Source: a phage. From it: a stretch of DNA of 64,000 bases. The translations under genes and the position numbers were made by a program. Positions 1 through 64,000 of this stretch are shown one piece after another. The DNA lies in sequence record PX104378.1; one strand, 5' to 3'. Under the pieces are notes generated by a model. That model saw only the letters and a program-made list of their open reading frames with translations. It had not been told where the DNA came from and did no database searches. Each line of letters opens with the position of its first letter. Within the stretch, counting starts at the first letter, position 1.

Positions 1-1827
<1,827 letters not shown>

Positions 1828-1858
1828 CGATAATGCATAAAAAGATGAGGAAATTCTA

Positions 1859-3853
1859 ATGACTCTATTATCACCGGGTTTCGAAACGAAAGAAACTACT
1901 CTCTCCACTACCATTGTGCAATCTGCGACTGGTCGCGCGGCGCTGGTAGGTAAATTCCAATGGGGTCCAGCTTTCCAGATTATTCAAGTAACTAATGAAG
2001 TTGAGTTAGTTAATAAATTTGGTCAGCCGGATAATAACACCGCAGACTATTTCATGAGCGGGGCTAACTTCCTCCAGTACGGTAATGATCTGCGTGTTGT
2101 TCGTGTATTGAATAAAGAAAAAGCAAAAAACGCAACTACCCTAGCTGGCAACGTAGAGTTTGAAATCACAAACGAAGGTTCAAACTATAAGGTTGGCGAT
2201 ACAATTAAAGTAAAATACAAAAATTCTGAAATTGAAACTGGCGGAAAGATTACAAAAATTTCGTCGGAAGGTAAGATCAAAGGTATTTTTATTCCAACTG
2301 GTAAACTGATTGCACATGCAAAAACAATCGGGGCATATCCAAAACTGGAAGGATACACCGTAGAAATCATTTCTGATAGCGGTAACTCAGGTGCATCGAT
2401 CACTGTATCTGGAATTGTAGTCGACTCCGGTCTTCTGTTAACTGACATGGAAACTTCCCGCGCCAATATAACGAATCAAACTTTCTTGACTAAACTCAAG
2501 AAGTATGATATGCCAGCTGTAAGCGCGATCTATGCTGGTGAGATTGGCAACTCGCTGGAAGTTGAAATTCTGTCGCGTAGTGCGTTTAAGAACACAGCAC
2601 CGGATCTGACCATGTATCCTTATGGTGGCGAGCGCACCGCAGCACGCAACCTGATTCCATATGCACCGCAGAATGATAATCAATATGCGTTCATTGTTCG
2701 TCGCGATGGTGTTGTGGTAGAATCCTATGTATTGTCCACTCTGAAAGGAGATAAAGACGTCTACGGCAATTCTATCTATATGGACGACTTCTTTTCTCGT
2801 GGTGCTAGCCAGTACATCTATGCAACCGCTCAGGGGTGGGTAGATGGCTTCAGTGGCATTATTTCTCTTGCTGGCGGTGTTTCTGCCAACGAAGCAACCG
2901 CTGGTGTTGGTGCTGACCCGTTTGTTAGTGCGATGATGCAAGGCTGGGATCTGTTTGCTGAACGTGAATCTATTCATGTAAACCTTCTGATTGCTGGTGC
3001 ATGTGCTGGTGAAGGTGATGCATTCTCTACCGTACAGAAACATGCTGTTTCTATCGGTGATGAGCGTCAGGATTGCTTAGTAATGGTTTCTCCGCCGCGT
3101 AGCACTGTTGTTAATATTCCGGTGACTACTGCAATTGATAACCTGATTGCATGGCGCGAAGGTTCGGGAAACTATAATGAAAACAACATGAACATTAATA
3201 CCACTTACGCGGTTATTGATGGTAACTACAAGTATCAGTATGACAAATATAACGATGTAAACCGTTGGGTTCCGTTGGCTGCTGATATTGCTGGCTTGTG
3301 TGCTCGTACTGATGCTGTATCCCAGCCGTGGATGAGTCCGGCAGGTTATAACCGTGGTCAGATCATGAACGTGGTTAAACTGGCTATCGAGCCTCGCAAG
3401 GCACACCGTGATCGTCTGTATCAGGCCGCAATTAACCCGGTAATCGGTGCTGGTGGTGAAGGGTTTATCCTGATGGGTGATAAAACCGCTACGACTGTTC
3501 CTAGCCCGTTTGACCGCATTAACGTTCGTCGTCTGTTTAACATGCTGAAAAAGAATATCGGCGATTCAAGCAAATACAAACTGTTTGAAAACAATGATAA
3601 CTTTACTCGCGCTTCCTTCCGTATGGAGGTTTCGCAATATCTCAGCACGATTCGCTCTCTGGGTGGCATTTATGACTTCCGAGTACAATGCGACACCACG
3701 AACAACACGCCGGATGTAATTGATCGTAACGAATTTGTTGCTAGTATGTTCATCAAACCAGCAAAATCGATCAACTATATCATGCTCAATTTCACTGCTG
3801 TTGCAACTGGTGCTGATTTTGACGAAATTATCGGTCCAGCTAACCAGGCATAA
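1859..3853 (+). CDS. 18: Contractile tail sheath protein (gp18-like)
   Basis: 664 aa vs T4 gp18 659 aa; follows terminase as in T4; ATG with SD; TATAAATA upstream. Confidence 0.92.
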   Translation: MTLLSPGFETKETTLSTTIVQSATGRAALVGKFQWGPAFQIIQVTNEVELVNKFGQPDNNTADYFMSGANFLQYGNDLRVVRVLNKEKAKNATTLAGNVEFEITNEGSNYKVGDTIKVKYKNSEIETGGKITKISSEGKIKGIFIPTGKLIAHAKTIGAYPKLEGYTVEIISDSGNSGASITVSGIVVDSGLLLTDMETSRANITNQTFLTKLKKYDMPAVSAIYAGEIGNSLEVEILSRSAFKNTAPDLTMYPYGGERTAARNLIPYAPQNDNQYAFIVRRDGVVVESYVLSTLKGDKDVYGNSIYMDDFFSRGASQYIYATAQGWVDGFSGIISLAGGVSANEATAGVGADPFVSAMMQGWDLFAERESIHVNLLIAGACAGEGDAFSTVQKHAVSIGDERQDCLVMVSPPRSTVVNIPVTTAIDNLIAWREGSGNYNENNMNINTTYAVIDGNYKYQYDKYNDVNRWVPLAADIAGLCARTDAVSQPWMSPAGYNRGQIMNVVKLAIEPRKAHRDRLYQAAINPVIGAGGEGFILMGDKTATTVPSPFDRINVRRLFNMLKKNIGDSSKYKLFENNDNFTRASFRMEVSQYLSTIRSLGGIYDFRVQCDTTNNTPDVIDRNEFVASMFIKPAKSINYIMLNFTAVATGADFDEIIGPANQA

Positions 3854-3926
3854 TCAGTAAATTAGCATAGATTAAAAGTTAAATCAAGCGGGGAGAAAAT
3901 CCCCGCTCTATTAAGGAATATCAATT

Positions 3927-4421
3927 ATGGCACTCGATTTGAATGATATTACACGCGGTTTCGAGTCTGGCGATTTTGCTCGTCCTAACCTGTTTGAAGT
4001 TGAGATCCCATATCTGGGGCAAAACTTTAAGCTGATGTGTAAAGCGGCAACTGTCCCTGCTGCTACCGTAGAAAAAATCGCTGTAGGTTATCAAAACCGT
4101 AAAATTAACATCGCTGGCGACCGTGTATACGACGACTGGACCATCACTGTATTCAACGATGACGCACACAAGATCCGTGATGCTATCGTTGCATGGAGCG
4201 ATCAGACACATGGCACTGGTTCGGCGATCACGGGTGCAACTCCTGCACAATATAAGAAACAAGCTATTGTTCGTCAACTTAACCGTAACACCGAATCAAC
4301 TAGCGAAAAAACATTGTACGGTATTTTCCCGACCAACGTTGGTGAAGTAACCCTCGATTGGGAACAAAACAACGAAGTTGAAACGTTTGAAGTTACTTTT
4401 GCTATCGATTGGGTAGAATAA
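3927..4421 (+). CDS. 19: Tail tube protein (gp19-like)
   Basis: 164 aa, same size and position as T4 gp19. Confidence 0.9.
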   Translation: MALDLNDITRGFESGDFARPNLFEVEIPYLGQNFKLMCKAATVPAATVEKIAVGYQNRKINIAGDRVYDDWTITVFNDDAHKIRDAIVAWSDQTHGTGSAITGATPAQYKKQAIVRQLNRNTESTSEKTLYGIFPTNVGEVTLDWEQNNEVETFEVTFAIDWVE

Positions 4422-4479
4422 ATATATTATCATGCGGGGAGAAGTTCCCCGCTTAATTTCTCCCAATTCGAGGTGAATA

Positions 4480-6045
4480 ATGTTTAGTAGATTAAAAATG
4501 CTTGCGCGTTGGGCTGATTTTGACAACGACAAATACGAAGAACAAATTAAAGATAAAGCAGAGTCTATCGCCGCACCTAAAAACAATGATGGTGCTACGG
4601 AAGTAGAAATTAATGATAACTCTCCGGCTAGCGCGTGGAACTCTCTTACCCAGCAATTTTACAGCACCGACCAGAAAATCAGTACAACTAAGCAATTGGT
4701 TAACACATATCGCGGTTTGATGAATAACCATGAAGTCGAAAACGCTGTACAAAATATCGTTAACGATGCGATTGTATTTGAAGAAGGTCATGACGTTGTT
4801 TCATTAAATCTTGAGGCGACTGGCTTTAGTGAATCTGTAAAAGAGCGCATTCATGAAGAATTTAAAGATCTTTTAAACACTATCCAGTTTGATAAGCGTG
4901 GTCAGGATATGTTCCGTCGCTGGTATGTCGATTCGCGTATTTTCTTCCATAAGATCATCGGTAAAAATCCAAAAGATGGTATCGTAGAATTACGCCAGCT
5001 TGATCCACGAAATCTTGAATATGTTCGCGAGATCATTACAGAAGACACACCGGAAGGTAAAATTTATAAAGCAACGAAAGAATATTTCATTTACACTGTA
5101 GGTAATAGCTCTTATTGCGCAGGTGGTCAAGTATTCTCTCCCAATAGTCGCGTTAAAATCCCGCGTAGTGCTATTACATACGCTCACAGCGGCTTGATGG
5201 ATTGTGATGATAAATATATCATTGGTTATTTGCATCGGGCGGTTAAGCCAGCAAACCAGCTTAAATTGTTGGAAGACGCAATGGTCGTTTATCGTATCAC
5301 GCGTGCACCGGAACGCCGAGTGTTCTTTATTGATACCGGAAACATGAACAACCGCAAGGCTGCACAGCACATGAACTCAGTGGCACAGTCTTTTAAAAAT
5401 CGCGTTGTTTATGATGCATCTACTGGTAAACTTAAAAACCAGCAAGCAAACCTATCAATGACAGAGGACTACTGGTTACAACGTCGAGATGGTAAAGCAA
5501 TCACCGACGTTACTACTTTACCGGGTGCATCCGGTATGAGTGATATCGATGATATTCGCTACTTTAACCGTAAATTATATGAAGCGTTGCGTGTACCATT
5601 GTCACGTAGCAATCTCTCCGATGCTAATATGGTGATCGGTGGTGACGGTTCAGAAATTACTCGCGATGAGTTGGAATTTTCGAAATTCATTAGAACTCTG
5701 CAATCACAGTTTTCGGAAGTATTGCGCGATCCGCTTAAATATAATCTGATTCTCAAAAATGTAATTACGGAAGACGATTGGGATCGTGAAATAAATAATA
5801 TCAAGGTGGTTTTCCATCGGGACTCTTATTATACAGAAGTTAAAGACGCGGAAATTTTAGAACGTCGAATCGGTCTAATCGAACGTATCGCCCCTTACAT
5901 TGGTAAGTATTTCTCTAACCAGACAGTGATGCGTGACATTCTGAAATATACCGATGACCAGATGGACACCGAGAAGAAACAGATCGAAGAAGAAGCGAAC
6001 GATCCGCGCTTTAAACAAACTCCCGATGAAATAGAGGATTTTTAA
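4480..6045 (+). CDS. 20: Portal vertex protein (gp20-like)
   Basis: 521 aa vs T4 gp20 524 aa; SD GAGGTG before ATG. Confidence 0.92.
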   Translation: MFSRLKMLARWADFDNDKYEEQIKDKAESIAAPKNNDGATEVEINDNSPASAWNSLTQQFYSTDQKISTTKQLVNTYRGLMNNHEVENAVQNIVNDAIVFEEGHDVVSLNLEATGFSESVKERIHEEFKDLLNTIQFDKRGQDMFRRWYVDSRIFFHKIIGKNPKDGIVELRQLDPRNLEYVREIITEDTPEGKIYKATKEYFIYTVGNSSYCAGGQVFSPNSRVKIPRSAITYAHSGLMDCDDKYIIGYLHRAVKPANQLKLLEDAMVVYRITRAPERRVFFIDTGNMNNRKAAQHMNSVAQSFKNRVVYDASTGKLKNQQANLSMTEDYWLQRRDGKAITDVTTLPGASGMSDIDDIRYFNRKLYEALRVPLSRSNLSDANMVIGGDGSEITRDELEFSKFIRTLQSQFSEVLRDPLKYNLILKNVITEDDWDREINNIKVVFHRDSYYTEVKDAEILERRIGLIERIAPYIGKYFSNQTVMRDILKYTDDQMDTEKKQIEEEANDPRFKQTPDEIEDF

Positions 6046-6270
6046 ATGAAACAATTTATCGAAGCAATTAAAACTCGCGATCTAACGCTGATCGAAAAAG
6101 AATTTGATAAGATCATGGAGGCTAAAAAAGCCCAGATCATCGAATCCCAGCGTGTCGAAATCGCATCCAGTGTCATGATCGAAGGTGAAGAAGAAAAAGA
6201 CCGCGATGATGAGGACGACGAAGACGAAGATCGCAAAGACGATAAAAAAGACAAAGAAGACGACGAATAA
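6046..6270 (+). CDS. 67: Prohead core protein (gp67-like) with acidic D/E-rich C-terminus
   Basis: 74 aa; TAAATG stop-start junction with gp20; position as in T4. Confidence 0.75.
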   Translation: MKQFIEAIKTRDLTLIEKEFDKIMEAKKAQIIESQRVEIASSVMIEGEEEKDRDDEDDEDEDRKDDKKDKEDDE

Positions 6271-6282
6271 TAGGAAGCCAAC

Positions 6283-6690
6283 ATGATTAAAGATTTTACT
6301 CCTAAAGCTGACTTGGAAACTTTTCTGCCGGAAGCACAGGAAAAATTGGACATGTTGGCTATGTTTGAGTCAGAAGAACTATTGAAAATCGTTGAAGGTA
6401 TCTCCGAAGATGAGCCAGAATTGGCTGTAGCAATGCTGTCTATCATCGATGGAATTACTGTAAACGAAGCAATGGTTAAACATGTAAACGCACGCGGGGA
6501 AGTTGCACGCAAGAAAGATCGCAAAACCCGTGAGCGTAATGCTTACATGACTACTGGCCTAAGCAAAGCTAAACGCCGTCAAATTGCCCGTCGTGCTGCA
6601 AAAACCAAACGTGCAAATCCATCTATCGAACGTCATGCGGAACGTAAGCGCAAAAAAGCAATGCGTAAACGTAAGGCGTTAGGATTATAA
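6283..6690 (+). CDS. 68: Prohead core protein (gp68-like), basic C-terminus
   Basis: 135 aa; position between gp67 and gp21 as in T4. Confidence 0.75.
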   Translation: MIKDFTPKADLETFLPEAQEKLDMLAMFESEELLKIVEGISEDEPELAVAMLSIIDGITVNEAMVKHVNARGEVARKKDRKTRERNAYMTTGLSKAKRRQIARRAAKTKRANPSIERHAERKRKKAMRKRKALGL

Positions 6691-6701
6691 CAGGAAACAA
6701 C

Positions 6702-7397
6702 ATGGAAAAGAACGAATTACTGATCGAACAATGGGGCGTTCCTTGTGCTCGCGGTAGTTCGTCATTGCTTGAATCATTTGATGATAAGGCTACAGGAAAT
6801 CTCTATATTCAAGGGATTTTCCTGCAAGCCGAAACAGTAAACCGTAATAAACGCTGGTATCCTCGCAGCGTTCTAGAAAATGCGGTTACTAAATACATAC
6901 ATGAACAAGTTGAGACACATCAAGCTCTAGGCGAACTTAATCACCCAGCAAGAGCAATGCCAGATCCATCTAATGCTTGCATCATAATTGAAAAATTGTG
7001 GTGGGAAGGTAATAACGTGATGGGTAAAGCCCGTGTTATTGAAGGGGATAAAGGCGCAGGGGATAAACTTGCTGCACTGATTCGCGCTGGCTGGATTCCT
7101 GGCGTTTCCTCCCGTGGGTTGGGTCGGTTGAAAGACTCTGGTCGCGGATACAATATTGTACAGGAAGGTTTTGTGTTGACGGTTGGTGTTGATGTTGTAT
7201 GGGGTCCGAGCGCACCAGATGCGTGGGTAACTCCGGTGGTTGAGTCAACGGATAGCGATTCTAGCGCGTCAGACGCACCAGAAAGCGATAAAACCGAAAA
7301 AGTGACTAACCCTACAGCCTCACAACAAAACATCGTAGAATCGAATAATAGCGCGTTTATGGCGCTCGCAGAAGCGTTATCTAAACGCTATAAATAA
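6702..7397 (+). CDS. 21: Prohead core scaffold/protease (gp21-like)
   Basis: 231 aa; position and size comparable to T4 gp21. Confidence 0.85.
   Translation: MEKNELLIEQWGVPCARGSSSLLESFDDKATGNLYIQGIFLQAETVNRNKRWYPRSVLENAVTKYIHEQVETHQALGELNHPARAMPDPSNACIIIEKLWWEGNNVMGKARVIEGDKGAGDKLAALIRAGWIPGVSSRGLGRLKDSGRGYNIVQEGFVLTVGVDVVWGPSAPDAWVTPVVESTDSDSSASDAPESDKTEKVTNPTASQQNIVESNNSAFMALAEALSKRYK
7389..7396 (+). promoter_or_regulatory. Late promoter (TATAAATA) for gp22
   Basis: Exact TATAAATA upstream of gp22. Confidence 0.6.
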
Positions 7398-7428
7398 TAA
7401 CGTCGTTATCAACAAGAAGGTTATAACC

Positions 7429-8223
7429 ATGCTTAAAGAAATGCTGCTCGAAGAAGCAAAACAGATCACCGTAGACGTTGCTCTCGATGACCTGTTTGAA
7501 TCCGTCGAACTGTCGCCGGAAGTAAAAGAAAATTTTGGTACTATCTACGCTCAAGCGGTAAAAGCTAATGCTGTTGCACTGGCAGAAAGCCACATTGAAA
7601 AAATCGCCGCTAAAGCCGATGAACTGGTAGAATCAAAGGTCGAAGAAGCACGCACCGAGATTGAAACCAAACTGTACGAAGATGCAGATAAATTCCTGAA
7701 TCACTTAGGCGCTAAATGGCTGGCAGAAAATAAAGAAGCCGTTACCCGTAATATTAAAGCGGATCTGTGCGAATCCCTGATTGGTTCTCTGAAAGATGTT
7801 TTCGTTACTCACAATGTTGTAGTACCGGAAGAATCTGTAGATGTTGTTGCTGAACTTGACGAAGCACTGAAAGAAGAAAAAGAGAAAACCGCTGAACTCT
7901 TTGACTCTAAACTGCAACTTGAAAGCGAAATTCGTGGCATGAAGCGCGAACAAGCGATCAATGAAAGCACTCGTGATCTTTCCGATACTCAGAAAGAAAA
8001 AGTAACCGCGCTGATTGAAGGTCTGGAATATAGCGAAACTTTCGATAAGAAATTAACTGCAATTGTCGAAATGGTTGCTAAGAAAGAAGACAAACCAGCG
8101 AAGATTGAAGAATCACTAAATACTGATGCCGACAAGCTGAATGTTATTGCAGAAGCTGTCGAAGAATCAGAGAAAAAGGCAACTGTAGATTCCGGCGTAT
8201 CCCGCTACCTGAATTTCATCTAA
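7429..8223 (+). CDS. 22: Prohead scaffolding protein (gp22-like), acidic coiled-coil
   Basis: 264 aa, E/K-rich helical; TATAAATA upstream; position as in T4. Confidence 0.85.
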   Translation: MLKEMLLEEAKQITVDVALDDLFESVELSPEVKENFGTIYAQAVKANAVALAESHIEKIAAKADELVESKVEEARTEIETKLYEDADKFLNHLGAKWLAENKEAVTRNIKADLCESLIGSLKDVFVTHNVVVPEESVDVVAELDEALKEEKEKTAELFDSKLQLESEIRGMKREQAINESTRDLSDTQKEKVTALIEGLEYSETFDKKLTAIVEMVAKKEDKPAKIEESLNTDADKLNVIAEAVEESEKKATVDSGVSRYLNFI

Positions 8224-8241
8224 TGTAATTCAAATCTACTT

Positions 8242-8249
8242 TATAAATA
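8242..8249 (+). promoter_or_regulatory. Late promoter (TATAAATA) for gp23
   Basis: Exact TATAAATA about 35 bp upstream of gp23 ATG. Confidence 0.65.
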
Positions 8250-8282
8250 CTTTAGGTTAACAACAAACAAGGTTTAAAGAAC

Positions 8283-9881
8283 ATGAAAACTACCAAAGAA
8301 CTGATGGAAAAATGGTCCCCGCTGCTGGAGAACGAAAAACTGCCGGAAATCGCAACTGCGTCTAAGCAGAAACTGGTTGCTAAAATTCTGGAATCTCAGG
8401 AAGCGGATTTTGCTGTAGACCCGATCTATAAAGATGAAAAAGTTGTTGAAGCATTTGGTGGCTTTATCACCGAAGCAGAAGTTGCTGGCGACCACGGTTA
8501 TGATGCATCCAAAATCGCCGCAGGTCAGACTACTGGTGCAATCACCAACGTAGGTCCGGCTGTTATCGGTATGGTTCGCCGTGCTATTCCTAACCTGATC
8601 GCATTTGATATTTGTGGCGTTCAGCCGATGAGCACCCCGACTAGCCAGATCTTTGCAATCCGTTCTGTATACGGTCCAGACCCGCTTGCAGGTGGCAATG
8701 CTCAGAATGTTCGTGAAGCATTCCATCCGATGTATTCTCCGAATGTGTTCCATAGCTCTCTGGCTGCTAAAGATGCAACCACTGGTTCCCCGACTGGTAC
8801 TGCATTCCAGCAACTCCAAATGTCACAAGCAATTCAGCCGGGAGATATTGTACACCATACTTTTGCAGAAACCGGAATTGCATATCTGCAAAACGTACAC
8901 AGTAGCGCAGTAACTCCGTCTAAAGCTGGTTCAGAATCCGAAGATGAAGTGGTCATGAAGCTGATGGAAGAAGGTAAGCTGGCTGAAATCGCTTTCGGTA
9001 TGGCTACTTCCATTGCCGAAATTCAGGAAGGTTTTAACGGTTCCAGCAATAACCCGTGGGCTGAAATGTCAATGCGTATTGACAAACAGGTTGTTGAAGC
9101 GAAATCTCGCCAACTGAAAGCCCGTTATTCTATCGAAGTTGCGCAGGATCTGCGTGCTGTACACGGTATGGATGCTGACGCTGAACTGAATGCTATCCTG
9201 GCTAACGAAGTTCTGCTGGAAATCAACCGTGAAATCGTTGACGTAATCAACTTTACCGCACAGGTTGGTAAAACTGGTATGACTCAGACCGTTGGTTCTA
9301 AAGCTGGTGTATTTGACCTGCAAGACCCGATCGATACTCGCGGTGCTCGTTGGGCTGGTGAATCCTTCAAATCTCTGATCTACCAGATCGACAAAGAAGC
9401 TGCTGAAATCGCTCGTCAGACTGGTCGCGGTGCTGGTAACTTTGTTATCGCTTCCCGTAACGTTGTAAACATTCTGGCTTCTGCTGATCAGGGTATCAGT
9501 GTTGCTATGCAGGGTGCTGCAAAAGGTCTGAATACCGACACAACTAAAGCTGTTTTCGCTGGTGTTCTGGCTGGTAAGTACAAAGTATTCATCGACCAGT
9601 ATGCTCGTCAGGACTACTTCACCGTAGGTTACAAAGGCGACAACGAAATGGATGCTGGTATCTACTATGCTCCGTATGTTGCTCTGACTCCGCTGCGTGC
9701 AACCGATCCGCAGTCTTTCCACCCGGTTCTGGGCTTCAAGACTCGCTACGGCATCGGTATTAACCCGTTTGCAGACAGCAAAACCCAGGCACCGTCCGCT
9801 CGCATCACCTCCGGTATGTTGAGCAAAGACAGCGTAGGTAAAAACGCATACTTCCGCCGTGTATGGGTTAAAGGTTGCTAA
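8283..9881 (+). CDS. 23: Major capsid protein (gp23-like)
   Basis: 532 aa; long identical stretches to T4 gp23 as recalled (MVRRAIPNLIAFDICGVQPM, GIYYAPYVALTPLR, KTRYGIGINPF). Confidence 0.97.
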   Translation: MKTTKELMEKWSPLLENEKLPEIATASKQKLVAKILESQEADFAVDPIYKDEKVVEAFGGFITEAEVAGDHGYDASKIAAGQTTGAITNVGPAVIGMVRRAIPNLIAFDICGVQPMSTPTSQIFAIRSVYGPDPLAGGNAQNVREAFHPMYSPNVFHSSLAAKDATTGSPTGTAFQQLQMSQAIQPGDIVHHTFAETGIAYLQNVHSSAVTPSKAGSESEDEVVMKLMEEGKLAEIAFGMATSIAEIQEGFNGSSNNPWAEMSMRIDKQVVEAKSRQLKARYSIEVAQDLRAVHGMDADAELNAILANEVLLEINREIVDVINFTAQVGKTGMTQTVGSKAGVFDLQDPIDTRGARWAGESFKSLIYQIDKEAAEIARQTGRGAGNFVIASRNVVNILASADQGISVAMQGAAKGLNTDTTKAVFAGVLAGKYKVFIDQYARQDYFTVGYKGDNEMDAGIYYAPYVALTPLRATDPQSFHPVLGFKTRYGIGINPFADSKTQAPSARITSGMLSKDSVGKNAYFRRVWVKGC

Positions 9882-9951
9882 TTAAACTCCGGTCGGGTGC
9901 AATGCCCGACTTATCATAAACCTTATGACAGTGTAAAGTGTTAATTCCAAA

Positions 9952-9982
9952 GGGAAGACTCGAATGGGGTCTTCCCTTTTTG
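9952..9982 (+). terminator. Intrinsic terminator after gp23
   Basis: GGGAAGAC-loop-GTCTTCCC stem followed by TTTTTG. Confidence 0.7.
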
Positions 9983-9997
9983 CGTATTATATCCCGT

Positions 9998-10005
9998 TAT
10001 AAATA
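9998..10005 (+). promoter_or_regulatory. Late promoter (TATAAATA) for the gp23-gp24 insertion genes
   Basis: Exact TATAAATA about 40 bp upstream of ORF 10044..10352, after the gp23 terminator. Confidence 0.6.
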
Positions 10006-10043
10006 AGGTTGCAAGCCTATATTCTAAGGGGAGCGAAAATTAG

Positions 10044-10352
10044 ATGCACACACTTATAAAGACCAAAACTCCAGCCGTTTCCGCGTCGGTAAACTGCGTT
10101 CATAGTACGCATATGACAGTACAGATGACCGTAGAAGGTGCGCGGGAAGGGCAAAAAGTCATTGCGGAAGCCTTGTTAGAAGGTTCCTTAGATGGCAAAG
10201 GTTGGTTCACTATTTCAGAATTGAAAGCTGATGGTAATGAATATGCAACTGATGGTGGAGCGTTTGAAACATTATGGTCATTTATTAGGGCAAAAGTAAA
10301 ATCTGTTTCCAATGATTCTACTGTAACCGTGTATCTTGCTAAACGGGGGTAA
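10044..10352 (+). CDS. Hypothetical late protein
   Basis: 102 aa ORF with ATG start directly downstream of a TATAAATA late promoter. Confidence 0.6.
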   Translation: MHTLIKTKTPAVSASVNCVHSTHMTVQMTVEGAREGQKVIAEALLEGSLDGKGWFTISELKADGNEYATDGGAFETLWSFIRAKVKSVSNDSTVTVYLAKRG

Positions 10353-10359
10353 TTATTAT

Positions 10360-12090
10360 ATGAAGCTAAATCCACAAGCTATCATTAATGCTGGTTCCGT
10401 TAGTGGTGGTTGTTCTGGTGGCGGTATTCAGATCGGAACTAACGTACCTTGCGGAATTAAAAATACTCACCGTTTCGAAAATGAAGAAGCTAGGGATGAA
10501 TATTTTACCGAACATTTTCCAGAATTGGAGAGACTAAAAACAATTATTGTTTGTGGCGAAAAACTCCAATTATGGACGGGTAAAACAGCACAATCTCCCT
10601 ACGATAAATCAAAATGGGTCGATATGACCTGGGTTATTCAGGGTGAACAGGGTATTCCTGGTGAGAAGGGCGAAAATGGACGTGGTATTGCTAGGATCGA
10701 AGCGAGATTGTCCGAGGACGACCGCAACTGGACTCTAGAAGTCACGTACTCAGACGGAACACAGGAGTCTCTTGTATTTCCAGTACCAGAAGTATTAGCT
10801 AACGTTGCGCAGCGTCTATCTGCAATTGAAGTAAAATGGACTACGACGAATCCGATTAATAATCTGGATGTAACCACATCACCCGGACGCTATCCGGTAG
10901 GTGATGCAACCTATGGCAAACCTCCAATGATGGCGAATAAGGGGTCCGCAGATGTATATGTCGTTGATGGTAGCATTCTTCAAGTGGTCCGTTCTATTGA
11001 TGGTGGTGTTTACTCTCGTATCCGACACAATGGTGCATGGCGTGAGTGGAACTCTCAAAGCGGGGAAGGAAGTGGTGGCGGTGGTTTAAATGGTGATCAG
11101 GAGGCGATGTTAACCAGTTTGGGTAAACGTCTACCTGAAATTTCACCCGAAACACTGGACCTAAACACCTTGACTAAACAAGGCCGTTTCTGTTACTTTG
11201 AGGGGTCGGCAAACCGCCCAAATGGAACACAAACACATGGTTCTGTAGATGTTCATGCATGTAAAGATCATGTATTGCAGATCGCAACAAGCATTGATGG
11301 CGTAATGTATCACCGTTCCTATACAAAGAGAACTGATCGATGGACCGAATGGTTACAGATCAGCGATCACACTGGCGGTGCTACCATTTATGCATTCCCT
11401 CGTGTATCAAGCGTGTTTACTACGGCACAAAACCTGATAGAAGTAACTAACCCAGGAACAGGGAACGGTTCATTTTATATTCCGTGGAAATATGTTATTC
11501 ATGATAACTATGGATGCACACCACAAATAAAAGAGCCACAAAGACAGGAAGACGCTGATCATTGGTGGGTCGCGCCTAAATCCGGTAGCTATGATATGGA
11601 ATTGCTTTTTGATATTGGATTTATTAAAACACAACAAACAATTCCACCAATTTTCGTAGTGACCGCATGGCACAGGACCAATGAAGGAAATGAGCGTTTA
11701 GCCGCTCGTTATAATATCGGTTTTGACGTATCAACAAAAAACCAAAAAACCAAATCTCTAAAATTGAGATTGAATCAAATACCATCCGGTGAGATGTTTC
11801 GCTGGCAAGTGACGTTTAGCGGTGGTAGTTGGTCATCAAACGATAACCCAGATGTTTCACTTGTACCATTCCGCACATTGCTGATGGTCGACGAAGTAGA
11901 ACACGACACAGCAAAACGAGTTGGTGCATTGGCGTATAACACATGGGCTAACTTCCAAGCTAAAAAAGGTCTTGCTGCAACCGTAGGTGAGGATGAACTA
12001 CAAAAAGCTCGTCTTAACGCGGTTAAATGGGGTGCTATCATCGAAAGCGTTGAAGCAACTCCGCAAGAAGGCCAGCAACCAGTGCAATAA
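10360..12090 (+). CDS. Fiber-like protein with short collagen-like G-X-Y segment and repeated knob-like modules
   Basis: Start trimmed to ATG after GGGGG SD (table start is TTG); GEQGIPGEKGENGRG segment; two related modules (ILQVVRSIDGGVYSRIRHNGAWREW and HVLQIATSIDGVMYHRSYTKRTDRWTEW); G-rich linkers. Confidence 0.7.
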   Translation: MKLNPQAIINAGSVSGGCSGGGIQIGTNVPCGIKNTHRFENEEARDEYFTEHFPELERLKTIIVCGEKLQLWTGKTAQSPYDKSKWVDMTWVIQGEQGIPGEKGENGRGIARIEARLSEDDRNWTLEVTYSDGTQESLVFPVPEVLANVAQRLSAIEVKWTTTNPINNLDVTTSPGRYPVGDATYGKPPMMANKGSADVYVVDGSILQVVRSIDGGVYSRIRHNGAWREWNSQSGEGSGGGGLNGDQEAMLTSLGKRLPEISPETLDLNTLTKQGRFCYFEGSANRPNGTQTHGSVDVHACKDHVLQIATSIDGVMYHRSYTKRTDRWTEWLQISDHTGGATIYAFPRVSSVFTTAQNLIEVTNPGTGNGSFYIPWKYVIHDNYGCTPQIKEPQRQEDADHWWVAPKSGSYDMELLFDIGFIKTQQTIPPIFVVTAWHRTNEGNERLAARYNIGFDVSTKNQKTKSLKLRLNQIPSGEMFRWQVTFSGGSWSSNDNPDVSLVPFRTLLMVDEVEHDTAKRVGALAYNTWANFQAKKGLAATVGEDELQKARLNAVKWGAIIESVEATPQEGQQPVQ

Positions 12091-12107
12091 TTAGTGAGGG
12101 GTGATCG

Positions 12108-13040
12108 ATGACCGATATTAAAGCAAAGATCAGTAAGTTGCAAAATGAGTTTGTTCAAGGTGAAATTACACATTTCACTGGTAATGAGTCTAATGCTCTA
12201 ATGGAAAGTGATGTTGAAAGAATTTCAAATTCAATAAACACTCAGTTAATTGATCCTGTAATTGATTTTGTTATTGCGTGTGATGACGTAATATCAGAAA
12301 CAGCAAGTTCGGCACACCGAACGGCAGAAGTCGCAAAAAATACGGCTGATGTTGCGGATCGAACGGCAGGGCAATCCATGAGCAAAGCAACTGATGCACT
12401 GACTAAAGCGACTACCGCAGAATCGGAAGCAGCACGAGCACACAGCCGATTGGATGGTTTGAATATTCCACAATTACCAAACCTAGACAATCAAACATGG
12501 AATTGGCTATCACGTTCATTTGATAGTGTCAGTATTAAGCCAGCCGTAGGTGTGACTCTTGTCGATCCGGTAAGCGGAAAACCACACATCACATGGACAC
12601 CAATTAGACAAAACTTTGAAACTGGTCGATATTACGTGGAAGGGCGTTTTGAGGCTAGATTTAAGGTTATGCTTATGGACTGGACACAATCTTCACAAGG
12701 TGGTCATATTCATTATCTAGGCGGTGGTCAAAGTCTGGCGTCATTTAATGGACGAGTAGAACTATCTGGTTTGTCTAACGATGTAATGAAACCAACCAAC
12801 ATACAGGTCAATGCATATACGGCAAAAGATACTCAAGTAATTTTTGGTGCATGTGCTGACGCTGCGATCTCAAATTCTAATGAGATTAAATTAGCGTTCA
12901 TGGTTGATATTGGGTCGGATCGATTTGATAGATTTACAGATCCGGTTTATGTCGACCTTGTTATGACATTCCAGCGTGACGCTAGCGGTAATTTTGGTTT
13001 TGGTACGCTGTTCCCTGAATTAACCCCAAATTCTCCATAA
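12108..13040 (+). CDS. Hypothetical structural protein, N-terminal coiled coil plus C-terminal beta-rich domain
   Basis: 310 aa ORF, ATG with SD; alanine/threonine-rich helical segment. Confidence 0.65.
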   Translation: MTDIKAKISKLQNEFVQGEITHFTGNESNALMESDVERISNSINTQLIDPVIDFVIACDDVISETASSAHRTAEVAKNTADVADRTAGQSMSKATDALTKATTAESEAARAHSRLDGLNIPQLPNLDNQTWNWLSRSFDSVSIKPAVGVTLVDPVSGKPHITWTPIRQNFETGRYYVEGRFEARFKVMLMDWTQSSQGGHIHYLGGGQSLASFNGRVELSGLSNDVMKPTNIQVNAYTAKDTQVIFGACADAAISNSNEIKLAFMVDIGSDRFDRFTDPVYVDLVMTFQRDASGNFGFGTLFPELTPNSP

Positions 13041-13050
13041 GGAGGAATGC

Positions 13051-13203
13051 ATGAGTAAGAAAGAAAACAGCTATGTTATGACTCGTAAGGAATACGACGA
13101 ATTGATGTTAGCATTAGCTTATGCAATTATTCGTTCTGATCATGCAATTAATCTGGTAAACAAAGTTAACCGTAGCGTTGATAATGTTTCTAGGAAGAAG
13201 TAA
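13051..13203 (+). CDS. Small hypothetical protein (50 aa), not in ORF table
   Basis: ATG preceded by strong SD AAGGAGG; translation MSKKENSYVMTRKEYDELMLALAYAIIRSDHAINLVNKVNRSVDNVSRKK; followed by intrinsic terminator. Confidence 0.55.
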   Translation: MSKKENSYVMTRKEYDELMLALAYAIIRSDHAINLVNKVNRSVDNVSRKK

Positions 13204-13211
13204 TTTTATTT

Positions 13212-13240
13212 GGGAATCCTTCGGGATTCCCTTTTCTTTT
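13212..13240 (+). terminator. Intrinsic terminator before gp24 late promoter
   Basis: GGGAATCC-TTCG-GGATTCCC hairpin followed by T-run. Confidence 0.7.
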
Positions 13241-13242
13241 TG

Positions 13243-13250
13243 TATAAATA
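13243..13250 (+). promoter_or_regulatory. Late promoter (TATAAATA) for gp24
   Basis: Exact TATAAATA between terminator and gp24 ATG. Confidence 0.65.
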
Positions 13251-13287
13251 TGATATATCCATTAAGGCAAATACAGGATTCATAAAC

Positions 13288-14529
13288 ATGACTCATATTT
13301 TTACTGAACTGTTGCGGGAATCTACTTCCTCAGTAGCTAACCAGACAGCGCGACCGCAACTATTATCATTAACTCGCGCGGTAAACAACCTGATTTTCTC
13401 TGATCTGGTAGCAATCCAGCCAACGGATCAACCAGTATCTGCATTGTACGGCCTACGTTATCTTAATCATGATGGTCAGATGACTTTCCGAACTGCTGCA
13501 ACCTACGGTGGCGCGGTTGGTGATCGCACAGAGATCGAAGAGTTTTCAAAAGAAAAATCTTATGAAGAAGGCGCACTGTTCAAATCAGGCGATGTTGTAT
13601 ACGAAGTTGTGACCGCTGGTACAGTCGGTGAAGATGCCGCAACTCCAGAAGCTGCGATCTTTAAAGGCGTAATGACAAACAAAATTCGTTTCTATAGCGA
13701 TTGTGCATCGGTAGAATACTTTGAAGATAAAAACACCGAAATTGCGTCTACCTCTATGCAGTTTGACAAGTGGCAAGTTAATGTAGGTTCTCGTAAACTG
13801 AAAACCTCTTTCACCACTGAATTAATGCAGGATCTTGAAGCAAGCCAAATCAACTCTGAAAACTCTGTAATTGATCTTCTGGCTACTGTCGCTTCCGAAG
13901 AGATCAACAAAGATATTATACAGAAGTTGATCACTGTATCATCTCGCTATAAAATTAAAGGGATCACCCCTGATGGCGTACTTTCTCTCGTTAGCGTTCA
14001 GGATGCACCAAAACAAGCTCGCGAACTTTACCGCTATGCTTGCGAAATGAGCAATCAAATGTTGCGGACTTCCTCCTTTGCTGGCACATACGTTTTGGCG
14101 TCTTCTCGCGTGGTTGGCCTCCTGCAATCCACCGGATGGATGGAAGAAACCGACAACGCTCTAAGCGAAGGTCGTCTACGTTGCGGTCTGGAAGTGTATG
14201 CAGACACTGTAACACCTTTCGATTATATGCTCGTTGGTTGTAAGCACATGATCGGTGATATGGAGAGTGTAGGTTCTCTGTTCTACTCCCCATACACAGA
14301 AGCCGATGGTGCTGGCGCGTATAAGAGCGTAATTGACCCTAATAGTTTCCAACATCATGTGGCTATTATGAATCGTTATTCACTCTCTGTCAACCCATAC
14401 ACATCAAAAGTTGATCAGGAAGCACACCAGATCATCAAGGGTGACGATTGGGGTAAAATGGCTGGACGTTCAGAAATGTCCTACATTTTAGGAATCGAAC
14501 TGCCACCGCTTGAGATTGACAACGCTTAA
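13288..14529 (+). CDS. 24: Capsid vertex protein (gp24-like)
   Basis: Start trimmed to ATG (MTHIF) downstream of terminator and TATAAATA; N-terminus colinear with T4 gp24 as recalled (ELLRESTxx ... IQPT.QPV). Confidence 0.92.
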   Translation: MTHIFTELLRESTSSVANQTARPQLLSLTRAVNNLIFSDLVAIQPTDQPVSALYGLRYLNHDGQMTFRTAATYGGAVGDRTEIEEFSKEKSYEEGALFKSGDVVYEVVTAGTVGEDAATPEAAIFKGVMTNKIRFYSDCASVEYFEDKNTEIASTSMQFDKWQVNVGSRKLKTSFTTELMQDLEASQINSENSVIDLLATVASEEINKDIIQKLITVSSRYKIKGITPDGVLSLVSVQDAPKQARELYRYACEMSNQMLRTSSFAGTYVLASSRVVGLLQSTGWMEETDNALSEGRLRCGLEVYADTVTPFDYMLVGCKHMIGDMESVGSLFYSPYTEADGAGAYKSVIDPNSFQHHVAIMNRYSLSVNPYTSKVDQEAHQIIKGDDWGKMAGRSEMSYILGIELPPLEIDNA

Positions 14530-15117
14530 CTAAATATCTAACCAAGACAAGTCAGATCCGCCCAAGATTTTTTCGACGGCGGATCTATTTTCTTGATGAT
14601 ATAAGTTAAAACATGGTATCCCATGTCTACGGGCAACATAAACAGCAATTCGAGTTCCTCCAGAAACAATCCCATTAACTTCTTTCGCCCAAAATAACAC
14701 ACAATCTACAGGATCATCAAGTGTCTCACCTAAGACTTGAGCAACATTTCTAGAAAACAGATTTTGCATGTATAACGGTATAGAACGAGGATTATCATAA
14801 ACGTGTTCTAATTCATCCATCGCCAGATCTTTTTGTTCTAAGGTTTGCCATGCGATCACATCATGACCGTTATGCTTGTGGTCATAAAACTTCCAATTTG
14901 GAATGAAGATTTTTCTATAATCTGGATCGTAATACTTCATGAAAGCATTGTCCATACCGTAAGCCCCTCCAGAATGCGCTACAACGCGATTTTCTGACAA
15001 TACCCTCCCAATGGTACTAGCCATTATCAAAATGTCGCTAGGCGCTTTTCTAGAGCCTATTAAAGCACATCTACGAAGTGGTTTTACTCCAAATAGATCT
15101 TGTAACTGGTCAAACAT
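14530..15117 (-). CDS. Rossmann-fold DprA/Smf/LOG-like (SLOG superfamily-like) protein
   Basis: 195 aa; GSRKAPS ... VVAHSGGAYGMDNAF resembles the DprA/SLOG nucleotide-binding motif; family assignment from motif only. Confidence 0.55.
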   Translation of the reverse strand: MFDQLQDLFGVKPLRRCALIGSRKAPSDILIMASTIGRVLSENRVVAHSGGAYGMDNAFMKYYDPDYRKIFIPNWKFYDHKHNGHDVIAWQTLEQKDLAMDELEHVYDNPRSIPLYMQNLFSRNVAQVLGETLDDPVDCVLFWAKEVNGIVSGGTRIAVYVARRHGIPCFNLYHQENRSAVEKILGGSDLSWLDI

Positions 15118-15500
15118 AATATTTCCTCCATAGAAAGCAATATCATACTACAAGTTAATAACAAATACAAGTATCCGCGTAGCGGAAGCGAGCACAGCGA
15201 GCAATAAAACACTTCCAGTAATTGATTAATAAATGTTCGAAACAAATTTTTATTATTCTATAAGATAAGTCTTCGTTTTGATCATAATTTAATCATACAT
15301 GTAAAAACTACACAAAAGGATATCGCTTCGCGAACTCCTACGGAGTATAACATTTGTGTTACAATATGTATTGATTAATAATTAATCAAAGATACATTTT
15401 CTATGTTCTAAAGATCTTTCTTCGTTTTGATCATAATTTAATCAAACAGTATTAATATTGTGCACATGTAAACTAAAATTATGTCAATAATAGATACGAA

Positions 15501-15528
15501 AAAGCCGCCCCAAAGGACGGCTAATGTT
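15501..15528 (-). terminator. Intrinsic terminator after 15531..15968
   Basis: Minus-strand hairpin GCCGTCC-TTTG-GGGCGGC followed by T-run. Confidence 0.6.
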
Positions 15529-15530
15529 AA

Positions 15531-15968
15531 TTATTTGTTGATAACGATCTGATTTCGGCGAATGGTAACATTACTCTTAGGGATGATCAGATCATCCGGC
15601 ACTACGTTAGTTTTGTATGGCTGGAAGCGAACAAGCATCTGATTGCGTTTAGATCCTTCCTTAATCTTGATTTCCATCTGGATATTGTTGCCTACGTGAG
15701 CAACCGCAATTTCACCTTTATTCTCATAGACCCACTTGCTGGTAACGTCGCCAGCGAAAGCCTTAATAACTTGCAATGCTTCGTCGTATGCGGTAGAGCT
15801 GTGAACGTTCAGAAGACCAGCCGTCGCCAGACGTGAGCAAGTGATCGCCGGAGATTGCCAAACATCAACATTAATTTGCTCAATCAGAGTAACACCGCCC
15901 TGATCAACTGCTTTGAATGCTTCGAACATTGCTTTTTTCATTGCTACGTGGTTTTTACGGAATTTCAT
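15531..15968 (-). CDS. Hypothetical protein
   Basis: 145 aa ORF; ATG with SD AGGTGA; intrinsic terminator downstream. Confidence 0.6.
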   Translation of the reverse strand: MKFRKNHVAMKKAMFEAFKAVDQGGVTLIEQINVDVWQSPAITCSRLATAGLLNVHSSTAYDEALQVIKAFAGDVTSKWVYENKGEIAVAHVGNNIQMEIKIKEGSKRNQMLVRFQPYKTNVVPDDLIIPKSNVTIRRNQIVINK

Positions 15969-16014
15969 AATTAGTCACCTCTATTGATTAGTTATTCAGA
16001 ATATTAATTACAAA

Positions 16015-16290
16015 TTAGGACATTGCCCGTTTGAATGCGTCCATTATAACAGTGTTATTTGGCTTGTCAACACGTTTTTGAACTTTATTTTTAAATTTTT
16101 TGTTGATGTGGTGTTTACGATAAACAACCTTTTCACGGTTGGCGTAAGCCTCTCGTGCATCTTTTACCATCAACCATGCCTTAGCCGCATCTTGTCCGCT
16201 GATCCCGCCAATCTTTTTAGCAATATCAACAAAATTAAGACCGTGGTCTTCGCGTAGCATGTAAACCATTAACGCTGTTTTCTTGTCCAT
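16015..16290 (-). CDS. Hypothetical basic protein, possible helix-turn-helix
   Basis: Start trimmed to ATG (MDKKTAL); its ATG overlaps the stop of the upstream 65-aa gene by 1 nt. Confidence 0.5.
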   Translation of the reverse strand: MDKKTALMVYMLREDHGLNFVDIAKKIGGISGQDAAKAWLMVKDAREAYANREKVVYRKHHINKKFKNKVQKRVDKPNNTVIMDAFKRAMS

Positions 16291-16487
16291 CACTTCGCCC
16301 CATTGACGATTAACAGGATAGTGATCAGTACCGGAAACTGGATCATGACAGTACCAATAAACCGGATAAACGCATTTTCTGACTTCCACACATGACATGC
16401 GACTAGCTGATAGACCATTGTTGCAACCAAAGCCAGAAAATACATCTCGATTGGTGCTTCTTTGATCAATCGTACAATCTCATTCAT
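16290..16487 (-). CDS. Small membrane protein (two hydrophobic segments)
   Basis: 65 aa; ATG with SD GAGGTGA; downstream of a TTGACA/TATAAT promoter. Confidence 0.55.
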   Translation of the reverse strand: MNEIVRLIKEAPIEMYFLALVATMVYQLVACHVWKSENAFIRFIGTVMIQFPVLITILLIVNGAK

Positions 16488-16607
16488 ACTTCACCTCATA
16501 CATTCATAAACACAACAACGAATAGGACAGTAACAGTTATTAAAGCCATTTTCAACCCCATATTCATAATATTTTCCTCATACGGTAACACCCTGTTGTT
16601 GTGTGCC

Positions 16608-16635
16608 ATTATAAGCCACTAAATCACACTGTCAA
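16608..16635 (-). promoter_or_regulatory. Sigma70-like early promoter (TTGACA-N16-TATAAT)
   Basis: Minus strand TTGACA ... TATAAT upstream of the 16290..16487 gene; coords +/-2. Confidence 0.5.
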
Positions 16636-16644
16636 GCACTAAAA

Positions 16645-16672
16645 ACAAAAAAGCCACCCCGAAGGATGGCTG
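16645..16672 (-). terminator. Intrinsic terminator after hoc
   Basis: Minus-strand hairpin GCCATCC-TTCG-GGGTGGC followed by TTTTTTG. Confidence 0.55.
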
Positions 16673-16682
16673 ATAGATTTCA

Positions 16683-17909
16683 TTAAGCAGGAGGCGTTTC
16701 ACGAATGCGTAGAACTCTCTCTAACGTCTCTCGGTCCAGCTTGTGGAACTCTTTGGACTGATACATGAAACCATTGCGAGATTCCATGCAAGTGCAATCA
16801 CTATATTTTTCTTCCGCTGCCGCGATTGTCTCCAGATCTTTGGCGTACTTGCTGGTTGAATAAACTTCTCGGTGACGCCACTCTAAACCAGCCTCATTGA
16901 ATTTAACAATCTCGTCAAATACCCACCATCCAATATAGATGAATGAAGTTTTGCGCCACGGGATCGGGTGCACGTAACGGAACATTTTATGAAGAGATTC
17001 AACAACTTCCATTGAACACTTTCTGCTTGTACGTGCTGCAAGTTCTACTGTTGCGTCTTCGATCTGTTGATATAGTTTAGCAACACACCAGAATTTGGCT
17101 GTATCATCGTAAGTAGCACGCTCTTTGAACAGATGACCGTCTGGCATGATAGAAAATCCTTCCAGTGCTTCTCCGACCTCACTACCGATTAGAGTCGGTG
17201 ACGGTTGCCCTTCGCGCTGCAAATACCAGTTATGTTTGATCGACAATTTAGGCATACCGCTAGAATCGCCTACAATGTCCTCTGACACAACATAATTAAG
17301 TAAGATCTCCTTACCTAGTGCTACGGTCTTTGATTCCACCACATCCTGTTCTACGCTCATTGTTGCCAGCATGATTTTAGTTGATGCGCTATCGGCTGAA
17401 TCTTCCGATTCGCCCCATACTTTGACAGTATACACGCCGTTGTTATCTGCTGTAAATTCTTGGATCGTGATATCCTGTGTCGTGTCTATAACTTCTTCGC
17501 CCTTGCTCCAGCTATAGTGCAATTCATAGTTGTCTGCTGGAGTCTTCCCACCAGAAAATTTTACTGTTGCATGTAATTCTACGTCTGTTTGTGTTGGTAC
17601 GTAGAATTGCGGCGGTTCGGTGATCTTAACGATTAATTCAGCTTCTTCCATACGGAAAACGTCAGATTCTACAGATTCCCCGCTATCGGTATCTTGTACA
17701 GTGACTTTATAGTTACCCGCATTTTCACTTGTTGCACCTGCTACGGTTAGCGTAGCTGTGTTATTTTCGTGTGGTTTGTTGTCTTTTGTCCATGTATAGG
17801 TCAAATTGCTGGGTAATGGTTCGTCACCTGCTATAGTCGCTGTTAAGGTGAAACCATCTCCAGCAAGAAAACATCTTTTGTTAGATTTAATTGATACTGT
17901 GAAAGCCAT
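16683..17909 (-). CDS. hoc: Hoc-like outer capsid protein, Ig-like repeats plus capsid-binding C-terminal domain
   Basis: Start set at MAFTV (T4 Hoc begins M.FTV); C-terminal YVHPIPWRKTSFIYIGWWVFDEI matches T4 Hoc capsid-binding region as recalled. Confidence 0.85.
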   Translation of the reverse strand: MAFTVSIKSNKRCFLAGDGFTLTATIAGDEPLPSNLTYTWTKDNKPHENNTATLTVAGATSENAGNYKVTVQDTDSGESVESDVFRMEEAELIVKITEPPQFYVPTQTDVELHATVKFSGGKTPADNYELHYSWSKGEEVIDTTQDITIQEFTADNNGVYTVKVWGESEDSADSASTKIMLATMSVEQDVVESKTVALGKEILLNYVVSEDIVGDSSGMPKLSIKHNWYLQREGQPSPTLIGSEVGEALEGFSIMPDGHLFKERATYDDTAKFWCVAKLYQQIEDATVELAARTSRKCSMEVVESLHKMFRYVHPIPWRKTSFIYIGWWVFDEIVKFNEAGLEWRHREVYSTSKYAKDLETIAAAEEKYSDCTCMESRNGFMYQSKEFHKLDRETLERVLRIRETPPA

Positions 17910-17922
17910 ATAAAGCCACTCC

Positions 17923-17948
17923 ATAGAAAAGCCGACCCGAAGGTCGGC
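17923..17948 (-). terminator. Intrinsic terminator after the large Hoc paralog
   Basis: Minus-strand hairpin GCCGACC-TTCG-GGTCGGC followed by T-run. Confidence 0.6.
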
Positions 17949-17958
17949 ATTTAATTAA

Positions 17959-20499
17959 TTAAAATAGTTGAGTACCATCGACCAGATAACCATTACGAGA
18001 TTCCAATACATGAGTATTAGAATAGTGATGCAACGAGGCTGCAATAGTCTCGATCTCGTCTGGGTATTTGGTGTGTTCAAAGTCTTCTAACCAGTTAAGC
18101 CCTTCGCGGTTGCAACGATCAATTTCATCAAGTACCCAATAGCCTTGATACTGGAACGAAGTACGACGCCACGGAATCGGGTGTACATAGCGTTTTAATT
18201 TCGCGGTAGTAAACACCACACGAACTTTTTCACTATGTTTAACATGTCCTTCGTCGTCAGTAATTTCTGCATAATAGGTTGCTTGATGTGCATTCTTGCT
18301 AATTCGATCTTGCGGGATAGTATATACCCTATCATTAGCACCTTCAATAACAGTATCCTTACCGCCCTGAATTTTATGCCATTTCCATTGAACTTCTTTT
18401 TCATCATCAACGTGTTCGGCATGAGCTTCTAAGGTAATATCCTGTTTCTGCCCTTCTTTAGCAACCACATCCACCGGATGTTTCAGAATATTGATATTTG
18501 AATGATGAGTCATTGTCACTAATGCAGGATTAGATTCAATGGTATTCTCACCAGCCGTAATTACCGCTGTGTAGCTGCCTACGTCAGACGGTTTTGCGTG
18601 TTCAATGATCAATACATCTGAATTTGCGCCAGGAATAATCTCACCGTCTTTTTTCCATTGATATGATGGTTTAATACCAATAGATGTTTGTGCGGCAGCG
18701 TGTAACATAATTTTTTCATTATATTTCACATGCGCATCTTGTGGGTGAGTTGTGACCTCTAGGTCATTTGGAACAACCGTCACATCGTCGGAGATCAGCA
18801 CACGAACAGCATCCGACATTTTAGAAACTCGATGTTCACCGAATCCAGCCGATACACGGCATGTATAAACGCCAGTAGATGTTAATTGTGCATGGTCTTC
18901 GCCATATACGTTTCGTTGTTCAATTCCTGCCGGGAAAAGATCCACACCATCTTTAAACCAACGGTAGCGAACTGGCAAAGCATCATTAGACGTTGCTGTG
19001 ATGGTCAGCGCCCACTGTCCACCTGAACGAACTTTAACTGCTTTCGGTTGCACAGTGATTTCAAGATTTGCTCTTGAGTTGTCTACCGTCACCTGAACTT
19101 CGTTAGATTCCTTAGAAATACGATGATTCTGTATACCCATAGAAACCTTACATTTATAACGTCCTTCGTCAGATTTGGCGATTGAAGAGAAATGTAATGT
19201 TTTCGAAGTTTTTCCTGGTAACAATTCATCGTCTTTATACCACTGATAATCAAGTTTATAATGCTCATAGGTAGTTTCTGCCTCACAAATTAAAGTTTGT
19301 GAAGAACTAACGCGAACGTTATTGATTGCTTGTGGTTGTTTTGTGATTCTAATTTCAGGAGCGGCACCAACTAAAAGATCGGCCTCGTCCGATTCCGCAA
19401 CCTGATTATCACCGTAAGTCACCTTAGCCTTATATTTCGCCTGACTTAAATCTTGCGTGGCAGGGACAATGTGAAGATCTTTATTAGTTGCGCCAACAAT
19501 TGGTTTAAATTCATCTTCACCATTTTTCTTGATGTACCATTGAACTTTTACCGGTTCGTAGTTGGTTGCAAAATCAACACTGAACAAACCTAAAGCACCC
19601 GCACCCACATTTAACGGTTGTGGTTGTTTAGTGAAGCGGAAAAACGCTCGTCCTTGTATTGTAACATGACAATCTTTTGAATAGATCGTAGTTTCTGCTT
19701 GACGAACTTCAAGACGCCAGACACCCTCATCTTTTTTTGTAACATGCGGTATAATCAGTGCGGTCCCGTCTTGATCCAGTACCATCCTGTCATTATGAAT
19801 CCACACGTAAGACAATGGTCGCGTTTTGTCGTCGGTTGTGACAGACACTTCAAGATCCAATCGCGTGTCCTCTGCCACTGTAACCGCTGATGGGTAATGT
19901 TCCTGAATATGAACTTTAGGAGCATCTTTATTTTGTTCCACTACTACCGGACTGATCCAATAGTGAGAACGTGCATCATCGGTAACAAATACCTTACAAG
20001 TATAGTTACCAAAATCCTCATAACCAACTCGATCTACATGGACATTTTTTTCTCTAACTTTATTAGGATCTAACTGAATATGGTTTTTATACCAAATAGT
20101 ATCAAACTCTTTATCATCTTCGATGAACGGAGTAACAAAAATATCCAATTCTTCGCCTAAACGCTTATAAATGTAGGTAGGAGATTGATCATGTGGTGCA
20201 AGGAAGGTGCGACGTTCAACAAGAATAGGCTTAATATCAACCGATTCAAGCGGATTATCTTTCAGCTTAACTTTCGCTGTATATGTTCCGAATTGATCTT
20301 GAGTCATTTCAGCAATATACAGAGATTGATCTGGTTCTGCAACCTGATCTGATGGTACGCTTTGACCGTTTAGCTTCCATTCTACGATATAGTCTTTAAA
20401 ATCTGCGGTACTTACTACGAGCTTAAGAACAAGTTCATGTCCTACAGACGCGTAGACCGGACCCATAGTTTGATGTAAAATATTGATTTTATCAGACAT
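17959..20499 (-). CDS. Large Hoc paralog (846 aa) with about eight Ig-like repeats and Hoc capsid-binding C-terminus
   Basis: Repeated ~90-aa units with W..Y/C-x-A motifs; C-terminus YVHPIPWRRTSFQYQGYWVLDEI paralogous to adjacent hoc. Confidence 0.8.
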   Translation of the reverse strand: MSDKINILHQTMGPVYASVGHELVLKLVVSTADFKDYIVEWKLNGQSVPSDQVAEPDQSLYIAEMTQDQFGTYTAKVKLKDNPLESVDIKPILVERRTFLAPHDQSPTYIYKRLGEELDIFVTPFIEDDKEFDTIWYKNHIQLDPNKVREKNVHVDRVGYEDFGNYTCKVFVTDDARSHYWISPVVVEQNKDAPKVHIQEHYPSAVTVAEDTRLDLEVSVTTDDKTRPLSYVWIHNDRMVLDQDGTALIIPHVTKKDEGVWRLEVRQAETTIYSKDCHVTIQGRAFFRFTKQPQPLNVGAGALGLFSVDFATNYEPVKVQWYIKKNGEDEFKPIVGATNKDLHIVPATQDLSQAKYKAKVTYGDNQVAESDEADLLVGAAPEIRITKQPQAINNVRVSSSQTLICEAETTYEHYKLDYQWYKDDELLPGKTSKTLHFSSIAKSDEGRYKCKVSMGIQNHRISKESNEVQVTVDNSRANLEITVQPKAVKVRSGGQWALTITATSNDALPVRYRWFKDGVDLFPAGIEQRNVYGEDHAQLTSTGVYTCRVSAGFGEHRVSKMSDAVRVLISDDVTVVPNDLEVTTHPQDAHVKYNEKIMLHAAAQTSIGIKPSYQWKKDGEIIPGANSDVLIIEHAKPSDVGSYTAVITAGENTIESNPALVTMTHHSNINILKHPVDVVAKEGQKQDITLEAHAEHVDDEKEVQWKWHKIQGGKDTVIEGANDRVYTIPQDRISKNAHQATYYAEITDDEGHVKHSEKVRVVFTTAKLKRYVHPIPWRRTSFQYQGYWVLDEIDRCNREGLNWLEDFEHTKYPDEIETIAASLHHYSNTHVLESRNGYLVDGTQLF

Positions 20500-20577
20500 G
20501 TAATATCCTCTTTTTTAATTGCATAACGGAACTACAATTAAAAACATAACAAATATTTCACAACTTTTACACTCTTA

Positions 20578-21303
20578 TTATTTAAGAGTGTGGAATTGGC
20601 TGTGTTTAGTCTCTCTCACCTTGACAGACCCATCGCGTTTGATATAATAGATCAGTGACTTGAGGGTGTCGTGTACATACGCGTGCGGGAAACGCTCTGG
20701 GTACTTCTTCCAATCTGGGGTATTAACGATCCAGTCGAAAATCCACCACGGGCAGGAGTAGTAACCACGACCGCCACCGATCAAGCAAATGGTCGGACGG
20801 AAACCAGTAAGATCACAAAATGAATCAGTGTCATGTGCTGGGGAACGATGCTCTGCTTCGTCAGAGAAAATGTTGGCTACCGGAGATTCCACTTTAACTT
20901 CCGGTGCTTCTTCAACATCTGACTTAACTTCTTCGACCACTGATTCAACTGCCGGAGATTCTTCTTTTGTTTCTTCAATGACGATCTCAGGTTCTTTCAT
21001 TGCTTCAACCAGAGACGGATCAACTTCGTCGAATACCACTTTATCATCTGCGGTATCTGCTGCCAGAATAAGATCGTTAATACTGGTTCCTTCTGCCGGA
21101 GTTTCTTCTTCCATTTCGGAAGCCAGTTTAGTTAATTCGGTTTCTACGAACTCGATCATGTTCTCTAGTGATAGCGTCTTTTTGACCTTGATATCAAATT
21201 GTTTTGCGTAGTCAGCTAATTCTGTTTTAGCTGTTTTCTGTGCTTCTTTGTCGTCGGACGCCGCAATAGCGCGGAGTTCTTCGAAATATTCTTTATCAAA
21301 CAT
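20578..21303 (-). CDS. Acidic hypothetical protein (position of T4 inh region)
   Basis: 241 aa; E-rich central region, Cys/Trp-rich C-terminus; ATG with SD AGGAGA. Confidence 0.6.
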   Translation of the reverse strand: MFDKEYFEELRAIAASDDKEAQKTAKTELADYAKQFDIKVKKTLSLENMIEFVETELTKLASEMEEETPAEGTSINDLILAADTADDKVVFDEVDPSLVEAMKEPEIVIEETKEESPAVESVVEEVKSDVEEAPEVKVESPVANIFSDEAEHRSPAHDTDSFCDLTGFRPTICLIGGGRGYYSCPWWIFDWIVNTPDWKKYPERFPHAYVHDTLKSLIYYIKRDGSVKVRETKHSQFHTLK

Positions 21304-21329
21304 GTTATTCTCCTGATTGGGGGTGTTTG

Positions 21330-21337
21330 TATAAATA
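21330..21337 (+). promoter_or_regulatory. Late promoter (TATAAATA) for uvsW
   Basis: Exact TATAAATA about 35 bp upstream of uvsW ATG. Confidence 0.55.
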
Positions 21338-21373
21338 TTTGTATACTGTATTTATTGAGTGAGGCTATTCGCT

Positions 21374-22876
21374 ATGCAAGATATTAAAATTCACTTTCTG
21401 AACTACTCCCATGTTCAAATTGAATGTAGCGATTCAATTTTATTAGAAATGCGAGATTATTTTAGTTTTGAAGTCGAGGGAGCGCGGTTTCAAAAGCGAG
21501 TAAAATACGGCGGCTGGGATGGGCGTATTCGTCTTTTAGATTACAATGGAAAGTTGCCAATCGGCCTAACTAAAACCGTGGGAATCTTCGCTAAAAATAT
21601 GGGCTATAGCGTATGGGTAGACCCTCGCTTATTCGAAAAAGAACAAGTTACAGAAGAAGAAATTACAAAATGGTGTAATGATCTGGAATTATATTCCGGT
21701 GCTAACAGGATCACCCCGCATTGGTATCAATCAAAGGCTGTCTTTGAAGGTATTCATCATAAACGCCGTATGTTAGTTTTGCCTACGTCCGCTGGTAAAT
21801 CTGCGATTGCTTGTATGTTGTCTCGTTGGTACTTAGAGAACTACGAAGGGAAAGTGCTGATCATCGTTCCTACCACGTCGCTAGTGCTGCAAATGCGTGA
21901 TGATTTTGTTGATTATCGCCAGTTTCCTTATGAAGCAATTCATACTATCATGAGCGGTACTAGTAAACACGTAGGTGATCGCCTGATCGTTGTTAGTACG
22001 TGGCAATCGGCATGTAAACAGCCTCGTGAGTGGTTCCAACAATTCGGGATGGTTATTGTTGACGAATGTCACAAGGCCACTGCTAAAAACCTGCTAAACA
22101 TCGTTACTGACATGGATCATTGCCAATTTAAGATCGGCATGACTGGTTCCCCTCGTGACGGGAAAGCTAACATGATGCAGTATGTCGGGCTTTTCGGTGA
22201 TATTTCTAAGATCGTGAGTATTGACCGCCTGATGGAAGAAGGGCAGGTGACAAAACTGAAAATTAACTGTCTTTTCCTTCGTTATACCGATGAGGAATGT
22301 AGCGCGGTTAAGGGGCGAGAATATGCGGAAGAGATCAAGTATATTACATCTAACCCACGACGAAATAAGTTTGCTTGTAATTTGGCGCTAAAACTCGCTA
22401 AGAAGGGCGAAAACGTATTCCTTATGTTCCGCAATACTAAGCACGGAAAACTTATGTATGACGCGTTACAGAAGGTACACGACAAGGTTTATTATATTGA
22501 CGGTGGAGTTAAGACAGAAGAACGTGATGAATTTAAGAAAATGGCGGAGGGTGACACCGGGATCATTTGTGTTGCGTCTTATGGTGTGTTCTCTACTGGT
22601 GTTTCAATTAAGAATTTGCATCATGTTATTTTCGGTCATCCAGTGAAGGAATCAACTATCGTTCGTCAGAGTATCGGTCGTGCATTGCGTAAACATGGTT
22701 CTAAAGACATTGCAACGGTCTGGGATCTTATCGATCATTTGGCGGTTAAGACAAAGAGCAAGAATGCTAAGAAACAGTTTAGCCACCTTAATTATGCTCT
22801 TAAACATGCCCTTGAAAGAATAAAAATTTACAACACCGATCGCTTCGAATATGTAACGAAAACTATCGAGATTTAA
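21374..22876 (+). CDS. uvsW: UvsW helicase (SF2)
   Basis: Start trimmed to ATG (MQDIKIHF); near-colinear with T4 UvsW as recalled (GRIRLLDYNGKLP, LPTSAGKS, VDECH, GKANMMQYVG, KIYNTDRFEYVTKTI). Confidence 0.95.
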   Translation: MQDIKIHFLNYSHVQIECSDSILLEMRDYFSFEVEGARFQKRVKYGGWDGRIRLLDYNGKLPIGLTKTVGIFAKNMGYSVWVDPRLFEKEQVTEEEITKWCNDLELYSGANRITPHWYQSKAVFEGIHHKRRMLVLPTSAGKSAIACMLSRWYLENYEGKVLIIVPTTSLVLQMRDDFVDYRQFPYEAIHTIMSGTSKHVGDRLIVVSTWQSACKQPREWFQQFGMVIVDECHKATAKNLLNIVTDMDHCQFKIGMTGSPRDGKANMMQYVGLFGDISKIVSIDRLMEEGQVTKLKINCLFLRYTDEECSAVKGREYAEEIKYITSNPRRNKFACNLALKLAKKGENVFLMFRNTKHGKLMYDALQKVHDKVYYIDGGVKTEERDEFKKMAEGDTGIICVASYGVFSTGVSIKNLHHVIFGHPVKESTIVRQSIGRALRKHGSKDIATVWDLIDHLAVKTKSKNAKKQFSHLNYALKHALERIKIYNTDRFEYVTKTIEI

Positions 22877-22882
22877 TAAATA

Positions 22883-22905
22883 GGGGCTTTAATGCCCCTT
22901 TATTC
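22883..22905 (+). terminator. Putative terminator after uvsW
   Basis: AGGGGC-TTTAAT-GCCCCT hairpin followed by TTATTC. Confidence 0.5.
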
Positions 22906-22919
22906 TACGGAGATTAAAA

Positions 22920-23156
22920 ATGATTAGCTTTAAACGTTTTTTGGTTGAGGCCGCTATTGACGGTTTTATGAGTAAGATTTATTCTTGTAATACTATCGAG
23001 GGATTAAATGAACTTGAGGCATATTATGAGAAGCGCAAGAAAGAAACAGAATTGAAACCTGCTGATGATATTTCGATCCGTGATGCTATCGCTGGACGCC
23101 GTAAGCAATTGGAAGCGGACAACGAGCCAGAAGAGGAGCCGGAAGAGGATTTTTAA
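22920..23156 (+). CDS. uvsW.1: UvsW.1-like small protein
   Basis: 78 aa immediately after uvsW as in T4. Confidence 0.7.
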   Translation: MISFKRFLVEAAIDGFMSKIYSCNTIEGLNELEAYYEKRKKETELKPADDISIRDAIAGRRKQLEADNEPEEEPEEDF

Positions 23157-23160
23157 GATA

Positions 23161-23186
23161 TAAAAAAGCCCCATCAATGATGGGGC
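23161..23186 (-). terminator. Intrinsic terminator after uvsY operon
   Basis: Minus-strand hairpin GCCCCATC-ATTGA-TGGGGC followed by TTTTTT. Confidence 0.6.
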
Positions 23187-23219
23187 AAAATAAACCAATT
23201 AAAATCGGTTATCAACAAA

Positions 23220-23396
23220 TTACATTAACAGCATTGTTTGCTCTACGAGTTGTTCTTGTTCTTCGCCGTTCGCATCTTCACTAATCGAACGTTCTGTTAC
23301 TAGCTGTAAGCAGTAGCCAGTGTGAACAACGCCGTTTTCTGTCTGGACGGCTAACGCATCCTCGACAGGTTGTTTACAACAAATACAGATTTTCAT
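23220..23396 (-). CDS. Small Cys-containing protein (58 aa), not in ORF table; position of T4 uvsY.-1/.-2
   Basis: ATG with SD AGGAGG; MKICICCKQPVEDALAVQTENGVVHTGYC...; terminator downstream. Confidence 0.55.
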   Translation of the reverse strand: MKICICCKQPVEDALAVQTENGVVHTGYCLQLVTERSISEDANGEEQEQLVEQTMLLM

Positions 23397-23416
23397 AAAA
23401 TTCCTCCTGCATGTAT

Positions 23417-23824
23417 TTAGCGACCAGATTCCAGCATACGCAATTCTATAGCATTCTTGATCGCAAATCCACGAGATTTAACGATATCAAGTGCGCGACC
23501 AGCGAAATCCATTACCATCTGGTAATATGCAATTTTCGTATCAAGTGGCAAGATCTCGTCGTCTGCTGCCATGACAACTTTCAATTCTGATTTCTCATAT
23601 TCAGCGCGACACCAGTCATCACTACGGTTAGTGTAAAAGTCAAGACGATTTTTCATAGCCTTTTTCTTTTTAGCCTCAAGAGCAATCGTCTCTCTTTTCG
23701 CCTCGCTGTAAATCCTTAACCACTTTGAGTATACTACCGGATTATTCAGCGCCTCCCATTGCAACTTAGTCGCATCGATCTTCATGTCAGCTTCTAATTG
23801 TTCTTTCAAATCGTTTAGGTCCAT
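23417..23824 (-). CDS. uvsY: UvsY recombination mediator
   Basis: 135 aa; colinear with T4 UvsY as recalled (KLQWEA.NN...YSKWL; KSRGFAIK). Confidence 0.93.
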   Translation of the reverse strand: MDLNDLKEQLEADMKIDATKLQWEALNNPVVYSKWLRIYSEAKRETIALEAKKKKAMKNRLDFYTNRSDDWCRAEYEKSELKVVMAADDEILPLDTKIAYYQMVMDFAGRALDIVKSRGFAIKNAIELRMLESGR

Positions 23825-23871
23825 AATATCCCCTTATTCACACTAAGACCTATATCATATCACACACAAAA

Positions 23872-24258
23872 TCACTTTGCAAGTCTTATGCGTAGTTGTT
23901 CAAGATCATCTGGGTTATCTATTACTGAAAAGTAGATTGATACTATGATTGAATTATCGTCGTACTGCGGAGTTACTTCTACTGTCAGGTTTCGGACCCG
24001 TGGTTCATAGTTTCGGATCGCCTCATTGATGTTTTTTGATAAGGTATCCACCGTCAGTGGGTTCATGTTCTCAAACAGTGATTTATTGAGATCACATCCA
24101 AACAGTGGATCAAATGGACGAGATCCCTTGCGAGTAGTAACGATCAGTAGAATAGAATCCTTAACCGCTTTAATCCCTATGTTCTTTTTAACGTCGTTAT
24201 TCCACGATCTGGATATATTGAGATCCAAATCAGTATACATCTGATTAATAGTTGCCAT
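23872..24258 (-). CDS. 25: Baseplate wedge protein gp25-like
   Basis: Start trimmed to ATG (MATINQ; table start is TTG); TTRKGSRPFDP.FGCDL matches T4 gp25 as recalled. Confidence 0.92.
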   Translation of the reverse strand: MATINQMYTDLDLNISRSWNNDVKKNIGIKAVKDSILLIVTTRKGSRPFDPLFGCDLNKSLFENMNPLTVDTLSKNINEAIRNYEPRVRNLTVEVTPQYDDNSIIVSIYFSVIDNPDDLEQLRIRLAK

Positions 24259-24266
24259 GTTATACC

Positions 24267-24896
24267 TCAAAGAATTTTAAGGAAACTGGATAGACCTGAT
24301 AATGAATATACACCAGATTCCCCGCATTCGCACTTGATCGGTACTGCCAGTGTGATTTGATTTCTTGTTAGCTCGTCGATCACTTCTTCCACTTTATCCG
24401 TGGTAAGCATATCCAGCACGCGGTCAAAGTCCTGTGCGTTCAGGTCGTCTATATTGAATTGCTGATCGCCGATCACGATATATTCGATACATGCAATTAC
24501 CATCTGCATAATATCAACATCTTCTGTAAATTTAGGTTGACGAAACTTGATTTTTACTTGTCCTAAGTCCAGAATATACGGTTCAACTTCTGGTATCTGT
24601 GTGCGTGAAACATCAAGAGAATATACTTTCTCTTTATTGCATACACCACATACCCAAGTAGCATCAATTTTCATCTTATTGAGGCTGTGACACCATAAGA
24701 GAAGAAAAATATATTCTGCTTCACATTTCTCTAGCTCTAATGCATTGATCCCCGTACATTCATGTATGATCTCTATAACAACCTCTGACAGCTTGCCAGT
24801 CTCTTTTGCTGCTACCAGTTTTTGAAATTCGCCGAAGGTGAAAGCACGGGCGTGTATCAACTTTTCGCCTAATTGGATCTTGAAAAAGTATTGCAT
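24267..24896 (-). CDS. 26: Baseplate hub protein gp26-like
   Basis: 209 aa vs T4 gp26 208 aa; position between gp25 and gp51. Confidence 0.8.
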   Translation of the reverse strand: MQYFFKIQLGEKLIHARAFTFGEFQKLVAAKETGKLSEVVIEIIHECTGINALELEKCEAEYIFLLLWCHSLNKMKIDATWVCGVCNKEKVYSLDVSRTQIPEVEPYILDLGQVKIKFRQPKFTEDVDIMQMVIACIEYIVIGDQQFNIDDLNAQDFDRVLDMLTTDKVEEVIDELTRNQITLAVPIKCECGESGVYSLSGLSSFLKIL

Positions 24897-24938
24897 AATA
24901 AAACACCCTTTATAAACACATAGAATTATTTAGTATTT

Positions 24939-24946
24939 TATAAATA
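24939..24946 (+). promoter_or_regulatory. Late promoter (TATAAATA) for gp51
   Basis: Exact TATAAATA about 22 bp upstream of gp51 ATG. Confidence 0.55.
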
Positions 24947-24967
24947 CCCGAAAGGGGGGATTATACC

Positions 24968-25738
24968 ATGAATATTATCCGAATAAAACTGCCGGAAGGT
25001 GTGCAGAGATTTAAACCATTCACGGTAAAAGATTATAGAGATTTCCTTCTGGTGTCAACTGAAATTAAGATGAATCCAGAAGAAGAACAAACTATCCTGG
25101 ATGAGCTACTAGAAGAAATATATCCAGATGTAGACCCTGCATTTCGTGAATACATTTTCCTGAACGTTTTTACTAGCTCAATTGGTAAAACTAAGATACC
25201 ACTTTGCTTTACTTGTCCGACTTGCAACAAAGAAAGAAAAATGTTGCTCAACTTACAGGTCGAAGCACTAAAACCAATCGTTCTGGAGGCCGCAGGGCTT
25301 AAAATAACTTTCCGGTATGTTAAACCATCAACCGACTATGCAAAAACGTTTCTGGATGCGATAGAGCGTGTATCTGATGGTATTAATGATTATCTATGGA
25401 CTGAATTACCGGAAGAAGTTAGAGAACAGGTTATCGATTCAATCTCATTTGCTGAATTTGAAGAAGTTGTTAAGCAGATGCACACGATCAAGATCGAACA
25501 AAAGATATCTTGTTGTGAAAGTCATGACCTGAAATACATAGGTCTTCTTCCATTATTCAAATTGTTGTTGAATCCAGATGAGTTATTCATCTTTTATCGA
25601 ATAAACCATCTATTGGCAAAATCAAATTATTCTATCAGTGATCTTATGGATATGTTACCCGTCGAGAGAAACATTGCACTGACACTGGTCGAGAAAGACG
25701 TAAAAGAGGCAAACAATGCAAAGAACGGGGTTTCCTAA
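24968..25738 (+). CDS. 51: Baseplate hub assembly protein gp51-like
   Basis: 256 aa; divergent from gp26 as in T4; TATAAATA upstream. Confidence 0.8.
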   Translation: MNIIRIKLPEGVQRFKPFTVKDYRDFLLVSTEIKMNPEEEQTILDELLEEIYPDVDPAFREYIFLNVFTSSIGKTKIPLCFTCPTCNKERKMLLNLQVEALKPIVLEAAGLKITFRYVKPSTDYAKTFLDAIERVSDGINDYLWTELPEEVREQVIDSISFAEFEEVVKQMHTIKIEQKISCCESHDLKYIGLLPLFKLLLNPDELFIFYRINHLLAKSNYSISDLMDMLPVERNIALTLVEKDVKEANNAKNGVS

Positions 25739-26825
25739 TGTCTCAATAAAACTTTATCAGGATTATGAGGCATTTCTAAATCATCGCTTTATAGAATTGG
25801 GTGCTACCTTTGTTACAATGACTCTGCGTGATTCGATTCGTGGGGTGAACGAAGGATTGTTGCAATTCTATGATAATAAGGCGATGCATACAAAATTAAA
25901 CGGGAGAGAGATCATTCAGATTTCGCTATCCACTGCTAATACAGATGAAGTGTTTAACCGAATCTATGGGATCTCTCATAGTAATGTAACAATTGACCAA
26001 AAATCCGACAACATTTTAACATTCCAGTTAAAGAGCTATCACGAAACACTAAACCTTAAATTTTCTCGCTCATTAACAAATAACGCTGTTAATAACGTAA
26101 CTAGCATGATTGATGCCATCTATAAGGAAGTTCCTTTATGGAAACCTAGTATAAAGGGTGATAACGTTGTTATTCCTCGTTGTCCGTGGGTTAGTACCAT
26201 AAATGACTATATGGATTTTGTGAGGGCATACGGGCAAAGCGTAGAAACCGAGTCTTTCGTGTATTGCTGGGAAGATTTTGATGGTATAACGATCGCTGGA
26301 CACGATACAATATTAAAAAATGAGCCAATACCAGCTATAATCTGTGAGCCTAGACTCATGGGGCAATTTATTGATATGTCGCCTAATCTGATGGTTTTTA
26401 ATTTCGAGTGGCAGACTAAGAGCAATGCTAAAGTTAAAAATTCATTTAGCAATGTGACATACACAGCTATTGATTTTGTTACTAAGCAGTATAATAAAAT
26501 TGTTGTTGGTAATGGGGATAATATTGCACACTTTGCTCATGGTGGCGCTTACGGCGATTTAACTTATAAGAATGCGTTTTTGGAAGGTTCTAAACTTGCC
26601 ACAATAGAACAATATGATTCGTATGCTACCGCCGTGTGTCACGGTAATTTTTCGTTGCGCCCGGGTATGGTTATTCGATTCTTTGATGAGAAACAACAAG
26701 CACGCAATGATTTTATTGTTGACGAAGTTGTGCATGAAATTAGCCGAGAGCAATCATTAACTCACCTGTATATGATCGGTAACAGCGAAGAATTACAGGA
26801 AGTCAAATTTGAAGGTAAGATATAA
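25716..26825 (+). CDS. 27: Baseplate hub protein gp27-like
   Basis: 369 aa; N-terminus MQRTGFPNVSIKL and long blocks match T4 gp27 as recalled. Confidence 0.92.
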   Translation: MQRTGFPNVSIKLYQDYEAFLNHRFIELGATFVTMTLRDSIRGVNEGLLQFYDNKAMHTKLNGREIIQISLSTANTDEVFNRIYGISHSNVTIDQKSDNILTFQLKSYHETLNLKFSRSLTNNAVNNVTSMIDAIYKEVPLWKPSIKGDNVVIPRCPWVSTINDYMDFVRAYGQSVETESFVYCWEDFDGITIAGHDTILKNEPIPAIICEPRLMGQFIDMSPNLMVFNFEWQTKSNAKVKNSFSNVTYTAIDFVTKQYNKIVVGNGDNIAHFAHGGAYGDLTYKNAFLEGSKLATIEQYDSYATAVCHGNFSLRPGMVIRFFDEKQQARNDFIVDEVVHEISREQSLTHLYMIGNSEELQEVKFEGKI

Positions 26826-27343
26826 TGACAGAAACTAAACCTATGTTAAAATTTGTTGTTCCTGTAAAAAAATTAGAGATAAACGGGAAACATATCAAGA
26901 TCCCAAAAATGGGGATTAAGCAACATCGATTATTAAAAGATGTTCGTAGCTGTGATGAAACATTAAAGATTCTTCTTGATTCAATCTGTCCTGGGTTAAA
27001 CGCTGCCGAGTCTGAATTGGTTATGCTTAACCTTTGTGCGTTTAATGGTAAGTGTCTGGAAGAAAAAGATGGTCTTAAGCTGTCTGATGTGTATATTTGT
27101 ACAGAGACGGAATTTACTTTAAATGGTAAAGTCTTTAAATTTAAAAATCCAATGTATACTTCTGACCCCATTATCGATGACGCTGATTTCTTGAGTCATC
27201 ATTATCACGATCCTAGTGTAGACTTCCATGATTTCCCAGCTTTTATTATGGATTGGGCTACAGGATTAAGAAAAACTATTGCACTGGATACACCGGAAGG
27301 TACTATCTATGGTGGAATTAACATATTGGATCGCCTATCATGA
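26825..27343 (+). CDS. 28: Baseplate hub distal subunit gp28-like
   Basis: 172 aa vs T4 177 aa; ATGA start-stop coupling with gp27. Confidence 0.8.
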   Translation: MTETKPMLKFVVPVKKLEINGKHIKIPKMGIKQHRLLKDVRSCDETLKILLDSICPGLNAAESELVMLNLCAFNGKCLEEKDGLKLSDVYICTETEFTLNGKVFKFKNPMYTSDPIIDDADFLSHHYHDPSVDFHDFPAFIMDWATGLRKTIALDTPEGTIYGGINILDRLS

Positions 27344-29073
27344 ATGACGCATTAACATCATTTCGCGGGATGCGCAAGGAAGCGGAAGAAAACCCGATTG
27401 ATAAACTTAACAAATTAGATAAACTTGATTCTATTGATAATTTGCAAGCCGCTACCGAATTGGTGGCGGAGACAGTAGAACAAAAATCTAATGAAGTTGT
27501 TGGTGCGGTAGAGGATAACACCGCAGCCAATGAATTGACGGCAGAGAATACCCAATCTACCGCGGGCAATACCCAAAAAACTTATGAAGAATTGCAAAAA
27601 CTCAATAATTTCTCTTCTCAGATGAATGAGAAATTACGTGGTTTTGGTGTTATGATGGAACGTAGATTTGGTGTTGTCAGTAAAATGGCTAGCGGTATTG
27701 GTGCGATTGAAGAAGCACTGAAAAAACCGGAACAACCGCAAACAATGCCATCACCTCAGCCAGTTTTGCCTACTGTACCGGAACAGCCTAATAATGACAA
27801 CTATCAAGGTCTTCCAAAGAAAAAACCAGATGTTGAGGAACGGAAGAAAAAGAATGCCGCAGATAAGCGCAATGCGGATTCTATGGAAAATCTTCTTAAA
27901 GTTGTTCGTGGAGGATTTAAAGAAACCATAGGTATCTCTAATAAGGTCTTAGGGATGTTATTTAAGATCACCTTGACCGCTATGGCAGAAGCTGCAAAAT
28001 GGGGCGCTATTTTGATGGGTATTGTTTTTGCCATCGACACCCTTATGATTCATTTCAGATATTGGAGTGATTTATTCGAAACAAAATTCGATGAATTTAT
28101 GGATAAGGCCGGAGAATGGGCTGGACCAATTAGTGATATTCTAACAACTATTCGTCAAGTTCGAGATTATTGGTCTAAAGGTGAATATGGAGAATTAATT
28201 AAATCTCTTGTTATGGGTATTGGTGATGCATTCTATAAAACCTTTATACAACTTGATCGAATTATCACTACTGGTATTGCTAAAATTCTTCGCATGATCC
28301 CTGGTATGGGTGATTATGCCGATAAGTTAGAATATGGTGCTTTAAAATCTGCTGTCGCTCAAGGCTATACGCCAAATGAAAGAGAACTCGAATTAATGGA
28401 TAAGGTCGAGTCTGAACACGAAGAGGACAAATACGGGGAGCGTACTGGTTGGACCGGAAAAGCCCGTGATATTGGCGAAGCTATCGGTGATTCTATTAAG
28501 GATAAAGTTAACGAAGGTCTTGTTAGTCTGGGCTGGAGAGATCAAAAGGATGTTGACGCAGAGAAGCGACAAGAAGAATTAAAACGCGGGGAATATGAGT
28601 CTGTTTCTGCTGAACAACGATCTGCTAGTCGTAAACTTAGAATTAAAAGCGAGGGCGCGATCAATAATATTAATGAAGTTATGGAGAACTTGAGCGGTGA
28701 TTATGACAAAGAAAGAATGGGAGAGTTGAAGAAGGATATTGATGTTTACCGTGAGAAAGTTCAAGATCCTACATTAGTTGAAAGTGATCGTTCTCAGTTA
28801 GAGCGTCTTATTGAAAAATTTGATGAGATGTATGCTGATAAAACTAAGGGTGTGGTTCCAGCTAAACCTGTTCCTGCAACTGAAACGGAAACAGCAAAAC
28901 AAGCGGACCGTACTGAACAAATGCAGAAACAAGCTGCAATCCAGCAACAAACGACAAATCAGACCTCAAACGTAAATAATACACAAATTGTAACAAACAA
29001 TAGAACTATTAAACAGGGTGCACCAACAACTAGAATTGATGCCCCCGGTACAATTAATATGGGGAACTTTTAA
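27340..29073 (+). CDS. 29: Tail tube tape measure/baseplate hub protein gp29-like
   Basis: 577 aa vs T4 590 aa; position. Confidence 0.8.
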   Translation: MNDALTSFRGMRKEAEENPIDKLNKLDKLDSIDNLQAATELVAETVEQKSNEVVGAVEDNTAANELTAENTQSTAGNTQKTYEELQKLNNFSSQMNEKLRGFGVMMERRFGVVSKMASGIGAIEEALKKPEQPQTMPSPQPVLPTVPEQPNNDNYQGLPKKKPDVEERKKKNAADKRNADSMENLLKVVRGGFKETIGISNKVLGMLFKITLTAMAEAAKWGAILMGIVFAIDTLMIHFRYWSDLFETKFDEFMDKAGEWAGPISDILTTIRQVRDYWSKGEYGELIKSLVMGIGDAFYKTFIQLDRIITTGIAKILRMIPGMGDYADKLEYGALKSAVAQGYTPNERELELMDKVESEHEEDKYGERTGWTGKARDIGEAIGDSIKDKVNEGLVSLGWRDQKDVDAEKRQEELKRGEYESVSAEQRSASRKLRIKSEGAINNINEVMENLSGDYDKERMGELKKDIDVYREKVQDPTLVESDRSQLERLIEKFDEMYADKTKGVVPAKPVPATETETAKQADRTEQMQKQAAIQQQTTNQTSNVNNTQIVTNNRTIKQGAPTTRIDAPGTINMGNF

Positions 29074-30131
29074 TGAAAATTAGTGTTATCAATGATGCCG
29101 TTGATAGCTTTAAAGCGGGGGTTAAAACCTCCGCTGGTTTTACCTCAAAAAATAAAGGGAAAACATTAACCGCTCAATTCCCCGCTGAACGTGCTAGCGG
29201 TAATGATGCTAGCGGTTATTATATCAACGACTTATATAATAATGGTCTGTTATTCACTGCATACGATTACACATCTCGTACTACTGGATCGCTGCGTGAT
29301 TTCAGGAAAAAGAAAAATGTTGCTAGCGGTTTTGGTGGTAGTGTTAATATCGCTGGTTTTGATTTAAATTTGGGAGGGAGAAATGCTGCATTTGACCGCG
29401 AGGCAATTGCTAATATTCTTCTTCCTCGTAGTCAATCTGACGTTGACGCTGCTAGCCATAAGTTTAATGATGTTGGTGAATCTGTTATTTCTCGCGGCGG
29501 TGGTACTTTAGGCGGTGCTCTTTCTAATATGGCATCTACTGCCGTTTTTGGTGGTATCGAAAGTATTACTGGTGGATACCTTGCCGATCACGGTGAACAG
29601 ATTTATAATACTGCAAGAAGCATGTATGCTGGTGCTGACTCACGAACTAAAAACTACGTATGGCATCTAACCCCACGTAGTATTGAAGACCTTCGTAATA
29701 TTCTGATCATATACGAAACGTTTTTAGAATTGTCTTATGGTTCTAGTGGTATTTCCAGCACCGCAAAAGAATTAAAAGCGGAAGTTGATGCGTGGTATAA
29801 AAATACACTATTGAGAAAATCCACCCCAGAGGAAGCGAAGAGAAATGATACTCTGTTTGAAGGGATCACCGATTTTCTATCAAACGTAATTACTGTATCT
29901 AACCCGACAATATGGATGATCTCTAACTTCGGCAAGCGTACATCGTTTGAAGGGCGTAGCGATGCATTTGGTCCCGCTCAGATCTCAAGTGTACGTCTGG
30001 ACAAGTCGCCGGATGGTAAGTTTAATGGCCTTGCTATTTCTCCTAACTTGCCTAGTACATTTGTTCTGGAAGTATCATTTAGAGAGATCTTGACACTTTC
30101 CCGTGGTACTATATTTGGGAGTGCGGCATAA
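29073..30131 (+). CDS. 48: Baseplate tail tube cap gp48-like
   Basis: 352 aa vs T4 364 aa; coupled to gp29 and gp54. Confidence 0.8.
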   Translation: MKISVINDAVDSFKAGVKTSAGFTSKNKGKTLTAQFPAERASGNDASGYYINDLYNNGLLFTAYDYTSRTTGSLRDFRKKKNVASGFGGSVNIAGFDLNLGGRNAAFDREAIANILLPRSQSDVDAASHKFNDVGESVISRGGGTLGGALSNMASTAVFGGIESITGGYLADHGEQIYNTARSMYAGADSRTKNYVWHLTPRSIEDLRNILIIYETFLELSYGSSGISSTAKELKAEVDAWYKNTLLRKSTPEEAKRNDTLFEGITDFLSNVITVSNPTIWMISNFGKRTSFEGRSDAFGPAQISSVRLDKSPDGKFNGLAISPNLPSTFVLEVSFREILTLSRGTIFGSAA

Positions 30132-31063
30132 TGTTTGATTTAAATGACTTTAACGAACAAGCCGCTAACCTTGACTTTCAGCGATCGAACTTATTCAGCG
30201 TGGCATTTGCCACCACTCCAAGTAATAAGACACAAGCGATCCTAGAAAGTATGGGCGGTGCGGTATATGATATTATACCAAATGCATTAAATGACTATTT
30301 CGGGATTACTCGTGGTGATTATACTGACGCATTAACAAATCTTGCTGTACAGGGTGTTAGGCGTGCTGTTGATTCATCCGGTGTCAAAAAGTATCTTTTA
30401 GGTGCAATGTCATCCCGCGTAGTTCAATCTCTTCTGGGGCAATTTGATGTTGGTACATATGCGCTTGACTGGTTCAATATGGCATATAAGACAAGCGGTC
30501 TTCTGGTGTATGCTGTTAAGGTTCCAGAAAACAGATTGAGTTATGAAATGGACCGTAACCACAATGCGCCAAACATTCGAATTACCGGACGTGATTTTGA
30601 TCCGCTTGTATTGAGCTTTAGAATGGACTCTAGCGCATCAAACTATAGAGCAATGCAGGATTGGGTTAACTCAGTAGAAGACCCTGTTACAGGGCTTCGT
30701 GCGCTTCCTGTTGACGTTGAAGCAGATATTCAGGTTAATTTACATAACCGAATGGGAGTTCCTCACACGATCATGATGTTTAATGGTTGTGTTCCTGTTG
30801 GTGTGAGTGCACCGGAATTAACCTATGAAAATAACAACGAAATCACAACATTCGATGTTACTTTCGCATATCGTTCTATGCAAACTGGTGCTGTAGGAGA
30901 GCAAGCCGCGCGAGAATGGATTGAGGATAAGGCAATAAACGCAATAACAAACACTTTCGGCAATAATTTACTTGATAGTGGGTTATCTGCTGCTGGTAAT
31001 GCTTTATCGCGTCTAAATGGCGTTGGTGGGCGTGTGGTGAATACTGTAACTAACTGGTTCTGA
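30131..31063 (+). CDS. 54: Baseplate tail tube initiator gp54-like
   Basis: 310 aa vs T4 320 aa; terminator follows. Confidence 0.8.
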   Translation: MFDLNDFNEQAANLDFQRSNLFSVAFATTPSNKTQAILESMGGAVYDIIPNALNDYFGITRGDYTDALTNLAVQGVRRAVDSSGVKKYLLGAMSSRVVQSLLGQFDVGTYALDWFNMAYKTSGLLVYAVKVPENRLSYEMDRNHNAPNIRITGRDFDPLVLSFRMDSSASNYRAMQDWVNSVEDPVTGLRALPVDVEADIQVNLHNRMGVPHTIMMFNGCVPVGVSAPELTYENNNEITTFDVTFAYRSMQTGAVGEQAAREWIEDKAINAITNTFGNNLLDSGLSAAGNALSRLNGVGGRVVNTVTNWF

Positions 31064-31068
31064 TAAGC

Positions 31069-31099
31069 GAAAGGCGGGGATTATCCCCGCCTTTTTATT
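31069..31099 (+). terminator. Intrinsic terminator after gp54 (convergent junction)
   Basis: GGCGGGGA-TTAT-CCCCGCC hairpin followed by TTTTTATTTT. Confidence 0.65.
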
Positions 31100-31580
31100 T
31101 TGCTAAATCATTGCAATATTTTAGTGCCTTAGCTTGAAATTCTGCGCTGTTAAGTTCTTCATAACGGGCATAATCACCGTTTAATGCTGCCTTTCTTGCT
31201 TCTTGCTCTATCTGCATGTCAGACATGATAATACACCGATCCCGTGCTTTCATCTTCTCAAGTTGTATAGACTCTTCTTTCTGCTTGCGCAATTCTTCTT
31301 GACGCTTCTTTTCTTCTCGTGCTTTCTCTTCACGCGCTTCTTTGATTGCATCCTTGAACATCTGCGTTTGTGGTGATAAACCAACTTTAACGCGATCCAC
31401 GTCTCGACGTTCCATTTTAGAAATAAAGCACGATTCGATCTGACCATCGCTTGCATATGCTGCTTTACATTCACGAAGCAAGAAAACCGGATCTGATTTA
31501 GCATTCATCATAGCTTCCATGTTAGCACAACCAGTAAGCATGAATGCAGCCGCAAGACCAATCAGTTTAATAATTTTCAT
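31095..31580 (-). CDS. Predicted lipoprotein, charged coiled-coil rich
   Basis: Signal peptide MKIIKLIGLAAAFMLTGC with lipobox LTGC; ATGA overlap with upstream ADP-ribosyltransferase paralog. Confidence 0.65.
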   Translation of the reverse strand: MKIIKLIGLAAAFMLTGCANMEAMMNAKSDPVFLLRECKAAYASDGQIESCFISKMERRDVDRVKVGLSPQTQMFKDAIKEAREEKAREEKKRQEELRKQKEESIQLEKMKARDRCIIMSDMQIEQEARKAALNGDYARYEELNSAEFQAKALKYCNDLAK

Positions 31581-32401
31581 TTAGTCACCTCACCGAAAAT
31601 TGTAAATTGTCTACGATTCTCATCGCCGAAGGATTCTACTACGTCGTTTACCTTTATGCAAGTCCCGCGCGGTAAAATTACTTCACATTCGCAAGGATTC
31701 CACGCAATCGACCCAACAACAAAACCTTTATGATCTTTTACATCAATTACCCATGATACATTACAAGAATGTTGCATCTTTCCGGTCATCGATTCATATC
31801 GATTCTCACAATAAAGGCTAGTGCTGTTTGAAAGCCATCCTCCAAAGATGATCGGTGTCATGCTGGTCGACACAAAGTTTTTAAAGGTAAACTCCTTATC
31901 TTCAATGATACGCTCTATTGTCTGAATGTCAAGATGTTGACCGCGATAAAGAGTACCGTTTAACTTTTCGGTTTTATCCATGACGCAATCCATCAAATCA
32001 ACAATTTCTGATATCTCGTCGGTCATGTCTTCTTCCCCTAAGAGAGCACCATTTACCCATTCGTATTGTTCAGACACATAATCACAGATTGCATTATATT
32101 CTGCTGGGGTTATGTTGTTATGTTTGTAATATTTGAATACATTATCTCCAAAATCTTCGGAGTGTACTTCATACATCACATTAATGATTTTCTTGACAAA
32201 TCCATAATCTTGTGTCTCGCGCTCAAGGAAGCGGATAATCTTCACATAATCATCAAAGTTAATCTGATCGCTGATCATCTCAGTGATCATGTAACCATTA
32301 ATACCCTCAATGCCATATGTTTCGATGTAATTATCCATACGTTCCATCATTGATTCGCGTGAATCTTCTGAAAGACGAAAATCCTGTAATTGTTTGAACA
32401 T
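31577..32401 (-). CDS. Short ADP-ribosyltransferase (Alt paralog, ModA/ModB-sized)
   Basis: 274 aa; C-terminal region paralogous to the adjacent Alt catalytic domain: LYRGQ, FKNFVSTS, IFGGW, ECEVILPRG. Confidence 0.8.
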   Translation of the reverse strand: MFKQLQDFRLSEDSRESMMERMDNYIETYGIEGINGYMITEMISDQINFDDYVKIIRFLERETQDYGFVKKIINVMYEVHSEDFGDNVFKYYKHNNITPAEYNAICDYVSEQYEWVNGALLGEEDMTDEISEIVDLMDCVMDKTEKLNGTLYRGQHLDIQTIERIIEDKEFTFKNFVSTSMTPIIFGGWLSNSTSLYCENRYESMTGKMQHSCNVSWVIDVKDHKGFVVGSIAWNPCECEVILPRGTCIKVNDVVESFGDENRRQFTIFGEVTK

Positions 32402-32420
32402 TTTAAACCTCCCATATAAC

Positions 32421-32453
32421 AGAAAACGGGGCTAGTATAAAACTAGTCCCCGT
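32421..32453 (-). terminator. Intrinsic terminator after alt
   Basis: Minus-strand hairpin AACGGGGACTAGT-loop-ACTAGCCCCGTT followed by T-run. Confidence 0.6.
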
Positions 32454-32479
32454 TTGAGTCAACCATTATTTCTTAAAAA

Positions 32480-34531
32480 TTACATTTTAAATTTATCTGG
32501 CATTGCGTCTACAGATACCAGATCAGCGATAAGCTGACGTAGAGTTGCCTTATCTGCTTTCTTACGTTCGGTTTTAGCTTCGGTAATAAAGCTGGAGAAA
32601 GACAGGTCAGAAGCAGGTTTAACAACACCTTCACGGATGAATGCATCACCGTCCGCGATCATCTCGCCAGATTCTTGTAATGCTGCCAGTTCATTTTTGT
32701 TCATAATATGTGCCTCAATGTAATAAGTTTCTTGTGAATCCGTCGATGCCGTAGCACGAGTTACCGTATCAAAGGATAACACAACACCGCGAGGAAGTAA
32801 AATCTCGCATTCTTTGTAAGCAAATGCTTTGTTACCTACTGGCAATACGGGGATGTTTTCCGCGCCAGCAATGGAGAAAGCAACATTAGCGCCACCTTCA
32901 CCGCGAGATCCAGCCATAGAATCTACACCAGCAACGGCACTAGCCACGTTTGCATTCCAGCCGCCAAAAATGTTAGGTGCAAGGGAAGTGCTCACATAGT
33001 TTTTAAAGTAAAACGCTTTTTGCTTACGTGCAGTTTCCCACATTTGCGACCGGAAGTCCATACCACGATACAGAATAGTACCAGGATCAAGTTTAACGCC
33101 ATAGTTGGAGAAGGCATTATCCAGTGCATCGCACATCTTGACCAATTCTTCTGGATCTGCGATGCCTTCAAACTCTTCCAGCTTACGGTCGGTTAGGAAG
33201 TTGTTCATATTGATGTATGCTGCATCGGCATATTCGCTCAACACAAAACCTTCCGCGCCCGGCAGATCAAGATCAATATCTGCCATCATTTCACCCATGT
33301 TGCTAGCAATTGCTTCAAACATACCGGAAGCAACATTACGTAGGGCATCGGTTTTAATCTGTGTGATGTGACTACGCAGCATTTCAGCTTTTACATCTGC
33401 TGGCATAGACTGGTCTACTCGATCCATTGCCAGGGCGGTGATCTTGTTTTCGAATACTTCCTCGCTCATGATTTCTTTTAAGCGTTTGATTGATGCTGCG
33501 ATAACTTCCGCAGACAACGGATCATATTGATCCTGAACTTTTACCAGTTCGCTTACTGCATATTTTGCATCGGCTTCGCTTTCAAAAATAGTACGCATGA
33601 AACCATAGCGAGTGATAATATCACTTGTCCAGTCATTCAGAGAACGAGCGGTTGAACGTTCTAAGGCTTGACGATCAATCAGAGTATTAAACTGTTTCTT
33701 AGGTTCGGCTTCGGTGATATCTTCTTCTGGTTTAAGATTAATTTTTTCTGGATGATTCACGTAGTCGCTGTTATATGTCGCTTGAGTTTTCAGCATTTCT
33801 TCTTTAGTCAAACGAGATTTAGCCGCTACGCGTTGTTCCGCTTCCGCGTTTCGTTCTTCTTCTGACACAAGACTAGCCGCATACGCCTCATCTTTAGTCA
33901 GAGATTCACCAGTAGCCTTAGATACCCAGCGATCACCTAAATCACTTTCTACTTTAGTGAACAAGGATTCATCAAGTTTAATCCCTTTAATCTTATCAAT
34001 CGCCATCCCGCGACGCTTGACAACAACTAAAGCGATCTTTTTGCTGGTCATTACTTCCTGCTGGAATACTTCAAACTTCGGTGTACGACGCACCAAACGC
34101 TCTATAACGCGCTTAACCAGTTCGGTCTTACCTTTCATGCGGGATACGTTAAAACGGAACATAACAGCGTCTAATTGCGCTTTACGGGCTGTTTCCATAA
34201 CCACATCAAAAGCACTTGCCATAACTGCAATCGGGTTATCGCCTAGACCATTTTTAAGCTGTACAATACGACCGCTTTTGTTCATTTCGCACAGTACAAC
34301 ATGTGCGGTCTTGTCACCCATACGAATGATTTTAGGTGTTTTGTTGGTGAAGTTACAAAGACGGACAATCACATCTTTATCGCGTGTCTGTACTGCAAAA
34401 AGCTGTTTAGGATTCTGCTTAGGCTTTAAGCACTGTACCGGAGCAATACTGCCAAAGTTTTCTTCCTCTTCCGTCAACAGCCATTTCTCGAAAGATTCAA
34501 TCATTAGATCGTCGATTTCTAAGTTAAACAT
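32480..34531 (-). CDS. alt: ADP-ribosyltransferase Alt
   Basis: 683 aa vs T4 Alt 682 aa; position after gp54; R-S-E motifs YRGM, YVSTS, ECEILLPRG. Confidence 0.88.
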   Translation of the reverse strand: MFNLEIDDLMIESFEKWLLTEEEENFGSIAPVQCLKPKQNPKQLFAVQTRDKDVIVRLCNFTNKTPKIIRMGDKTAHVVLCEMNKSGRIVQLKNGLGDNPIAVMASAFDVVMETARKAQLDAVMFRFNVSRMKGKTELVKRVIERLVRRTPKFEVFQQEVMTSKKIALVVVKRRGMAIDKIKGIKLDESLFTKVESDLGDRWVSKATGESLTKDEAYAASLVSEEERNAEAEQRVAAKSRLTKEEMLKTQATYNSDYVNHPEKINLKPEEDITEAEPKKQFNTLIDRQALERSTARSLNDWTSDIITRYGFMRTIFESEADAKYAVSELVKVQDQYDPLSAEVIAASIKRLKEIMSEEVFENKITALAMDRVDQSMPADVKAEMLRSHITQIKTDALRNVASGMFEAIASNMGEMMADIDLDLPGAEGFVLSEYADAAYINMNNFLTDRKLEEFEGIADPEELVKMCDALDNAFSNYGVKLDPGTILYRGMDFRSQMWETARKQKAFYFKNYVSTSLAPNIFGGWNANVASAVAGVDSMAGSRGEGGANVAFSIAGAENIPVLPVGNKAFAYKECEILLPRGVVLSFDTVTRATASTDSQETYYIEAHIMNKNELAALQESGEMIADGDAFIREGVVKPASDLSFSSFITEAKTERKKADKATLRQLIADLVSVDAMPDKFKM

Positions 34532-34571
34532 TTTATATCCTCTAGTTGATAACCTATAAACCTATATTTAT

Positions 34572-34593
34572 GAAAAAGGGGCTTTACGCCCCT
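34572..34593 (-). terminator. Intrinsic terminator after 34598..34810
   Basis: Minus-strand hairpin AGGGGCG-TAAA-GCCCCT followed by TTTTT. Confidence 0.55.
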
Positions 34594-34597
34594 TTTA

Positions 34598-34810
34598 TTA
34601 TAATGCACCATCAAGCAATTGCTCTAAGGTGTATCCTGAATAGTCTTTTTCAATCAGGATATATTTTCCTACTCGTTTAATCCAGCCACGCATTTCAACG
34701 TATTCTGCGTAGTTGATGGTACGAGTTGTTCCATCTTCCAGTAATGCAGTACCGATTTCGTTGATGCGGTCATAAGTTACGTCGGTAATGATGATTTCGA
34801 TGTTAGCCAT
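34598..34810 (-). CDS. Small early protein
   Basis: 70 aa; ATG with SD directly downstream of promoter cassette; terminator downstream. Confidence 0.6.
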   Translation of the reverse strand: MANIEIIITDVTYDRINEIGTALLEDGTTRTINYAEYVEMRGWIKRVGKYILIEKDYSGYTLEQLLDGAL

Positions 34811-34846
34811 TTGATACTCCTTAGTAGTTCGTTTCGGTATGTGTGC

Positions 34847-34875
34847 ATTATAGGGGATCGATGATCCCCTGTCAA
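34847..34875 (-). promoter_or_regulatory. Early promoter cassette P1 (TTGACA-N17-TATAAT, GC palindrome in spacer)
   Basis: Minus strand TTGACAggggatcatcgatccccTATAAT then conserved leader gcacacataccgaaacgaa; drives 34598..34810. Confidence 0.6.
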
Positions 34876-34882
34876 CAACTTT

Positions 34883-35401
34883 TTAGTTATTTTTTAATTG
34901 CTCATCTTGCAATAAAGCAATCACATGCTGGCGATGTTCTTCCGATTGAGGCACACCGAAAAAGTTTGTTTTGTAGAAATACTCTAATCGGTCTTCTCGT
35001 GTGCTCTCTTCCATCATGATCGCGGGTAGTCCGAGATTTCGGAAACGTCGCTTTTCTGCTGGCGTAAAATCGCTGTAATACAGCATAGAATCATCATTAC
35101 CAGCAATGCTAAACTCATCCTTCATGAAGGAGAATATTGCGTTTAAACGCTGTTTACCGTCCACTATTTCGATTTCATAGCGAGAGCCATCATCAATCTT
35201 AGCCATTGCGATAGCACCAACCGGAAAATCATTAATCAGGTTTTCGATAAACATACGTTTGTTTTCGGTGTCCCATACCAAAGGACGCTGATAATCTGGG
35301 TTCATGTTGATATAGCCATCTTCTAACCACGCCTCATAAACAGAGATGACAAAGTTTTTAGTATTGGTATAGTAACGGCGTTTAGGAGTTAAACGGTTCA
35401 T
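34883..35401 (-). CDS. DUF262/ParB-like (GmrSD N-terminal domain-like) protein
   Basis: 172 aa; motifs PDYQRPLVWD and VDGKQRLNA (DGQQR-type); ATGA overlap with upstream ORF. Confidence 0.7.
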   Translation of the reverse strand: MNRLTPKRRYYTNTKNFVISVYEAWLEDGYINMNPDYQRPLVWDTENKRMFIENLINDFPVGAIAMAKIDDGSRYEIEIVDGKQRLNAIFSFMKDEFSIAGNDDSMLYYSDFTPAEKRRFRNLGLPAIMMEESTREDRLEYFYKTNFFGVPQSEEHRQHVIALLQDEQLKNN

Positions 35402-35577
35402 AGTGTGCTTACCTTTTCAATATATGCGTCCGCATACTGGCGAATGCTCATTTCTTCTCGTACTGCTGCTACAAATTCTTTCATGGATTCAAACCATTTG
35501 TAGGTGTCGCGATACATGACCAACTCTTCCCAAGTAAGATCGCAAATCTCTTTACCGTGTAGTTGTGGTGTTATCAT
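35398..35577 (-). CDS. Small hypothetical protein (59 aa), not in ORF table
   Basis: ATG overlaps stop of zinc-ribbon gene (ATGA) and its stop overlaps ATG of DUF262 gene; translation MITPQLHGKEICDLTWEELVMYRDTYKWFESMKEFVAAVREEMSIRQYADAYIEKVSTL. Confidence 0.5.
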   Translation of the reverse strand: MITPQLHGKEICDLTWEELVMYRDTYKWFESMKEFVAAVREEMSIRQYADAYIEKVSTL

Positions 35578-35912
35578 AATATAGTTCTCCTGAATGGATC
35601 ATCACGTAAATCAATATCTTTTAAGAACTCATCCCATGAATAGCGGATATTGTTCTTAATTCTCCAGATAAGCGCAGGGATTGAACGCTCTCCCATCTGG
35701 AAGTATGGATCGTATGATCCGTATGCCCAATATGCTACTACAATTCCACAATCAGCGCAATAGTATTCTATTTCACTTGCTGGCGACAAAAGTCCATCAA
35801 TATGATCAGTGATCTTGCTTTCGATGTTATGGCTATGACAATCAGGGCAACGGATGCAATGACCTTGTTTATCGTAATTTGACGTTAGCGAATACTTAAA
35901 CAATCTCATCAT
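35574..35912 (-). CDS. Zinc-ribbon protein
   Basis: 112 aa; CIRCPDCHSH ... YYCADCG; ATGA overlap with upstream methyltransferase-like gene. Confidence 0.65.
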   Translation of the reverse strand: MMRLFKYSLTSNYDKQGHCIRCPDCHSHNIESKITDHIDGLLSPASEIEYYCADCGIVVAYWAYGSYDPYFQMGERSIPALIWRIKNNIRYSWDEFLKDIDLRDDPFRRTIL

Positions 35913-36625
35913 AGATCCTTATTGGCTTCAAATACTGCCTTTGCGAATCCTCGCGGGGTAAGTGACCTGATAGTCTTTGTTCTGGTTCCTTTCCCGCCTA
36001 GCTTAGAATGCTGTTTACTGTACCCTTTCTCAATCGGCAACGGTTTCTTTTCTGGCATTATAAAGCCTTGTCCGGTCCATAAGCAAGTCTTTTTCGGGTA
36101 CATATCACGGGCGGCAATATACTCAGGAAACGTAGGATGTATATCATCTTCCGGCAAATAACCGCCATATTCCCACGGGTGGAACATGTAATCAGGCTTA
36201 CGCCACATGCTAGAGATAACGCTTACAGGATTCTCTATCATGTAGGGAACTCCTAGCCATTCACCCAAATAAGCGGTTATTTTAGCTGCCCGTACATCAT
36301 GAACTTGAATTAATGGTCCTTGCTCTCGTTTCTTTCGTTCAAAGTGTGCAGCGCCACTAACAGCTAAATTGGTACACGGTGGGAATGCAAAGATAATATC
36401 CGGTTTCCCCCATTCAAGGTCCATTGCTCTTTCCAGCCAATTCAAATCAATCCATGTGTTTACATAGGTAATGTTTGGATGTTCAAATCGGGTATTATAT
36501 TTTTTGTATGTACCGTGGTCGCCGTCGTCAGCATTGAAGCAGATCACCTTATGACCTGCTTTAGCCCATTCTAGCCCCATTATCCCCGATCCGTCAAAGT
36601 TGCAGAATATTAATTTTTGTTTCAT
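35909..36625 (-). CDS. C5-pyrimidine methyltransferase-fold protein (Dcm-like catalytic core, no obvious target-recognition domain)
   Basis: 238 aa; motif I-like FDGSGIMG, motif IV-like FPPCTNLAVSG (Pro-Cys), ENV-like IENPV. Confidence 0.6.
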   Translation of the reverse strand: MKQKLIFCNFDGSGIMGLEWAKAGHKVICFNADDGDHGTYKKYNTRFEHPNITYVNTWIDLNWLERAMDLEWGKPDIIFAFPPCTNLAVSGAAHFERKKREQGPLIQVHDVRAAKITAYLGEWLGVPYMIENPVSVISSMWRKPDYMFHPWEYGGYLPEDDIHPTFPEYIAARDMYPKKTCLWTGQGFIMPEKKPLPIEKGYSKQHSKLGGKGTRTKTIRSLTPRGFAKAVFEANKDL

Positions 36626-36867
36626 ATACGCCCCTTTAACCCAACACAGATTTTAGAAGGTTCTTTACCGTGCCACATTAAGTAAAGTCCGTTAGTGCGG
36701 CCTTGTTTTGTATATGATTCTTTTCTAATCTTCTTATAGTGTCGTGCTTCCTCAACCGATTGTTTAGAATACCAATCATAAAGGAAGATGAACAAAGGCC
36801 AACCATTAGCGGCCTTAATGCAGTTATTAAGAAATTCCTTATTGCGTTTAATTAATTTTCTTTTCAC
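36622..36867 (-). CDS. Small basic hypothetical protein
   Basis: 81 aa ORF; apparent GTG start overlapping stop of upstream gene; start uncertain. Confidence 0.45.
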   Translation of the reverse strand: MKRKLIKRNKEFLNNCIKAANGWPLFIFLYDWYSKQSVEEARHYKKIRKESYTKQGRTNGLYLMWHGKEPSKICVGLKGRI

Positions 36868-37115
36868 GCTGCCCCCGTTGGTTTGATAGTAACAGAATCT
36901 AAAAGACCTTTGTTAGCCAGTTCGCGGCAAGTTTTCAGATCCGCAACTTCCCAGCCAGCCGCAATCAGGTTATCTATGAGGCTGTTAGCAACTTCCTCGC
37001 TCATGAAAGAGCACTGTTTGCCGATGGTGTAGCGTACACGCTGTAATTTCAGTTTACGGAAGCCTTTAACGTTCAGGTCTTTAGCGATTTTCTTTGCGGT
37101 TTCGATGTTAGCCAT
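36864..37115 (-). CDS. Small early protein
   Basis: 83 aa; ATG with SD downstream of promoter cassette. Confidence 0.6.
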   Translation of the reverse strand: MANIETAKKIAKDLNVKGFRKLKLQRVRYTIGKQCSFMSEEVANSLIDNLIAAGWEVADLKTCRELANKGLLDSVTIKPTGAA

Positions 37116-37155
37116 TGTTTGATTCTCCTAAGTGGTATCTCGTCTTGATGGTTGT

Positions 37156-37184
37156 ATTGTAGGGGAGTTATCCTCCCCTGTCAA
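37156..37184 (-). promoter_or_regulatory. Early promoter cassette P2 (TTGACA-N17-TACAAT, palindromic spacer)
   Basis: Same architecture upstream of 36864..37115; coords +/-2. Confidence 0.55.
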
Positions 37185-37198
37185 CACTTTTTATAAAA

Positions 37199-37366
37199 TT
37201 ATTTGTTAATTTCTGGTGCGTTGCTAGGATAGTAACCTTCTTTAACTCCGAGGTATTTCGCAACCATCCCTACAATCTTCTGTGCTACTACAATGTCAAA
37301 TTTCAGATAATCTTCGCCGTGGGTTTCAATGATATATGCTTCACATGCTGCTTTAGTCTCGAACAT
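37199..37366 (-). CDS. Small early protein (55 aa), copy A of a duplicated gene; not in ORF table
   Basis: MFETKAACEAYIIETHGEDYLKFDIVVAQKIVGMVAKYLGVKEGYYPSNAPEINK; about 85-90 percent identical to 40461..40628; promoter cassette upstream. Confidence 0.6.
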   Translation of the reverse strand: MFETKAACEAYIIETHGEDYLKFDIVVAQKIVGMVAKYLGVKEGYYPSNAPEINK

Positions 37367-37399
37367 TTTGATTCTCCTATTTCGTTTCGGTATGTGTGT

Positions 37400-37428
37400 A
37401 TTATAGGGGATCTCCCGATCCCCGTCAA
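37400..37428 (-). promoter_or_regulatory. Early promoter cassette P3 (TTGACG-N17-TATAAT, palindromic spacer)
   Basis: Upstream of 37199..37366; conserved leader. Confidence 0.55.
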
Positions 37429-37442
37429 CAACTTTTTTAAAA

Positions 37443-37724
37443 TTATTCGTGATTAGTTTCGATGTTGTACATTTTGCACCAGTTCAGCCAATCGCCCAGA
37501 TCTTGATAGTTGATGCTTTTATCTGCGGCCATCGTTTTTGTCTTGATACCCATATGTGCGTTATGAGTAAGCATTTTTACAGTGAACTCAATTTTATCGC
37601 CTTTAGCTTTAACATCAACCAGTTTGGTCCACTGGCTACCAGCACCGCGAATGTTCATACCAACGATGTTTCCGATGTATGCTTCTTTGTTTTTCAGGAT
37701 TTCGGTTGCTTTGATGAATTTCAT
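37443..37724 (-). CDS. Small early protein
   Basis: 93 aa; ATG with SD downstream of promoter cassette. Confidence 0.6.
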   Translation of the reverse strand: MKFIKATEILKNKEAYIGNIVGMNIRGAGSQWTKLVDVKAKGDKIEFTVKMLTHNAHMGIKTKTMAADKSINYQDLGDWLNWCKMYNIETNHE

Positions 37725-37757
37725 TTTTGATTCTCCAGTTCGTTTCGGTATGTGTGT

Positions 37758-37786
37758 ATTATGCTATGTTCTTACTTTGGTGTCAA
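37758..37786 (-). promoter_or_regulatory. Early promoter cassette P4 (TTGACA-N17-CATAAT)
   Basis: Upstream of 37443..37724; conserved leader; no palindrome. Confidence 0.55.
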
Positions 37787-37795
37787 CAACTTTTT

Positions 37796-38065
37796 TTAGA
37801 TATTTTCAGAAATAAATTTTAAAACTTGACGTAAATGTTTCTCATCTTTGATGGTAGCCGGAAGTTCTTCTTTTACTTCCTGTGCAAGATAGATATTTCC
37901 GTTCCAAGTGAAAGATCCGTCTTCGTTTACTCGATAGCTGAACATCCACTCGCAATCATTTTCGATTTCATATACACACAGAAGGGTGTAATCGTTAAAG
38001 CTATTGATTTCAAGGTCGAAGCCGTGACGTTTTGCAAAGTTGGTAGTGGTTTTAGTCAGTGCCAT
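37796..38065 (-). CDS. Small early protein
   Basis: 89 aa; ATG with SD downstream of promoter cassette. Confidence 0.6.
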   Translation of the reverse strand: MALTKTTTNFAKRHGFDLEINSFNDYTLLCVYEIENDCEWMFSYRVNEDGSFTWNGNIYLAQEVKEELPATIKDEKHLRQVLKFISENI

Positions 38066-38105
38066 TGTTTGATTCTCCTAAGTGGTATCTCGTTTCGATG
38101 TGTGT

Positions 38106-38134
38106 ATTATGCTATAGGCTAGACCAGGTGTCAA
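38106..38134 (-). promoter_or_regulatory. Early promoter cassette P5 (TTGACA-N17-CATAAT)
   Basis: Upstream of 37796..38065. Confidence 0.55.
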
Positions 38135-38160
38135 CAACTTTTTTTAATTTTTTTGGAAAT

Positions 38161-38184
38161 AAAAAAGCCGACGCTAAGGTCGGC
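38161..38184 (-). terminator. Intrinsic terminator after 38193..38501
   Basis: Minus-strand hairpin GCCGACC-TTAGC-GTCGGC followed by TTTTTT. Confidence 0.6.
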
Positions 38185-38192
38185 TAATAAAA

Positions 38193-38501
38193 TCATTTAG
38201 ACAAATAATCATTCTGTGCAATCCGGTCGGCGTATGCTGGTGTTACGTCAATCGCAATCACTTTAACGCGTGCTTTCTTGCGACCTGGGTTTTCTCGTAA
38301 CCAGTGCTCATGACCGTGAACATTTTTATACTGCGATGCTTCTTCGAAGGTACGGATCGGACCTGGGTAATCAGCGTAAAGGATCTCTAGATCTTCGGTG
38401 ATGTAAAAATATACATCGTAATTGCTGTTCTCTAGCTTAAGCAGAGACTTTCGGAACATTGGGAGATTTTCGCGGGTAAATTCAAAGATATTATCTTTCA
38501 T
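38193..38501 (-). CDS. HxHxHW-family small protein (paralog 1 of 6)
   Basis: 102 aa; YDVYFYITEDL ... HGHEHWL ... VIAIDV; terminator downstream. Confidence 0.65.
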   Translation of the reverse strand: MKDNIFEFTRENLPMFRKSLLKLENSNYDVYFYITEDLEILYADYPGPIRTFEEASQYKNVHGHEHWLRENPGRKKARVKVIAIDVTPAYADRIAQNDYLSK

Positions 38502-38524
38502 AGTATTATCCTCAATAGTTGGAT

Positions 38525-38546
38525 GAAAAGGGGGCTTAACGCCCCC
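38525..38546 (-). terminator. Intrinsic terminator after 38552..38839
   Basis: Minus-strand hairpin GGGGGCG-TTAA-GCCCCC followed by TTTTC. Confidence 0.55.
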
Positions 38547-38551
38547 ATATA

Positions 38552-38839
38552 TTAAAACAGTCCTTCTTGTACGCCGTAGTAGAGTTCGTCGCTGATAATT
38601 TCATTAATGCGACGGTGTGCATATTCCTGATTTGCGAAGTTGTCAGCAAGTTCTACTTTAGTTTCGCCGTCATGAGTCCATTTAGTGATAACTTTACCAT
38701 CTGCAAATTTGAAGTTGAACTCTTTAGCTACTGCATCGCGTACCAGACGTGCAAACTTGTTGTTACGGATTGCATTATCGGTTTCGTGTGCAGCGTGAGC
38801 AAATTTGTTAACTTTCAGCGTGATAGTGATGTATGCCAT
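38552..38839 (-). CDS. Small early protein
   Basis: 95 aa; ATG with SD downstream of promoter cassette; terminator downstream. Confidence 0.6.
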   Translation of the reverse strand: MAYITITLKVNKFAHAAHETDNAIRNNKFARLVRDAVAKEFNFKFADGKVITKWTHDGETKVELADNFANQEYAHRRINEIISDELYYGVQEGLF

Positions 38840-38885
38840 AATTTGATTCTCCTAGTTAGAAAGTGTATCTCGTTTCGATGGGTGT

Positions 38886-38914
38886 ATTATGCTATACACC
38901 CGATCTTATGTCAA
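38886..38914 (-). promoter_or_regulatory. Early promoter cassette P6 (TTGACA-N17-CATAAT)
   Basis: Upstream of 38552..38839. Confidence 0.55.
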
Positions 38915-38920
38915 CACTTT

Positions 38921-39199
38921 TTATAAAATAATTTTTTGATATTTTTCTATGATGTTCGTGTAATCCACATCAACCGCTATCACCGTTGCTTCGAATCCAC
39001 CGTTTAGCCAATGGCTATGGTCATGATCGTGAAAGAAACCAAGACCAGTACGAAGACCTTCTTTATATTCGGCGCGTACATTTAGATCATCATCGATAAA
39101 CAGATAAAACCATGAATTTTTACTAGGATTGATGATACAACCTTTCAGATTAGGGAGAATATCACGACTAAGAATAAACTTATCACCTACTTTGAACAT
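38921..39199 (-). CDS. HxHxHW-family small protein (paralog 2)
   Basis: Start trimmed to ATG with SD GAGGA (table start is GTG); WFYLFIDDDL ... HDHDHSHWL ... VIAVDV. Confidence 0.65.
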   Translation of the reverse strand: MFKVGDKFILSRDILPNLKGCIINPSKNSWFYLFIDDDLNVRAEYKEGLRTGLGFFHDHDHSHWLNGGFEATVIAVDVDYTNIIEKYQKIIL

Positions 39200-39203
39200 A
39201 ATA

Positions 39204-39524
39204 TTAGTCCTCACTTATAAGGTCAAACCAATTGTTTTTCGCATAATGCTTAATGCGTGCTTGATCTGCTTCTGCTGGTGATAGATTCCATGCAACCACT
39301 ACAACTTCTGACGCATCGTCATCCGTTTCTGATACCCAATGATTATGATTCATACAATTGTTTGCTATCGCGTGAGCAAATGATTTCATCACTGGAGACG
39401 TATAATCATAGTAACGGATTTTCAGATTTTCATCAACGTACAAATAGATCGTATAAGGTTTATATTCAGTAACCAGTAACAGACAGTTACGCAATTCTGG
39501 GAAAATATTTTTAGTTAATTTCAT
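39204..39524 (-). CDS. HxHxHW-family small protein (paralog 3)
   Basis: 106 aa; TIYLYVDENL ... NHNHWV ... VVVAWN; ATGA coupling to upstream gene. Confidence 0.6.
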   Translation of the reverse strand: MKLTKNIFPELRNCLLLVTEYKPYTIYLYVDENLKIRYYDYTSPVMKSFAHAIANNCMNHNHWVSETDDDASEVVVVAWNLSPAEADQARIKHYAKNNWFDLISED

Positions 39525-39727
39525 ATTCTAGTTCTCCGTAATACACGGTAATCCATTTTTTCTTCATACTTTGTATCTTTCCAACACACAATCCCGTTTA
39601 CTGTGCAATCTTTGGAATTGACGAATGATTCATATTGTTCTGCATCTTCCATCATTGCATGAGCGGTCTTTTCATCGAATATATCGCAGATCGCTTTATA
39701 TGCTCGATAATCTTTAAATTTGCTCAT
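39521..39727 (-). CDS. MSKFKDY-family small protein (tandem paralog B)
   Basis: Start trimmed to MSKFKDYRAY; paralogous to adjacent 39730..39939. Confidence 0.55.
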   Translation of the reverse strand: MSKFKDYRAYKAICDIFDEKTAHAMMEDAEQYESFVNSKDCTVNGIVCWKDTKYEEKMDYRVLRRTRI

Positions 39728-39729
39728 AA

Positions 39730-39939
39730 TTAAGACCACTCAAGAGTTTTTGAAAACACATCTATCCATTGTTGAGTATATGCGGTTTCTTTCCATGATA
39801 CAATACCAGTCGAATAATGGTTTTTGTTTCCAGAAAAGGACGGGCATTTTGAGGCATCTTCCATCATCTTTTCGGCGAACTCTGGTTCGTATACTCGCAA
39901 GATCTGTTGATATGCTTTATAATCTTTAAATTTGCTCAT
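39730..39939 (-). CDS. MSKFKDY-family small protein (tandem paralog A)
   Basis: 69 aa; MSKFKDYKAYQQIL..EKMMEDAS; overlaps stop of upstream gene. Confidence 0.55.
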   Translation of the reverse strand: MSKFKDYKAYQQILRVYEPEFAEKMMEDASKCPSFSGNKNHYSTGIVSWKETAYTQQWIDVFSKTLEWS

Positions 39940-40204
39940 AATTGTTAACTACCTTATCAGCTTCTTTTATTGTTTTTACATCAACTGCGATAATCCGTAA
40001 AGGTTCGTCGAAGGTCCACCAATGATCGTGATTATCAGCTTGTGATTTATCACCAAAGGAATCACGAATATCATTTTTACATTTATAGCTAATGTGACCT
40101 TCATAGTCAACATAAAGGTAATTATCAAAAATCGGCGTTTTTAAGATCATACCGAAAAATCTTTCTTTGTGTGTCTTATCCAGCGTTGCAGTAATTCGCA
40201 TCAT
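39926..40204 (-). CDS. HxHxHW-family small protein (paralog 4)
   Basis: 92 aa; NYLYVDYEGH ... DNHDHWW ... IIAVDV. Confidence 0.65.
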   Translation of the reverse strand: MMRITATLDKTHKERFFGMILKTPIFDNYLYVDYEGHISYKCKNDIRDSFGDKSQADNHDHWWTFDEPLRIIAVDVKTIKEADKVVNNYEQI

Positions 40205-40216
40205 AATATATTCCTC

Positions 40217-40396
40217 TTAGAAAGGGATGGTCATTTCTTGAGCTTGTACATTCTCGTTAGGATTAAACTTCATCCAACCGATATTGTCTACCAGCATATG
40301 CACATTTTTATCATATCCTACGTGAGTAGTCAATACTGTATGTGCTTTACCTTCAACGATGATTTCCATGTACTTCTGAACTTCGATAGCTTTCAT
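40217..40396 (-). CDS. Small early protein (59 aa), not in ORF table
   Basis: ATG with SD downstream of promoter-like cassette; MKAIEVQKYMEIIVEGKAHTVLTTHVGYDKNVHMLVDNIGWMKFNPNENVQAQEMTIPF. Confidence 0.5.
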   Translation of the reverse strand: MKAIEVQKYMEIIVEGKAHTVLTTHVGYDKNVHMLVDNIGWMKFNPNENVQAQEMTIPF

Positions 40397-40428
40397 TTTG
40401 ATTCTCCGTTTGTTGTCTTGATGGGAGT

Positions 40429-40457
40429 ATCTTACTACTCCCTTTAATCATTGTCAA
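40429..40457 (-). promoter_or_regulatory. Promoter-like cassette P7 (TTGACA, weak -10 TAAGAT, palindromic spacer)
   Basis: Upstream of 40217..40396; degenerate -10. Confidence 0.4.
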
Positions 40458-40460
40458 CGA

Positions 40461-40628
40461 TTATTTGTTAATTTCCGGTGCGTTGCTTGGATAGTAACCT
40501 TCTTTAACACCCAGATATTTTGCAACCATTCCGGTGATCTTCTGTGCTACTACGATATCGAATTTCAGGTAGTCTTCACCGTGGTTTGCTACAATGTATG
40601 CTTCGCATTCTGCTTTAGTCTGGAACAT
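40461..40628 (-). CDS. Small early protein (55 aa), copy B of duplicated gene
   Basis: Start trimmed to MFQTKAECEAY (table start lies inside the promoter); near-identical to 37199..37366. Confidence 0.6.
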   Translation of the reverse strand: MFQTKAECEAYIVANHGEDYLKFDIVVAQKITGMVAKYLGVKEGYYPSNAPEINK

Positions 40629-40662
40629 TTTTGATTCTCCTATATCTCGTTGGTATGTGTGC

Positions 40663-40692
40663 ATTATAGGGGATCGGTGACCCCCCTGTCAA
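40663..40692 (-). promoter_or_regulatory. Early promoter cassette P8 (TTGACA-N18-TATAAT, GC-rich spacer)
   Basis: Upstream of 40461..40628; conserved leader. Confidence 0.55.
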
Positions 40693-40699
40693 CAACTTT

Positions 40700-41002
40700 T
40701 TATTCTTCGTCTTTATCTTTATATGCGTATTTCATAAATTTGTCTGCCACTTCGTCCGCGTTTTCAGGTTCTACGTCTGACGCTAGGACAACAGCTAGTT
40801 CGGTTTTGTCGTTTCCATCATACCAATGATTATGAGTGTCGTTTTCTTCGATATAAAACGAATCATTTGGATATGGGCGACAATATACGTCTAAATTCCC
40901 ATCGATATAAAAGATCCAATCCGAATACAAAATGATTGTTTTAGCCAGATTTTTATTGTCTCTTACAAAAGGTTCCGCGACAAATAGCTTAGTTTGTTCC
41001 AT
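40700..41002 (-). CDS. HxHxHW-family small protein (paralog 5)
   Basis: Start trimmed to ATG after SD GAGGAG (MEQTKLF); IFYIDGNLDV ... DTHNHWY ... VVLASDV. Confidence 0.6.
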   Translation of the reverse strand: MEQTKLFVAEPFVRDNKNLAKTIILYSDWIFYIDGNLDVYCRPYPNDSFYIEENDTHNHWYDGNDKTELAVVLASDVEPENADEVADKFMKYAYKDKDEE

Positions 41003-41018
41003 AGTAATCTCCTCAAAA

Positions 41019-41210
41019 TTATACAACTTCGTAAACTTCCCAATGTCCAACACCGGAACGCTTAACGAAAAGGTTTTCTTTGATGTTATTCATAAACGTC
41101 TGGATGGATTTAATGCGGTTGGAAGGTTTCCAGTCTTCGTTGGCATTGCGGCGATACATAATAACATTACCAGTTCTCTTATATTCAGCAACCATTTTAA
41201 GACCACACAT
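41019..41210 (-). CDS. Small hypothetical protein
   Basis: 63 aa; ATG with SD GAGGA. Confidence 0.45.
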   Translation of the reverse strand: MCGLKMVAEYKRTGNVIMYRRNANEDWKPSNRIKSIQTFMNNIKENLFVKRSGVGHWEVYEVV

Positions 41211-41267
41211 AATATTATCCTCAATTTATGGGAGAGTATTACCCCTCCCAATGATTGTTATATTACA

Positions 41268-41588
41268 TCACACAAAATGGCGTTTCAATGCTTCTTTTGC
41301 GGTTCCGCTAAGACTTTCGATCTCGCCTGGCATAACATCAACTGCCAGAACTTCTACAACATCCTCTGACCCCAACCAGTGAGTATGACCTTTGTAGAAC
41401 TTGATAACCAGACTACCTTCCTCATCCCATTTAACGCTATCGCTAGCCCACCACACATCACCGTCGATAAAGTTGATGTAAAGCACACTACGCCACATTG
41501 AATTAATTACTTTCAATACTGCGCCTTTCATATCTTCCACGGTGTGGTCTTCCATTTTGAAGACCTCGCCTACCTGAACTTTTGCCAT
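41268..41588 (-). CDS. HxHxHW-family small protein (paralog 6)
   Basis: 106 aa; LYINFIDGDV ... GHTHWL ... VLAVDV; ATG with SD AGGTGA. Confidence 0.65.
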   Translation of the reverse strand: MAKVQVGEVFKMEDHTVEDMKGAVLKVINSMWRSVLYINFIDGDVWWASDSVKWDEEGSLVIKFYKGHTHWLGSEDVVEVLAVDVMPGEIESLSGTAKEALKRHFV

Positions 41589-41605
41589 TTAGTCACCTCT
41601 CTTTA

Positions 41606-41785
41606 TTACATAACAATCACGCCAGCCGTTGAAAGTTGATGTTTCAACTGAGCATTTTCTGCTACTGTCAAATCAATGATTTCTTGTGACGCTGCAATCA
41701 TATAACCATTGGTGATATTGTTTTGCATCAGTTCAATGGTTTCTTCGTTGTAGCGGATTTTAGCGATGATTTCGTTGAAGTTCAT
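41606..41785 (-). CDS. Small early protein (59 aa), not in ORF table
   Basis: ATG with SD downstream of promoter cassette; MNFNEIIAKIRYNEETIELMQNNITNGYMIAASQEIIDLTVAENAQLKHQLSTAGVIVM. Confidence 0.5.
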   Translation of the reverse strand: MNFNEIIAKIRYNEETIELMQNNITNGYMIAASQEIIDLTVAENAQLKHQLSTAGVIVM

Positions 41786-41819
41786 GTTTGATTCTCCTAG
41801 TTCGTTTCGGTATGTGTGT

Positions 41820-41848
41820 AGTATAGGGGATCACCGATCCCCTGTCAA
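41820..41848 (-). promoter_or_regulatory. Early promoter cassette P9 (TTGACA-N17-TATACT, palindromic spacer)
   Basis: Upstream of 41606..41785; conserved leader. Confidence 0.55.
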
Positions 41849-41861
41849 CAACTTTTTTGAA

Positions 41862-42338
41862 TTATTTTTCTTGATGCTCGCGCTCGTACTTTTCGAAATA
41901 AAATTCTACTGGCTGGTCGTGGATTGACAGTAAGCCAAAGCGTTTAGCCGCTCGCAACCCCATATTGCGCTGAATGTACTTCTGGAAGTTCTCGCGTATA
42001 CACTTACGCCAGTATTCTAAGCCCATACAGCTTTTATAAAGATTGCATTGCACACACGCCGGATTCATGTTATCAAGTATATCATGCTCCGGTTTATGCA
42101 TTCCTACAACCTTATACTTCCACGATCCATCATCATTACGGGCAATTCGTCCATTTTCATCATAGACTACTTTTGAGCGTCGTAATACTGGTTTGATGTG
42201 GTCTGCGTGCCAGCGATCCCCTAGTTCCTCGCCACAATAGGCACAACGTCCACCATATTTCATTTTCAGGATCTGGCGTTGCTCTTTCTTTGACAATTTT
42301 TTAGGTTTAGGGGCTTTCGCCCCTTCATTATCACACAT
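41862..42338 (-). CDS. HNH endonuclease
   Basis: 158 aa; CAYCGEEL ... HADHIKPV ... CVQCNLYK; 8-nt overlap with DNA ligase stop. Confidence 0.75.
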   Translation of the reverse strand: MCDNEGAKAPKPKKLSKKEQRQILKMKYGGRCAYCGEELGDRWHADHIKPVLRRSKVVYDENGRIARNDDGSWKYKVVGMHKPEHDILDNMNPACVQCNLYKSCMGLEYWRKCIRENFQKYIQRNMGLRAAKRFGLLSIHDQPVEFYFEKYEREHQEK

Positions 42339-43833
42339 CGAATACCTCTTTTACTGTATTTGCAGTGGTCTTGTCGTAGCGAATACGTTTGATGATCGGG
42401 AGAAATAAAGAGAACTCCGGTTCATCTTCTTTACGTGATTTGCTGCGGATATACCCGTTGCATGTCATCTCAATGACTTTTCCAATCAGGTTATGACGGT
42501 CAGCCCATAACATTTCTCGGTCAAGTTCATTTCGACGATCGAACGGAATTACACGTTCGATACCATCATCACCTTTTTCGGTTGTAGTGTCGGTTAATCC
42601 CGATCCGGTGTTAGTCATCATTCGTCCACACGCACTACGGACAGTAAAACCGCCTACCTTATTGGGGTCTTTACTATGCGGATATACATCAACAATTTCC
42701 GCGTCGAAGTCAATCACTTCTTTAAATTTAACCTGATCTTTACTACGGCGATCTTCAAATACACCATGCAGATTTTTAAGGATAATACCTTCTAAGCCCA
42801 TGTTTACATAGCGATGATATACTTCGCGAGCTTCATCGATATTGTTAACTACAGTATTTTCGATTATCTGAACACGAGGATCGTTAAGTTCTTCAACAAT
42901 CTGTTTTAGTTCTTCGAATCGATCTTTATATTGCTTCGTTGCTCTCTCGTTTCCGTAATACACATCACGGTCGATAACATCCCAGACAGTGTAAACAATA
43001 CATTGGGCTTCTTCTTTTGGAATAGTTCCTTTCAGTGATTTGTTGAGGATACCATTTCCGGTCTGACGATCCGCAACAACGGATTCTTTTACTGCTTCCG
43101 CTACTGGCGTTAATGGTATTTCCTCTTCTTCAAATATCCATGACAGAGTACCATCATAAACGCTCTCAACGAAGTTCTGCGCTGGTGTTTGCGAAAGGGT
43201 AGGCATATATACCAATTCGCCATCTAGAACAATTCCACGGCCTCGTAGACGCTCTAAAACAGAAAACAAATCATCCAGCCCCTGGTAGGTATTACCTGAA
43301 CGGGTATAGATTGCTAATGTTTCCCCGTCAATATCAGCCATACCACGAGCGCCATCACTTTTAAGCTGTGCATATGCCGGATATTTGATATTAGCAATAG
43401 CCTTATCAGAATATGACGATGCAAGGTGGCATGGTTGCTGGGGGATCAGTTTCTTCCATACCTTGTTTGCAGTGGTAGCGGAACAACCGCATTCCAGATC
43501 ACGATTCAGGACCATCATTGCAACTTTAGCATCATCTTCTGACAAGCAAGTCAGAGTATCGGTAACTAGCTGTAATGCTGCATTACCAGTTACTTGACGC
43601 GTGGCAAGTTTATTTTTAAAGACCTGCAATGCACCGGATAAAGACAATACAGACGAATAGCGCGATGGTTTATCGTATTTCTTTACGCCAAACGTAACCT
43701 GTTTGCAATATGCCAGATAAAAGCATTCTTTCAGCGTTTCATTGCTTGCAGATTCTTTCAGGATCTTTTCTTTCAGCGATGTTTTGTCGGTCGCTGCAAG
43801 CTGGTTAATGATATTAAGAATTGACATTTTCAC
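42331..43833 (-). CDS. 30: ATP-dependent DNA ligase (gp30-like)
   Basis: 500 aa vs T4 487 aa; adenylation motif KSDGAR (KxDGxR); N-terminus colinear with T4 gp30 as recalled. Confidence 0.9.
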   Translation of the reverse strand: MKMSILNIINQLAATDKTSLKEKILKESASNETLKECFYLAYCKQVTFGVKKYDKPSRYSSVLSLSGALQVFKNKLATRQVTGNAALQLVTDTLTCLSEDDAKVAMMVLNRDLECGCSATTANKVWKKLIPQQPCHLASSYSDKAIANIKYPAYAQLKSDGARGMADIDGETLAIYTRSGNTYQGLDDLFSVLERLRGRGIVLDGELVYMPTLSQTPAQNFVESVYDGTLSWIFEEEEIPLTPVAEAVKESVVADRQTGNGILNKSLKGTIPKEEAQCIVYTVWDVIDRDVYYGNERATKQYKDRFEELKQIVEELNDPRVQIIENTVVNNIDEAREVYHRYVNMGLEGIILKNLHGVFEDRRSKDQVKFKEVIDFDAEIVDVYPHSKDPNKVGGFTVRSACGRMMTNTGSGLTDTTTEKGDDGIERVIPFDRRNELDREMLWADRHNLIGKVIEMTCNGYIRSKSRKEDEPEFSLFLPIIKRIRYDKTTANTVKEVFDV

Positions 43834-44293
43834 CTCGTTTTGTTAAACGTTCACGAATATCATTGAGGATACTACAAAATTCCGATTCGGTCAATATGGT
43901 CTTTAACGGATCAGTTCCACCTATGCTATGACGCAATTTCTTATTTCCGGTAGCGAGTAATGCTTTACAAAATTCTGGGTTATTCCGTGCCATCGTAACA
44001 AATGCCAGATGTACCAGTCTGTAATAATGCTCACTCATTCTATGAATCGGGCGACCCTGAAAATATAGCATGTGATTCTCTATCTTTTCAGCCCTTCCGG
44101 TTCTTTTTGCTTTGCCACCGTGCATCAAAAAGATTTCTCTTTGTCTCTGAGGGTTCTTAAATCTTAGCCCCTGTAAAAATCCTTCTGTGCTGTTAATATC
44201 GCAACCAAATAGACGGAATGGTCTTTTATTGAAATTACTCAATTCACCCGATGGATAAGGTCCACCCGCATAGATATCAATTTCAGAAGTCAT
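43814..44293 (-). CDS. NADAR (YbiA-like) domain protein
   Basis: 159 aa; GELSNF..PF..G..FLQGLRF pattern typical of NADAR/DUF1768 N-glycosidase fold. Confidence 0.6.
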   Translation of the reverse strand: MTSEIDIYAGGPYPSGELSNFNKRPFRLFGCDINSTEGFLQGLRFKNPQRQREIFLMHGGKAKRTGRAEKIENHMLYFQGRPIHRMSEHYYRLVHLAFVTMARNNPEFCKALLATGNKKLRHSIGGTDPLKTILTESEFCSILNDIRERLTKRGENVNS

Positions 44294-44447
44294 TGAAACT
44301 AATCTCGCTAATCATAGAGAACGGATCATAATCGTCATGAGGAATATCGATAGTAATCGAATGAGGATTTACCCATACACCAAACTGGTCTTCTTCGGTG
44401 AATACTTCGGTATGGATTTCGTGGATGTTTACATTCATAGTTTTCAT
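44283..44447 (-). CDS. Small hypothetical protein (54 aa), not in ORF table
   Basis: ATG with SD AAGGA; overlaps NADAR start by about 11 nt; MKTMNVNIHEIHTEVFTEEDQFGVWVNPHS... Confidence 0.4.
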   Translation of the reverse strand: MKTMNVNIHEIHTEVFTEEDQFGVWVNPHSITIDIPHDDYDPFSMISEISFNDF

Positions 44448-44529
44448 AATAAAATTCCTTAATAATCAATAACTTACAAAATCATATAGCCAAAATATAG
44501 GCGGGATTATTTCCCGCCGTTTAAAATCA

Positions 44530-44853
44530 TTAACCGTAAACTACCACAATATTCTGTTTGTGCGTTACAGTCCATTTCAGGTCGATCTCTTCTTCCTTCT
44601 TAACGCCGTTAATAACGTCTGGATGAGGAACTTTATTCATCTTGCCATGTGGCAGTAGAACAATTTTACCCAGCAATTCTTTATCTACAGTTTCACCAAT
44701 ATCAATAATCTTACCTACCAGCGGAATCTCGCCCATAGTGCGCTTTTGCTCAATAATGATCCCCATAGAGCTTTTTACTTCGGTCCCTGCGCTTTCTGCT
44801 TTAGCTTCGATAATTACATAATCACCAAGTGCTTTAGGAGTTTTAACGGTCAT
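44530..44853 (-). CDS. 31: Co-chaperonin GroES-like (gp31-like)
   Basis: 107 aa vs T4 gp31 111 aa; GroES-like length and position next to cd. Confidence 0.75.
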   Translation of the reverse strand: MTVKTPKALGDYVIIEAKAESAGTEVKSSMGIIIEQKRTMGEIPLVGKIIDIGETVDKELLGKIVLLPHGKMNKVPHPDVINGVKKEEEIDLKWTVTHKQNIVVVYG

Positions 44854-44894
44854 AATTTTATTACCTCTTCAAATCAATACAGTTTAATGATGAA

Positions 44895-45209
44895 TTATTT
44901 ATAAATTTCGACGATCTGCGCTGGAGTCAGCCCGTCTACATTAATCAGACTATCAAGCCCAAAACTACGGAAACCTTCAACTGCAATTTCATATACTGGC
45001 AAAGATGTTTCTGATTCTTTACGCGGTTTTTCAACATTCGGAACTAACCACTTTTCGTATGTTTCAAACGGCATCAGTGCCGGATCTCTCGTAGCGATCA
45101 TCTCGCGGACAGTACCATCTTTCTTAGTAAACTGCAAAGAGTGAGTACCGACCGAAAACATTTTCTTTAGTGCTTCACGAAGTGCGATATTATCAATTTG
45201 TTCGGTCAT
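44895..45209 (-). CDS. Hypothetical protein
   Basis: Start trimmed to ATG (MTEQI; table start is TTG). Confidence 0.5.
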   Translation of the reverse strand: MTEQIDNIALREALKKMFSVGTHSLQFTKKDGTVREMIATRDPALMPFETYEKWLVPNVEKPRKESETSLPVYEIAVEGFRSFGLDSLINVDGLTPAQIVEIYK

Positions 45210-45708
45210 TATCAATACCCTTCAAATCAGTCAATAATGCTTTTGGAATACGCGTGATCGTAATATCTGCATTATTAAGAATATCAGCCCAATCACGCCC
45301 ACCATTTCGATCATATGTGTCGCAATAGTATAGATGTTTAATTCCACTGTTTGCAATTGCTTTAGCGCAATCTGGACACGGTGAAGCAGTACACCACATA
45401 CTAGCACCTTCAATCGATACACCGCTACGGGCAGCAAACAAAATAGCATTTAATTCAGCATGGATCTCGTTTTTCTGTGACCATGCACTATGTTCTGGTC
45501 GTTTTTCTGGGATCATTTTGCCGTCATCATCCAGCCAACCGCTTTTATGTGCATGACAGCTACAATTTACTTGCCCTGCTGGAGTGCCGTTAAATCCAGT
45601 AGAAATGATTCGCCCGTCTTTTTCAATTAGTGCGCCTACCTTCCACGAAACGCATTTAGAGTTCTTTGCGATTAGATAGGCGATCTGCATGTAAGTTTGT
45701 GACAACAT
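45193..45708 (-). CDS. cd: dCMP deaminase
   Basis: 171 aa; zinc-binding HAE (EIHAELNAI) and PCxxC (SPCPDCAKAI); N-terminus QIAYLIAKNSKC..SWKVGALIEK matches T4 Cd as recalled. Confidence 0.92.
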   Translation of the reverse strand: MLSQTYMQIAYLIAKNSKCVSWKVGALIEKDGRIISTGFNGTPAGQVNCSCHAHKSGWLDDDGKMIPEKRPEHSAWSQKNEIHAELNAILFAARSGVSIEGASMWCTASPCPDCAKAIANSGIKHLYYCDTYDRNGGRDWADILNNADITITRIPKALLTDLKGIDNDRTN

Positions 45709-45729
45709 AATATAATCCTCACATATTAA

Positions 45730-45933
45730 TTAACCGTATACGCGAAAGTATTCTACTGATCCGTCGCTATACTGTTTTACATTGAATGTATTCACACCAT
45801 GATCATTGCTCATAATGACATATACACTACGACGCTCATCACCAAACGGGTTAACTGGTGCGGGTTCAATTTCAACATTAAAACCACGTTTAGCAAGTGC
45901 TTCGCCTAATTGCTTGAGTTTATCGGTAAACAT
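45730..45933 (-). CDS. Small hypothetical protein
   Basis: 67 aa ORF, ATG; 1-nt overlap with pseT stop. Confidence 0.5.
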   Translation of the reverse strand: MFTDKLKQLGEALAKRGFNVEIEPAPVNPFGDERRSVYVIMSNDHGVNTFNVKQYSDGSVEYFRVYG

Positions 45934-46811
45934 TAAAAGTCTCCGTAGTTAACCTGAAAACATTCTACACCAATTGATCGGTACATGTCAACCACTTGAT
46001 CACGGTCATCTACTGCCAACACAACATGATAACGCGGTGCAATTTCAGAGAAGAAAATCTCTTTCTTCACTTCATGATCAGGACGACGATCATTAGTTTC
46101 ACGTTGAAAGTGATCACTAGGTTCGATACCTTGTTCACGCAACCATTGCAGCGTATCTTCCTCGCAAACATCCTCACGTCCTGAGCACGTAATGATACGA
46201 TAGCCATTATCACGATACAGTTTAAGCATTTCGATCACTTGCGGACGCGGTTTATCTTCTTTGACCTTTGTCCAGTCAAACGGATGACGACCGCCCTTAT
46301 CCGCTAATGTTCCATCAATATCAAAGATCACTGCCTTCGGCAGCATGGTATTCGGTTTGTATACTTCTTGACCCATATATTCCTGCATCAGATAAAATTG
46401 GTTACGCAAATGAGAAAGTGGAATTGCTTTCTCGCCGCGATAGAAATTACGTTTCTTTAGTGTCTCAAATGATTCATTGAACACTTGTTCAGTATACACC
46501 GCGTTAAATTCTTTTGCAAGTTCTTTGTAGAATACACGATGTTTTTCTTTCAGGTTGGTATCGGAGATAATGATACTCAATCCGCGTGATAGAGTCTCAC
46601 GAGCAATCATTCTCTGAATAGACTCTACCAGCTTTTCTTTTTCCTTAGTATACTTGTATTTCAAAAGTGAGTCAACACCAAACAACATAAGACGAAGATC
46701 ATCGCGATTCACATTACGATAATTACTAAACCGTTTACATGTTTCCATAGCCCATGTAGTTTTACCGGACCCAGAACAACCAACGGTTAAAATCACTTCA
46801 CATTTCGGCAT
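45933..46811 (-). CDS. pseT: Polynucleotide 5'-kinase/3'-phosphatase
   Basis: Start trimmed to ATG (MPKCEV) with SD; P-loop GCSGSGKTTWA; HAD phosphatase motif VIFDIDGTLA; C-terminus GVECFQVNYGDF as in T4 PseT as recalled. Confidence 0.92.
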   Translation of the reverse strand: MPKCEVILTVGCSGSGKTTWAMETCKRFSNYRNVNRDDLRLMLFGVDSLLKYKYTKEKEKLVESIQRMIARETLSRGLSIIISDTNLKEKHRVFYKELAKEFNAVYTEQVFNESFETLKKRNFYRGEKAIPLSHLRNQFYLMQEYMGQEVYKPNTMLPKAVIFDIDGTLADKGGRHPFDWTKVKEDKPRPQVIEMLKLYRDNGYRIITCSGREDVCEEDTLQWLREQGIEPSDHFQRETNDRRPDHEVKKEIFFSEIAPRYHVVLAVDDRDQVVDMYRSIGVECFQVNYGDF

Positions 46812-47263
46812 TATTTCTCCTTCGGTTTGCACCGTTCCTCATTAAGTTCTTTGCGATAATAACACATGATCAACTTACTTTCAAGTGTATATCTCTTAAT
46901 ATCCGCAAGCCAGACTCTGAATTTTTGGGAGTCCTCCCACGACATAGAAACTCTAGGTTTACCGTCTATTGTATCCACTTTCAGGTTAATGTCAACTTTT
47001 TCTATTGGTGCTGGTAGTGGAGGATGTAATTTCGGTTCCTGTGAATAATGGTCCATTGTACACGAAGAAAGAGCAAATACAATAGGCACAGCGAAGACAT
47101 GGATTATGGCGGTCTGAAAATTCTTATGTGCTTTCTTAAACATCCAGTGTATCACGAAAATTGAAAACACCATAAGGATAATAATGCTTGCACCTATCCC
47201 CAGATAATCAACCAGATTAAAATTGCTTATCTGCTCTTGCGTAGGCAATATTTCTATGCTCAT
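46811..47263 (-). CDS. Membrane/lipoprotein, probable o-spanin (possible internal start near 47143)
   Basis: Hydrophobic segment then lipobox-like ALSSC; ATGA coupling with upstream i-spanin candidate; T4 has pseT.3/pseT.2 spanins at this position. Confidence 0.45.
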   Translation of the reverse strand: MSIEILPTQEQISNFNLVDYLGIGASIIILMVFSIFVIHWMFKKAHKNFQTAIIHVFAVPIVFALSSCTMDHYSQEPKLHPPLPAPIEKVDINLKVDTIDGKPRVSMSWEDSQKFRVWLADIKRYTLESKLIMCYYRKELNEERCKPKEK

Positions 47264-47583
47264 TTAGTAGCCTCCTTTAATTCTTCGGTAAACTCCTTAA
47301 ATGAATCATTAAGCTGTTTCTCTACCAACTTGGGTTTTTGTGCTACTACATAGCCTCGTGTAGCGTCTTTCATTGCTTTGTTTTGTTCTTCGGCAAACTT
47401 AGTTCTTATTCCGTACATCTCCTTTTGTAGTGAGTCTACGACCTTCATCTTTTCATCTGTCTTTTTCTTATACTCTGTAAATTCCTGATTCAGTCGATCT
47501 ACCTCCTTTTTATTTTCCCACCACATATTGCCACCTATCCCCAACAACACAGATATGATAACAATGTATATCAGCTTTGACAT
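47260..47583 (-). CDS. Probable i-spanin (N-terminal TM plus coiled coil)
   Basis: Start trimmed to ATG (MSKLIYIVIISVLLGIGG) with SD GGGGG; charged helical C-terminal part. Confidence 0.5.
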   Translation of the reverse strand: MSKLIYIVIISVLLGIGGNMWWENKKEVDRLNQEFTEYKKKTDEKMKVVDSLQKEMYGIRTKFAEEQNKAMKDATRGYVVAQKPKLVEKQLNDSFKEFTEELKEATK

Positions 47584-47596
47584 ATTACCCCCAACG

Positions 47597-47621
47597 ACAA
47601 AAGGCGGGGAACTAGCCCCGC
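47597..47621 (-). terminator. Intrinsic terminator after rnlA
   Basis: Minus-strand hairpin GCGGGGC-TAGT-TCCCCGC followed by CTTTTG. Confidence 0.55.
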
Positions 47622-47627
47622 TTATTA

Positions 47628-48797
47628 TTACCAATCAATCTTATCAGCCGGAATTAGTTTCTTATAATTCCGTAGATAGTAAGTTTTCATTGAAGCCAGA
47701 ATACGGTCATAATCAAGACCATCAAATGCAATCATCAGACACATGAAAATATATGCTTGTGCATCACCATGTTTACGTGATTCGATAGTCGCATTGGATG
47801 CATATGTCTTTCTGTCTTCTCCCGCGTGTGCGTTATAAAATTCTGTTGCTGTCGTAAAGGCATTGCGAAGAATGGACCTGAATGCTTCCTCGAATAGCTC
47901 GATTCGTTCCAGTGCTTCCGGTTCGCCTTCATATGCAGCACGCAAATCATCGGTTTCGCTTTCTACGACATAGTAGATCAGGTTATTAGGAAACATCGAT
48001 GTGTTTTTAATGTTATGCACACCAATATACCATTCACTCTTCACCTTGAACATTTGACCGTCTTTAGTGCGTGCAACAATTCCTTCGATACCTTCTGCGG
48101 TCCTAACTTCATCAAGAATATTGCTAAAACGCGCTGAATCAACCTGTAACGCATTTACCATATGAGGACGTAGGATTGCATCAGCAAATAGCATTTGATG
48201 CGGTACATACTCTCCTGTGACGTTATGGCGTACATTCAGAAGTGTCAGCGACGGTTCAGAATATTCTACAACAATTCGGTTGCTGGGTGCTGTATATTCA
48301 AAGTTGAAAGTATAATCAGACCCAATATCGGCGATCTTAGCGCGTAGATCCGCATACTTCTCTGAATACAGAAGACCGTTTGCTCTCTCTGCCTGGCTTG
48401 AGTACAAGGCCGCTTTAGACTTCAACTGAACATAGCCGTTATCAATGTATGTGCTTACTAGACTACCGTCCATTTTGTCCATGACCATTTCCACATCTTC
48501 CGGCTTAAAGCGAGCGCGATCATTCTCACCCAAATTAAAAAACTTCTCCATAGGACGAGATGCAATGCGGACCGGACGACCTTTATCGTCAATTTCAAAC
48601 ATGATCCCGCGACACTCTAACGCATCTGGTTTATTCCACATTTCCGGTTTGCTCAAGTACAGATAGCTAAAAATGCGCATACGGGTTTGCATCGCCGTAA
48701 TTTCATCTTTGTAATAGAACGTATCAGATCCGTCACATAGTGCCATCAGATTTTTGAACAATGCTAAAATTTTTTTGTTGTTTTCTTTTGTTGACAT
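47628..48797 (-). CDS. rnlA: RNA ligase 1
   Basis: 389 aa; ligase motif KMDGSL; long identical block PDALECRGIMFE...VRIASRPMEKFFNL to T4 Rnl1 as recalled. Confidence 0.92.
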   Translation of the reverse strand: MSTKENNKKILALFKNLMALCDGSDTFYYKDEITAMQTRMRIFSYLYLSKPEMWNKPDALECRGIMFEIDDKGRPVRIASRPMEKFFNLGENDRARFKPEDVEMVMDKMDGSLVSTYIDNGYVQLKSKAALYSSQAERANGLLYSEKYADLRAKIADIGSDYTFNFEYTAPSNRIVVEYSEPSLTLLNVRHNVTGEYVPHQMLFADAILRPHMVNALQVDSARFSNILDEVRTAEGIEGIVARTKDGQMFKVKSEWYIGVHNIKNTSMFPNNLIYYVVESETDDLRAAYEGEPEALERIELFEEAFRSILRNAFTTATEFYNAHAGEDRKTYASNATIESRKHGDAQAYIFMCLMIAFDGLDYDRILASMKTYYLRNYKKLIPADKIDW

Positions 48798-49194
48798 AAT
48801 TTGTGTTCCATTCCGGTTTAAATTTGGTGATCAAAACAGGTTCTTCGATATCGGCAGTGCTTATAATATCTTTACCCGTTGGATTCTCTATGTACAACTC
48901 AAAGCACTGGCGGTAATAGAATGTTACTGTCTTCCCTTCCTCTAGCGCCTTATGAATATTCTTACTCTTGCGAGTATCCGCCGTTGGTGTCTGTCTGTTA
49001 ATGCTAGTCCGGTAATAGTTGATCCGCTTTCTGAGATTAACAGTCTGACCAATATATACCAGTTCATCATCAACCACAATAGCGTAAAGAACATTTAAAC
49101 GGTTCTTCTGAGGCGGTAGAATCACATCACCATCTTTACACTCTAAACATGAATATTTAACGAATCCATAGTTTTCTATTAGCTCATTAATCAT
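48733..49194 (-). CDS. denA: Endonuclease II (GIY-YIG)
   Basis: 153 aa; VLYAIVVDDELVYIGQTVNLRKRINYYRT matches T4 EndoII GIY-YIG core as recalled; C-terminal extension overlaps rnlA start. Confidence 0.9.
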   Translation of the reverse strand: MINELIENYGFVKYSCLECKDGDVILPPQKNRLNVLYAIVVDDELVYIGQTVNLRKRINYYRTSINRQTPTADTRKSKNIHKALEEGKTVTFYYRQCFELYIENPTGKDIISTADIEEPVLITKFKPEWNTNYVNKRKQQKNFSIVQKSDGTM

Positions 49195-49214
49195 TATCCT
49201 TTCCTCACGTCACA

Positions 49215-49238
49215 ACAAAGGCGGGATTTCTCCCGCCC
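49215..49238 (-). terminator. Intrinsic terminator after 49245..49643
   Basis: Minus-strand hairpin GGCGGGA-GAAA-TCCCGCC followed by TTTGTTG. Confidence 0.55.
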
Positions 49239-49244
49239 ACCTTA

Positions 49245-49643
49245 TTAACTTTCCAGAATATCGCGAGCTTCGTTACGCTCCTTGATGATTTTCAGGACAA
49301 ATTCCAGTTTTTCTTTGTTCAGTGTTCCGTTTTCCATTGCTTCTTTGACGGTAAACACTCCGCCACCTTGCCCGTATACAGTGACAGTGATTTCACCTAA
49401 CATCGTGGTATGAAAACCGCCAATTTTCGGTGATTCGAAAGAAACAATTACCTCGCGGACAGTATTACCGTCGTTGATTTCTGAGAGGGTAATGTCGTTT
49501 TTGTAGGCGGTTGCTTTAACCATACGGATCAGCATAGTCTGATCTGGGGAGATGGTCATTTTGTCCATTGCATGTTGCAATGCAGCGTAACCGAAAACTT
49601 TAACGAAATCCAGAACGTCTTTGCGAGTTTGAAATTTAATCAT
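49245..49643 (-). CDS. Hypothetical early protein
   Basis: 132 aa; ATG with SD downstream of promoter cassette; terminator downstream. Confidence 0.6.
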   Translation of the reverse strand: MIKFQTRKDVLDFVKVFGYAALQHAMDKMTISPDQTMLIRMVKATAYKNDITLSEINDGNTVREVIVSFESPKIGGFHTTMLGEITVTVYGQGGGVFTVKEAMENGTLNKEKLEFVLKIIKERNEARDILES

Positions 49644-49684
49644 CTTGATACTCCTTAGTAAGTTAGTTTCGTTTCGATGGGGGT

Positions 49685-49713
49685 ATATTACTACCCCCGT
49701 TCCATGCTGTCAA
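49685..49713 (-). promoter_or_regulatory. Early promoter cassette P10 (TTGACA-N17-TAATAT, palindromic spacer)
   Basis: Upstream of 49245..49643; -35 abuts stop codon of upstream gene. Confidence 0.5.
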
Positions 49714-49932
49714 CTACTTTTTAATGACAAGTTCGAATTTTGCTACCTTGCGTCCTCTTTTATTGAAAGCAACCCACGGACGGTTTTCAATGTAGAACAA
49801 TTCTTCGCCAATAAAGAATACTGGCTGATTGTAAAGGCGACCCATCAGGTCACGCTGGCGAATGGTAGTAGATTCGTATACTTCTCCTACTACAAAGTGT
49901 TTGCTGATAGAGTCGGTGCAAGTAAATTTCAT
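49714..49932 (-). CDS. Small early protein
   Basis: 72 aa; promoter cassette upstream. Confidence 0.55.
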   Translation of the reverse strand: MKFTCTDSISKHFVVGEVYESTTIRQRDLMGRLYNQPVFFIGEELFYIENRPWVAFNKRGRKVAKFELVIKK

Positions 49933-49965
49933 TTTGATTCTCCTTTGTTTCTTTTCGATGGGGGT

Positions 49966-49994
49966 ATATTACTACCCCCGTTATTCAGTGTCAA
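49966..49994 (-). promoter_or_regulatory. Early promoter cassette P11 (near copy of P10)
   Basis: Upstream of 49714..49932. Confidence 0.5.
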
Positions 49995-50001
49995 CTACTT
50001 T

Positions 50002-50220
50002 TTACTTGTTGTATTCATTCCACCATTGGGTGAGCTTATCAATTATTTTTGTGTTTCTATCCAACTTATCCCACCGTTTTCGAGGGTTTATCAACCGGAA
50101 TAGGTAAGGTGTACTTGTTAAGTGGACTCGGTCAATATAGTGATTGATGTACTGTTTTTCGATTCTAAGTTTCATCTTTTTACGATGAAAATATGCAATG
50201 ACTTGTTCTTCTGTTTCCAT
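50002..50220 (-). CDS. Small early protein
   Basis: 72 aa; promoter cassette upstream. Confidence 0.55.
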   Translation of the reverse strand: METEEQVIAYFHRKKMKLRIEKQYINHYIDRVHLTSTPYLFRLINPRKRWDKLDRNTKIIDKLTQWWNEYNK

Positions 50221-50244
50221 ATGTTCCTCCGTTTCGATGTGCGT

Positions 50245-50273
50245 ATTATGCTATGGCAAGATCCTATTGTCAA
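50245..50273 (-). promoter_or_regulatory. Early promoter cassette P12 (TTGACA-N17-CATAAT)
   Basis: Upstream of 50002..50220. Confidence 0.5.
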
Positions 50274-50284
50274 CACCCAATAAC

Positions 50285-50308
50285 AAAAAAGTCGCCACTA
50301 TGGGCGAC
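50285..50308 (-). terminator. Intrinsic terminator after 50321..50797
   Basis: Minus-strand hairpin GTCGCCC-ATAG-TGGCGAC followed by TTTTTT. Confidence 0.6.
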
Positions 50309-50320
50309 TTTGAACAAACA

Positions 50321-50797
50321 TTAATCATGACCGTGATTTGCAATATCCGCTCGCGTCGTATCTTTGTGATTTCCTACGTCAAAGACACGATAACCATTTT
50401 CACGCAAAACTTTAATCACTTCTGGGTTATCTTCGAATACTCCCACCACTTCATCTTTATCAAATGATTTAATTACTTCCAGTTTGATGTGATAGTCTTT
50501 ACGGGAATCGGTACGGCCTCTCATAAAGATTTTATCAAAACACACCCCGTTAGAAATTAACCAATCCAGTGTTTCCATGTAAGCATGTGAACTTCGTCCG
50601 GTGAGGATGTAAATCAAATGCCCGTTGTCGGAAAGAGCATTGATAACACGGATTACATCGTAAATGGGGGAATCTCCCCCACATGCCTTGTTATATTCGA
50701 TCCATGACTCGACTTTATCAAGATTTTCGGTTGGCATCTTTGCTAGTCGATGCGTTGGATCTGTGATCGTAAAATCTAAATCGACAAAATATATCAT
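50321..50797 (-). CDS. HAD-like phosphatase/nucleotidase-like protein
   Basis: 158 aa; N-terminal VDLDFTITD resembles HAD motif I; ATGA coupling to nrdB. Confidence 0.45.
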   Translation of the reverse strand: MIYFVDLDFTITDPTHRLAKMPTENLDKVESWIEYNKACGGDSPIYDVIRVINALSDNGHLIYILTGRSSHAYMETLDWLISNGVCFDKIFMRGRTDSRKDYHIKLEVIKSFDKDEVVGVFEDNPEVIKVLRENGYRVFDVGNHKDTTRADIANHGHD

Positions 50798-51954
50798 AGA
50801 TATTTCCCGAATCGGTTGTAGTCGTCGTCTGTTAAATCGGTATTAACCTGAGATACCAGATACATGATCTCTACTTCTTGCGCCGCGTTTTGAACTTCGT
50901 CAGAGTTTAACCACTTACGCATCCACGGTAAAGGATGACGACGAACACTAAACGGGCTTTTCAGTCCGGCAGCACGCATACGGGAATCTGCCAGGTATTC
51001 TACATAGGTTTTCAGAATTTCCGGTGACAGATTAGGAATTGCCCCCATTGCGAATAAGTGATCTACCCATTCTTTTTCTTGCTCGACAACATCCAGAAAG
51101 ATTTTCGTTGCTTCGTCTTCAAGTTCTTCCGCAATCTGTTTCCACTCATCACCATCAGCCCCCGTTTGCCATTGACGAATAATGTATTGTGTGCCTTTTA
51201 AGTGAAGTTGTTCATCACGCGCAATAAATTTCATGATCTTCGCGTTGCCTTCCAGTAAACCACGTTCGGCAAAGCTGAAAGTACACGCAAAGGACACATA
51301 AAAACGGATTGCTTCCAGTGCATTGACGCAGTGTGCACACAGATAAATCGAAGCCATCAGATCTCGTTTTGTATCTTCAAAAAATCTTCTTGCATCATCT
51401 AATGCTGTCGGGTCGTCTCGTTCTTCCCAATAGCGGAGATCTTCTTTTGCGTTCTCATACTTACGAATCCAATAGAGAACATCATCATAATATTGCCCGA
51501 TAGATTCTGCTCGCTTCATGATAGCCGGGTTATCGATGATCTGGTCGAACTCACTAGCCGGATCAATGAAACAGTTACGCATAATGTGAGTATAACTGCG
51601 GCTATGAATCGTTTCGCTGAATGTCCATGTTTGCAACCATGTATCAAGAGTCGGATCGGATACAATTGGACCAAATGCTGCGGACGGTGCGCGACCTTGA
51701 ATAGAATCAAGTAATGTCTGATACTTCAAGTTTTCTGTGAAGAAACGCTTTTCAACGTCACCCATATTAAGATATTGAATACGGTCGGTTGCAAGTGAAA
51801 TTTCTTCGGGACGCCAGAAAAATGACAGAGATTTTTCGATCAGTTCTTCAAATACTTGATGACGCTGAATATCATAGCGAGCGATACCCAACCCACTACC
51901 CAGAAACATCGGTTCGTTCATAATATCAACATGTTCGCGGTTAAATACGCTCAT
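50794..51954 (-). CDS. nrdB: Ribonucleotide reductase beta subunit
   Basis: 386 aa vs T4 NrdB 388 aa; ferritin-like fold; position before nrdA. Confidence 0.88.
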   Translation of the reverse strand: MSVFNREHVDIMNEPMFLGSGLGIARYDIQRHQVFEELIEKSLSFFWRPEEISLATDRIQYLNMGDVEKRFFTENLKYQTLLDSIQGRAPSAAFGPIVSDPTLDTWLQTWTFSETIHSRSYTHIMRNCFIDPASEFDQIIDNPAIMKRAESIGQYYDDVLYWIRKYENAKEDLRYWEERDDPTALDDARRFFEDTKRDLMASIYLCAHCVNALEAIRFYVSFACTFSFAERGLLEGNAKIMKFIARDEQLHLKGTQYIIRQWQTGADGDEWKQIAEELEDEATKIFLDVVEQEKEWVDHLFAMGAIPNLSPEILKTYVEYLADSRMRAAGLKSPFSVRRHPLPWMRKWLNSDEVQNAAQEVEIMYLVSQVNTDLTDDDYNRFGKYL

Positions 51955-51969
51955 TAATTCACCTCACTA

Positions 51970-52137
51970 TCACTTTTTAACACAAAAGAACTTAGTATTT
52001 CTGTTTATTTCGTTATCCTGTTGCAATTCCTGCACGGCTTCAAAACAACTTTGATGTGATGAAAACTCCACGCTGGTAACAGTTCCTTTATTATATAAGC
52101 CTACGCTAACGGAAAGCAATAACCATATTGTGGCCAT
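51970..52137 (-). CDS. Small protein (55 aa), tandem paralog; not in ORF table
   Basis: MATIWLLLSVSVGLYNKGTVTSVEFSSHQSCFEAVQELQQDNEINRNTKFFCVKK; start overlaps stop of upstream paralog. Confidence 0.5.
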   Translation of the reverse strand: MATIWLLLSVSVGLYNKGTVTSVEFSSHQSCFEAVQELQQDNEINRNTKFFCVKK

Positions 52138-52310
52138 TAGTTCACCTTCTGCTTTTCAACACAGTACAGATTCATAAAGCGTTTATTGTCTTCGCGGATA
52201 ATCTCGCGAGCTTTAACGCAATCCTGCTTTGTTGCAAATTCAATGCTTGACATATTTCCGTAATTATACATTGAATTGCTGATTGCAATCAATAACCATA
52301 CAGTAGCCAT
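52137..52310 (-). CDS. Small protein (57 aa), tandem paralog; not in ORF table
   Basis: MATVWLLIAISNSMYNYGNMSSIEFATKQDCVKAREIIREDNKRFMNLYCVEKQKVN; hydrophobic N-terminus. Confidence 0.5.
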   Translation of the reverse strand: MATVWLLIAISNSMYNYGNMSSIEFATKQDCVKAREIIREDNKRFMNLYCVEKQKVN

Positions 52311-52477
52311 TATTCGACAACCTCAAAGCATTTATCATCAGGAAGAATAGCCCATTCTACGCCGTATTCATCCTCAACGTAGTAGCAAGCCCCATCATGT
52401 CGAGCATCATATACATCACCGACAACAAAGCTATCGGCTAGTTCAAAATCTACAGCAACACATTTTAATTTGATCAT
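52310..52477 (-). CDS. Small protein (55 aa)
   Basis: Start trimmed to ATG (MIKLKCVAVDF) with SD GAGGA; promoter-like element upstream. Confidence 0.5.
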   Translation of the reverse strand: MIKLKCVAVDFELADSFVVGDVYDARHDGACYYVEDEYGVEWAILPDDKCFEVVE

Positions 52478-52508
52478 AATAAAATCCTCACTTGTTTTTG
52501 ATGGTTGA

Positions 52509-52537
52509 ATTATAGCGGGGATTTCTCCCCGCGTCAA
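52509..52537 (-). promoter_or_regulatory. Promoter-like cassette P15 (TTGACG-N17-TATAAT, palindromic spacer) just after nrdA stop
   Basis: Upstream of 52310..52477; the hairpin may double as a post-nrdA structure. Confidence 0.45.
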
Positions 52538-52545
52538 CACTTATT

Positions 52546-54789
52546 TTACAGCTTGCAAGATGAACATTCGCTAGCGTCTTCCGTACCATCAGCACCATCA
52601 CGCACGTTAGCGTAATACAGTGTCTTGAGGCCGTAATATTGAGCAAACAACATATCATCTAATACATCAGCAATATCGACTTTACCAGTCTTATAAGTGC
52701 TTGGATCGTAGGATGTATTGGAACTAATCGCCTGATCTACAAACTTCTGCATGATCGCTGCCAGTGTCAGATAAGGCTTGTTACCTTTCTTGATCAGTGT
52801 CCAAAGCAGGTCAATAACATCAGCATTATTCTCTACGTTCGGAATAACCTGATTAAATTGCCCTTCTTTCGATCCTTTAACCGATACAATCCCGCGAGGC
52901 GGTTCAATACCGTTTGTACTGTTAGACACCTGAGAAGACGACTCACAAGGCATCAGCGCCGAAAGCGTACTGTTACGAATGCCATATTTTTTCAGGTCTT
53001 CGCGCAGTTCTTCCCAATCCATCTCATACACCGGGTCAACCAGTTCATCTACTGTCTTTTTGTACCAGTCGATAGGCAGTTCACCGCGTCCATAACGTGT
53101 TTCGTGTATCAGTTCGCAAGCACCTTTCTCTTTAGCCAGTTGCACACTAGCCTTAATCAGAGCATATTGCAAGCGTTCAAACGTTTTATGCGTAAACTCG
53201 TTAGCGTCTTCATATGTGAAGAAATTATCCGCCAGATATGATGCAAAGTTAGTCACACCAACACCCAGAGAGCGACGTTTTTTGGCTGTCAGAGCTTGTT
53301 CTACAGGATAATCCTGATAATCTAACAGGTTGTCAAGTGCACGCACCATAACCATAGCGATCCGCTCTACTTCTTCCATATTTTCGATATCGAAATTACC
53401 TAAAACATATGCTGCCAAAGTACATAGGCTGATCTCTGAATCATCACGACCCATCGGTTTTGTCGGCAGAGCAATTTCACAACACAGGTTAGATTGTTTA
53501 ATCGGTGCTACATTACGAATAAACGCCCCGTGATTGTTCATGTTGTCTGTGAACGCTGGATAGATTCGACCAGTGTTAAAACGTTCAATTGCCACCGCTA
53601 AAAACAGGTCTTCGGCTTTAACACGAGTTTTACGAACACTCGGATCTTTTTCCAGTTTTTCGTAAAGCTGGCGGAAACCTTCCTCATCTCGGAAGTACAG
53701 ATCCCACAACAAGCCACCCGCAACATCTGGACTAAACAGAGTAATGTAATCCCGTTTAAGGAATCGCTCTACCATCAGGTTATTAATCTGTACGCCGTAG
53801 TCAAGATGGCGAATGCGGTTATCTTCCACGCCCTTATTGTTCTTTAACACAATCAGACTTTCAAACTCTAAATGCCACATTGGGTAATAGAGTGTCGCTG
53901 CCCCGCCACGAATACCGCCTTGTGAGCATGACTTAACGGCAGTCTGAAAATGTTTCCAGAATGGGATAACGCCAGTATGACGAACTTCACCATGCCCGAT
54001 CTTAGATCCTTCCGCGCGAATCATACCAGCATTGATACCGATGCCAGCACGCTTGCTAATATACTTGATGATTGCATTTGCGGTTTCATTAATACCCTGC
54101 AATGAATCATCAGATTCGATCACCACACACGAACTAAATTGTCGTGTTGGAGTACGCACACCAGCCATAATCGGAGTAGGCAGAGAGATTTGCTTATTCG
54201 CAACAGCATTATAAAAATCAATCACATGTTCAAGTCGATTTTCTGTCTCTTCTTGATGCAAGCACATACCGATCAGCATATACGCAAATTGCGGTGTTTC
54301 GATGATTTTCTTAGTGCTGCGATCCTGAACAAGATACTTCTCTTTTAACTGCATTGCACCCGCATAGGTCATTTTAAAATCAAGTTTATGGTCGATGAAT
54401 TTCTCCAGATATTCCACTTCTTCACGGGAATATTTTTGCAGAATTTCGCGATCATATTTTCCGGTTGCAATATTACGCTCAATATGGCTATAAAAATCAA
54501 TAGGTTGGAATTGACCGTATACTGATTTACGAAGTGCGAACATTGCAAGGTTACTTGCTACATATTGATAATCAGGTGTTTCTACAGTAATGTTATCTGC
54601 GGCGACCTTAATCAATACTTTCTGGATATCATTGGTAGACATACCTTCTGTCAGAAGTGGTTCAACCATATCAAACAATTCATATGGATCAACGTTATGA
54701 CCTTCGGCTGCCGCTTCCAGAATTTTCATTACTTTTTCTTTTTCAAACGGAACAGTCAGACCGGAAGACTTAACAACATTTTTAATCAT
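52546..54789 (-). CDS. nrdA: Ribonucleotide reductase alpha subunit
   Basis: 747 aa vs T4 NrdA 754 aa; ATP-cone N-terminus; C-terminal CSSCKL redox tail. Confidence 0.92.
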   Translation of the reverse strand: MIKNVVKSSGLTVPFEKEKVMKILEAAAEGHNVDPYELFDMVEPLLTEGMSTNDIQKVLIKVAADNITVETPDYQYVASNLAMFALRKSVYGQFQPIDFYSHIERNIATGKYDREILQKYSREEVEYLEKFIDHKLDFKMTYAGAMQLKEKYLVQDRSTKKIIETPQFAYMLIGMCLHQEETENRLEHVIDFYNAVANKQISLPTPIMAGVRTPTRQFSSCVVIESDDSLQGINETANAIIKYISKRAGIGINAGMIRAEGSKIGHGEVRHTGVIPFWKHFQTAVKSCSQGGIRGGAATLYYPMWHLEFESLIVLKNNKGVEDNRIRHLDYGVQINNLMVERFLKRDYITLFSPDVAGGLLWDLYFRDEEGFRQLYEKLEKDPSVRKTRVKAEDLFLAVAIERFNTGRIYPAFTDNMNNHGAFIRNVAPIKQSNLCCEIALPTKPMGRDDSEISLCTLAAYVLGNFDIENMEEVERIAMVMVRALDNLLDYQDYPVEQALTAKKRRSLGVGVTNFASYLADNFFTYEDANEFTHKTFERLQYALIKASVQLAKEKGACELIHETRYGRGELPIDWYKKTVDELVDPVYEMDWEELREDLKKYGIRNSTLSALMPCESSSQVSNSTNGIEPPRGIVSVKGSKEGQFNQVIPNVENNADVIDLLWTLIKKGNKPYLTLAAIMQKFVDQAISSNTSYDPSTYKTGKVDIADVLDDMLFAQYYGLKTLYYANVRDGADGTEDASECSSCKL

Positions 54790-54859
54790 ATTACCTCACT
54801 TCATATTTTAGCAGGAACAAGTTTATCCTCCATATTGGGGGGCTTTCGCCCCCTTTTGT

Positions 54860-56092
54860 TTATACTGCCATTTGAGCGGTGATTGCTGGATGGCTTTGAT
54901 AGTTGTGAATTTTAAAGTCTTTCGGAGTCTTTGTCAATACCTCATCTAAAGATTTAAATTCCGGCAACTCAATTGTTGGTTTATCAAACGGAACACGGCT
55001 TAACTGTTCAATAACTTGATCAAAATGGTTTTTGTAAATGTGAGTATCTCCACCAGAGAAAATCAGTTCTCCTACCTCAAGATCACACATTTTCGCTATG
55101 ATGTGAGTTAACAGCGCATAGCTGGCAACATTAAAGGGCAAGCCCAAAAAGCTGTCTACGCTTCGCTGAAACCACATACAAGACAGTTTACCTTCATTGA
55201 CATAGAATTGCACGAACGGATGACATACACCTAATACAGCATTATGTGTTCCTTGTACGTTCCATGAGTCAATAATGATCCGGCGATCCGTTGGATTGTT
55301 TTTAATTTGTTCAATCACGTTTTGTAATTGGTCTTCCCAAATCTTCGGGCGATAGACATATTCTTCATCGTCTTTAGTGCTCGATGTGTCTACGTCCATA
55401 CTAGCAAAAATCGTGGTATCTGGTGCTAAAATATCCCCACCCAGATAATCACTATCAAGTAGATAACCGAAATAACCATCATCTACCCATTCCTGGAATC
55501 CCCACAAGCAATATGCATCATTAACAAAATTAGATTGAGTCTTCCAGTGGTCTGCTACTAAGAATAGATTATATTCAGAATCAAACTCTTCATAACGCAT
55601 ACCACGCCAGATAGCACATAAACGGTCTTCTGTGTCGTTGGTTGGCGTAAAGTCTTCTACCCACGGGTGTTTAAATGTATGTGTATATTTGCTCTTAACG
55701 CGCTTAATTTTGATTTCACCGTGTGGGTGAATCGGTTTGCGTCGCCACGCCATACCATACATATTGCCGACATTATAACCATTGAATCGCAAAGGATTCT
55801 TTTCTTTCATATCAAGACAGTTGCCGCGCCAAATGTCGAAGGCTTCTTCGTCAAACTTACCGCGTGTAATTTCCTGTAAGCGACGGCGGTCAAGTGATCC
55901 CTCCATAAACCATATCAACTCGCCAATTACAGAGGCTGTAGCCATCTTTTTAGTGGTCAGTAAGGGGAAACCCTTTCTTAAATCAATTCGCATCTCTGCG
56001 CCGAATTTAGAGAGCGTACCTACCCCCGTGCGGTCTTCACGAGGCCAGCCATTATCAAGAACATCACGCAACAGTTTCAAATATTCTTTCAT
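54860..56092 (-). CDS. td: Thymidylate synthase with about 130-aa internal insertion
   Basis: 410 aa; TS motifs DRTGVGT, ELIWFMEG, RRIIIDSWN, VCHPFVQFYV, SVDSFLGLPFNVASYALL, GDTHIYKNH; insertion between MYGMAWRR and DQLQNVIEQ. Confidence 0.9.
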   Translation of the reverse strand: MKEYLKLLRDVLDNGWPREDRTGVGTLSKFGAEMRIDLRKGFPLLTTKKMATASVIGELIWFMEGSLDRRRLQEITRGKFDEEAFDIWRGNCLDMKEKNPLRFNGYNVGNMYGMAWRRKPIHPHGEIKIKRVKSKYTHTFKHPWVEDFTPTNDTEDRLCAIWRGMRYEEFDSEYNLFLVADHWKTQSNFVNDAYCLWGFQEWVDDGYFGYLLDSDYLGGDILAPDTTIFASMDVDTSSTKDDEEYVYRPKIWEDQLQNVIEQIKNNPTDRRIIIDSWNVQGTHNAVLGVCHPFVQFYVNEGKLSCMWFQRSVDSFLGLPFNVASYALLTHIIAKMCDLEVGELIFSGGDTHIYKNHFDQVIEQLSRVPFDKPTIELPEFKSLDEVLTKTPKDFKIHNYQSHPAITAQMAV

Positions 56093-56333
56093 CCCACATC
56101 ACCTTTTTCTTATTGATTGCTTTCTTACGCAGTTTTGCGACTGTCTCGTCAATATCGATAAAGACAACGCCAGGATCGAATACAGTAACAGGTCTTGAAA
56201 TGTCGCTATTTTCCTGTACTGGAAGCCATGACGCTTTAGCTTCATCATAGAGATATTGTAACCCGTAATAATCTACGGCTACTGCGTAGTTTTCACTGGT
56301 AGCTGACCATAATTGAATAATGGTTATTTTCAT
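56064..56333 (-). CDS. Hypothetical protein (frd.x-like position)
   Basis: Start trimmed to ATG (MKITIIQLW); overlaps td start by 29 nt. Confidence 0.45.
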   Translation of the reverse strand: MKITIIQLWSATSENYAVAVDYYGLQYLYDEAKASWLPVQENSDISRPVTVFDPGVVFIDIDETVAKLRKKAINKKKVMWDERIFETVA

Positions 56334-56425
56334 TATTGTTCCCGTCCACAATGTAAACACCGACTACCAGCAAACATCAAAGATTCACCACAATGTTTGC
56401 ACTCATAATCTGTCAGAATTTTCAT
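56333..56425 (-). CDS. Mini zinc-ribbon ORF (30 aa), not in ORF table
   Basis: MKILTDYECKHCGESLMFAGSRCLHCGREQ with two CxxC pairs; sits between frd stop and next ATG with 1-nt overlap. Confidence 0.35.
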   Translation of the reverse strand: MKILTDYECKHCGESLMFAGSRCLHCGREQ

Positions 56426-56426
56426 G

Positions 56427-56996
56427 TTACGCCTTCTTACGTTCCAAAATTTGCTCACTGATCAGGTAATTATCAAGGAAGTAATTATGTTCTTCTTTGG
56501 TTACAAAGTCAAAATATAATTCCTGAATCATTTCCTTAGAGATACCAACATCATATTCAAATGGATCGTTGATTCCTGAACGTTGAACATACGTTAACAC
56601 AATACGGTCCGAAAAGTCAACCGCTTTTTCAATCAGGGAAGGTCCACCGATAACACTTACCAAACCTTGCGTTTTCTCCAGGACTTTTAACAGATCCTTT
56701 AATTCAATTCCAGTATACACATCTGGTTGGTCGCCGTTTTTGGCTTTCGGTGTCGGCTTGCTGGCATCGGTACTAATAACCACATTCACACGACCTTCCA
56801 GTGCTTTAGGAAGACTTTCAAAGGTATTACGTCCCATTACAACCGCCGCAAGACCAACATCTCCCATAGTGCGCATTTTAAAGTTTTCCATATCTTTTTT
56901 GATTGGACGACCCCACGGTAAACCGCCTTTAAAACCAAACGCCCAATTTTCATCTGACATTTTAGTGTCACCAATCGCAAATACACATTGAATCAT
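56427..56996 (-). CDS. frd: Dihydrofolate reductase
   Basis: 189 aa vs T4 Frd 193 aa; DHFR hallmarks LPW, VVMGRNTFESLP, VIGGPSL. Confidence 0.9.
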   Translation of the reverse strand: MIQCVFAIGDTKMSDENWAFGFKGGLPWGRPIKKDMENFKMRTMGDVGLAAVVMGRNTFESLPKALEGRVNVVISTDASKPTPKAKNGDQPDVYTGIELKDLLKVLEKTQGLVSVIGGPSLIEKAVDFSDRIVLTYVQRSGINDPFEYDVGISKEMIQELYFDFVTKEEHNYFLDNYLISEQILERKKA

Positions 56997-57009
56997 AATA
57001 TATCTCCTA

Positions 57010-57339
57010 TCAGATCATTTTAAAGTAGTTTTCGTTAACGTTTTCTTCATTAATTTCTGATTTAAACACTGTGCCATCATCAGGACAGACATAATATCGT
57101 TCTGAATAGTCACGATACTTTTTCAGTAGGCTGACACCAACGTTAACACCATTTTCCCAGAAACGAAAGATAATTTTATCGGCAGTGTAACGATAATCAC
57201 TTTGAATCAGGCTACCATCACCGCGACGAGACTCATAAATTGTAATACAATTGCGGTTGGCTGTATTAAGACATTCCTCAATAGTACCACAAGACAGAAT
57301 TTCGATTGATCCGTTAACTTCTTGTTCTACAGTCCACAT
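57010..57339 (-). CDS. Hypothetical protein
   Basis: 109 aa ORF. Confidence 0.5.
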   Translation of the reverse strand: MWTVEQEVNGSIEILSCGTIEECLNTANRNCITIYESRRGDGSLIQSDYRYTADKIIFRFWENGVNVGVSLLKKYRDYSERYYVCPDDGTVFKSEINEENVNENYFKMI

Positions 57340-57361
57340 AATGTAATCCTCACTTTGTATT

Positions 57362-57685
57362 TCACTGTTTTTTGCTCATATTATATGCTTCTAGTGACAG
57401 GTCGTCAACCATCGAAGAAATCTCATTAAGAAAATCTTTTTCCATATATGCCATCAAAGAGTTTGATTCTTTGATATGTTGTATAGCAGTCTCACTTAGA
57501 ACTCCTTCCCCTAAAAATAATGCAACAAGAACACTATCTGGGATATGAATCTCATCATAATCATCGATTCCTTTCTGTACTCGAATAGTGGCTTTTGTTG
57601 TGTTGTGTGTCATGTCTAATTTTGAGAAAAGTTCTACGTTCGGATACTTGTTACTTTTCTTATGCAGTGTCGCGTTCAATAACAT
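57362..57685 (-). CDS. Hypothetical early protein
   Basis: Start trimmed to ATG (MLLNATL; table start is TTG) with SD GGAGGA; promoter cassette upstream. Confidence 0.55.
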   Translation of the reverse strand: MLLNATLHKKSNKYPNVELFSKLDMTHNTTKATIRVQKGIDDYDEIHIPDSVLVALFLGEGVLSETAIQHIKESNSLMAYMEKDFLNEISSMVDDLSLEAYNMSKKQ

Positions 57686-57715
57686 AGGCAAGTTCCTCCA
57701 TTGTTTCGATGTTTG

Positions 57716-57744
57716 TATTATACAATACTATGTTACTTTGTCAA
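57716..57744 (-). promoter_or_regulatory. Early promoter cassette P13
   Basis: TTGACA with TAATAC/ATAATA-like -10 upstream of 57362..57685. Confidence 0.45.
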
Positions 57745-58323
57745 CTCTTTTTCAAAAGATTTTACGATATACATGATAGTGCTCAATTCGGACGGTGCTA
57801 CTGTTTCTGTGTAGCCATCCGGCATATCTTTTTTTGAGATATAGGAAGTTTTACCTTTCATCGCTTCCTTGATCTTGTTCTCTAATTCTAAGATCTTTTG
57901 ACCGTCTTGTAAAGTCAATTCATAAAAGATCTCATGGTCGAATTTAGAAACACGAGATTGGTCTTTCATTCGTGCTTTAGTTGTTAAGTTAGTTATTCCA
58001 AATTTAACACCAACAAAATTATTATTGTTGATTAGTCTCTGGATATACAGAGTTCCAATTTTTAATGTATTGTATCCATAGTGGGCACATTTAGGGCAAC
58101 GTCTTCCTTTCTGAAACTCCATTATTGGTTGAGTGTATGTATGCCCTTCGCTACATGTCAAATTTAATTTTGTCTTATTACCTTTCCATTCTCCAATGAA
58201 TCCATTGAAGGTTATATTTTCTTTTTCAAAGACTGGTTTCAATCTTTCATAATATTCAATTGGCGATATAGAACGATTGCTTTTTCTTACCCATTCAATC
58301 TCATGTGCTTGACGTACTAACAT
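57733..58323 (-). CDS. Hypothetical protein with zinc-finger-like CxxC...CPKC and possible degenerate GIY-YIG-like segment
   Basis: Start trimmed to ATG (MLVRQ) with SD GGAGGA because the longer table start lies inside the promoter -10/-35; KIGTLYIQRL..FVGVKFGITN. Confidence 0.5.
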   Translation of the reverse strand: MLVRQAHEIEWVRKSNRSISPIEYYERLKPVFEKENITFNGFIGEWKGNKTKLNLTCSEGHTYTQPIMEFQKGRRCPKCAHYGYNTLKIGTLYIQRLINNNNFVGVKFGITNLTTKARMKDQSRVSKFDHEIFYELTLQDGQKILELENKIKEAMKGKTSYISKKDMPDGYTETVAPSELSTIMYIVKSFEKELTK

Positions 58324-58353
58324 AATTTTATCCTCCGTTGTTTCGATGAGTTC

Positions 58354-58381
58354 ATTATACATTACCTCGCCAACATGTCAA
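58354..58381 (-). promoter_or_regulatory. Early promoter cassette P14 (TTGACA-N16-TATAAT)
   Basis: Upstream of 57733..58323; overlaps the longer table ORF start, which was therefore rejected. Confidence 0.5.
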
Positions 58382-58407
58382 CACCTTTTTCATAAATTTT
58401 TAGGCAA

Positions 58408-58432
58408 TAAAAAAGCCTCCCCGAAGGGAGGC
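58408..58432 (-). terminator. Intrinsic terminator after gene 32
   Basis: Minus-strand hairpin GCCTCCC-TTCG-GGGAGGC followed by TTTTTT. Confidence 0.65.
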
Positions 58433-58443
58433 TGTAAAATTCA

Positions 58444-59391
58444 TTACATCGCTAACAGAGAGTCCAGGTCATCCAGATCAGAAGCGGAGGAAGTACCGCC
58501 ACCCAGGTCCAGAGATGCCATCAGATCATCAGCGGAAGAATCGGATGTTGTGCTAGTTGCGGTAGTACCAGCGTCGAATGCATTCATCTGTGCATCGAAA
58601 TCGTCAAGCTGGTTGTTAATCGCTGCCGCAGCACCAGAAGCCGCAGCACCAGCTACCAGGCTTACACCTTTAACTTTCTTAAATTTAGCATCCAGTTCCT
58701 CGAAAGATTTAAACTGGTCTTTTGCTACGATAACATCAATATCTACCATGTTTTCGAACAGATATTTCTGGAATGCTTCATCTTCGATGTTCGGAATCGC
58801 TGATTGCTGCATGAAACGTGAATCATCGTAGTTCAGGAATTTATCTACTTTCTTAGCTTTCAGAAGGAAGTTAGCGCCTTCGAACGGACATACGATGTTT
58901 ACAGGTTTTTCGCCCAATTCCGTGTTTACGTTGCTCATTGCCAGAATCTTATCATAAATTTTCTTACCGAAGCGGTATTTAAATACTTTACCTTCGTTTT
59001 CCGGCGCTTTCGGATCTTTCATTACCAGAATGTTTGCGAAGTAAGAAGATTTACGCTTAACATCTTGATATTCTTTATTGTTGGTGTTGTACAGATCATT
59101 TTCGCTAATGTATTTGCACACAGGGCAAGAATCAAAATCACCGTGGGTGCTAGGGCAGTTTTCCCAATAATACTTACCATTTACTTTGAAAGAATGGTTT
59201 ACAAGGTTGATGATCGGTAAACCGTCTTCGGTGCGTGCTGGAAGAAAACGAATCACCGCTTCACCGTTACCCGCCGCGTCAGTTTTAATCTTCCACTCTT
59301 TCGGATCTTCTTTGGAGAAGCCGTTGCTACCTTTCAGTGCTGCCAGTTGAGCTTGCAGTTTGGAAGAATCTTGACGACGAAAAATGTTCAT
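58444..59391 (-). CDS. 32: Single-stranded DNA-binding protein gp32
   Basis: Start set at MNIF with SD AAGAGG; extensive identity to T4 gp32 as recalled ([31 protein letters not shown]); acidic C-terminus; terminator downstream. Confidence 0.95.
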
Positions 59392-59457
59392 AATTATACC
59401 TCTTTTATACATTAACTATTAATTTGCTAGACTATTATACAGATTTAAATTTACTTG
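59392..59457 (-). promoter_or_regulatory. AU-rich 5' leader of gene 32 (candidate translational operator)
   Basis: 66-bp strongly A/T-rich region between gp59 stop and gp32 ATG, ending in SD AAGAGG. Confidence 0.4.
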
Positions 59458-60138
59458 TCAACTATTTGTTTCGGCTTTTAATTGAGATATTTCTTTACAC
59501 TCTTTAACTACTTTAACAAATAATGCTCTTGCTTTTGCGGCGTCAATAACAAGTAGTTTCTTGTACGCCTTCATTTTAACACTATAAGTTTGCCAAATCA
59601 AGTCTTTGGCTACCTTGTCGTGTTCGTCGATTATATTTAGAAAGCTATCTAACAACATAAACGACTCAAACGATATAATCCGATTTTGCAGTAGTTTAAA
59701 GATACCGCTAGTTTCGGTTGCGGGATTGTATGTAATTAGCTCTTTAAGAGTAACCCCGCGTTTCTCTGAGAAGTATACCAGACTTTTAATGTCATCGTCA
59801 AATCGTGTTGCAGCATCAGTGATCTTACCGATATACTCCATGTAAAATCCGTATGCGTCAACATCGGTGATTTCACCTACCCATGCATCGGTATTAGCTA
59901 CCAGATTGCTTAGGAATAGGAAGTATAATTCTCTTAGATTGTACTTTTCCGCTAATTTTGCGAAATAATACTTATCTCTGCGTTTATTGAATGCGGCATC
60001 AGACAACCGCATCCTCCAATTGTATTTTACGCAATCATAACGCCCGTTCATATGAGCTTTCATCATGCAATATAACATATACACAGATTTAGCATTAATT
60101 CGCATATCTGGATCTGGAGGAAGACGGTTTCTGATCAT
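59458..60138 (-). CDS. 59: Helicase loader gp59
   Basis: 226 aa; colinear with T4 gp59 as recalled (KSVY.LY.M.K.HMNG.YD..KYNW.MR.SDAA..KRRDKY.F.KL.EKY; IISFE.F.LLDSFLNIID). Confidence 0.92.
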   Translation of the reverse strand: MIRNRLPPDPDMRINAKSVYMLYCMMKAHMNGRYDCVKYNWRMRLSDAAFNKRRDKYYFAKLAEKYNLRELYFLFLSNLVANTDAWVGEITDVDAYGFYMEYIGKITDAATRFDDDIKSLVYFSEKRGVTLKELITYNPATETSGIFKLLQNRIISFESFMLLDSFLNIIDEHDKVAKDLIWQTYSVKMKAYKKLLVIDAAKARALFVKVVKECKEISQLKAETNS

Positions 60139-60147
60139 ACATACCCC

Positions 60148-60417
60148 TTAAATATCGAGAGTGTTGGTCGGTTCGTCGATCACTCCCTTCCTGAGCGTTC
60201 TATTCACTATACATTCTTGTGTGATCTTGTCAATAATGGACACCGGAATATACTTCTGATAGTGACCATATTCTATAGAGTTTTCCTCTACAAACTGAGT
60301 TGTCGCTTCAAGATAAGTCAATCCCTCTTCAACAACCAGTTTTTCGATTGCAAGACCGTTTGCTGTTTTATTCGCGGCTTTTACCGCATGTTCATTAAGC
60401 ATTGAACACCCGATCAT
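60148..60417 (-). CDS. 33: Late transcription co-activator gp33-like
   Basis: C-terminal YLEATT.F.EENSI and position after gp59 as in T4; start uncertain (alternative ATG at 60402). Confidence 0.75.
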   Translation of the reverse strand: MIGCSMLNEHAVKAANKTANGLAIEKLVVEEGLTYLEATTQFVEENSIEYGHYQKYIPVSIIDKITQECIVNRTLRKGVIDEPTNTLDI

Positions 60418-60670
60418 AGAGTTCTACCGCTTCATCGCGTTCTGCTTCGAAGGTTTCTCGCTGTTGCTGGTGATACAGTTTAAACAGAATGCCCCACATT
60501 TTACCATCTACGCCTAATTCTTCTTTAGCACGCTGTTTGATCTCTTTGATCTTATCGCCATATGCTTCTTGAATGGTTTTCTGATCGCTGGCTTCTTTAA
60601 TCAGTTGTGCCAGGGTATTTCCGTGCACTGCTTCGTCAAATACTACTTTTTCTTTTTTCTGTTCAGTCAT
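60395..60670 (-). CDS. dsbA: Small protein at dsbA position (dsDNA-binding protein DsbA-like)
   Basis: 91 aa, charged helical; assignment by size and position only. Confidence 0.5.
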   Translation of the reverse strand: MTEQKKEKVVFDEAVHGNTLAQLIKEASDQKTIQEAYGDKIKEIKQRAKEELGVDGKMWGILFKLYHQQQRETFEAERDEAVELYDRVFNA

Positions 60671-60674
60671 AATA

Positions 60675-61274
60675 TTAACCCTCTTTAGTCATTAATTGAA
60701 AACCACGTTCAGCTTTTGAGATTTCGCTAGGACTTAAATCGTCACCCACATATTCTAGCATCATTTCTCGGATAATGTCAAGTGCTTTTTCATCACCTGA
60801 TTTTAACTCGAACTCAAGTTCATAATGAGCAGTGTCGCCCAATCCTTCGCCTACTTTGCCATAATAGAAAGTGTCTTTGCACATTTCCACTATACCGCAA
60901 CCCATATCTAGAGTCAATGACTTGCGATATGTCATTACTTGCATTATTGTAGTGATATAGTCGGAGTTTACCCCTAGACTATCAATAAAATGGACGAACT
61001 CATCCCAATTTGAAAATGTCATTTCCTCGCGGTTGAATAGTCCAGATTCATTATCACCCATTTTGACCATGATCTCTGATTTTCGACAGTCAAGTCGTGC
61101 ATAAATTCCTTTTTGACGTAGCGCATGATCTTCGGTATCATAATAAAATTCGTGTTTTAGAATGTTATCACGGTCTACGAGATTGTACCCGTCATACATT
61201 GCTACCCACAAATCACAGATGGTTTCGACGCCAATTTGTGAGTGTGCATAGTATTTTAATTCAAGTTCTTTCAT
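60675..61274 (-). CDS. CYTH-like (triphosphate tunnel metalloenzyme-like) protein
   Basis: 199 aa; N-terminal ELELKY (ExExK) and C-terminal YELEFEL (ExExE) acidic-strand motifs typical of CYTH domains; motif-based only. Confidence 0.5.
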   Translation of the reverse strand: MKELELKYYAHSQIGVETICDLWVAMYDGYNLVDRDNILKHEFYYDTEDHALRQKGIYARLDCRKSEIMVKMGDNESGLFNREEMTFSNWDEFVHFIDSLGVNSDYITTIMQVMTYRKSLTLDMGCGIVEMCKDTFYYGKVGEGLGDTAHYELEFELKSGDEKALDIIREMMLEYVGDDLSPSEISKAERGFQLMTKEG

Positions 61275-61284
61275 GTGTCAACCC

Positions 61285-62232
61285 TTAGAACTCACCAATT
61301 TTCTGCAACATTTTAACTAACGCATTTGTTACAAAATAGTTATAAATTTTACCGCGTGGTGCTGGTTTAGATTTTTCCCATGACTCCAGAATCTGATTCT
61401 GAATATTGTCTGGGATGTAATCGAAATCAATAAGTTCGCGGTTTTCATCAAATCGACGTGCTTCTTCCTCTGTCATCAAAGACTTTGGATCTTCGGCATC
61501 GAAGATTTGCTCTAACCATTTGGTCGCAACTGGTTTAGCTCGTTCACCTTCCAATCGAGAGATAATAAAATCACTACGGCACTTGACAGAAGCTACACCG
61601 TCTTTTGCGTCACCCTTAACACATTTTACCATAAGGTCTTTGTACGGGCTACCGTATTTGCATTTCTTCCATGCTTTTTGTACTGGTGCCCACTGCTTCA
61701 CATTTTTGTATTTGTGCAACTGTGTGTAGTCACCATCGCCGGAGTTGATCAGCACCTGACGACCTTCTACAGAAAACTTTTTAGTTAGCACAGCGATTAT
61801 ATCATCCGCTTCAACTTTGTCAACCTTAATAACGTGATAAGGCATGTTCTCTTTAAACTCTTCGGTGATCTTATTGATCGCAGCAAAGATCATCTCCCAA
61901 TCACGCGGATCTGCGTCTCGTTTTTCCTTACGGTTGCGTTTATAGTAAGGGGCGATATCACGTCGCCAGTAACCTTTGCTTGAATCAAAAGCAAGTACCG
62001 TAATAGGGTATTGCTCTTTGAATTTTGTCATATTATAACGCATGGTGTCAAGAATAAGATGACGGATCATGCCTTCACTAATAGGATCTTCCGGTTTAAA
62101 GGTATGCGAGATAGTAGCAATCATAAGCTGCGACATATCAATCAAATGCACACCTTCCGGTAGTTTATCTTCTGGGTCATCGAAGAAATCATTAAGTGTA
62201 GCGGTAGTTTTTGTAAACGGGTTATACGTCAT
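61285..62232 (-). CDS. rnh: RNase H (5'-3' exonuclease/flap endonuclease)
   Basis: 315 aa vs T4 RNase H 305 aa; blocks YMPY.V...DK.EADD.IAVL.KKFS.EG, DGD.TQLHKY.NVKQW.P, VKVRSDF, IDFDYIPDNI match T4 as recalled. Confidence 0.93.
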   Translation of the reverse strand: MTYNPFTKTTATLNDFFDDPEDKLPEGVHLIDMSQLMIATISHTFKPEDPISEGMIRHLILDTMRYNMTKFKEQYPITVLAFDSSKGYWRRDIAPYYKRNRKEKRDADPRDWEMIFAAINKITEEFKENMPYHVIKVDKVEADDIIAVLTKKFSVEGRQVLINSGDGDYTQLHKYKNVKQWAPVQKAWKKCKYGSPYKDLMVKCVKGDAKDGVASVKCRSDFIISRLEGERAKPVATKWLEQIFDAEDPKSLMTEEEARRFDENRELIDFDYIPDNIQNQILESWEKSKPAPRGKIYNYFVTNALVKMLQKIGEF

Positions 62233-62234
62233 AA

Positions 62235-62420
62235 TTAAGTTCTCTCCACTCTCACAACAACATATTCGCCAAACGAGTTAGATACTTCACGATCATAACC
62301 GTACTTCTCCATAACTCGCAGAATTGCATTGTTTAATTCGGCACGGAAATAATTGTAATCCTTATCTGGGATTCTGTCAACTATCCATTTTGCACCGTCT
62401 GACAAATCAACTTTAACCAT
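62235..62420 (-). CDS. Small hypothetical protein
   Basis: 61 aa ORF immediately downstream of rnh. Confidence 0.45.
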   Translation of the reverse strand: MVKVDLSDGAKWIVDRIPDKDYNYFRAELNNAILRVMEKYGYDREVSNSFGEYVVVRVERT

Positions 62421-62458
62421 AATATATCATCCTCTTTTGTTTCTATCAAGCCTTATTT

Positions 62459-62466
62459 TATAAATA
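62459..62466 (+). promoter_or_regulatory. Late promoter (TATAAATA) for gp34
   Basis: Exact TATAAATA about 30 bp upstream of gp34 ATG. Confidence 0.6.
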
Positions 62467-62494
62467 TGAACATACTATAAAAGGAGACCCAATA

Positions 62495-64000
62495 ATGGCA
62501 GATTTTTCTCAACATTTCAAGGCCACATTTGGCTTTGACGCTGGTAATGAAAAGGTCGTCAATGTAGCATTGGCTGATAAGAATGTCAACACCGATGCGG
62601 TCAACGTTGAATTTTTCAATTACCATAATGGTATTACTCAGTATGACACAACTCGCGGTTATGATCAATACGGAACTACAATCTATCAAAACCGTCCGTA
62701 TTATGCAAAAGAAGATATCACAAAGCCAGCAGGTGATTTTGACCCGACTAAATGGCAAGCACTGCGCACCGATCCACGTTGGGATTATATTGCAGCAACT
62801 TCCGGTGATACTCCTTTAAAGTCTGGTGATTATATCGCAGCAGATGGTCAATTTGCAAACTTGACTTTCTCCATGCCAAACAAACCAGCAGAGGGAGACA
62901 CTATAACAGTAAAAGATATCGGTGGCAAGTGTGGTGTTAATGAATTATCGTTCTTGAGTTCAGGTCATGAGTTTTATCATAACGGTAATGTGTATAACCG
63001 CAAATGGTATTGCACTACCCCGTATGCAATGAACTATTTCATCTTTGTTCGTAATCGTTGGCATGTTTATCAGACAGGAACAGAGCCACGCGGTGTGTAC
63101 GCACAGCCAGCGATTGATGCTATTCAAATGCAGAATGGTGATCAGGTATTTCGTCGTAGTTCGTTGGGTAATATTACCTTAGTGCTTCCTAAGTTTGCCA
63201 ACAATGGCGACATGATCCAGACCACAGACCTTGACGGGTTAACCGCAACCAACCACGTTACGGTTAAAGTTCATGAGCACGCAGAAGAACAATCAATTGG
63301 CACGTTCGGATTAAAAGAGATTATCGGTAAGCGTAGCGGTCATGGTGTATTCATCTTTGATAAGCCTGAAAACTTATGGCGTGTGTGGGATGGTGATCAG
63401 TCTGTTCGTCTTAAACCGATCATCGATGACACTCGCTTGCAACCTAATAGTTATGTTGCTGTATTTGGTGATCATGATGTTACTCTGACGCTACCGACCA
63501 ATGTCGAGCCGGGTGATCGTATTCAAGTTTCTATGCAGTATATGCACGGAAACCAGAATTGCCGTATTATCACCGCCGCAGAGGATACAAAAATCCTTAT
63601 GCAGAAAAATATGGTTCAGTTTCCTAAGCGTAGCGAGTACCCATTCAACGGGACCGAGACATGGAAGGAAGTGTCTGAATTGTCGTTCAATGCGGCTAGT
63701 GATTATGTACCTTATCTGGAGTTCTCTTATTCAGAAGGTGATGATGGTAAAAAACACTGGTTGGTAGCACATGCTCACCCGATTGTAGAACGAGTAGATC
63801 CGACTCGTAAAGCGCGTGTTGGTGTAATTGCACTGGCTACCCAGACTGAAACGAATAAAAACCATGAAGAGAATCCTAGCGACGAAGTTGCAGTAACACC
63901 AAAAATGCTGGCTAATAAAACCGCCAACGAAACTCGACGCGGTATTGCTCGCATTGCGACTCAGGAGGAAACGCATCAAGATACTGGTTCCAGCTTCCTG
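62495..64000 (+). CDS. 34: Long tail fiber proximal subunit gp34 (5' partial, runs off window end)
   Basis: Not in ORF table because no stop in window; SD AAGGAG then ATG; translation MADFSQHFKATFGFDAGNEKVVNVALADKNVNTDAVNVEF... colinear with T4 gp34 N-terminus as recalled, ending TETRRGIARIATQEE; TATAAATA upstream. Confidence 0.9.
   Translation, partial: MADFSQHFKATFGFDAGNEKVVNVALADKNVNTDAVNVEFFNYHNGITQYDTTRGYDQYGTTIYQNRPYYAKEDITKPAGDFDPTKWQALRTDPRWDYIAATSGDTPLKSGDYIAADGQFANLTFSMPNKPAEGDTITVKDIGGKCGVNELSFLSSGHEFYHNGNVYNRKWYCTTPYAMNYFIFVRNRWHVYQTGTEPRGVYAQPAIDAIQMQNGDQVFRRSSLGNITLVLPKFANNGDMIQTTDLDGLTATNHVTVKVHEHAEEQSIGTFGLKEIIGKRSGHGVFIFDKPENLWRVWDGDQSVRLKPIIDDTRLQPNSYVAVFGDHDVTLTLPTNVEPGDRIQVSMQYMHGNQNCRIITAAEDTKILMQKNMVQFPKRSEYPFNGTETWKEVSELSFNAASDYVPYLEFSYSEGDDGKKHWLVAHAHPIVERVDPTRKARVGVIALATQTETNKNHEENPSDEVAVTPKMLANKTANETRRGIARIATQEETHQDTGSSFL

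What the first reader, a model, noticed from the sequence alone, without database searches (positions are those of the whole stretch)
51970..52477. Three overlapping mini-genes between nrdA and nrdB, two of them paralogs with hydrophobic N-termini
Between nrdA and nrdB lie three 55-57 aa ORFs linked by 1-nt start-stop overlaps. Two are paralogs (MATVWLLIAISNSMYNYGNMSSIEF... and MATIWLLLSVSVGLYNKGTVTSVEF...), each with an N-terminal hydrophobic segment and a conserved C..C pair. Small membrane-targeted proteins co-transcribed with ribonucleotide reductase are not part of the canonical T4 nrd operon as I recall it.
Basis: seen in the sequence. Interest (0 to 1): 0.45.

Follow-up and report, generated by a model that had tools for sequence, protein, structure and literature searches.

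The report
Small accessory gene cassette between nrdA/nrdB
The three mini-genes between the two ribonucleotide-reductase genes are real, already annotated "hypothetical" accessory genes of RB49-type (Krischvirus) phages, driven by a known promoter/stem-loop cassette; two of them belong to a widespread family of small, probably soluble phage proteins of unknown function, not membrane proteins.

Summary
On the minus strand, nrdA (54789-52546) and nrdB (51954-50794) are separated by three ORFs of 55, 57 and 55 aa, joined by TAATG overlaps. ORF2 and ORF3 are 40% identical (E 2e-17).

The window is a Krischvirus (RB49-like) phage. These are RB49ORF233c/232c/231c, annotated as hypothetical proteins.

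ORF2 and ORF3 are under purifying selection (pN/pS 0.06 and 0.31). ORF1 is broken in 5 of 18 relatives.

The membrane reading is not supported:
- The hydrophobic N-terminus is only 6-17 apolar or small residues long.
- It usually carries no charge before it.
- It is the best-conserved part of the family.
- AlphaFold2 (pLDDT 94) models it as strand 1 of a compact strand-strand-helix-strand domain.

Relatives (phrog_5579; about 50 clusters, with two invariant Cys) lie in small-gene arrays of T1-like, jumbo, Vibrio and P22-like phages. None examined is next to nrd genes.

Right after nrdA sits a "PeSL" (promoter-early stem-loop): TTGACG-[GC hairpin]-TATAAT. This is the published RB49-type mobile regulatory cassette.

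The same slot holds mobE in T4. In some Krischviruses it holds homing endonucleases; in phage AV108 one replaces ORF2 and ORF3.

Verdict: an ordinary accessory cassette of unknown function. Interest is low.

The parts
52546..54789 (-). nrdA, the large subunit of class Ia ribonucleotide reductase; upstream border of the slot
   Evidence: 747-aa ORF. Annotated nrdA in RB49 and its relatives.
52509..52537 (-). PeSL (promoter-early stem-loop): -35 TTGACG (52537-52532), 17-nt spacer, -10 TATAAT (52514-52509)
   Evidence: 11 of 12 match to the sigma-70 consensus. Identical in 17 of 18 relatives; Makalu003 has TATACT. Annotated as a promoter in GEC-3S and as a terminator in Makalu_003. Fits the published PeSL definition (PMC2839356). 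Five more elements of the same design lie in the window.
52515..52532 (-). GC-rich stem-loop GCGGGGA-GAAA-TCCCCGC: 7 bp with a GAAA loop, overlapping the last base of the -35 hexamer and filling the spacer. Probable attenuator/terminator of nrdA read-through.
   Evidence: RNA fold of 52495-52550 (-): -16.5 kcal/mol, z = -4.3, and 0 of 200 shuffles fold as well. There is no T-run after it, so it is not a canonical intrinsic terminator.
52310..52477 (-). ORF1, 55 aa, acidic; equals RB49ORF233c and phrog_16302. Found only in Krischvirus and decaying in several lineages.
   Evidence: phrog_16302 match E 3.6e-40. Present in 59 records, all Krischvirus. Nonsense or frameshift lesions in ELT3, kaaroe, pEJ01, FL37 and AV108; a 21-nt in-frame duplication in GEC-3S. 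pN/pS 0.28 among intact copies. Truncated products of 30-40 aa occur in independent assemblies.
52137..52310 (-). ORF2, 57 aa; equals RB49ORF232c, member of phrog_5579. Its start overlaps the ORF1 stop (TAATG).
   Evidence: Intact in all 16 related loci that hold it, at 98-100% aa identity; pN/pS 0.06.
51970..52137 (-). ORF3, 55 aa; equals RB49ORF231c, member of phrog_5579. Its start overlaps the ORF2 stop (TAATG), and an AAGGTG Shine-Dalgarno lies inside ORF2.
   Evidence: Intact in 16 of 16 loci; pN/pS 0.31. AlphaFold2 pLDDT 94.3: strand 5-11, strand 20-25, helix 28-39 (plus a short helix 42-46), strand 48-54.
50794..51954 (-). nrdB, the small subunit of ribonucleotide reductase. It starts 15 nt after the ORF3 stop, has its own GAGGTG Shine-Dalgarno, and is probably co-transcribed from the PeSL promoter.
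   Evidence: 386-aa ORF. Annotated nrdB in relatives. Sequence.

Best explanation
This is a PeSL-plus-ORFan accessory cassette in the variable slot between nrdA and nrdB of a Krischvirus (RB49-type) phage.

Shown:
- The three ORFs are real protein-coding genes.
- They lie directly downstream of a near-consensus sigma-70 promoter whose spacer is a GC hairpin (a PeSL).
- They are joined by TAATG overlaps and internal Shine-Dalgarno sites.
- They end 15 nt before nrdB.

Inferred for expression:
- Host RNA polymerase starts at the PeSL early in infection.
- It makes one ORF1-ORF2-ORF3-nrdB message, and the hairpin attenuates read-through from nrdA.
- ORF2 and ORF3 are translated by coupling.

Shown for the proteins:
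- ORF2 and ORF3 belong to one widespread family of phage proteins of 50-70 aa.
- The family has two invariant Cys and a conserved N-terminal W-L-L...S-x-G-x-Y-N-x-G motif.
- The confident predicted fold is strand-strand-helix-strand, with the hydrophobic N-terminus as the first strand.
- Both faces of that strand are apolar in the sequence.

Inferred for function:
- They are soluble cytoplasmic mini-proteins.
- They pair with themselves, each other or a host protein through the exposed hydrophobic sheet face.
- They act as dispensable host-interaction or counter-defence accessory factors, in the manner of other small early phage binders. They are not parts of ribonucleotide reductase.

ORF1 is a lineage-restricted ORFan that is being lost.
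For: Identity and annotation.

Coding evidence: pN/pS 0.06-0.31 with an excess of third-position changes. ORF2 and ORF3 are intact in 16 of 16 loci.

PeSL evidence:
- Promoter scan 11/12.
- Hairpin z = -4.3.
- Conserved in 17 of 18 relatives.
- Five further TTGACx-[G4..C4]-TATAAT elements in the window.
- Published definition, with reporter evidence that RB49/phi1 PeSLs are strong early promoters and that their stem-loops terminate (PMC2839356; PMC4122927).

Plastic slot:
- T4 has mobE and nrdB.1 here (PMC2988022).
- G5211 has an HNH/AP2 endonuclease between ORF3 and nrdB.
- AV108 has a NUMOD3 endonuclease in place of ORF2 and ORF3.
- About 4 of 59 Krischvirus records lack ORF3.
- A metagenomic relative with 92%-identical NrdB carries only a 49%-identical family member at the ORF3 position.

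Soluble fold:
- AlphaFold2 pLDDT 94.3, pTM 0.73.
- An independent BFVD model of the Makalu_003 orthologue superposes at TM 0.92.
- Hydropathy and run-length statistics.

Not specific to ribonucleotide reductase: no nrd gene is annotated or called in the stretches fetched around relatives, which reached 3-8 kb a side where the contig allowed (about 2 kb for P0020). These were relatives in T1-like phages, a jumbo Erwinia phage, a Vibrio phage, the nin region of a P22-like prophage and three metagenomic phages.
Against: - No experiment or expression data for these genes was found.
- The function is inferred from size, fold class and genomic setting only.
- Two invariant Cys are unusual for a purely cytoplasmic binder. 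They would fit a disulfide (export) or a metal or redox site.
- In the Krischvirus lineage the family is persistently kept just upstream of nrdB, which leaves room for a link with the reductase.
- The hairpin has no T-run, so termination is inferred from the literature on other PeSLs, not shown here.
Confidence: 0.6

Rival explanations
1. One reading: ORF2 and ORF3 are exported or membrane-anchored mini-proteins. The hydrophobic N-terminus would be a short signal peptide or anchor, with S-x-G as a -3/-1 cleavage site. The two invariant Cys would form a disulfide that stabilises a mature peptide of about 40 aa outside the cytoplasm, for example for superinfection exclusion or envelope modulation.
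For: - The invariant Cys pair.
- The near-invariant S11 and the frequent G13 could serve as small -3/-1 residues.
Against: - 0 of 50 members reach the Kyte-Doolittle 1.6 threshold.
- The apolar run has a median of 13 residues and falls to 6-8 in some members.
- 41 of 50 members lack any positive n-region, and some start ME.. or MIE...
- The N-terminal third is the best-conserved part of the family.
- AlphaFold2 places it with pLDDT about 91 as a strand inside the domain, and an independent BFVD model agrees.
Confidence: 0.12
2. ORF2 and ORF3 are accessory factors of the phage ribonucleotide reductase. They would form a heterodimer whose 2+2 Cys carry a metal or Fe-S centre, or act as a redox pair. 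That pair would serve NrdB cofactor assembly or reduction, by analogy with YfaE or NrdH encoded next to bacterial nrd genes.
For: - The position immediately upstream of nrdB, probably co-transcribed with it.
- The position is kept in a divergent relative.
- Two invariant Cys per protein.
- One Cys lies in the first turn of the predicted helix.
Against: - Relatives occur in phage regions with no nrd gene in the stretches fetched.
- The viable phage AV108 lacks both genes but keeps nrdA and nrdB.
- There is no CXXC motif and no Pfam, NCBIfam or PDB sequence match to redoxins or ferredoxins.
- T4 and most T4-type phages have other genes in this slot.
Confidence: 0.07
3. The ORFs are passengers or remnants of homing-endonuclease traffic in this slot. 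They would be DNA carried in by co-conversion, with little function of its own.
For: - The slot is a homing-endonuclease site in T4 (mobE) and in G5211 and AV108.
- A family member lies two genes downstream of a GIY-YIG endonuclease in another phage.
- ORF1 is decaying.
Against: - ORF2 has pN/pS 0.06 and is intact in 16 of 16 loci.
- The family is conserved across very different phages, with invariant residues.
- There is no similarity to endonuclease domains.
Confidence: 0.06
4. The region is an untranslated spacer and the ORFs are chance reading frames.
For: - Only ORF1 shows frameshifts or a stop, in 5 of 18 relatives.
- Two of those indels lie in homopolymer runs and could equally be sequencing errors.
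Against: - Purifying selection on all three ORFs.
- Shine-Dalgarno sites and TAATG coupling.
- Homologues across phage families.
- A confident fold.
Confidence: 0.02

Closest known systems
RB49ORF233c / RB49ORF232c / RB49ORF231c (phi1 ORF233-231), hypothetical proteins of Krischvirus phages
   Same: Direct orthologues: same order, same overlaps, same flanking nrdA and nrdB. Amino-acid identity to the window is 94%, 100% and 91%.
   Different: Nothing essential differs. The window's nearest genome is UPWr_E1, at 99% DNA identity.
PeSL (promoter-early stem-loop) + ORFan cassettes of RB49/phi1 (Arbiol et al. 2010, PMC2839356; Comeau et al. 2014, PMC4122927)
   Same: - Near-consensus TTGACA-N17-TATAAT promoter with a GN-loop-CN hairpin between the boxes.
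- An AT-rich leader that holds the upstream stop codon.
- A Shine-Dalgarno site and start codon at the 3' end.
- A small ORFan downstream.
- The element is repeated in the genome.
   Different: - The papers stress hyperplastic regions. This copy sits between two conserved metabolic genes and has no second PeSL before nrdB.
- Text searches of those two papers found no mention of nrd genes or ORF231-233.
PHROG phrog_5579 (function unknown); the kaaroe record labels both genes VOG8694
   Same: ORF2 and ORF3 match the whole 52-position profile (E about 1e-24). Both are given the same VOG in the kaaroe record.
   Different: The profile search here widens the family to about 50 clusters at 50% identity. 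These include T1-like phages, jumbo phages and P22-like prophages.
T4 mobE / nrdB.1 in the nrdA-nrdB gap
   Same: - Same genomic slot.
- UAAUG-type coupling to the upstream gene.
- A terminator-like hairpin plus a separate promoter for nrdB, so nrdA and nrdB are expressed both together and separately (PMC2988022).
   Different: - The T4 genes are an HNH homing endonuclease and, by my reading of its sequence (not tested against Pfam), a possible NUMOD-like remnant. There is no sequence similarity to the window's ORFs.
- T4 uses a middle promoter here. RB49-type phages use a sigma-70-like early promoter.
Small phage-encoded protein binders of similar size and alpha/beta make-up (e.g. Dmd of RB69, p56 of phage PZA, AcrIC8, AcrIIC3)
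   Same: They are 50-120 aa, with a small sheet plus a helix. They appear among the weak structural neighbours.

Membership tests
phrog_5579 small phage protein family | Full-length match to the family profile | tested here: met
   ORF3 scores E 2e-24 over residues 2-55 against profile positions 1-52 of 52. ORF2 scores E 6.8e-24 over residues 2-53 against 1-52 of 52.
phrog_5579 small phage protein family | Family signature found here: two invariant Cys plus W5, L7, S11, N16, G18 and F25 | tested here: met
   Both window proteins carry all of these residues.
PeSL (promoter-early stem-loop) of RB49/phi1 | Near-consensus sigma-70 -35 and -10 boxes, 17 nt apart | tested here: met
   TTGACG-17-TATAAT, 11 of 12 matches.
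PeSL (promoter-early stem-loop) of RB49/phi1 | A stable GN-loop-CN stem-loop within or overlapping the promoter | tested here: met
   GCGGGGA-GAAA-TCCCCGC fills the spacer: -16.5 kcal/mol, z -4.3.
PeSL (promoter-early stem-loop) of RB49/phi1 | An AT-rich leader holding the upstream stop codon, with the Shine-Dalgarno site and start of the next gene at the 3' end | tested here: met
   The sequence reads TGTAAAATAAGTG before the -35 box, and GAGG-N8-ATG lies 20-34 nt after the -10 box.
PeSL (promoter-early stem-loop) of RB49/phi1 | Repeated element in the genome | tested here: met
   Five more elements of the same design, at 41848, 40692, 37428, 37184 and 34875 on the minus strand.
PeSL (promoter-early stem-loop) of RB49/phi1 | Early promoter activity and termination in vivo | not testable with these tools
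   Reporter data exist only for other PeSLs: 193/192, 206/205 and 211/210 (PMC2839356).
Single-pass transmembrane / signal-anchor protein | A hydrophobic stretch of about 19 or more residues (19-residue Kyte-Doolittle mean of at least 1.6) | tested here: not met
   Maxima are 1.09 (ORF3) and 0.61 (ORF2). 0 of 50 family members reach 1.6.
Sec signal peptide | A positively charged n-region followed by an h-region of 10-15 residues | tested here: not met
   Net charge before the run is 0 in 41 of 50 members and negative in 4 of 50. Strictly hydrophobic runs are 7-10 residues, read directly from the sequences.
Sec signal peptide | Small residues at -3 and -1 of a cleavage site | tested here: inconclusive
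   S11-x-G13 could serve, but it belongs to a conserved S-x-G-x-Y-N-x-G turn. No signal-peptide predictor was available.
T4 nrdA.1 / nrdA.2 / nrdB.1 / mobE | Sequence similarity to the T4 proteins | tested here: not met
   The family HMM finds nothing better than E 0.22 in the T4 td-denA region. The tblastn hits are short, and the best lies on the non-coding strand.
Thioredoxin / glutaredoxin / NrdH redoxins | A CXXC active site and a thioredoxin-fold profile match | tested here: not met
   The Cys residues are 21 positions apart. There is no Pfam or NCBIfam hit.

The most novel reading that the evidence does not exclude
ORF2 and ORF3 would represent an uncharacterised, widely spread family of phage mini-proteins: strand-strand-helix-strand, with an invariant Cys pair and a conserved W-L-L / Y-N-x-G surface. 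In this reading the paired copies form a Cys-dependent heterodimer (metal-bridged or redox-sensitive) that binds a conserved host target. That target might be a defence or nucleotide-metabolism protein. Kept next to nrdB in Krischvirus, the pair could couple counter-defence or dNTP-pool control to reductase expression.
Probability: 0.12. Interest if true: 0.55.

Novelty: already known. Interest (0 to 1): 0.2.

Why it matters
It matters little for ribonucleotide reductase biology. The cassette is one more example of the plastic filling of the nrdA-nrdB gap, and of PeSL-driven ORFan cassettes in RB49-type phages.

The useful by-product is a cleaner description of a small phage protein family (phrog_5579):
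- It has a confident predicted fold.
- It has invariant residues.
- It occurs in T4-like, T1-like, jumbo and lambdoid phages.

This makes it a defined, cheap target of 55 aa for screens of phage accessory, anti-defence or toxic early genes. It also corrects the tempting but wrong reading of a short hydrophobic N-terminus as a membrane signal.

Tried and rejected
- **Family libraries.** Pfam, NCBIfam and PADLOC scans of the three proteins and of 50 family members gave nothing above threshold. The only hints were ORF1 against DUF7244 (E 0.014) and ORF3 against DUF5822 (E 0.25), both below cut-off.
- **Solved structures by sequence.** The PDB profile search gave no hit better than E 0.37.
- **Word-indexed protein searches.** These found only Krischvirus orthologues. 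The exhaustive profile search was needed to reach distant relatives. Two of its hits, P0022 (775 aa) and P0032 (351 aa), are repetitive proteins that I judged spurious and left out.
- **The search for related loci.** With the close alignment it returned only two Krischvirus contigs.
- **Rfam.** No RNA family matched 51700-52800 at E up to 1.
- **Literature.** No paper names these ORFs or phrog_5579. A search for Krischvirus transcriptome data found nothing relevant.
- **Rejected reading: recent tandem duplication.** ORF3 is closer to the metagenomic P0019 and P0018 (51% and 49%) than to ORF2 (42%). ORF2 is closer to P0020 (49%). So this is either an old duplication or two separate acquisitions. 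The sequences are too short to decide.

Full report
**What is there.**

All genes in this part of the window run on the minus strand: td (56092-54860), nrdA (54789-52546), three small ORFs, nrdB (51954-50794) and a 158-aa HAD/PNKP-type phosphatase ORF (50797-50321).

The three small ORFs are:
- ORF1, 52477-52310, 55 aa.
- ORF2, 52310-52137, 57 aa.
- ORF3, 52137-51970, 55 aa.

Both internal junctions read TAATG, so stop and start share one base. ORF1 has GAGG 8 nt before its ATG. ORF2 and ORF3 have GAGG and AAGGTG inside the preceding ORF. nrdB starts 15 nt after the ORF3 stop, behind GAGGTG.

ORF2 and ORF3 align over their whole length at 40% identity and 73% positives (E 2e-17).

**Where the window comes from, and whether the ORFs are known.**

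The 701-bp region matches 59 phage records at 90-99% identity. All are Krischvirus (RB49-like T4-type coliphages), and the best is UPWr_E1 at 99%.

In RB49 the three ORFs are annotated as RB49ORF233c, 232c and 231c, hypothetical proteins. The same three CDSs are annotated in phi1, JK32, KFS-EC, Sf20 and others.

PHROGs holds them as phrog_16302 (ORF1) and phrog_5579 (ORF2 and ORF3), both of unknown function. No paper in the library names them.

**Are they genes?**

I compared the window with 17 related loci, 16 of which carry ORF2 and ORF3. Both are intact in all 16.

| ORF | Pooled pairwise pN/pS | Variable sites at codon positions 1/2/3 |
|---|---|---|
| ORF1 (intact copies only) | 0.28 | 6/5/13 |
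| ORF2 | 0.06 | 4/1/10 |
| ORF3 | 0.31 | 6/4/14 |

ORF1 is different. It is confined to Krischvirus and is broken in 5 of 18 genomes:
- a GAA/GAG-to-TAG change in ELT3;
- +1 T in kaaroe;
- -1 A in pEJ01;
- -2 nt in FL37;
- +1 T in AV108.

GEC-3S carries a 21-nt in-frame duplication. Two of the indels lie in homopolymer runs and could be sequencing errors. The nonsense change and the 2-nt deletion are less likely to be. My reading is that ORF2 and ORF3 are maintained genes and that ORF1 is a dispensable ORFan being lost in several lineages.

**The regulatory element in front.**

Eight nucleotides after the nrdA stop lies TTGACG, then a 17-nt spacer, then TATAAT (52537-52509). This is an 11/12 match to the sigma-70 consensus.

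Together with the last base of the -35 hexamer, the spacer forms a 7-bp GC stem with a GAAA loop (52532-52515). It folds at -16.5 kcal/mol with z -4.3, and 0 of 200 shuffles fold as well. The element is identical in 17 of 18 relatives. One record annotates it as a promoter and another as a terminator.

This is the published PeSL (promoter-early stem-loop) of RB49/phi1. As defined, a PeSL has:
- a near-perfect sigma-70 promoter;
- a GN-loop-CN hairpin, most often between the two boxes;
- an AT-rich leader that holds the upstream stop codon;
- the Shine-Dalgarno site and start codon of a downstream ORFan.

Reporter assays showed that other PeSLs are strong early promoters and that their stem-loops terminate. 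They are proposed to mediate shuffling of ORFan cassettes (PMC2839356; PMC4122927).

The window holds five more elements of the same design, at 41848, 40692, 37428, 37184 and 34875 on the minus strand.

I infer, but have not shown, that the hairpin damps read-through from nrdA and that the promoter starts an early ORF1-ORF2-ORF3-nrdB message. That would parallel T4, where nrdA and nrdB are expressed both together and separately through a terminator in mobE and a promoter before nrdB (PMC2988022).

**The slot is plastic.**

- In T4 the nrdA-nrdB gap holds the homing endonuclease gene mobE and nrdB.1. nrdA.1 and nrdA.2 lie between td and nrdA instead.
- Within Krischvirus, G5211 has an HNH_3/AP2 endonuclease between ORF3 and nrdB.
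- AV108 has a NUMOD3 endonuclease exactly in place of ORF2 and ORF3.
- About 4 of 59 records have ORF1 but no close ORF3.
- A metagenomic contig whose NrdB is 92% identical to the window's carries, just upstream of nrdB and again TAATG-coupled, a family member only 49% identical to ORF3.

The contents of the slot therefore turn over much faster than the flanking genes. ORF2 and ORF3 are also not needed for a viable phage.

**What ORF2 and ORF3 are.**

Word-indexed searches found only orthologues. An exhaustive profile search of 1.84 billion cluster representatives found 52 clusters at E < 1e-3. Nearly all are proteins of 50-70 aa. I excluded two long repetitive hits as spurious.

In a 50-sequence alignment the two Cys (C31 and C52 of ORF3) are invariant. 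W5, L7, S11, N16, G18 and F25 are at least 90% conserved.

tblastn and contig look-ups place relatives in these settings:
- early small-gene arrays of T1-like Drexlerviridae, often within a few genes of pnk;
- a 366-kb Erwinia phage;
- a Vibrio phage;
- the nin region, between the replication genes and rusA/Q, of a P22-like prophage of Citrobacter and Salmonella;
- two genes downstream of a GIY-YIG endonuclease in a phage with base-modification-type genes;
- after glycosyltransferases;
- next to dam.

No nrd gene is annotated or called in any of the stretches fetched. The family is therefore a mobile small accessory gene, not a ribonucleotide reductase component. There is no Pfam, NCBIfam, PADLOC or PDB sequence match.

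**Membrane or soluble?**

With the shallow alignment, AlphaFold2 gave pLDDT 69. With the 50-sequence alignment it gave pLDDT 94.3 and pTM 0.73. The model has strand 5-11, a conserved loop 12-19, strand 20-25, helix 28-39, a short helix 42-46 and strand 48-54. An independent BFVD model of the Makalu_003 orthologue superposes at TM 0.92. Dozens of uncharacterised phage proteins of 55-65 aa share the fold at TM 0.7-0.84.

The hydrophobic N-terminus is thus predicted to be the first strand of a small sheet. Several independent points agree:
- No family member reaches the classical 19-residue Kyte-Doolittle threshold of 1.6 (maximum 1.43).
- The apolar/small run is 6-17 residues long.
- 41 of 50 members have no charge before it, and some start with acidic residues.
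- This segment is the most conserved part of the family, unlike a signal peptide.

Both faces of strand 1 are apolar in the sequence: I4/L6/L8/V10 on one face, and the conserved W5/L7 on the other. I take this as a sign of dimerisation or partner binding on the open sheet face. That is inference.

The one point in favour of export is the invariant Cys pair, which could be a disulfide. S11-x-G13 could also serve as a cleavage site. I give that rival about 12%.

**Function.**

My committed reading has modest confidence for the functional step. ORF2 and ORF3 are early, dispensable, soluble mini-proteins that act by binding a host or phage protein, perhaps as a pair. This is the usual mode of action of small early phage genes found in such arrays.

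A reductase-linked role (a Cys-based metal or redox heterodimer) is not excluded. It is made unlikely by the family's contexts and by AV108.

**Verdict.**

The paralogy and the Cys pair are confirmed and extend to a wider family. The membrane interpretation is not supported. The arrangement is an instance of two published themes: the plastic, endonuclease-prone nrdA-nrdB gap, and PeSL-plus-ORFan cassettes of RB49-type phages. The genes are already annotated as hypothetical proteins. Novelty is "already known", with function unknown, and interest is low.

Noticed in passing
window 54860-56092 (-): The thymidylate synthase (td) is 410 aa. The Pfam Thymidylat_synt profile matches in two stretches, the second being residues 254-410 against profile positions 110-266. 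So roughly 130 extra residues sit in the middle of the enzyme. RB49's td is also 410 aa. T4's td instead carries a group I intron with I-TevI.
   Followed up: no
window 41848-41820, 40692-40663, 37428-37400, 37184-37156, 34875-34847 (all -): Five further PeSL-type elements: TTGACx, then a spacer made of a G4..C4 hairpin, then TATAAT or a near match. They have the same design as the one after nrdA.
   Followed up: partly
L033 1-718 (ENA ERZ27254724 k141_40510): This metagenomic relative has an NrdB N-terminus 92% identical to the window's. Its ORF3-position protein is only 49% identical, and it is TAATG-coupled to an upstream ORF with a different C-terminus. The small-gene slot diverges or is swapped far faster than nrdB.
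   Followed up: partly
L023 (phage AV108) 900-1640; L021 (phage G5211) 929-1468: Free-standing homing endonuclease genes occupy the nrdA-nrdB slot in some Krischviruses. AV108 has a NUMOD3-type gene in place of ORF2 and ORF3; the junction keeps the ORF1 stop and a copy of the nrdB Shine-Dalgarno region. G5211 has an HNH_3/AP2 gene between ORF3 and nrdB.
   Followed up: partly
window 50321-50797 (-): The 158-aa ORF overlapping the nrdB stop is a HAD_PNKP phosphatase domain (E 3e-13). T1-like relatives of ORF2/ORF3 also lie within 0-3 genes of a polynucleotide kinase gene. This may be no more than both being early-region genes.
   Followed up: no
window 49714-49932 (-) and 52310-52477 (-): The N-terminus of ORF1 (KLKCVAVDFELADSFVVGDVYD) weakly resembles the start of a 72-aa ORF downstream of nrdB (KFTCTDSISKHFVVGEVYES): 41.7% identity over 24 aa, E 0.07. 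ORF1 also gives a sub-threshold DUF7244 hit (E 0.014).
   Followed up: no
L024 8001-8171 (Citrobacter freundii GCA_001413165.1 contig JRTD01000050.1): A 56-aa family member sits in the nin region of a P22-like prophage, between the O/P-type replication genes and an Ead/Ea22-like gene, rusA and Q. It is widespread in Salmonella and Citrobacter genomes.
   Followed up: partly

What the first reader, a model, noticed from the sequence alone, without database searches (positions are those of the whole stretch)
54860..56092. Thymidylate synthase carrying an about 130-aa insertion in the small-domain loop
The td product is 410 aa, versus about 286 aa for T4 TS as recalled. All core TS motifs are intact, and the extra sequence sits in one block between MYGMAWRR and DQLQNVIEQIKNNPTDRR, the position where some thymidylate synthases carry a shorter insert. 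The insert is rich in aromatic and acidic residues and lacks intein boundary residues, so it is probably a structural domain, possibly for protein-protein contacts.
Basis: partly seen in the sequence, partly recalled or inferred. Interest (0 to 1): 0.35.

Follow-up and report, generated by a model that had tools for sequence, protein, structure and literature searches.

The report
Endonuclease relic inside phage thymidylate synthase
The extra 135 amino acids in this phage's thymidylate synthase are the folded but inactivated remnant of a selfish DNA-cutting gene (a homing endonuclease) that entered the enzyme in frame, apparently without any splicing; complete versions sit at the same spot in the same enzyme of many other phages.

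Summary
ORF 54860-56092 (-) encodes a 410-aa thymidylate synthase (TS) with all catalytic residues. One block (aa 119-253) interrupts the small-domain hairpin. The window is a Krischvirus (RB49-like), and all 59 sequenced relatives carry the block.

The block is not an intein, an intron or an artefact. It is homologous to the atypical HNH-like domain of free-standing phage homing endonucleases, the 'IPA-HNH' family of Vibrio phage ICP1 (hhalign 98%, E 3e-13; HMM E 1.4e-8). At least 99 TS proteins or 50%-identity cluster representatives carry an insert at the same site. Most inserts are 225-290 aa and keep the family's invariant motifs.

One TS with a long insert is 92% identical in its core to a TS with only a 26-aa loop there. 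That points to insert mobility.

The Krischvirus version is a deletion derivative. It has lost two flanking sub-domains and all invariant motifs (D-K-D reads D-S-D) and has turned acidic (pI 4.8). It still folds confidently (pLDDT about 92) on a two-strand stalk and evolves under purifying selection (dN/dS about 0.13-0.3).

Most likely it is a nuclease-dead relic kept as a tolerated appendage. Whether it has gained a new role is untested.

The parts
54860..56092 (-). td gene, a 410-aa thymidylate synthase (47.8 kDa; 31.6 kDa without the insert)
   Evidence: ORF. Pfam PF00303 E 4e-84. AlphaFold model pLDDT 93.5, pTM 0.92. Foldseek against E. coli TS gives TM 0.93 normalised to the target. Masses.
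55739..56092 (-). TS core, N-terminal part (aa 1-118), ending in MYGMAWRR
   Evidence: Aligns to E. coli TS residues 1-100. R21, E58, W80 and Y94 are kept.
55334..55738 (-). In-frame insert (aa 119-253), a decayed IPA-HNH-type homing-endonuclease module
   Evidence: tblastn to the long inserts in the TS of phiKp_21 (E 1e-11) and Vibrio phage D69 (E 7e-6). hhalign of the short-insert profile against the free-standing family gives 98%, E 3e-13. An HMM of the free-standing family hits only this ORF in the window, E 1.4e-8. dN/dS is 0.13-0.3 in most comparisons (range 0.05-0.62, small counts).
55703..55738 (-). Ascending stalk strand (aa 119-130, KPIHPHGEIKIK)
   Evidence: The model has a strand at 118-130. 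This segment is conserved in all TS with inserts, as PHGxxxIxRK.
55481..55636 (-). Helical core of the module (aa 153-204), including RLCAIWRGM and DAYCLWGFQEWVD
   Evidence: Helices at 153-169, 181-193 and 199-204. It aligns to the W..ML.RCY ... RW..FQNF..D region of the free-standing family. W, W and F are kept, while R, C and Y are lost.
55568..55579 (-). Four-codon indel (SEYN, aa 172-175) inside the least confident loop of the insert
   Evidence: Absent from JSE, JK32, phiS and GEC-3S. pLDDT dips to about 74 here.
55403..55462 (-). Degenerate beta-hairpin matching the family's L-D-K-D ... YS..TC.F motif. Here it reads LLDSDY ... ILAPDTTIF.
   Evidence: Strands at 210-213 and 228-231. In the alignment K is replaced by S, Y-S by L-A, C by T, and the following N by D. 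None of the 8 short inserts keeps these motifs, against 78 of 81 long inserts.
55334..55402 (-). Acidic linker (SMDVDTSSTKDDEE) and descending stalk strand (YVYRPKIWE, aa 245-253)
   Evidence: The model has a strand at 245-254. RPxI(Y/W)xDQ is conserved in nearly all TS with inserts.
54860..55333 (-). TS core, C-terminal part (aa 254-410 plus stop), with R270/R271, the catalytic C290 and the rest of the active site
   Evidence: Aligns to E. coli TS 110-264, E 1e-47. Residues checked.

Best explanation
The block is the in-frame relic of a homing endonuclease of the ICP1-type atypical-HNH ('IPA-HNH') family. That endonuclease invaded the tip of a surface beta-hairpin in the small domain of phage thymidylate synthase. 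In its complete form (225-290 aa in many other phage TS) the insert has three parts: an N-terminal beta-domain, the HNH-like core with an invariant D-K-D motif, and a C-terminal segment. It is basic, and it is present or absent among nearly identical td genes. This suggests (inference) that it spreads by cutting insert-free td alleles during co-infection and being copied in during repair. It needs no intron or intein because the hairpin tolerates an extra domain. In the Krischvirus lineage the element became fixed and then decayed by in-frame deletions. Both flanking sub-domains and an internal loop are gone, every invariant residue thought to serve catalysis or DNA contact is replaced, and the domain has turned acidic. 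It is therefore very unlikely to cut or bind DNA. What remains is translated as part of the mature 47.8-kDa enzyme. It is a compact helical domain held away from an unaltered TS core on a two-strand stalk. Purifying selection keeps it foldable, probably so that TS stays functional. Its presence also disrupts the ancestral target site, which could protect td from related active endonucleases (inference). Shown here: homology, architecture, decay, fixation, purifying selection, an intact TS core, and the insert polymorphism in relatives. Inferred: nuclease activity and homing of the long forms, absence of splicing, and the lack or nature of a present-day function.
For: Homology: tblastn of the insert hits the larger inserts at the same TS site in phiKp_21 (E 1e-11) and Vibrio phage D69. 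Those inserts hit the PHROG 'HNH endonuclease' families phrog_2081 (E 1.7e-33), phrog_953 and phrog_374. hhalign of Krischvirus-type inserts against free-standing proteins gives 98%, E 3e-13, and all inserts against free-standing proteins give E 8.5e-46. An HMM built from free-standing proteins finds only td in the window, E 1.4e-8. Foldseek on BFVD matches a TS with an insert and phage proteins named homing endonucleases.
Family identity: the relatives include the ICP1 gene beside the DNA polymerase gene and multiple genes in Pseudomonas phage KIL1 (5 matching places), while the paper reports the family as abundant in the Pseudomonas-infecting Flaumdraviruses. This matches the IPA-HNH family of PMC10448857. 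Ten of 38 free-standing members carry the I-HmuI NUMOD-like DNA-binding domain.
Spread: the profile finds 12,320 cluster representatives, and 74 of the top 146 are TS with the insert at the same site.
Mobility: the P0024 core is 92% identical to P0081 (26-aa loop) and 90% to P0097 (3-aa loop), but only 83% to the other insert carrier, P0025. Exon DNA next to the site is 88-95% identical to the empty alleles and 61-71% to the other carrier.
Decay: none of the 8 short inserts keeps the D-K-D, W..M..R, YS..C or GxGY motifs, against 78, 72, 67 and 52 of 81 long inserts. Insert pI is 4.8 here, 8.3-9.6 in most long inserts, and a median of 9.1 in free-standing proteins. Short forms arose at least twice, because P0009 and P0013 nest among long-insert TS.
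Folded and selected: pLDDT is 93.5 for the whole protein and 92.3 for the insert alone. dN/dS is about 0.13-0.3. The TS core matches E. coli TS at TM 0.93 and the catalytic residues are intact.
Not spliced or hidden: no Rfam hit, no Hint domain or intein boundaries, and no alternative-frame ORF longer than 41 aa on the coding strand.
Against: No experiment shows that any member of this HNH-like family cuts DNA. The invariant motif is D-K-D rather than the canonical His, and Pfam HNH models do not match. Foldseek found no solved structure resembling the insert, best E = 2. The presence/absence pattern could in principle come from repeated precise deletions rather than homing. The short form has kept its size (125-143 aa) and a nearly invariant DAYCLWGFQEWVD patch across TS whose cores are only 63-67% identical. 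That is more conservation than a purely inert passenger would be expected to show, and it hints at a retained or new role. The dN/dS values rest on few substitutions (1-13 per class). Translation of the insert into the mature protein is inferred, not observed.
Confidence: 0.72

Rival explanations
1. Exapted domain. Whatever its origin, the insert now does a job for the phage, for example docking TS to partners of the deoxynucleotide-synthesising complex or the replisome, or acting as an acidic decoy. This reading accepts the endonuclease origin and differs only on present function.
For: Purifying selection acts on the insert. The short form keeps its size and a nearly invariant LWGFQEWVD patch across TS whose cores are only 63-67% identical. 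It is fixed in 59 of 59 Krischvirus genomes. The shift to a strongly acidic surface could be adaptive. From established knowledge, T4 TS belongs to a multi-enzyme dNTP synthetase complex.
Against: No partner, interface or phenotype is known. The conserved patch is largely hydrophobic and may simply be the domain core. dN/dS in the insert is higher than in the core among the closest relatives (0.13-0.3 against 0.01-0.08). TS works without any insert in close relatives of the long-insert forms.
Confidence: 0.3
2. The insert is still an active homing endonuclease or a sequence-specific DNA-binding module, used for example for homing or for autoregulation of td.
For: It is homologous to a family annotated as homing endonucleases. 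A mosaic tract in JSE and GEC-3S begins exactly at the 3' junction of the insert.
Against: All family-invariant polar residues are replaced: R, K of D-K-D, Y, C and N. Both flanking sub-domains are deleted. Net charge is -11 and pI 4.8. No empty td allele exists among relatives for it to home into.
Confidence: 0.04
3. The insert is removed before the enzyme matures (an intein, a group I or II intron, or a ShiLan-type element with a hidden out-of-frame endonuclease), or it is an annotation or assembly artefact.
For: td is a classic target of splicing elements, such as the T4 td intron with I-TevI (PMC2988022). In-frame insertions with a hidden HNH exist (PMC11855218).
Against: There is no Rfam match at E up to 1. 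There is no Hint domain, no Cys/Ser/Thr at the N-terminal junction and no His-Asn plus nucleophile at the C-terminal junction (sequence). Selection acts at the codon level within the insert. The endonuclease homology lies in the TS reading frame. The longest alternative-frame ORF on the coding strand is 41 aa. The model joins both ends of the insert into one hairpin continuous with the TS fold at high confidence. Fifty-nine independent genomes agree.
Confidence: 0.02
4. Reverse direction: the domain is an old accessory domain of phage TS, and the free-standing 'endonuclease' genes captured it from TS.
For: The NJ tree of TS cores shows TS with inserts as a broad, deep grade.
Against: The family has 12,320 cluster representatives and occurs in many other architectures and gene neighbourhoods. 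Within one TS clade whose cores are 85-92% identical, the site holds 3, 26 or about 280 residues. Short forms are clearly derived from long ones by deletion.
Confidence: 0.04

Closest known systems
IPA-HNH homing endonuclease genes (ICP1 gp59/gp115/gp209 family; Barth, Dunham and Seed 2023, PMC10448857)
   Same: The insert is homologous to the atypical HNH-like N-terminal module of this family. Like these genes, the TS inserts sit in or beside essential DNA-metabolism genes.
   Different: IPA-HNH genes are free-standing ORFs with a C-terminal AP2 (or, in our set, I-HmuI NUMOD-like) DNA-binding domain. Here the module is fused in frame inside an enzyme. In this window it has also lost the invariant residues, the flanking sub-domains and its basic charge. 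That paper states that T4 has no IPA-HNH genes and does not mention TS.
ShiLan domain in mycobacteriophage DNA methylases (Arsenault, Gosselin and Gogarten 2025, PMC11855218)
   Same: It is an insertion that stays in frame with its host gene, is neither intein nor intron, is predicted to loop out of the host protein, and is linked to an HNH endonuclease.
   Different: In ShiLan the HNH endonuclease is encoded in another reading frame, and the in-frame product is a featureless hairpin. Here the endonuclease homology is in the host frame, so the module is part of the host protein. The host is TS, not a methylase.
Inteins carrying homing endonucleases (for example PI-SceI, and the ICP1 NrdA LAGLIDADG intein)
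   Same: An in-frame selfish insertion in a conserved enzyme of nucleotide or DNA metabolism. It follows the same life cycle of invasion, fixation, endonuclease decay and reduction to mini-forms.
   Different: There is no Hint splicing domain and there are no splice-junction residues. The insert is predicted to remain in the mature enzyme.
T4 td group I intron with I-TevI
   Same: The host gene (td) is the same, as is the logic of a selfish endonuclease hiding in an essential gene (PMC2988022).
   Different: That element is an RNA-splicing intron with a GIY-YIG endonuclease at another position in td. The window's td has no intron.
Lineage-specific small-domain inserts of TS (about 50 aa in Lactobacillus casei TS; the two short eukaryotic inserts; T4 TS inserts)
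   Same: The extra sequence lies in the variable small domain and does not disturb the catalytic core. The site equals the loop between E. coli W101 and D110, which I recall to be the site of the second eukaryotic insert (alignment; site equivalence from memory).
   Different: Those inserts are short, have no independent fold and no relatives outside TS. This one is an autonomous domain with thousands of homologues in mobile endonuclease genes. The L. casei insert lies about 12 residues upstream (from memory, not tested).

Membership tests
Thymidylate synthase ThyA (Pfam PF00303) | Sequence match above the curated threshold over the whole fold | tested here: met
   282 bits against a cut-off of 24.3, in two stretches covering the profile up to position 266. 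PDB TS sequences match at E 1e-68.
Thymidylate synthase ThyA (Pfam PF00303) | Catalytic Cys and the dUMP/folate-binding residues (E. coli R21, E58, W80, Y94, R126', R127', C146, H147, Q165, R166, S167, D169, N177, H207, Y209) | tested here: met
   All are conserved in the alignment. Only W83 differs, reading N.
Thymidylate synthase ThyA (Pfam PF00303) | TS fold | tested here: met
   AlphaFold model with pLDDT 93.5. Foldseek TM 0.93 (normalised to the target) against E. coli TS.
Thymidylate synthase ThyA (Pfam PF00303) | Enzymatic conversion of dUMP to dTMP | not testable with these tools
   Requires an enzyme assay.
IPA-HNH homing endonucleases (PMC10448857) | Homology to the atypical HNH-like module | tested here: met
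   hhalign 98%, E 3e-13 over 96 columns. HMM of free-standing members against the window, E 1.4e-8.
IPA-HNH homing endonucleases (PMC10448857) | Family-invariant residues (W, R, W, F, D-K-D, Y, C; nearly invariant C, Y, Y, V, N) | tested here: not met
   Only W, W, F and the two Asp remain. R, K, Y, C and N are replaced. None of the 8 short inserts keeps the motifs.
IPA-HNH homing endonucleases (PMC10448857) | Attached DNA-binding domain (AP2, or NUMOD-like in our sample) | tested here: not met
   No Pfam hit in the insert at E up to 10. The C-terminal segment present in long inserts is deleted here. Ten of 38 free-standing relatives carry PF22083.
IPA-HNH homing endonucleases (PMC10448857) | Free-standing gene with variable presence among close relatives | tested here: not met
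   It is embedded in td and present in 59 of 59 Krischvirus records. Variable presence is seen only for long inserts in another TS clade.
IPA-HNH homing endonucleases (PMC10448857) | Site-specific DNA cleavage and homing | not testable with these tools
   Needs nuclease assays and mixed infections. According to PMC10448857 this has not been shown experimentally for ICP1's putative HEGs.
Canonical HNH / His-Me finger nucleases | Match to an HNH model or structure, with the catalytic His | tested here: not met
   No Pfam HNH hit for the insert, the long inserts or the free-standing relatives. Foldseek on PDB gives best E = 2. The motif position holds K in the family and S here.
Intein | Hint domain and junction residues (N-terminal Cys/Ser; C-terminal His-Asn followed by Cys/Ser/Thr) | tested here: not met
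   The junctions read WRR|KPIHP and KIWE|DQLQ. There is no Hint-family Pfam hit.
Group I / II intron | Ribozyme structure, with the interruption removed from the mRNA | tested here: not met
   No Rfam match at E up to 1 in 54500-56500. The frame stays open and dN/dS is well below 1 inside the block. Splicing itself was not assayed.
ShiLan-type insertion (hidden out-of-frame HNH) | Endonuclease ORF in an alternative frame of the insertion | tested here: not met
   The longest alternative-frame ORF on the coding strand within the insert is 41 aa (55657-55782). The endonuclease homology is in the TS frame.

The most novel reading that the evidence does not exclude
Phage thymidylate synthases host a so far undescribed way of life for homing endonucleases. 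The endonuclease is expressed as an internal domain of the mature, dimeric host enzyme, with no intron, intein or separate ORF, and homes into insert-free td alleles. The Krischvirus block would be the end state of that cycle. It would be kept not as junk but because it now serves the phage, either by shielding td from cleavage by active relatives in co-infections or as a docking surface in the nucleotide-synthesis complex.
Probability: 0.3. Interest if true: 0.8.

Novelty: new variant of a known kind. Interest (0 to 1): 0.6.

Why it matters
Homing endonucleases are thought to persist in essential genes only by hiding in self-splicing introns or inteins, or by sitting beside genes. Here an endonuclease-type module lies in frame inside an essential enzyme with no splicing apparatus. 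It occurs in many phage lineages, and every stage from full-length to relic to short loop is visible at one site. If the long forms are active, this adds a further way of life for these selfish genes. It would also give a natural example of an enzyme that tolerates a 130-290-aa domain at one hairpin, which is useful for domain-insertion engineering of TS. It would show as well how new protein domains can enter enzymes through selfish DNA. For annotation, it explains why some phage TS genes are labelled 'HNH endonuclease' or 'hypothetical protein'. In the papers I could search, no one has commented on the extra length of the RB49-type td.

Tried and rejected
1. Word-indexed protein search with the insert alone found nothing. 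With the insert alignment it returned only the short-insert TS. The full-protein search and the exhaustive profile search were the informative ones.
2. Pfam scans of the insert, the long inserts and three free-standing relatives gave no meaningful hit. Ten longer non-TS relatives also gave nothing, so their other domains remain unidentified.
3. Foldseek of the insert model against the PDB gave no match, best E = 2. The claim of an HNH fold therefore rests on the HHsearch result reported in PMC10448857, not on my data.
4. A profile of free-standing relatives against PDB sequences gave only a weak hit (E 0.27) to the C-terminal DNA-binding region of I-HmuI. This region is absent from the window's insert.
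5. Intron hypothesis: no Rfam hit.
6. Hidden-frame endonuclease, as in ShiLan: no ORF.
7. Recent acquisition: rejected, because the insert's G+C (40.7%) and GC3 equal those of the gene and the window.
8. Other copies of the module in the 64-kb window: none.
9. Internal promoter or terminator signals in td: counts are at chance level for promoters, with nothing specific to the insert.
10. Literature searches for TS plus RB49, insertion, HNH or in-frame found no description of this feature. The RB49 genome paper (PMC135041) is not held.
11. I did not confirm by accession that the ICP1 gene in L004 is gp59.
Full report
THE OBSERVATION

The minus-strand ORF 54860-56092 encodes 410 aa. It lies between a DHFR gene (56427-56996) and nrdA (52546-54789), the frd-td-nrdA order of T4-like phages. 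The Pfam thymidylate synthase model matches it in two pieces (E 4e-84), and the second piece is aa 254-410 = profile 110-266. Solved TS sequences match aa 1-82 and 254-410. Aligned with E. coli TS, the window has 134 residues where E. coli has 8, between W101 and D110. MYGMAWRR is aa 111-118, so the extra block is aa 119-253, window 55334-55738. All catalytic and substrate-binding residues that I checked are conserved. The block has pI 4.8, net charge -11 and 17% aromatic residues.

IS IT REAL?

The window is a Krischvirus (RB49-like, 98% nucleotide identity). All 59 matching phage records contain the full-length gene, and the insert alone is found at 90% or more protein identity in 59 records. 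No RNA family matches the region at E up to 1, so there is no recognisable group I or II intron. There is no Hint domain, and the junctions (WRR|KPIHP, KIWE|DQLQ) lack intein residues. Seven Krischvirus td genes give dN/dS of about 0.13-0.3 inside the insert in most comparisons. Counts are small, and the full range is 0.05-0.62. The block is therefore translated in this frame and is under purifying selection. Selection on it is somewhat weaker than on the core among the closest relatives (0.01-0.08). Its G+C content equals that of the gene and the window, so it was not acquired recently.

STRUCTURE

AlphaFold2 with a 38-sequence alignment gives pLDDT 93.5 and pTM 0.92 for the whole protein. 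The insert alone gives pLDDT 92.3. Strands 118-130 and 245-254 form a long two-strand stalk that extends the native hairpin. The stalk carries helices 153-169, 181-193 and 199-204 and a small hairpin (210-213, 228-231). The only soft spot (pLDDT about 74) is the loop where some relatives lack four residues, SEYN. The full model superposes on E. coli TS with TM 0.93 normalised to the target, so the core is undisturbed. The isolated insert resembles no solved structure, best Foldseek E = 2. Among predicted viral structures it matches a 564-aa TS with an insert and phage proteins named HNH or HTH homing endonucleases (E 1.7e-5 and weaker).

WHAT THE INSERT IS RELATED TO

tblastn with the insert alone hit two more distant TS genes that carry larger inserts at the same place: Klebsiella phage phiKp_21 (517 aa, E 1e-11) and Vibrio phage D69 (477 aa, annotated 'HNH endonuclease', E 7e-6). 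Those larger inserts match PHROG families annotated as HNH endonucleases: phrog_2081 at E 1.7e-33, plus phrog_953 and phrog_374. The core of the phiKp_21 insert finds 1,963 places in 1,369 phage genomes. Most are free-standing genes called HNH endonuclease or HTH homing endonuclease, often beside DNA polymerase or terminase genes.

Among these relatives are the ICP1 gene directly downstream of the DNA polymerase gene and several genes of the Pseudomonas KIL phages. Barth, Dunham and Seed (PMC10448857) named exactly this group 'IPA-HNH' homing endonuclease genes. They describe an atypical HNH domain, detectable only by HHsearch, joined to an AP2 domain. The family is typified by ICP1 gp59, gp115 and gp209 and is abundant in Barbaviruses and Flaumdraviruses. 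I did not verify by accession that my ICP1 locus is gp59.

Three direct tests link the window to this family:
- A profile of the six Krischvirus-type short inserts against a profile of 38 free-standing proteins gives hhalign probability 98%, E 3e-13, over 96 columns.
- All inserts against the free-standing proteins give E 8.5e-46 over 156 columns.
- An HMM built only from free-standing proteins finds the td ORF, and nothing else, in a six-frame search of the window (E 1.4e-8).

Ten of the 38 free-standing proteins also carry the NUMOD-like DNA-binding domain of the HNH homing endonuclease I-HmuI.

HOW COMMON TS WITH THIS INSERT ARE

The full-protein search returned 25 TS of 401-613 aa with an insert at this site. 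An exhaustive profile search of 1.84 billion cluster representatives found 12,320 relatives of the module at E up to 1e-3. Of the best 146, 74 are TS interrupted at the same position (E. coli residues about 101-109), and 72 are not TS; 44 of those are small proteins of 169-310 aa. Sampled contexts are all phage-like: gp32, frd, td, nrdA and nrdB on a 169-kb contig; jumbo-phage-like contigs; and contigs with T4-type RNA ligases.

THE WINDOW'S INSERT IS A DELETION DERIVATIVE

In the alignment, long inserts (225-290 aa) have five successive parts:
- an ascending strand;
- a beta-rich sub-domain of about 65 aa ending in GVGYxG;
- the helical core (W..ML.R.Y ... RW..F.NF..D);
- a hairpin with L-D-K-D ... 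YS..TC.F ... N;
- a further segment of about 45-60 aa, followed by a descending strand (RPxIYxDQ).

The Krischvirus insert keeps the two stalk strands, the helical core and the hairpin. It lacks the beta sub-domain, an internal loop and the C-terminal segment.

The free-standing family has these invariant residues: W, R, W, F, D-K-D, Y and C. The window keeps only W, W, F and the two Asp. K is replaced by S, Y-S by L-A, C by T, and the nearly invariant N by D. Across 99 TS inserts, none of the 8 short ones keeps the D-K-D, W..M..R, YS..C or GxGY motifs, whereas 78, 72, 67 and 52 of the 81 long ones do. Long inserts are mostly basic (pI 8.3-9.6) and free-standing proteins have a median pI of 9.1, against 4.8 here.

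Short forms arose at least twice. P0009 and P0013 (about 143 aa) nest among long-insert TS of the phiKp_21 type (core 71.5% identical to P0012), apart from the Krischvirus group. Intermediate forms (174-207 aa) lack mainly the N-terminal beta sub-domain.

EVIDENCE THAT THE ELEMENT MOVES

P0024 has a 279-aa insert. Its TS core is 92% identical to P0081, which has a 26-aa loop at the site, and 90% identical to P0097, which has a 3-aa loop. It is only 83% identical to P0025, the other insert carrier in that clade. The genes lie in syntenic phage contigs. At the DNA level, the exon sequence next to the site is 88-95% identical between the carrier and the two empty alleles, but only 61-71% identical between the two carriers. 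Insert presence therefore does not follow the history of the gene. This is the classic signature of a homing element, although repeated precise loss cannot be formally excluded.

In the Krischvirus lineage no empty allele exists. The closest TS without an insert has a core only about 56% identical.

MECHANISM: SHOWN AND INFERRED

Shown:
- the homology, the position, the decay, the fixation and the purifying selection;
- the intact TS core;
- the absence of recognisable splicing signals;
- the insert polymorphism in relatives.

Inferred:
- The complete inserts are endonucleases expressed as an internal domain of TS. They cut insert-free td alleles in co-infected cells and are copied in by repair. 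The surface hairpin tolerates the extra domain, so no splicing is needed.
- The Krischvirus copy is a dead relic. It is retained because it must stay foldable for TS to work and because no empty allele is available to replace it. It may also persist because an interrupted target site cannot be cut by active relatives.

I put 0.72 on this package. The origin alone I would put near 0.9. The 'no present function' part is the weak link. The short form has kept its size and the DAYCLWGFQEWVD patch across TS with only 63-67% core identity.

COMPARISON WITH WHAT IS KNOWN

The closest family by descent is IPA-HNH. The window's insert fails its defining features apart from homology, so it is derived from that family rather than being a member.

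The closest analogue by arrangement is the ShiLan domain of mycobacteriophage methylases (PMC11855218). That is also an in-frame insertion that is neither intein nor intron. There, however, the HNH endonuclease is hidden in another reading frame, whereas here the homology lies in the host frame.

Inteins share the life cycle but not the splicing machinery. The T4 td intron with I-TevI shares the host gene but nothing else.

I found no paper describing a TS with this insertion. The searchable library lacks most subscription journals and the RB49 genome paper, so an earlier remark cannot be excluded.

VERDICT

The main new result is that the block is a nuclease-dead, in-frame relic of a homing endonuclease, and that this window shows one stage of a widespread, apparently undescribed association between IPA-HNH-type elements and phage thymidylate synthase. 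I rate it a new variant of a known kind, interest 0.6.

Noticed in passing
window 55015-55333 (td codons 254-360), compared with L006 (JSE) and L009 (GEC-3S): JSE and GEC-3S differ from the window at about 90 nucleotides confined to codons 256-360, but by only 0-7 differences per 15 codons elsewhere (at most 4 outside the SEYN-indel bin). This mosaic tract starts exactly at the 3' junction of the insert, and its protein sequence resembles P0003-P0005-type TS. It may be an old co-conversion or recombination boundary next to the endonuclease relic.
   Followed up: partly
P0028, P0081, P0050 and related 299-aa TS; loci L017, L018: Close relatives of the long-insert TS P0024 and P0025 carry a 26-31-aa loop at the same site, for example NKHIERKNFGPAHLGGDRLAVDQTEV. 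In MAFFT it lines up with three anchor pieces of the long insert (IERKTY, GVGYLGG, HVVRPxIYIDQ). It could be an extreme deletion remnant of the same element. The pieces are too short for statistics.
   Followed up: no
P0175, P0171, P0132, P0135, P0249, P0263, P0208, P0184 (TS cluster representatives): Several long-insert TS have a second extra segment of roughly 40-55 aa near E. coli TS residues 155-157, seen as a third break in the phmmer alignment to E. coli TS.
   Followed up: no
L002 2638-4071 (Vibrio phage D69); L001 2455-4008 (Klebsiella phage phiKp_21); Whisky, Cognac and Brandy records: TS genes carrying the insert are annotated 'HNH endonuclease' (D69) or 'hypothetical protein' (phiKp_21, Whisky, Cognac, Brandy). 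These are annotation errors caused by the embedded module.
   Followed up: yes
window 54837-54854: A G+C-rich hairpin (GGGGGGC-TTTC-GCCCCC) lies in the 70-nt spacer between the td stop codon and the nrdA start codon. The terminator scan reports it only in the plus-strand orientation, opposite to the genes.
   Followed up: no
window 56064-56360 (-): A 98-aa ORF (GTG start) between frd and td overlaps the td start by 29 nt. A 270-nt version is annotated as a hypothetical protein in every Krischvirus record inspected.
   Followed up: no
L011 1516-1605 (Shigella phage SSG23): SSG23 has an extra ORF of about 100 aa between td and nrdA that the other Krischvirus records inspected lack.
   Followed up: no

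What the first reader, a model, noticed from the sequence alone, without database searches (positions are those of the whole stretch)
60675..61274. CYTH-like protein inserted between dsbA and rnh
In T4, rnh directly follows dsbA. Here a 199-aa ORF intervenes, with an N-terminal ExExK motif (ELELKY) and a C-terminal ExExE motif (YELEFEL), the acidic strand pattern of CYTH triphosphate-tunnel enzymes. It is not a canonical member of this replication/repair cluster.
Basis: partly seen in the sequence, partly recalled or inferred. Interest (0 to 1): 0.45.

Follow-up and report, generated by a model that had tools for sequence, protein, structure and literature searches.

The report
Phage triphosphate-tunnel enzyme with altered pocket
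The extra gene between rnh and dsbA in this RB49-like phage does encode a CYTH (triphosphate-tunnel) enzyme, as public annotation already says, but its substrate pocket differs from all bacterial relatives, its outer surface varies greatly between near-identical phages, and its substrate is untested.

Summary
A 199-aa ORF (60675-61274, minus strand) lies between rnh and dsbA, which abut each other in T6 and JS98. ELELK and ELEFE align with YgiF's metal-binding glutamates.

This is not a new identification. RB49's record notes similarity to ygiF, and Nolan et al. 2006 list the orthologue as a CYTH domain. No functional study was found.

Three new points emerged. First, all four phage lineages examined have lost the second Arg of the xRxR phosphate-binding strand (Y-x-R-x-D here; R in 38 of 39 bacterial relatives) and have more aromatic tunnel-facing residues. 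Published motif rules exclude a class IV adenylate cyclase, and there is no CHAD domain. Second, codons ~16-155 form a diversity island (pi 0.21-0.28, flanks ~0.02-0.04) made of old alleles swapped by recombination (omega 0.2-0.45). Third, within the island the tunnel-facing residues are conserved and the exterior is not.

Most likely it is an active two-metal triphosphohydrolase, probably acting on an organic triphosphate rather than PPPi. Its biological role is unknown. Interest is moderate.

The parts
60675..61274 (-). 199-aa stand-alone CYTH/TTM gene (phrog_14893; orthologue of RB49p245 / RB49ORF244c)
   Evidence: ORF; Pfam PF01928 above the gathering score; phrog_14893 7e-134; YgiF profile match E 6e-13; AF2 model and Foldseek
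61254..61268 (-). ExExK motif, E3-L-E5-L-K7 (E3 and E5 are metal-2 ligands; K7 contacts substrate)
   Evidence: Translation; aligns with YgiF E4/E6/K8; invariant in 46 of 46 family members
61089..61103 (-). Y58-A-R60-L-D62 strand: catalytic Arg kept, aromatic at the ThTPase Trp53 position, second Arg replaced by Asp
   Evidence: Translation; R60 = YgiF R56; D62 in 7/7 phage lineages aligned vs R in 38/39 bacterial relatives; x-R-D exclusive to the phage clade among 192 proteins; Y58 column = SaTTM A54 = ThTPase W53
61023..61064 (-). K71, R82 and E84: tunnel-lining basic and acidic residues
   Evidence: K71 = YgiF K69; all invariant in 46/46
60924..60926 (-). R117, tunnel-lining arginine
   Evidence: Invariant in 46/46; aligns with the Arg of YgiF 'FYREKW'
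60807..60821 (-). ExExE strand, E152-L-E154-F-E156 (E154 is the metal-1 ligand, E156 a metal-2 ligand)
   Evidence: Translation; aligns with YgiF E158/E160/E162; invariant
60687..60719 (-). C-terminal plug helix, S186-K187-A-E-R190-G191...
   Evidence: DSSP helix 187-196 in the model; S186, K187 and G191 invariant and R190 nearly invariant; aligns with YgiF 'SKAARGY'
60809..61228 (-). Diversity island (gene nt ~47-466, codons ~16-155)
   Evidence: pi 0.21-0.28 vs ~0.02-0.04 in most flanking windows; 42-45% aa identity to the Skers and P0042 alleles inside 96-100% identical flanks
60675..60808 (-). Conserved 3' tail (codons 156-199), at backbone-level DNA identity; holds a sigma70-like site and the dsbA ribosome-binding site
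   Evidence: 96-100% nt identity; dS no more than about 0.4 within Krischvirus and usually under 0.25; TTGACA-18-TAGAAT at 60781-60752; GAGG just before the dsbA ATG
61796..61823 (-). Predicted early promoter inside rnh (TTGACA-16-TATAAT, 12/12, TGn), 549 nt upstream of the CYTH ATG
   Evidence: conserved in all Krischvirus loci and in the P0043 lineage; absent from T6 and JS98. Predicted only.
61253..61281 (-). Sigma70-like site straddling the CYTH start (-35 in the rnh-CYTH spacer, -10 within codons L6-K7-Y8)
   Evidence: at 11/12 in the Krischvirus, P0034 and P0045 loci and 10/12 in P0043. Function untested; the -10 may be a by-product of the ELKY codons.
61285..62232 (-). Upstream neighbour rnh (T4-type RNase H / 5'-3' exonuclease)
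   Evidence: Pfam RNaseH_C and 5_3_exonuc_N
60395..60670 (-). Downstream neighbour dsbA
   Evidence: Pfam Phage_DsbA 5.4e-22

Best explanation
The gene encodes a catalytically competent, stand-alone triphosphate tunnel metalloenzyme. It descends from the YgiF-type bacterial tunnel domain but has no CHAD domain.

Mechanism (inferred from homology). A triphosphate-bearing substrate binds inside the eight-stranded beta-barrel. Metal 1 (Mg2+ or Mn2+) bridges the triphosphate to E154. Metal 2, held by E3, E5 and E156, activates a water molecule for in-line attack on the terminal phosphate. R60 acts as the proton donor. K7, K71, R82, R117, K187 and R190 hold the phosphates, and the C-terminal helix plugs one end of the tunnel.

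Substrate (inferred). The pocket differs from every bacterial relative examined. The second Arg of xRxR is Asp, an aromatic residue sits at the ThTPase Trp position, and several further tunnel-facing changes add aromatics and negative charge. The preferred substrate is therefore probably an organic triphosphate (a nucleotide, thiamine triphosphate or a 5'-ppp end) rather than free PPPi. I put this at about 0.5 given that the enzyme is active.

Context (inferred). The gene is probably transcribed early together with dsbA-33-59. It is an accessory gene: one isolate has it disrupted. Its alleles are exchanged by recombination whose breakpoints fall near the two motif-coding ends.
For: Shown:
- Pfam CYTH above threshold.
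- Full-length profile match to the YgiF tunnel domain, E 6e-13, rising to 5e-79 with a broader profile.
- Confident AF2 model with the expected strand and plug-helix layout; Foldseek top hit is YgiF and the matches just below it are other TTMs.
- Every residue shown by mutagenesis or crystallography to bind metals or act in catalysis in YgiF (E4, E6, E160, E162, R56, K69) has an invariant counterpart across 46 family members.
- omega is 0.2-0.45 across alleles.
- Inside the island, tunnel-facing strand positions are 0.73 identical with 21/38 invariant, against 0.43 and 0/39 for outward-facing ones (p < 5e-5). Selection therefore acts on the tunnel.
- Pocket remodelling: D62, Y58, F80, T115, F136, Y138 and H150 are fixed in the phage lineages, against R, A/G, H, F, G, I/V and I/L in bacteria. 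Tunnel-facing aromatics number 7-9 against 4.7 +/- 1.1, and net charge is -2 to -7 against -3.2 +/- 1.7, with no such shift in outward-facing columns.
- AtTTM3 tolerates loss of the equivalent second Arg.
- Early-promoter-like sites lie on the coding strand.
- A frameshifted copy exists in phage G2494.
Against: - No biochemical or genetic data exist for any member of this clade.
- The second Arg contacts the beta/gamma phosphates in ThTPase, so Asp there could weaken triphosphate binding rather than retune it.
- The aromatic and charge shifts are modest and overlap the bacterial range.
- YgiF's own physiological role is unknown, so homology gives chemistry, not biology.
- The promoters are consensus matches only. 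Two of them overlap conserved coding motifs and could be by-products.
- The G2494 frameshift could be a sequencing error.
Confidence: 0.7

Rival explanations
1. It is simply a CHAD-less copy of YgiF: a specific inorganic triphosphatase or short-chain polyphosphatase that removes PPPi or mobilises phosphate during infection.
For: YgiF is the closest solved and characterised relative, and YgiF is a specific PPPase. The nearest bacterial stand-alone relatives (P0044, P0046) lie next to PhoU and PHO4 phosphate-transport genes. Some GenBank records already call the gene 'inorganic triphosphatase'. Loss of the equivalent second Arg had little effect on the PPPase activity of AtTTM3.
Against: The R-to-D change at 62 and the added tunnel-facing acidic and aromatic residues are fixed in all phage lineages and absent from 146 bacterial relatives. 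That is unexpected for a substrate carrying five negative charges. E. coli already hydrolyses PPPi mainly with pyrophosphatase, and free PPPi is barely detectable, so the benefit to a phage is unclear.
Confidence: 0.25
2. It is a counter-defence or host-takeover enzyme that destroys a triphosphate-bearing signalling molecule, such as an alarmone, thiamine triphosphate or an immune-signal nucleotide. On this reading the exterior hypervariability reflects an arms race with a host sensor or inhibitor.
For: It is an accessory gene restricted to a few phage lineages. It evolves much faster than its neighbours in every lineage (31-58% identity against 70-100% for the flanks). The exterior is diversified while the tunnel is frozen. 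Expression is probably early. The remodelled pocket suits an organic moiety. In E. coli, ThTP accumulates on amino-acid starvation and no microbial ThTPase is known. The Y-x-R motif partly matches the ThTPase W/YxRxR signature.
Against: There is no PADLOC or literature link. omega is below 1 for all pairs and dS is elevated too, so old alleles plus recombination explain the island without positive selection. The last Arg of the ThTPase motif is missing. No candidate host partner was identified.
Confidence: 0.15
3. It is an RNA 5'-triphosphatase. It would act on primer 5' ends (helping RNase H remove pppRNA primers) or on mRNA 5' ends (priming them for decay).
For: The TTM superfamily includes Cet1 and viral capping RNA triphosphatases, which appear among the fold matches. 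The gene lies 10 nt downstream of rnh inside the replication cluster.
Against: Capping-type TTMs are distant matches (TM about 0.44, E about 1e-4) compared with YgiF. T6, JS98 and more than 1,300 other dsbA-bearing phages manage without the gene. The C-terminal plug helix closes one end of the tunnel. Adjacency in T-even genomes is weak evidence of shared function.
Confidence: 0.08
4. It is a class IV (CyaB-type) adenylate cyclase that makes cAMP, as several GenBank records label it.
For: 'Adenylate cyclase' labels in phages KMB43, AV108 and PHB13. CyaB structures are among the fold matches.
Against: All three published AC-IV determinants fail. The protein starts MKELELK, so the HF motif four residues before ExExK cannot exist. 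The ExE strand keeps its second Glu (E156), whereas AC-IV has Ala. The gatekeeper Arg (R60) is retained, whereas AC-IV has a small residue. YgiF has no detectable cyclase activity. The CyaB profile match is only E 0.76.
Confidence: 0.03
5. It is a catalytically dead binding protein, or the ORF is maintained mainly as a carrier of promoters for dsbA-33-59.
For: Several strong sigma70-like sites lie inside the ORF and are retained across divergent alleles. The tail has backbone-level DNA identity. The gene is disrupted in G2494.
Against: All metal ligands and the catalytic Arg are invariant through lineages down to 31% identity. Conservation follows tunnel-facing parity, not DNA motifs. omega is below 0.5.
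Confidence: 0.04

Closest known systems
E. coli YgiF, N-terminal TTM domain (PDB 5A60/5A61; inorganic triphosphatase; CDD cd07756 CYTH-like_Pase_CHAD)
   Same: Closest relative by sequence profile (E 6e-13, or 5e-79 with the broader profile) and by structure (TM 0.76). It shares the same strand order and plug helix. All metal ligands (E4/E6/E160/E162), the catalytic R56 and K69 are conserved.
   Different: The phage protein has no linker or CHAD domain (199 aa against 433). It is about 21% identical. G54-x-R56-x-R58 becomes Y58-x-R60-x-D62, with further tunnel-facing changes. It is encoded by a phage and is probably expressed early.
Bacterial stand-alone ~200-aa YgiF-type TTMs (e.g. P0044 and P0046 from metagenomes)
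   Same: Same single-domain architecture and length, and the same catalytic set. They are the nearest non-phage relatives in the exhaustive search.
   Different: They keep small-x-R-x-R and the bacterial pocket residues (H80, F115, G136, I/V138, I150). They lie beside PhoU and PHO4 phosphate-transport genes. They are 24-28% identical to the phage protein.
Mammalian 25-kDa thiamine triphosphatase (PDB 5A64, 3BHD)
   Same: TTM fold, and an aromatic residue at the position that stacks on the thiazole ring (W53 in ThTPase, Y58 here) followed by the catalytic Arg.
   Different: The final Arg of W/YxRxR is Asp here. The sequence match is very weak (E 0.14-1.1). No microbial ThTPase of this family is known.
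Class IV adenylate cyclase CyaB (PDB 2FJT, 3N0Y)
   Same: CYTH superfamily fold and the ExExK motif.
   Different: The phage protein lacks the HF motif, keeps ExE instead of ExA, and keeps the gatekeeper Arg. The 'adenylate cyclase' labels in some records are therefore not supported.
Other viral TTMs: Cet1-type capping triphosphatases of giant viruses, and CYTH proteins of Aeromonas phages (Aeh1ORF004c, 65.2, D3)
   Same: Triphosphate-tunnel fold in a viral genome.
   Different: They are distant (TM 0.34-0.56, 9-17% identity), sit in different genomic positions and have different architectures. They do not belong to the rnh-CYTH-dsbA clade.

Membership tests
CYTH / triphosphate tunnel metalloenzyme superfamily (PF01928) | N-terminal ExExK motif on strand beta-1 | tested here: met
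   E3-L-E5-L-K7; aligns with YgiF E4/E6/K8; invariant in 46/46 members
CYTH / triphosphate tunnel metalloenzyme superfamily (PF01928) | Eight-stranded antiparallel beta-barrel tunnel closed by a C-terminal plug helix | tested here: met
   AF2 model pLDDT 92, eight long strands plus helix 187-196; the leading Foldseek PDB hits are TTM/CYTH enzymes and the rest share the TTM fold. This is a predicted structure, not a solved one.
CYTH / triphosphate tunnel metalloenzyme superfamily (PF01928) | ExE on the late strand (first Glu binds metal 1, second binds metal 2) | tested here: met
   E154 and E156 align with YgiF E160 and E162; invariant
CYTH / triphosphate tunnel metalloenzyme superfamily (PF01928) | Profile score above the curated threshold | tested here: met
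   28.8 bits against a gathering score of 23.2, E 1.3e-6
CYTH / triphosphate tunnel metalloenzyme superfamily (PF01928) | Divalent-metal-dependent cleavage of a triphosphate substrate | not testable with these tools
   Needs an enzyme assay; none is published for this clade
YgiF-type PPPase (SSN cluster 1 of Vogt 2021; cd07756 CYTH-like_Pase_CHAD) | Closest sequence and structure relationship to the YgiF tunnel domain | tested here: met
   Top PDB hit by profile and by Foldseek; the G5211 record cites cd07756
YgiF-type PPPase (SSN cluster 1 of Vogt 2021; cd07756 CYTH-like_Pase_CHAD) | C-terminal CHAD domain | tested here: not met
   The protein ends 3 residues after the plug helix. Pfam finds no CHAD, and the match to YgiF stops at about residue 202 of 435. 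Many bacterial relatives are also CHAD-less.
YgiF-type PPPase (SSN cluster 1 of Vogt 2021; cd07756 CYTH-like_Pase_CHAD) | small-x-R-x-R phosphate-binding strand | tested here: not met
   Y58-A-R60-L-D62; bacterial relatives have A/G/S-x-R-x-R in 144 of 146
YgiF-type PPPase (SSN cluster 1 of Vogt 2021; cd07756 CYTH-like_Pase_CHAD) | Specificity for inorganic triphosphate | not testable with these tools
   Needs an assay
Class IV adenylate cyclase (CyaB) | HF motif four residues before ExExK (HFxxxxExExK) | tested here: not met
   Only two residues (M1, K2) precede E3
Class IV adenylate cyclase (CyaB) | Second Glu of ExE replaced by Ala | tested here: not met
   E156 is retained and invariant
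Class IV adenylate cyclase (CyaB) | First Arg of xRxR replaced by a small residue | tested here: not met
   R60 is retained and invariant
Thiamine triphosphatase (ThTPase) | W/YxRxR motif (aromatic stacks on the thiazole; both Arg bind the beta/gamma phosphates) | tested here: inconclusive
   The aromatic (Y58) and the first Arg (R60) are present, but the last Arg is Asp (D62). Y58 is Val in the P0045 lineage and Ile in P0058.
Cet1-like RNA triphosphatase | Closest structural or sequence affinity to capping-enzyme TTMs | tested here: not met
   Mimivirus and vaccinia capping TTMs match only at TM about 0.43-0.44, E about 1e-4, far behind YgiF

The most novel reading that the evidence does not exclude
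The phage tunnel enzyme is a counter-defence or host-takeover hydrolase for a triphosphate-bearing small-molecule signal. Candidates are thiamine triphosphate (which would make it the first microbial or viral ThTPase), an alarmone, or a modified-nucleotide immune signal. On this reading, the frozen tunnel combined with a hypervariable exterior, maintained as many old alleles in near-identical phage backbones, records an arms race with a host protein that recognises or inhibits it.
Probability: 0.15. Interest if true: 0.75.

Novelty: new variant of a known kind. Interest (0 to 1): 0.36.

Why it matters
As flagged, the finding is a correct re-discovery of a domain assignment that has been public since 2003-2006, so on its own it is ordinary. 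What is worth following up is that nobody has determined what this enzyme does, and three features make that testable. First, the phage lineages share a pocket signature (x-R-D/N plus extra aromatics) that separates them cleanly from 146 bacterial relatives, which points to a different substrate. Second, the 'adenylate cyclase' and 'inorganic triphosphatase' labels now spreading through phage records are, respectively, contradicted and unproven. Third, the gene is a ten-fold diversity peak inside one of the most conserved clusters of the genome, with conservation confined to the tunnel lining. That pattern is common in proteins at the phage-host interface. A defined substrate would add a new activity to the TTM superfamily and might reveal a host metabolite or signal that T-even-like phages need to remove early in infection.

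Tried and rejected
- NCBIfam and PADLOC scans of the protein found no family, even at E up to 10.
- A single-sequence phmmer search of the PDB gave a marginal hit to the TriTu immunity protein (7zhm_C, E 0.055, residues 21-100) and to cytochrome c-552. Neither was reproduced by the family profile, so I treat them as chance.
- An Rfam scan of 59000-63500 on both strands at E up to 1 found nothing, so no known RNA element lies under the ORF.
- The T4 late-promoter core TATAAATA has no copy on the coding strand anywhere near the gene. The nearest is at 62459 on the plus strand, and the window-wide count is not above chance.
- Composition: GC is 0.38 and GC3 is 0.35 against 0.41 for the window. 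That gives no sign of recent acquisition.
- The density of sigma70-like sites looked special at first (26 found against 11.4 +/- 3.4 expected). Window-wide, sites scoring 11/12 or better number 27 on the minus strand and 1 on the plus strand, and other 2-kb bins hold 2-3. The region is therefore typical early-gene territory, not an outlier.
- Positive selection as the cause of the island is rejected for pairwise data. omega is 0.06-0.56 for every pair and dS is elevated or saturated.
- IMG/VR yielded only 3 further loci, all Krischvirus-like.
The taxa of the nearest bacterial relatives therefore remain unidentified.
- Literature searches for phage TTM/CYTH function, anti-phage links, and RB49 plus ygiF gave only the 2006 domain listing and one general remark on jumbo phages.
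Full report
**1.

The ORF listing finds a 199-aa ATG-initiated ORF at 60675..61274 on the minus strand. Translation gives ELELK at residues 3-7 and ELEFE at 152-156. The ORF lies 10 nt downstream of rnh (61285..62232; Pfam RNaseH_C 8.7e-40) and 4 nt upstream of dsbA (60395..60670; Phage_DsbA 5.4e-22). After dsbA come gene 33, gene 59 and gene 32.

The window is a Krischvirus (RB49/Phi1-like), 96-97% identical in DNA to Phi1, ECD7 and others. In T6 and JS98, rnh is followed directly by dsbA. dsbA homologues occur in 1,401 phage records, but this gene occurs in only 59, all of them Krischvirus. It is therefore a real, lineage-restricted extra gene in a conserved cluster.

**2. It is a CYTH / triphosphate-tunnel protein**

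- Pfam CYTH scores 28.8 bits against a gathering score of 23.2.
- A 15-sequence family profile matches the N-terminal tunnel domain of E. coli YgiF (5A60) over its whole length, E 6e-13. A broader 46-sequence profile gives 5e-79.
- AlphaFold2 gives pLDDT 92.1 and pTM 0.85, with eight long strands and a C-terminal helix.
- Foldseek against the PDB ranks YgiF first (E 4e-12, TM 0.76). Just below it come other TTMs: plant TTM3, ThTPase, SaTTM and CyaB. Mediator Med18/20 and capping triphosphatases follow further down.

**3. The motifs fall on catalytic positions**

Martinez et al. 2015 (PMC4641920) show the following for YgiF. E160 completes metal site 1. E4, E6 and E162 form metal site 2, which positions the attacking water. 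R56 is the likely proton donor. K69 helps bind substrate. The E6A, E160A and R56A mutants are impaired.

In the alignment (PDB chain numbering is natural +2), these residues correspond to phage E154, E3, E5, E156, R60 and K71. All of them, together with K7, R82, E84, R117, S186, K187 and G191, are invariant in 46 phage and bacterial family members.

**4. The identification is not new**

- The RB49 RefSeq entry annotates the orthologue (RB49p245) as 'similar to ... HI1598, ygiF'.
- Nolan et al. 2006 (PMC1524935) list RB49ORF244c as 'CYTH domain'.
- The G5211 record cites CDD cd07756.
- A few records label the gene 'inorganic triphosphatase' or 'adenylate cyclase', but most say 'hypothetical protein'.
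- PHROGs files it as phrog_14893, function unknown.
- Four literature searches found no functional work on this clade or on any phage TTM.

**5. Which kind of TTM it is**

Vogt et al. 2021 (PMC8233210) give three discriminating motifs.

- *Class IV adenylate cyclases* need HF four residues before ExExK, have Ala in place of the second Glu of ExE, and have a small residue in place of the first Arg of xRxR. The phage protein begins MKELELK and keeps both E156 and R60, so all three criteria fail. The 'adenylate cyclase' labels are not supported.
- *ThTPases* carry W/YxRxR.
- *Plain TTMs* carry small-xRxR.

Here the strand reads Y58-A-R60-L-D62. Column equivalence rests on published numbering. The profile's Ala aligns with the Ala of SaTTM 'EALRLR'. 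Vogt et al. name that residue, A54, as the counterpart of ThTPase W53. Phage Y58 occupies the same column.

So the phage enzyme has the ThTPase-like aromatic residue, keeps the catalytic Arg, and replaces the second, phosphate-binding Arg with Asp.

**6. The altered pocket is a clade signature**

The exhaustive HMMER scan found 3,397 relatives at E below 1e-3 but only 3 representatives below 1e-30. Among the 192 proteins collected, x-R-D occurs in every phage-clade member that covers the region and in none of the 146 non-phage relatives. Of those 146, all but two have x-R-R.

One of the two exceptions, P0058 (I-R-N), turned out to be a further uncultured T4-like phage with the same CYTH-dsbA-33 arrangement. 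P0043 and P0045 are two more such lineages. Four deep phage lineages therefore share both the genomic slot and the loss of the second Arg.

Further changes fixed in the phage lineages (bacterial majority in brackets): F80 (H), T86 (E/N), V113 (T), T115 (F), C132 (A), F136 (G), Y138 (I/V), H150 (I/L/V), E42 (N/S). All of these have the same strand parity as the catalytic residues. From that I infer that they face the tunnel.

Counted over the 46 inward-parity columns:

| | Phage proteins | Bacterial relatives |
|---|---|---|
| Aromatic + His residues | 7-9 | 4.7 +/- 1.1 |
| Net charge | -2 to -7 | -3.2 +/- 1.7 |

Outward-facing columns show no such shift. The effect is modest and overlaps the bacterial range. 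Its direction argues against a preference for the highly anionic PPPi and for a substrate with an organic, possibly cationic or aromatic, moiety.

**7. A diversity island with a frozen tunnel**

Across 14 Krischvirus-type loci, nucleotide diversity is 0.21-0.28 over gene nt ~47-466. In most flanking windows from orf61 to gene 59 it is about 0.02-0.04. The exceptions are a small shoulder in the 3' part of rnh (0.10-0.12) and two isolated windows in and beyond gene 59 (0.08 and 0.15).

Against phage Skers, rnh and dsbA are 96-98% identical in DNA, but codons 1-150 of this gene are 48-64% identical. The last 49 codons return to 96-99%.

At least six allele classes exist:

- window/Phi1/ECD7
- RB49/JSE/GEC-3S
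- JK32/Brandy
- P0034
- Skers
- P0042

Island protein identity falls to 40-45% between the most distant classes.

dS in the island is 0.23-0.8 between the closer classes and saturated against Skers and P0042. In the tail, dS is usually below 0.25 and at most about 0.4 within Krischvirus. omega is 0.06-0.56 for every pair with measurable dS. So these are old alleles moved by recombination, under purifying selection. The data do not show a burst of positive selection. The breakpoints fall near the two motif-coding ends.

In the sister lineages the same imbalance holds. The CYTH protein is 48%, 36% and 31% identical, while DsbA and gp33 are 70-83% identical.

Within the island, conservation follows structure. 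Inward-parity strand positions average 0.73 pairwise identity with 21 of 38 invariant. Outward-parity positions average 0.43 with 0 of 39 invariant (permutation p < 5e-5). The tunnel, including the phage-specific residues, is what selection preserves.

**8. Expression and dispensability**

Sigma70-consensus sites scoring 11/12 or better number 27 on the minus strand and 1 on the plus strand of the window. One of them coincides with the early promoter annotated before gene 32 in RB49, so these sites mark early transcription units.

Sites conserved in the CYTH-bearing lineages and absent from T6 and JS98:

- inside rnh, 12/12 with TGn, 549 nt upstream of the CYTH start;
- across the CYTH start codon;
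- at +357 within the gene;
- in the tail, 111 nt before dsbA.

They suggest early co-transcription with dsbA-33-59, and they may add DNA-level constraint on the tail. They are predictions only, and two overlap conserved coding motifs. The density of such sites here is not unusual for this genome.

Phage G2494 has a 1-nt deletion inside codons 58-60 that splits the ORF. If that deletion is real, the gene is dispensable in the laboratory.

Base composition matches the genome, and no Rfam family matches the region.

**9. Verdict**

*Shown:* the fold, the family, the conserved catalytic set, the exclusion of the cyclase label, the absence of CHAD, the clade-specific x-R-D/N signature, the diversity island, and the contrast between tunnel and exterior conservation.

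*Inferred:* two-metal hydrolysis of a terminal phosphate (confidence about 0.7-0.8), an organic rather than inorganic triphosphate substrate (about 0.5 given activity), early expression, and accessory status.

*Unknown:* the substrate and the biological role.

The finding as flagged is a correct but already public annotation. The pocket variant and the evolutionary pattern make it a reasonable, moderately interesting target for a substrate screen.

Noticed in passing
window 62235-62420 (-): A 61-aa ORF (phrog_3594, function unknown) lies between tail-fibre gene 34 and rnh in every Krischvirus locus examined. T6 and JS98 have only a ~105-nt gap there, so it is a second lineage-specific insertion in this cluster.
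   Followed up: partly
window 1-64000; sites near 57408, 57744, 58381, 59461, 60233, 60781, 61281, 61823, 62380 (-): Near-perfect sigma70 consensus sites (11/12 or better) are extremely strand-biased: 27 on the minus strand against 1 on the plus strand. Many lie inside coding sequence. One is a 12/12 site inside rnh whose -10 overlaps the codons for the conserved D-D-I-I segment.
   Followed up: partly
window 57733-58362 (-); L001 5802-6398; L017 4298-4894; L018 1100-1348 and 4298-4894: Homing-endonuclease-type genes come and go around the cluster. The window has a CapR/HNH-like gene (phrog_681) after gene 32. Skers, Makalu_002 and FL20 have an HNH gene between genes 59 and 32 that the window lacks, and FL20 has another before orf61. 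Such elements could drive the local gene conversion that homogenises the flanks.
   Followed up: no
L026 (phage G2494, MK327935) 601-1196: The CYTH orthologue is split into two ORFs by a 1-nt deletion inside the Y58-A59-R60 codons, with a substitution next to it. This is either a natural knock-out or a sequencing error.
   Followed up: partly
L010 2858-4187; L021 350-2981: The nearest bacterial stand-alone relatives (P0044, P0046) are divergently transcribed from a PhoU-like / PHO4 phosphate-transporter pair and are followed by an RsmD-like methyltransferase. This context fits a role in phosphate metabolism. The organisms were not identified.
   Followed up: partly
L006, L020, L025 (metagenomic contigs): Three uncultured T4-like lineages carry the gene in the same slot. 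Their DsbA and gp33 are 70-83% identical to the window's, but their CYTH is only 31-48% identical. In L025 a 156-nt spacer separates CYTH from dsbA, compared with 4 nt here.
   Followed up: partly
window 61355-61475 (-), the 3' part of rnh (gene positions -190 to -71 relative to the CYTH ATG): There is a smaller diversity shoulder (pi 0.10-0.12) in the C-terminal part of rnh. A highly conserved 60-nt stretch separates it from the CYTH island. It may mark additional recombination breakpoints.
   Followed up: no
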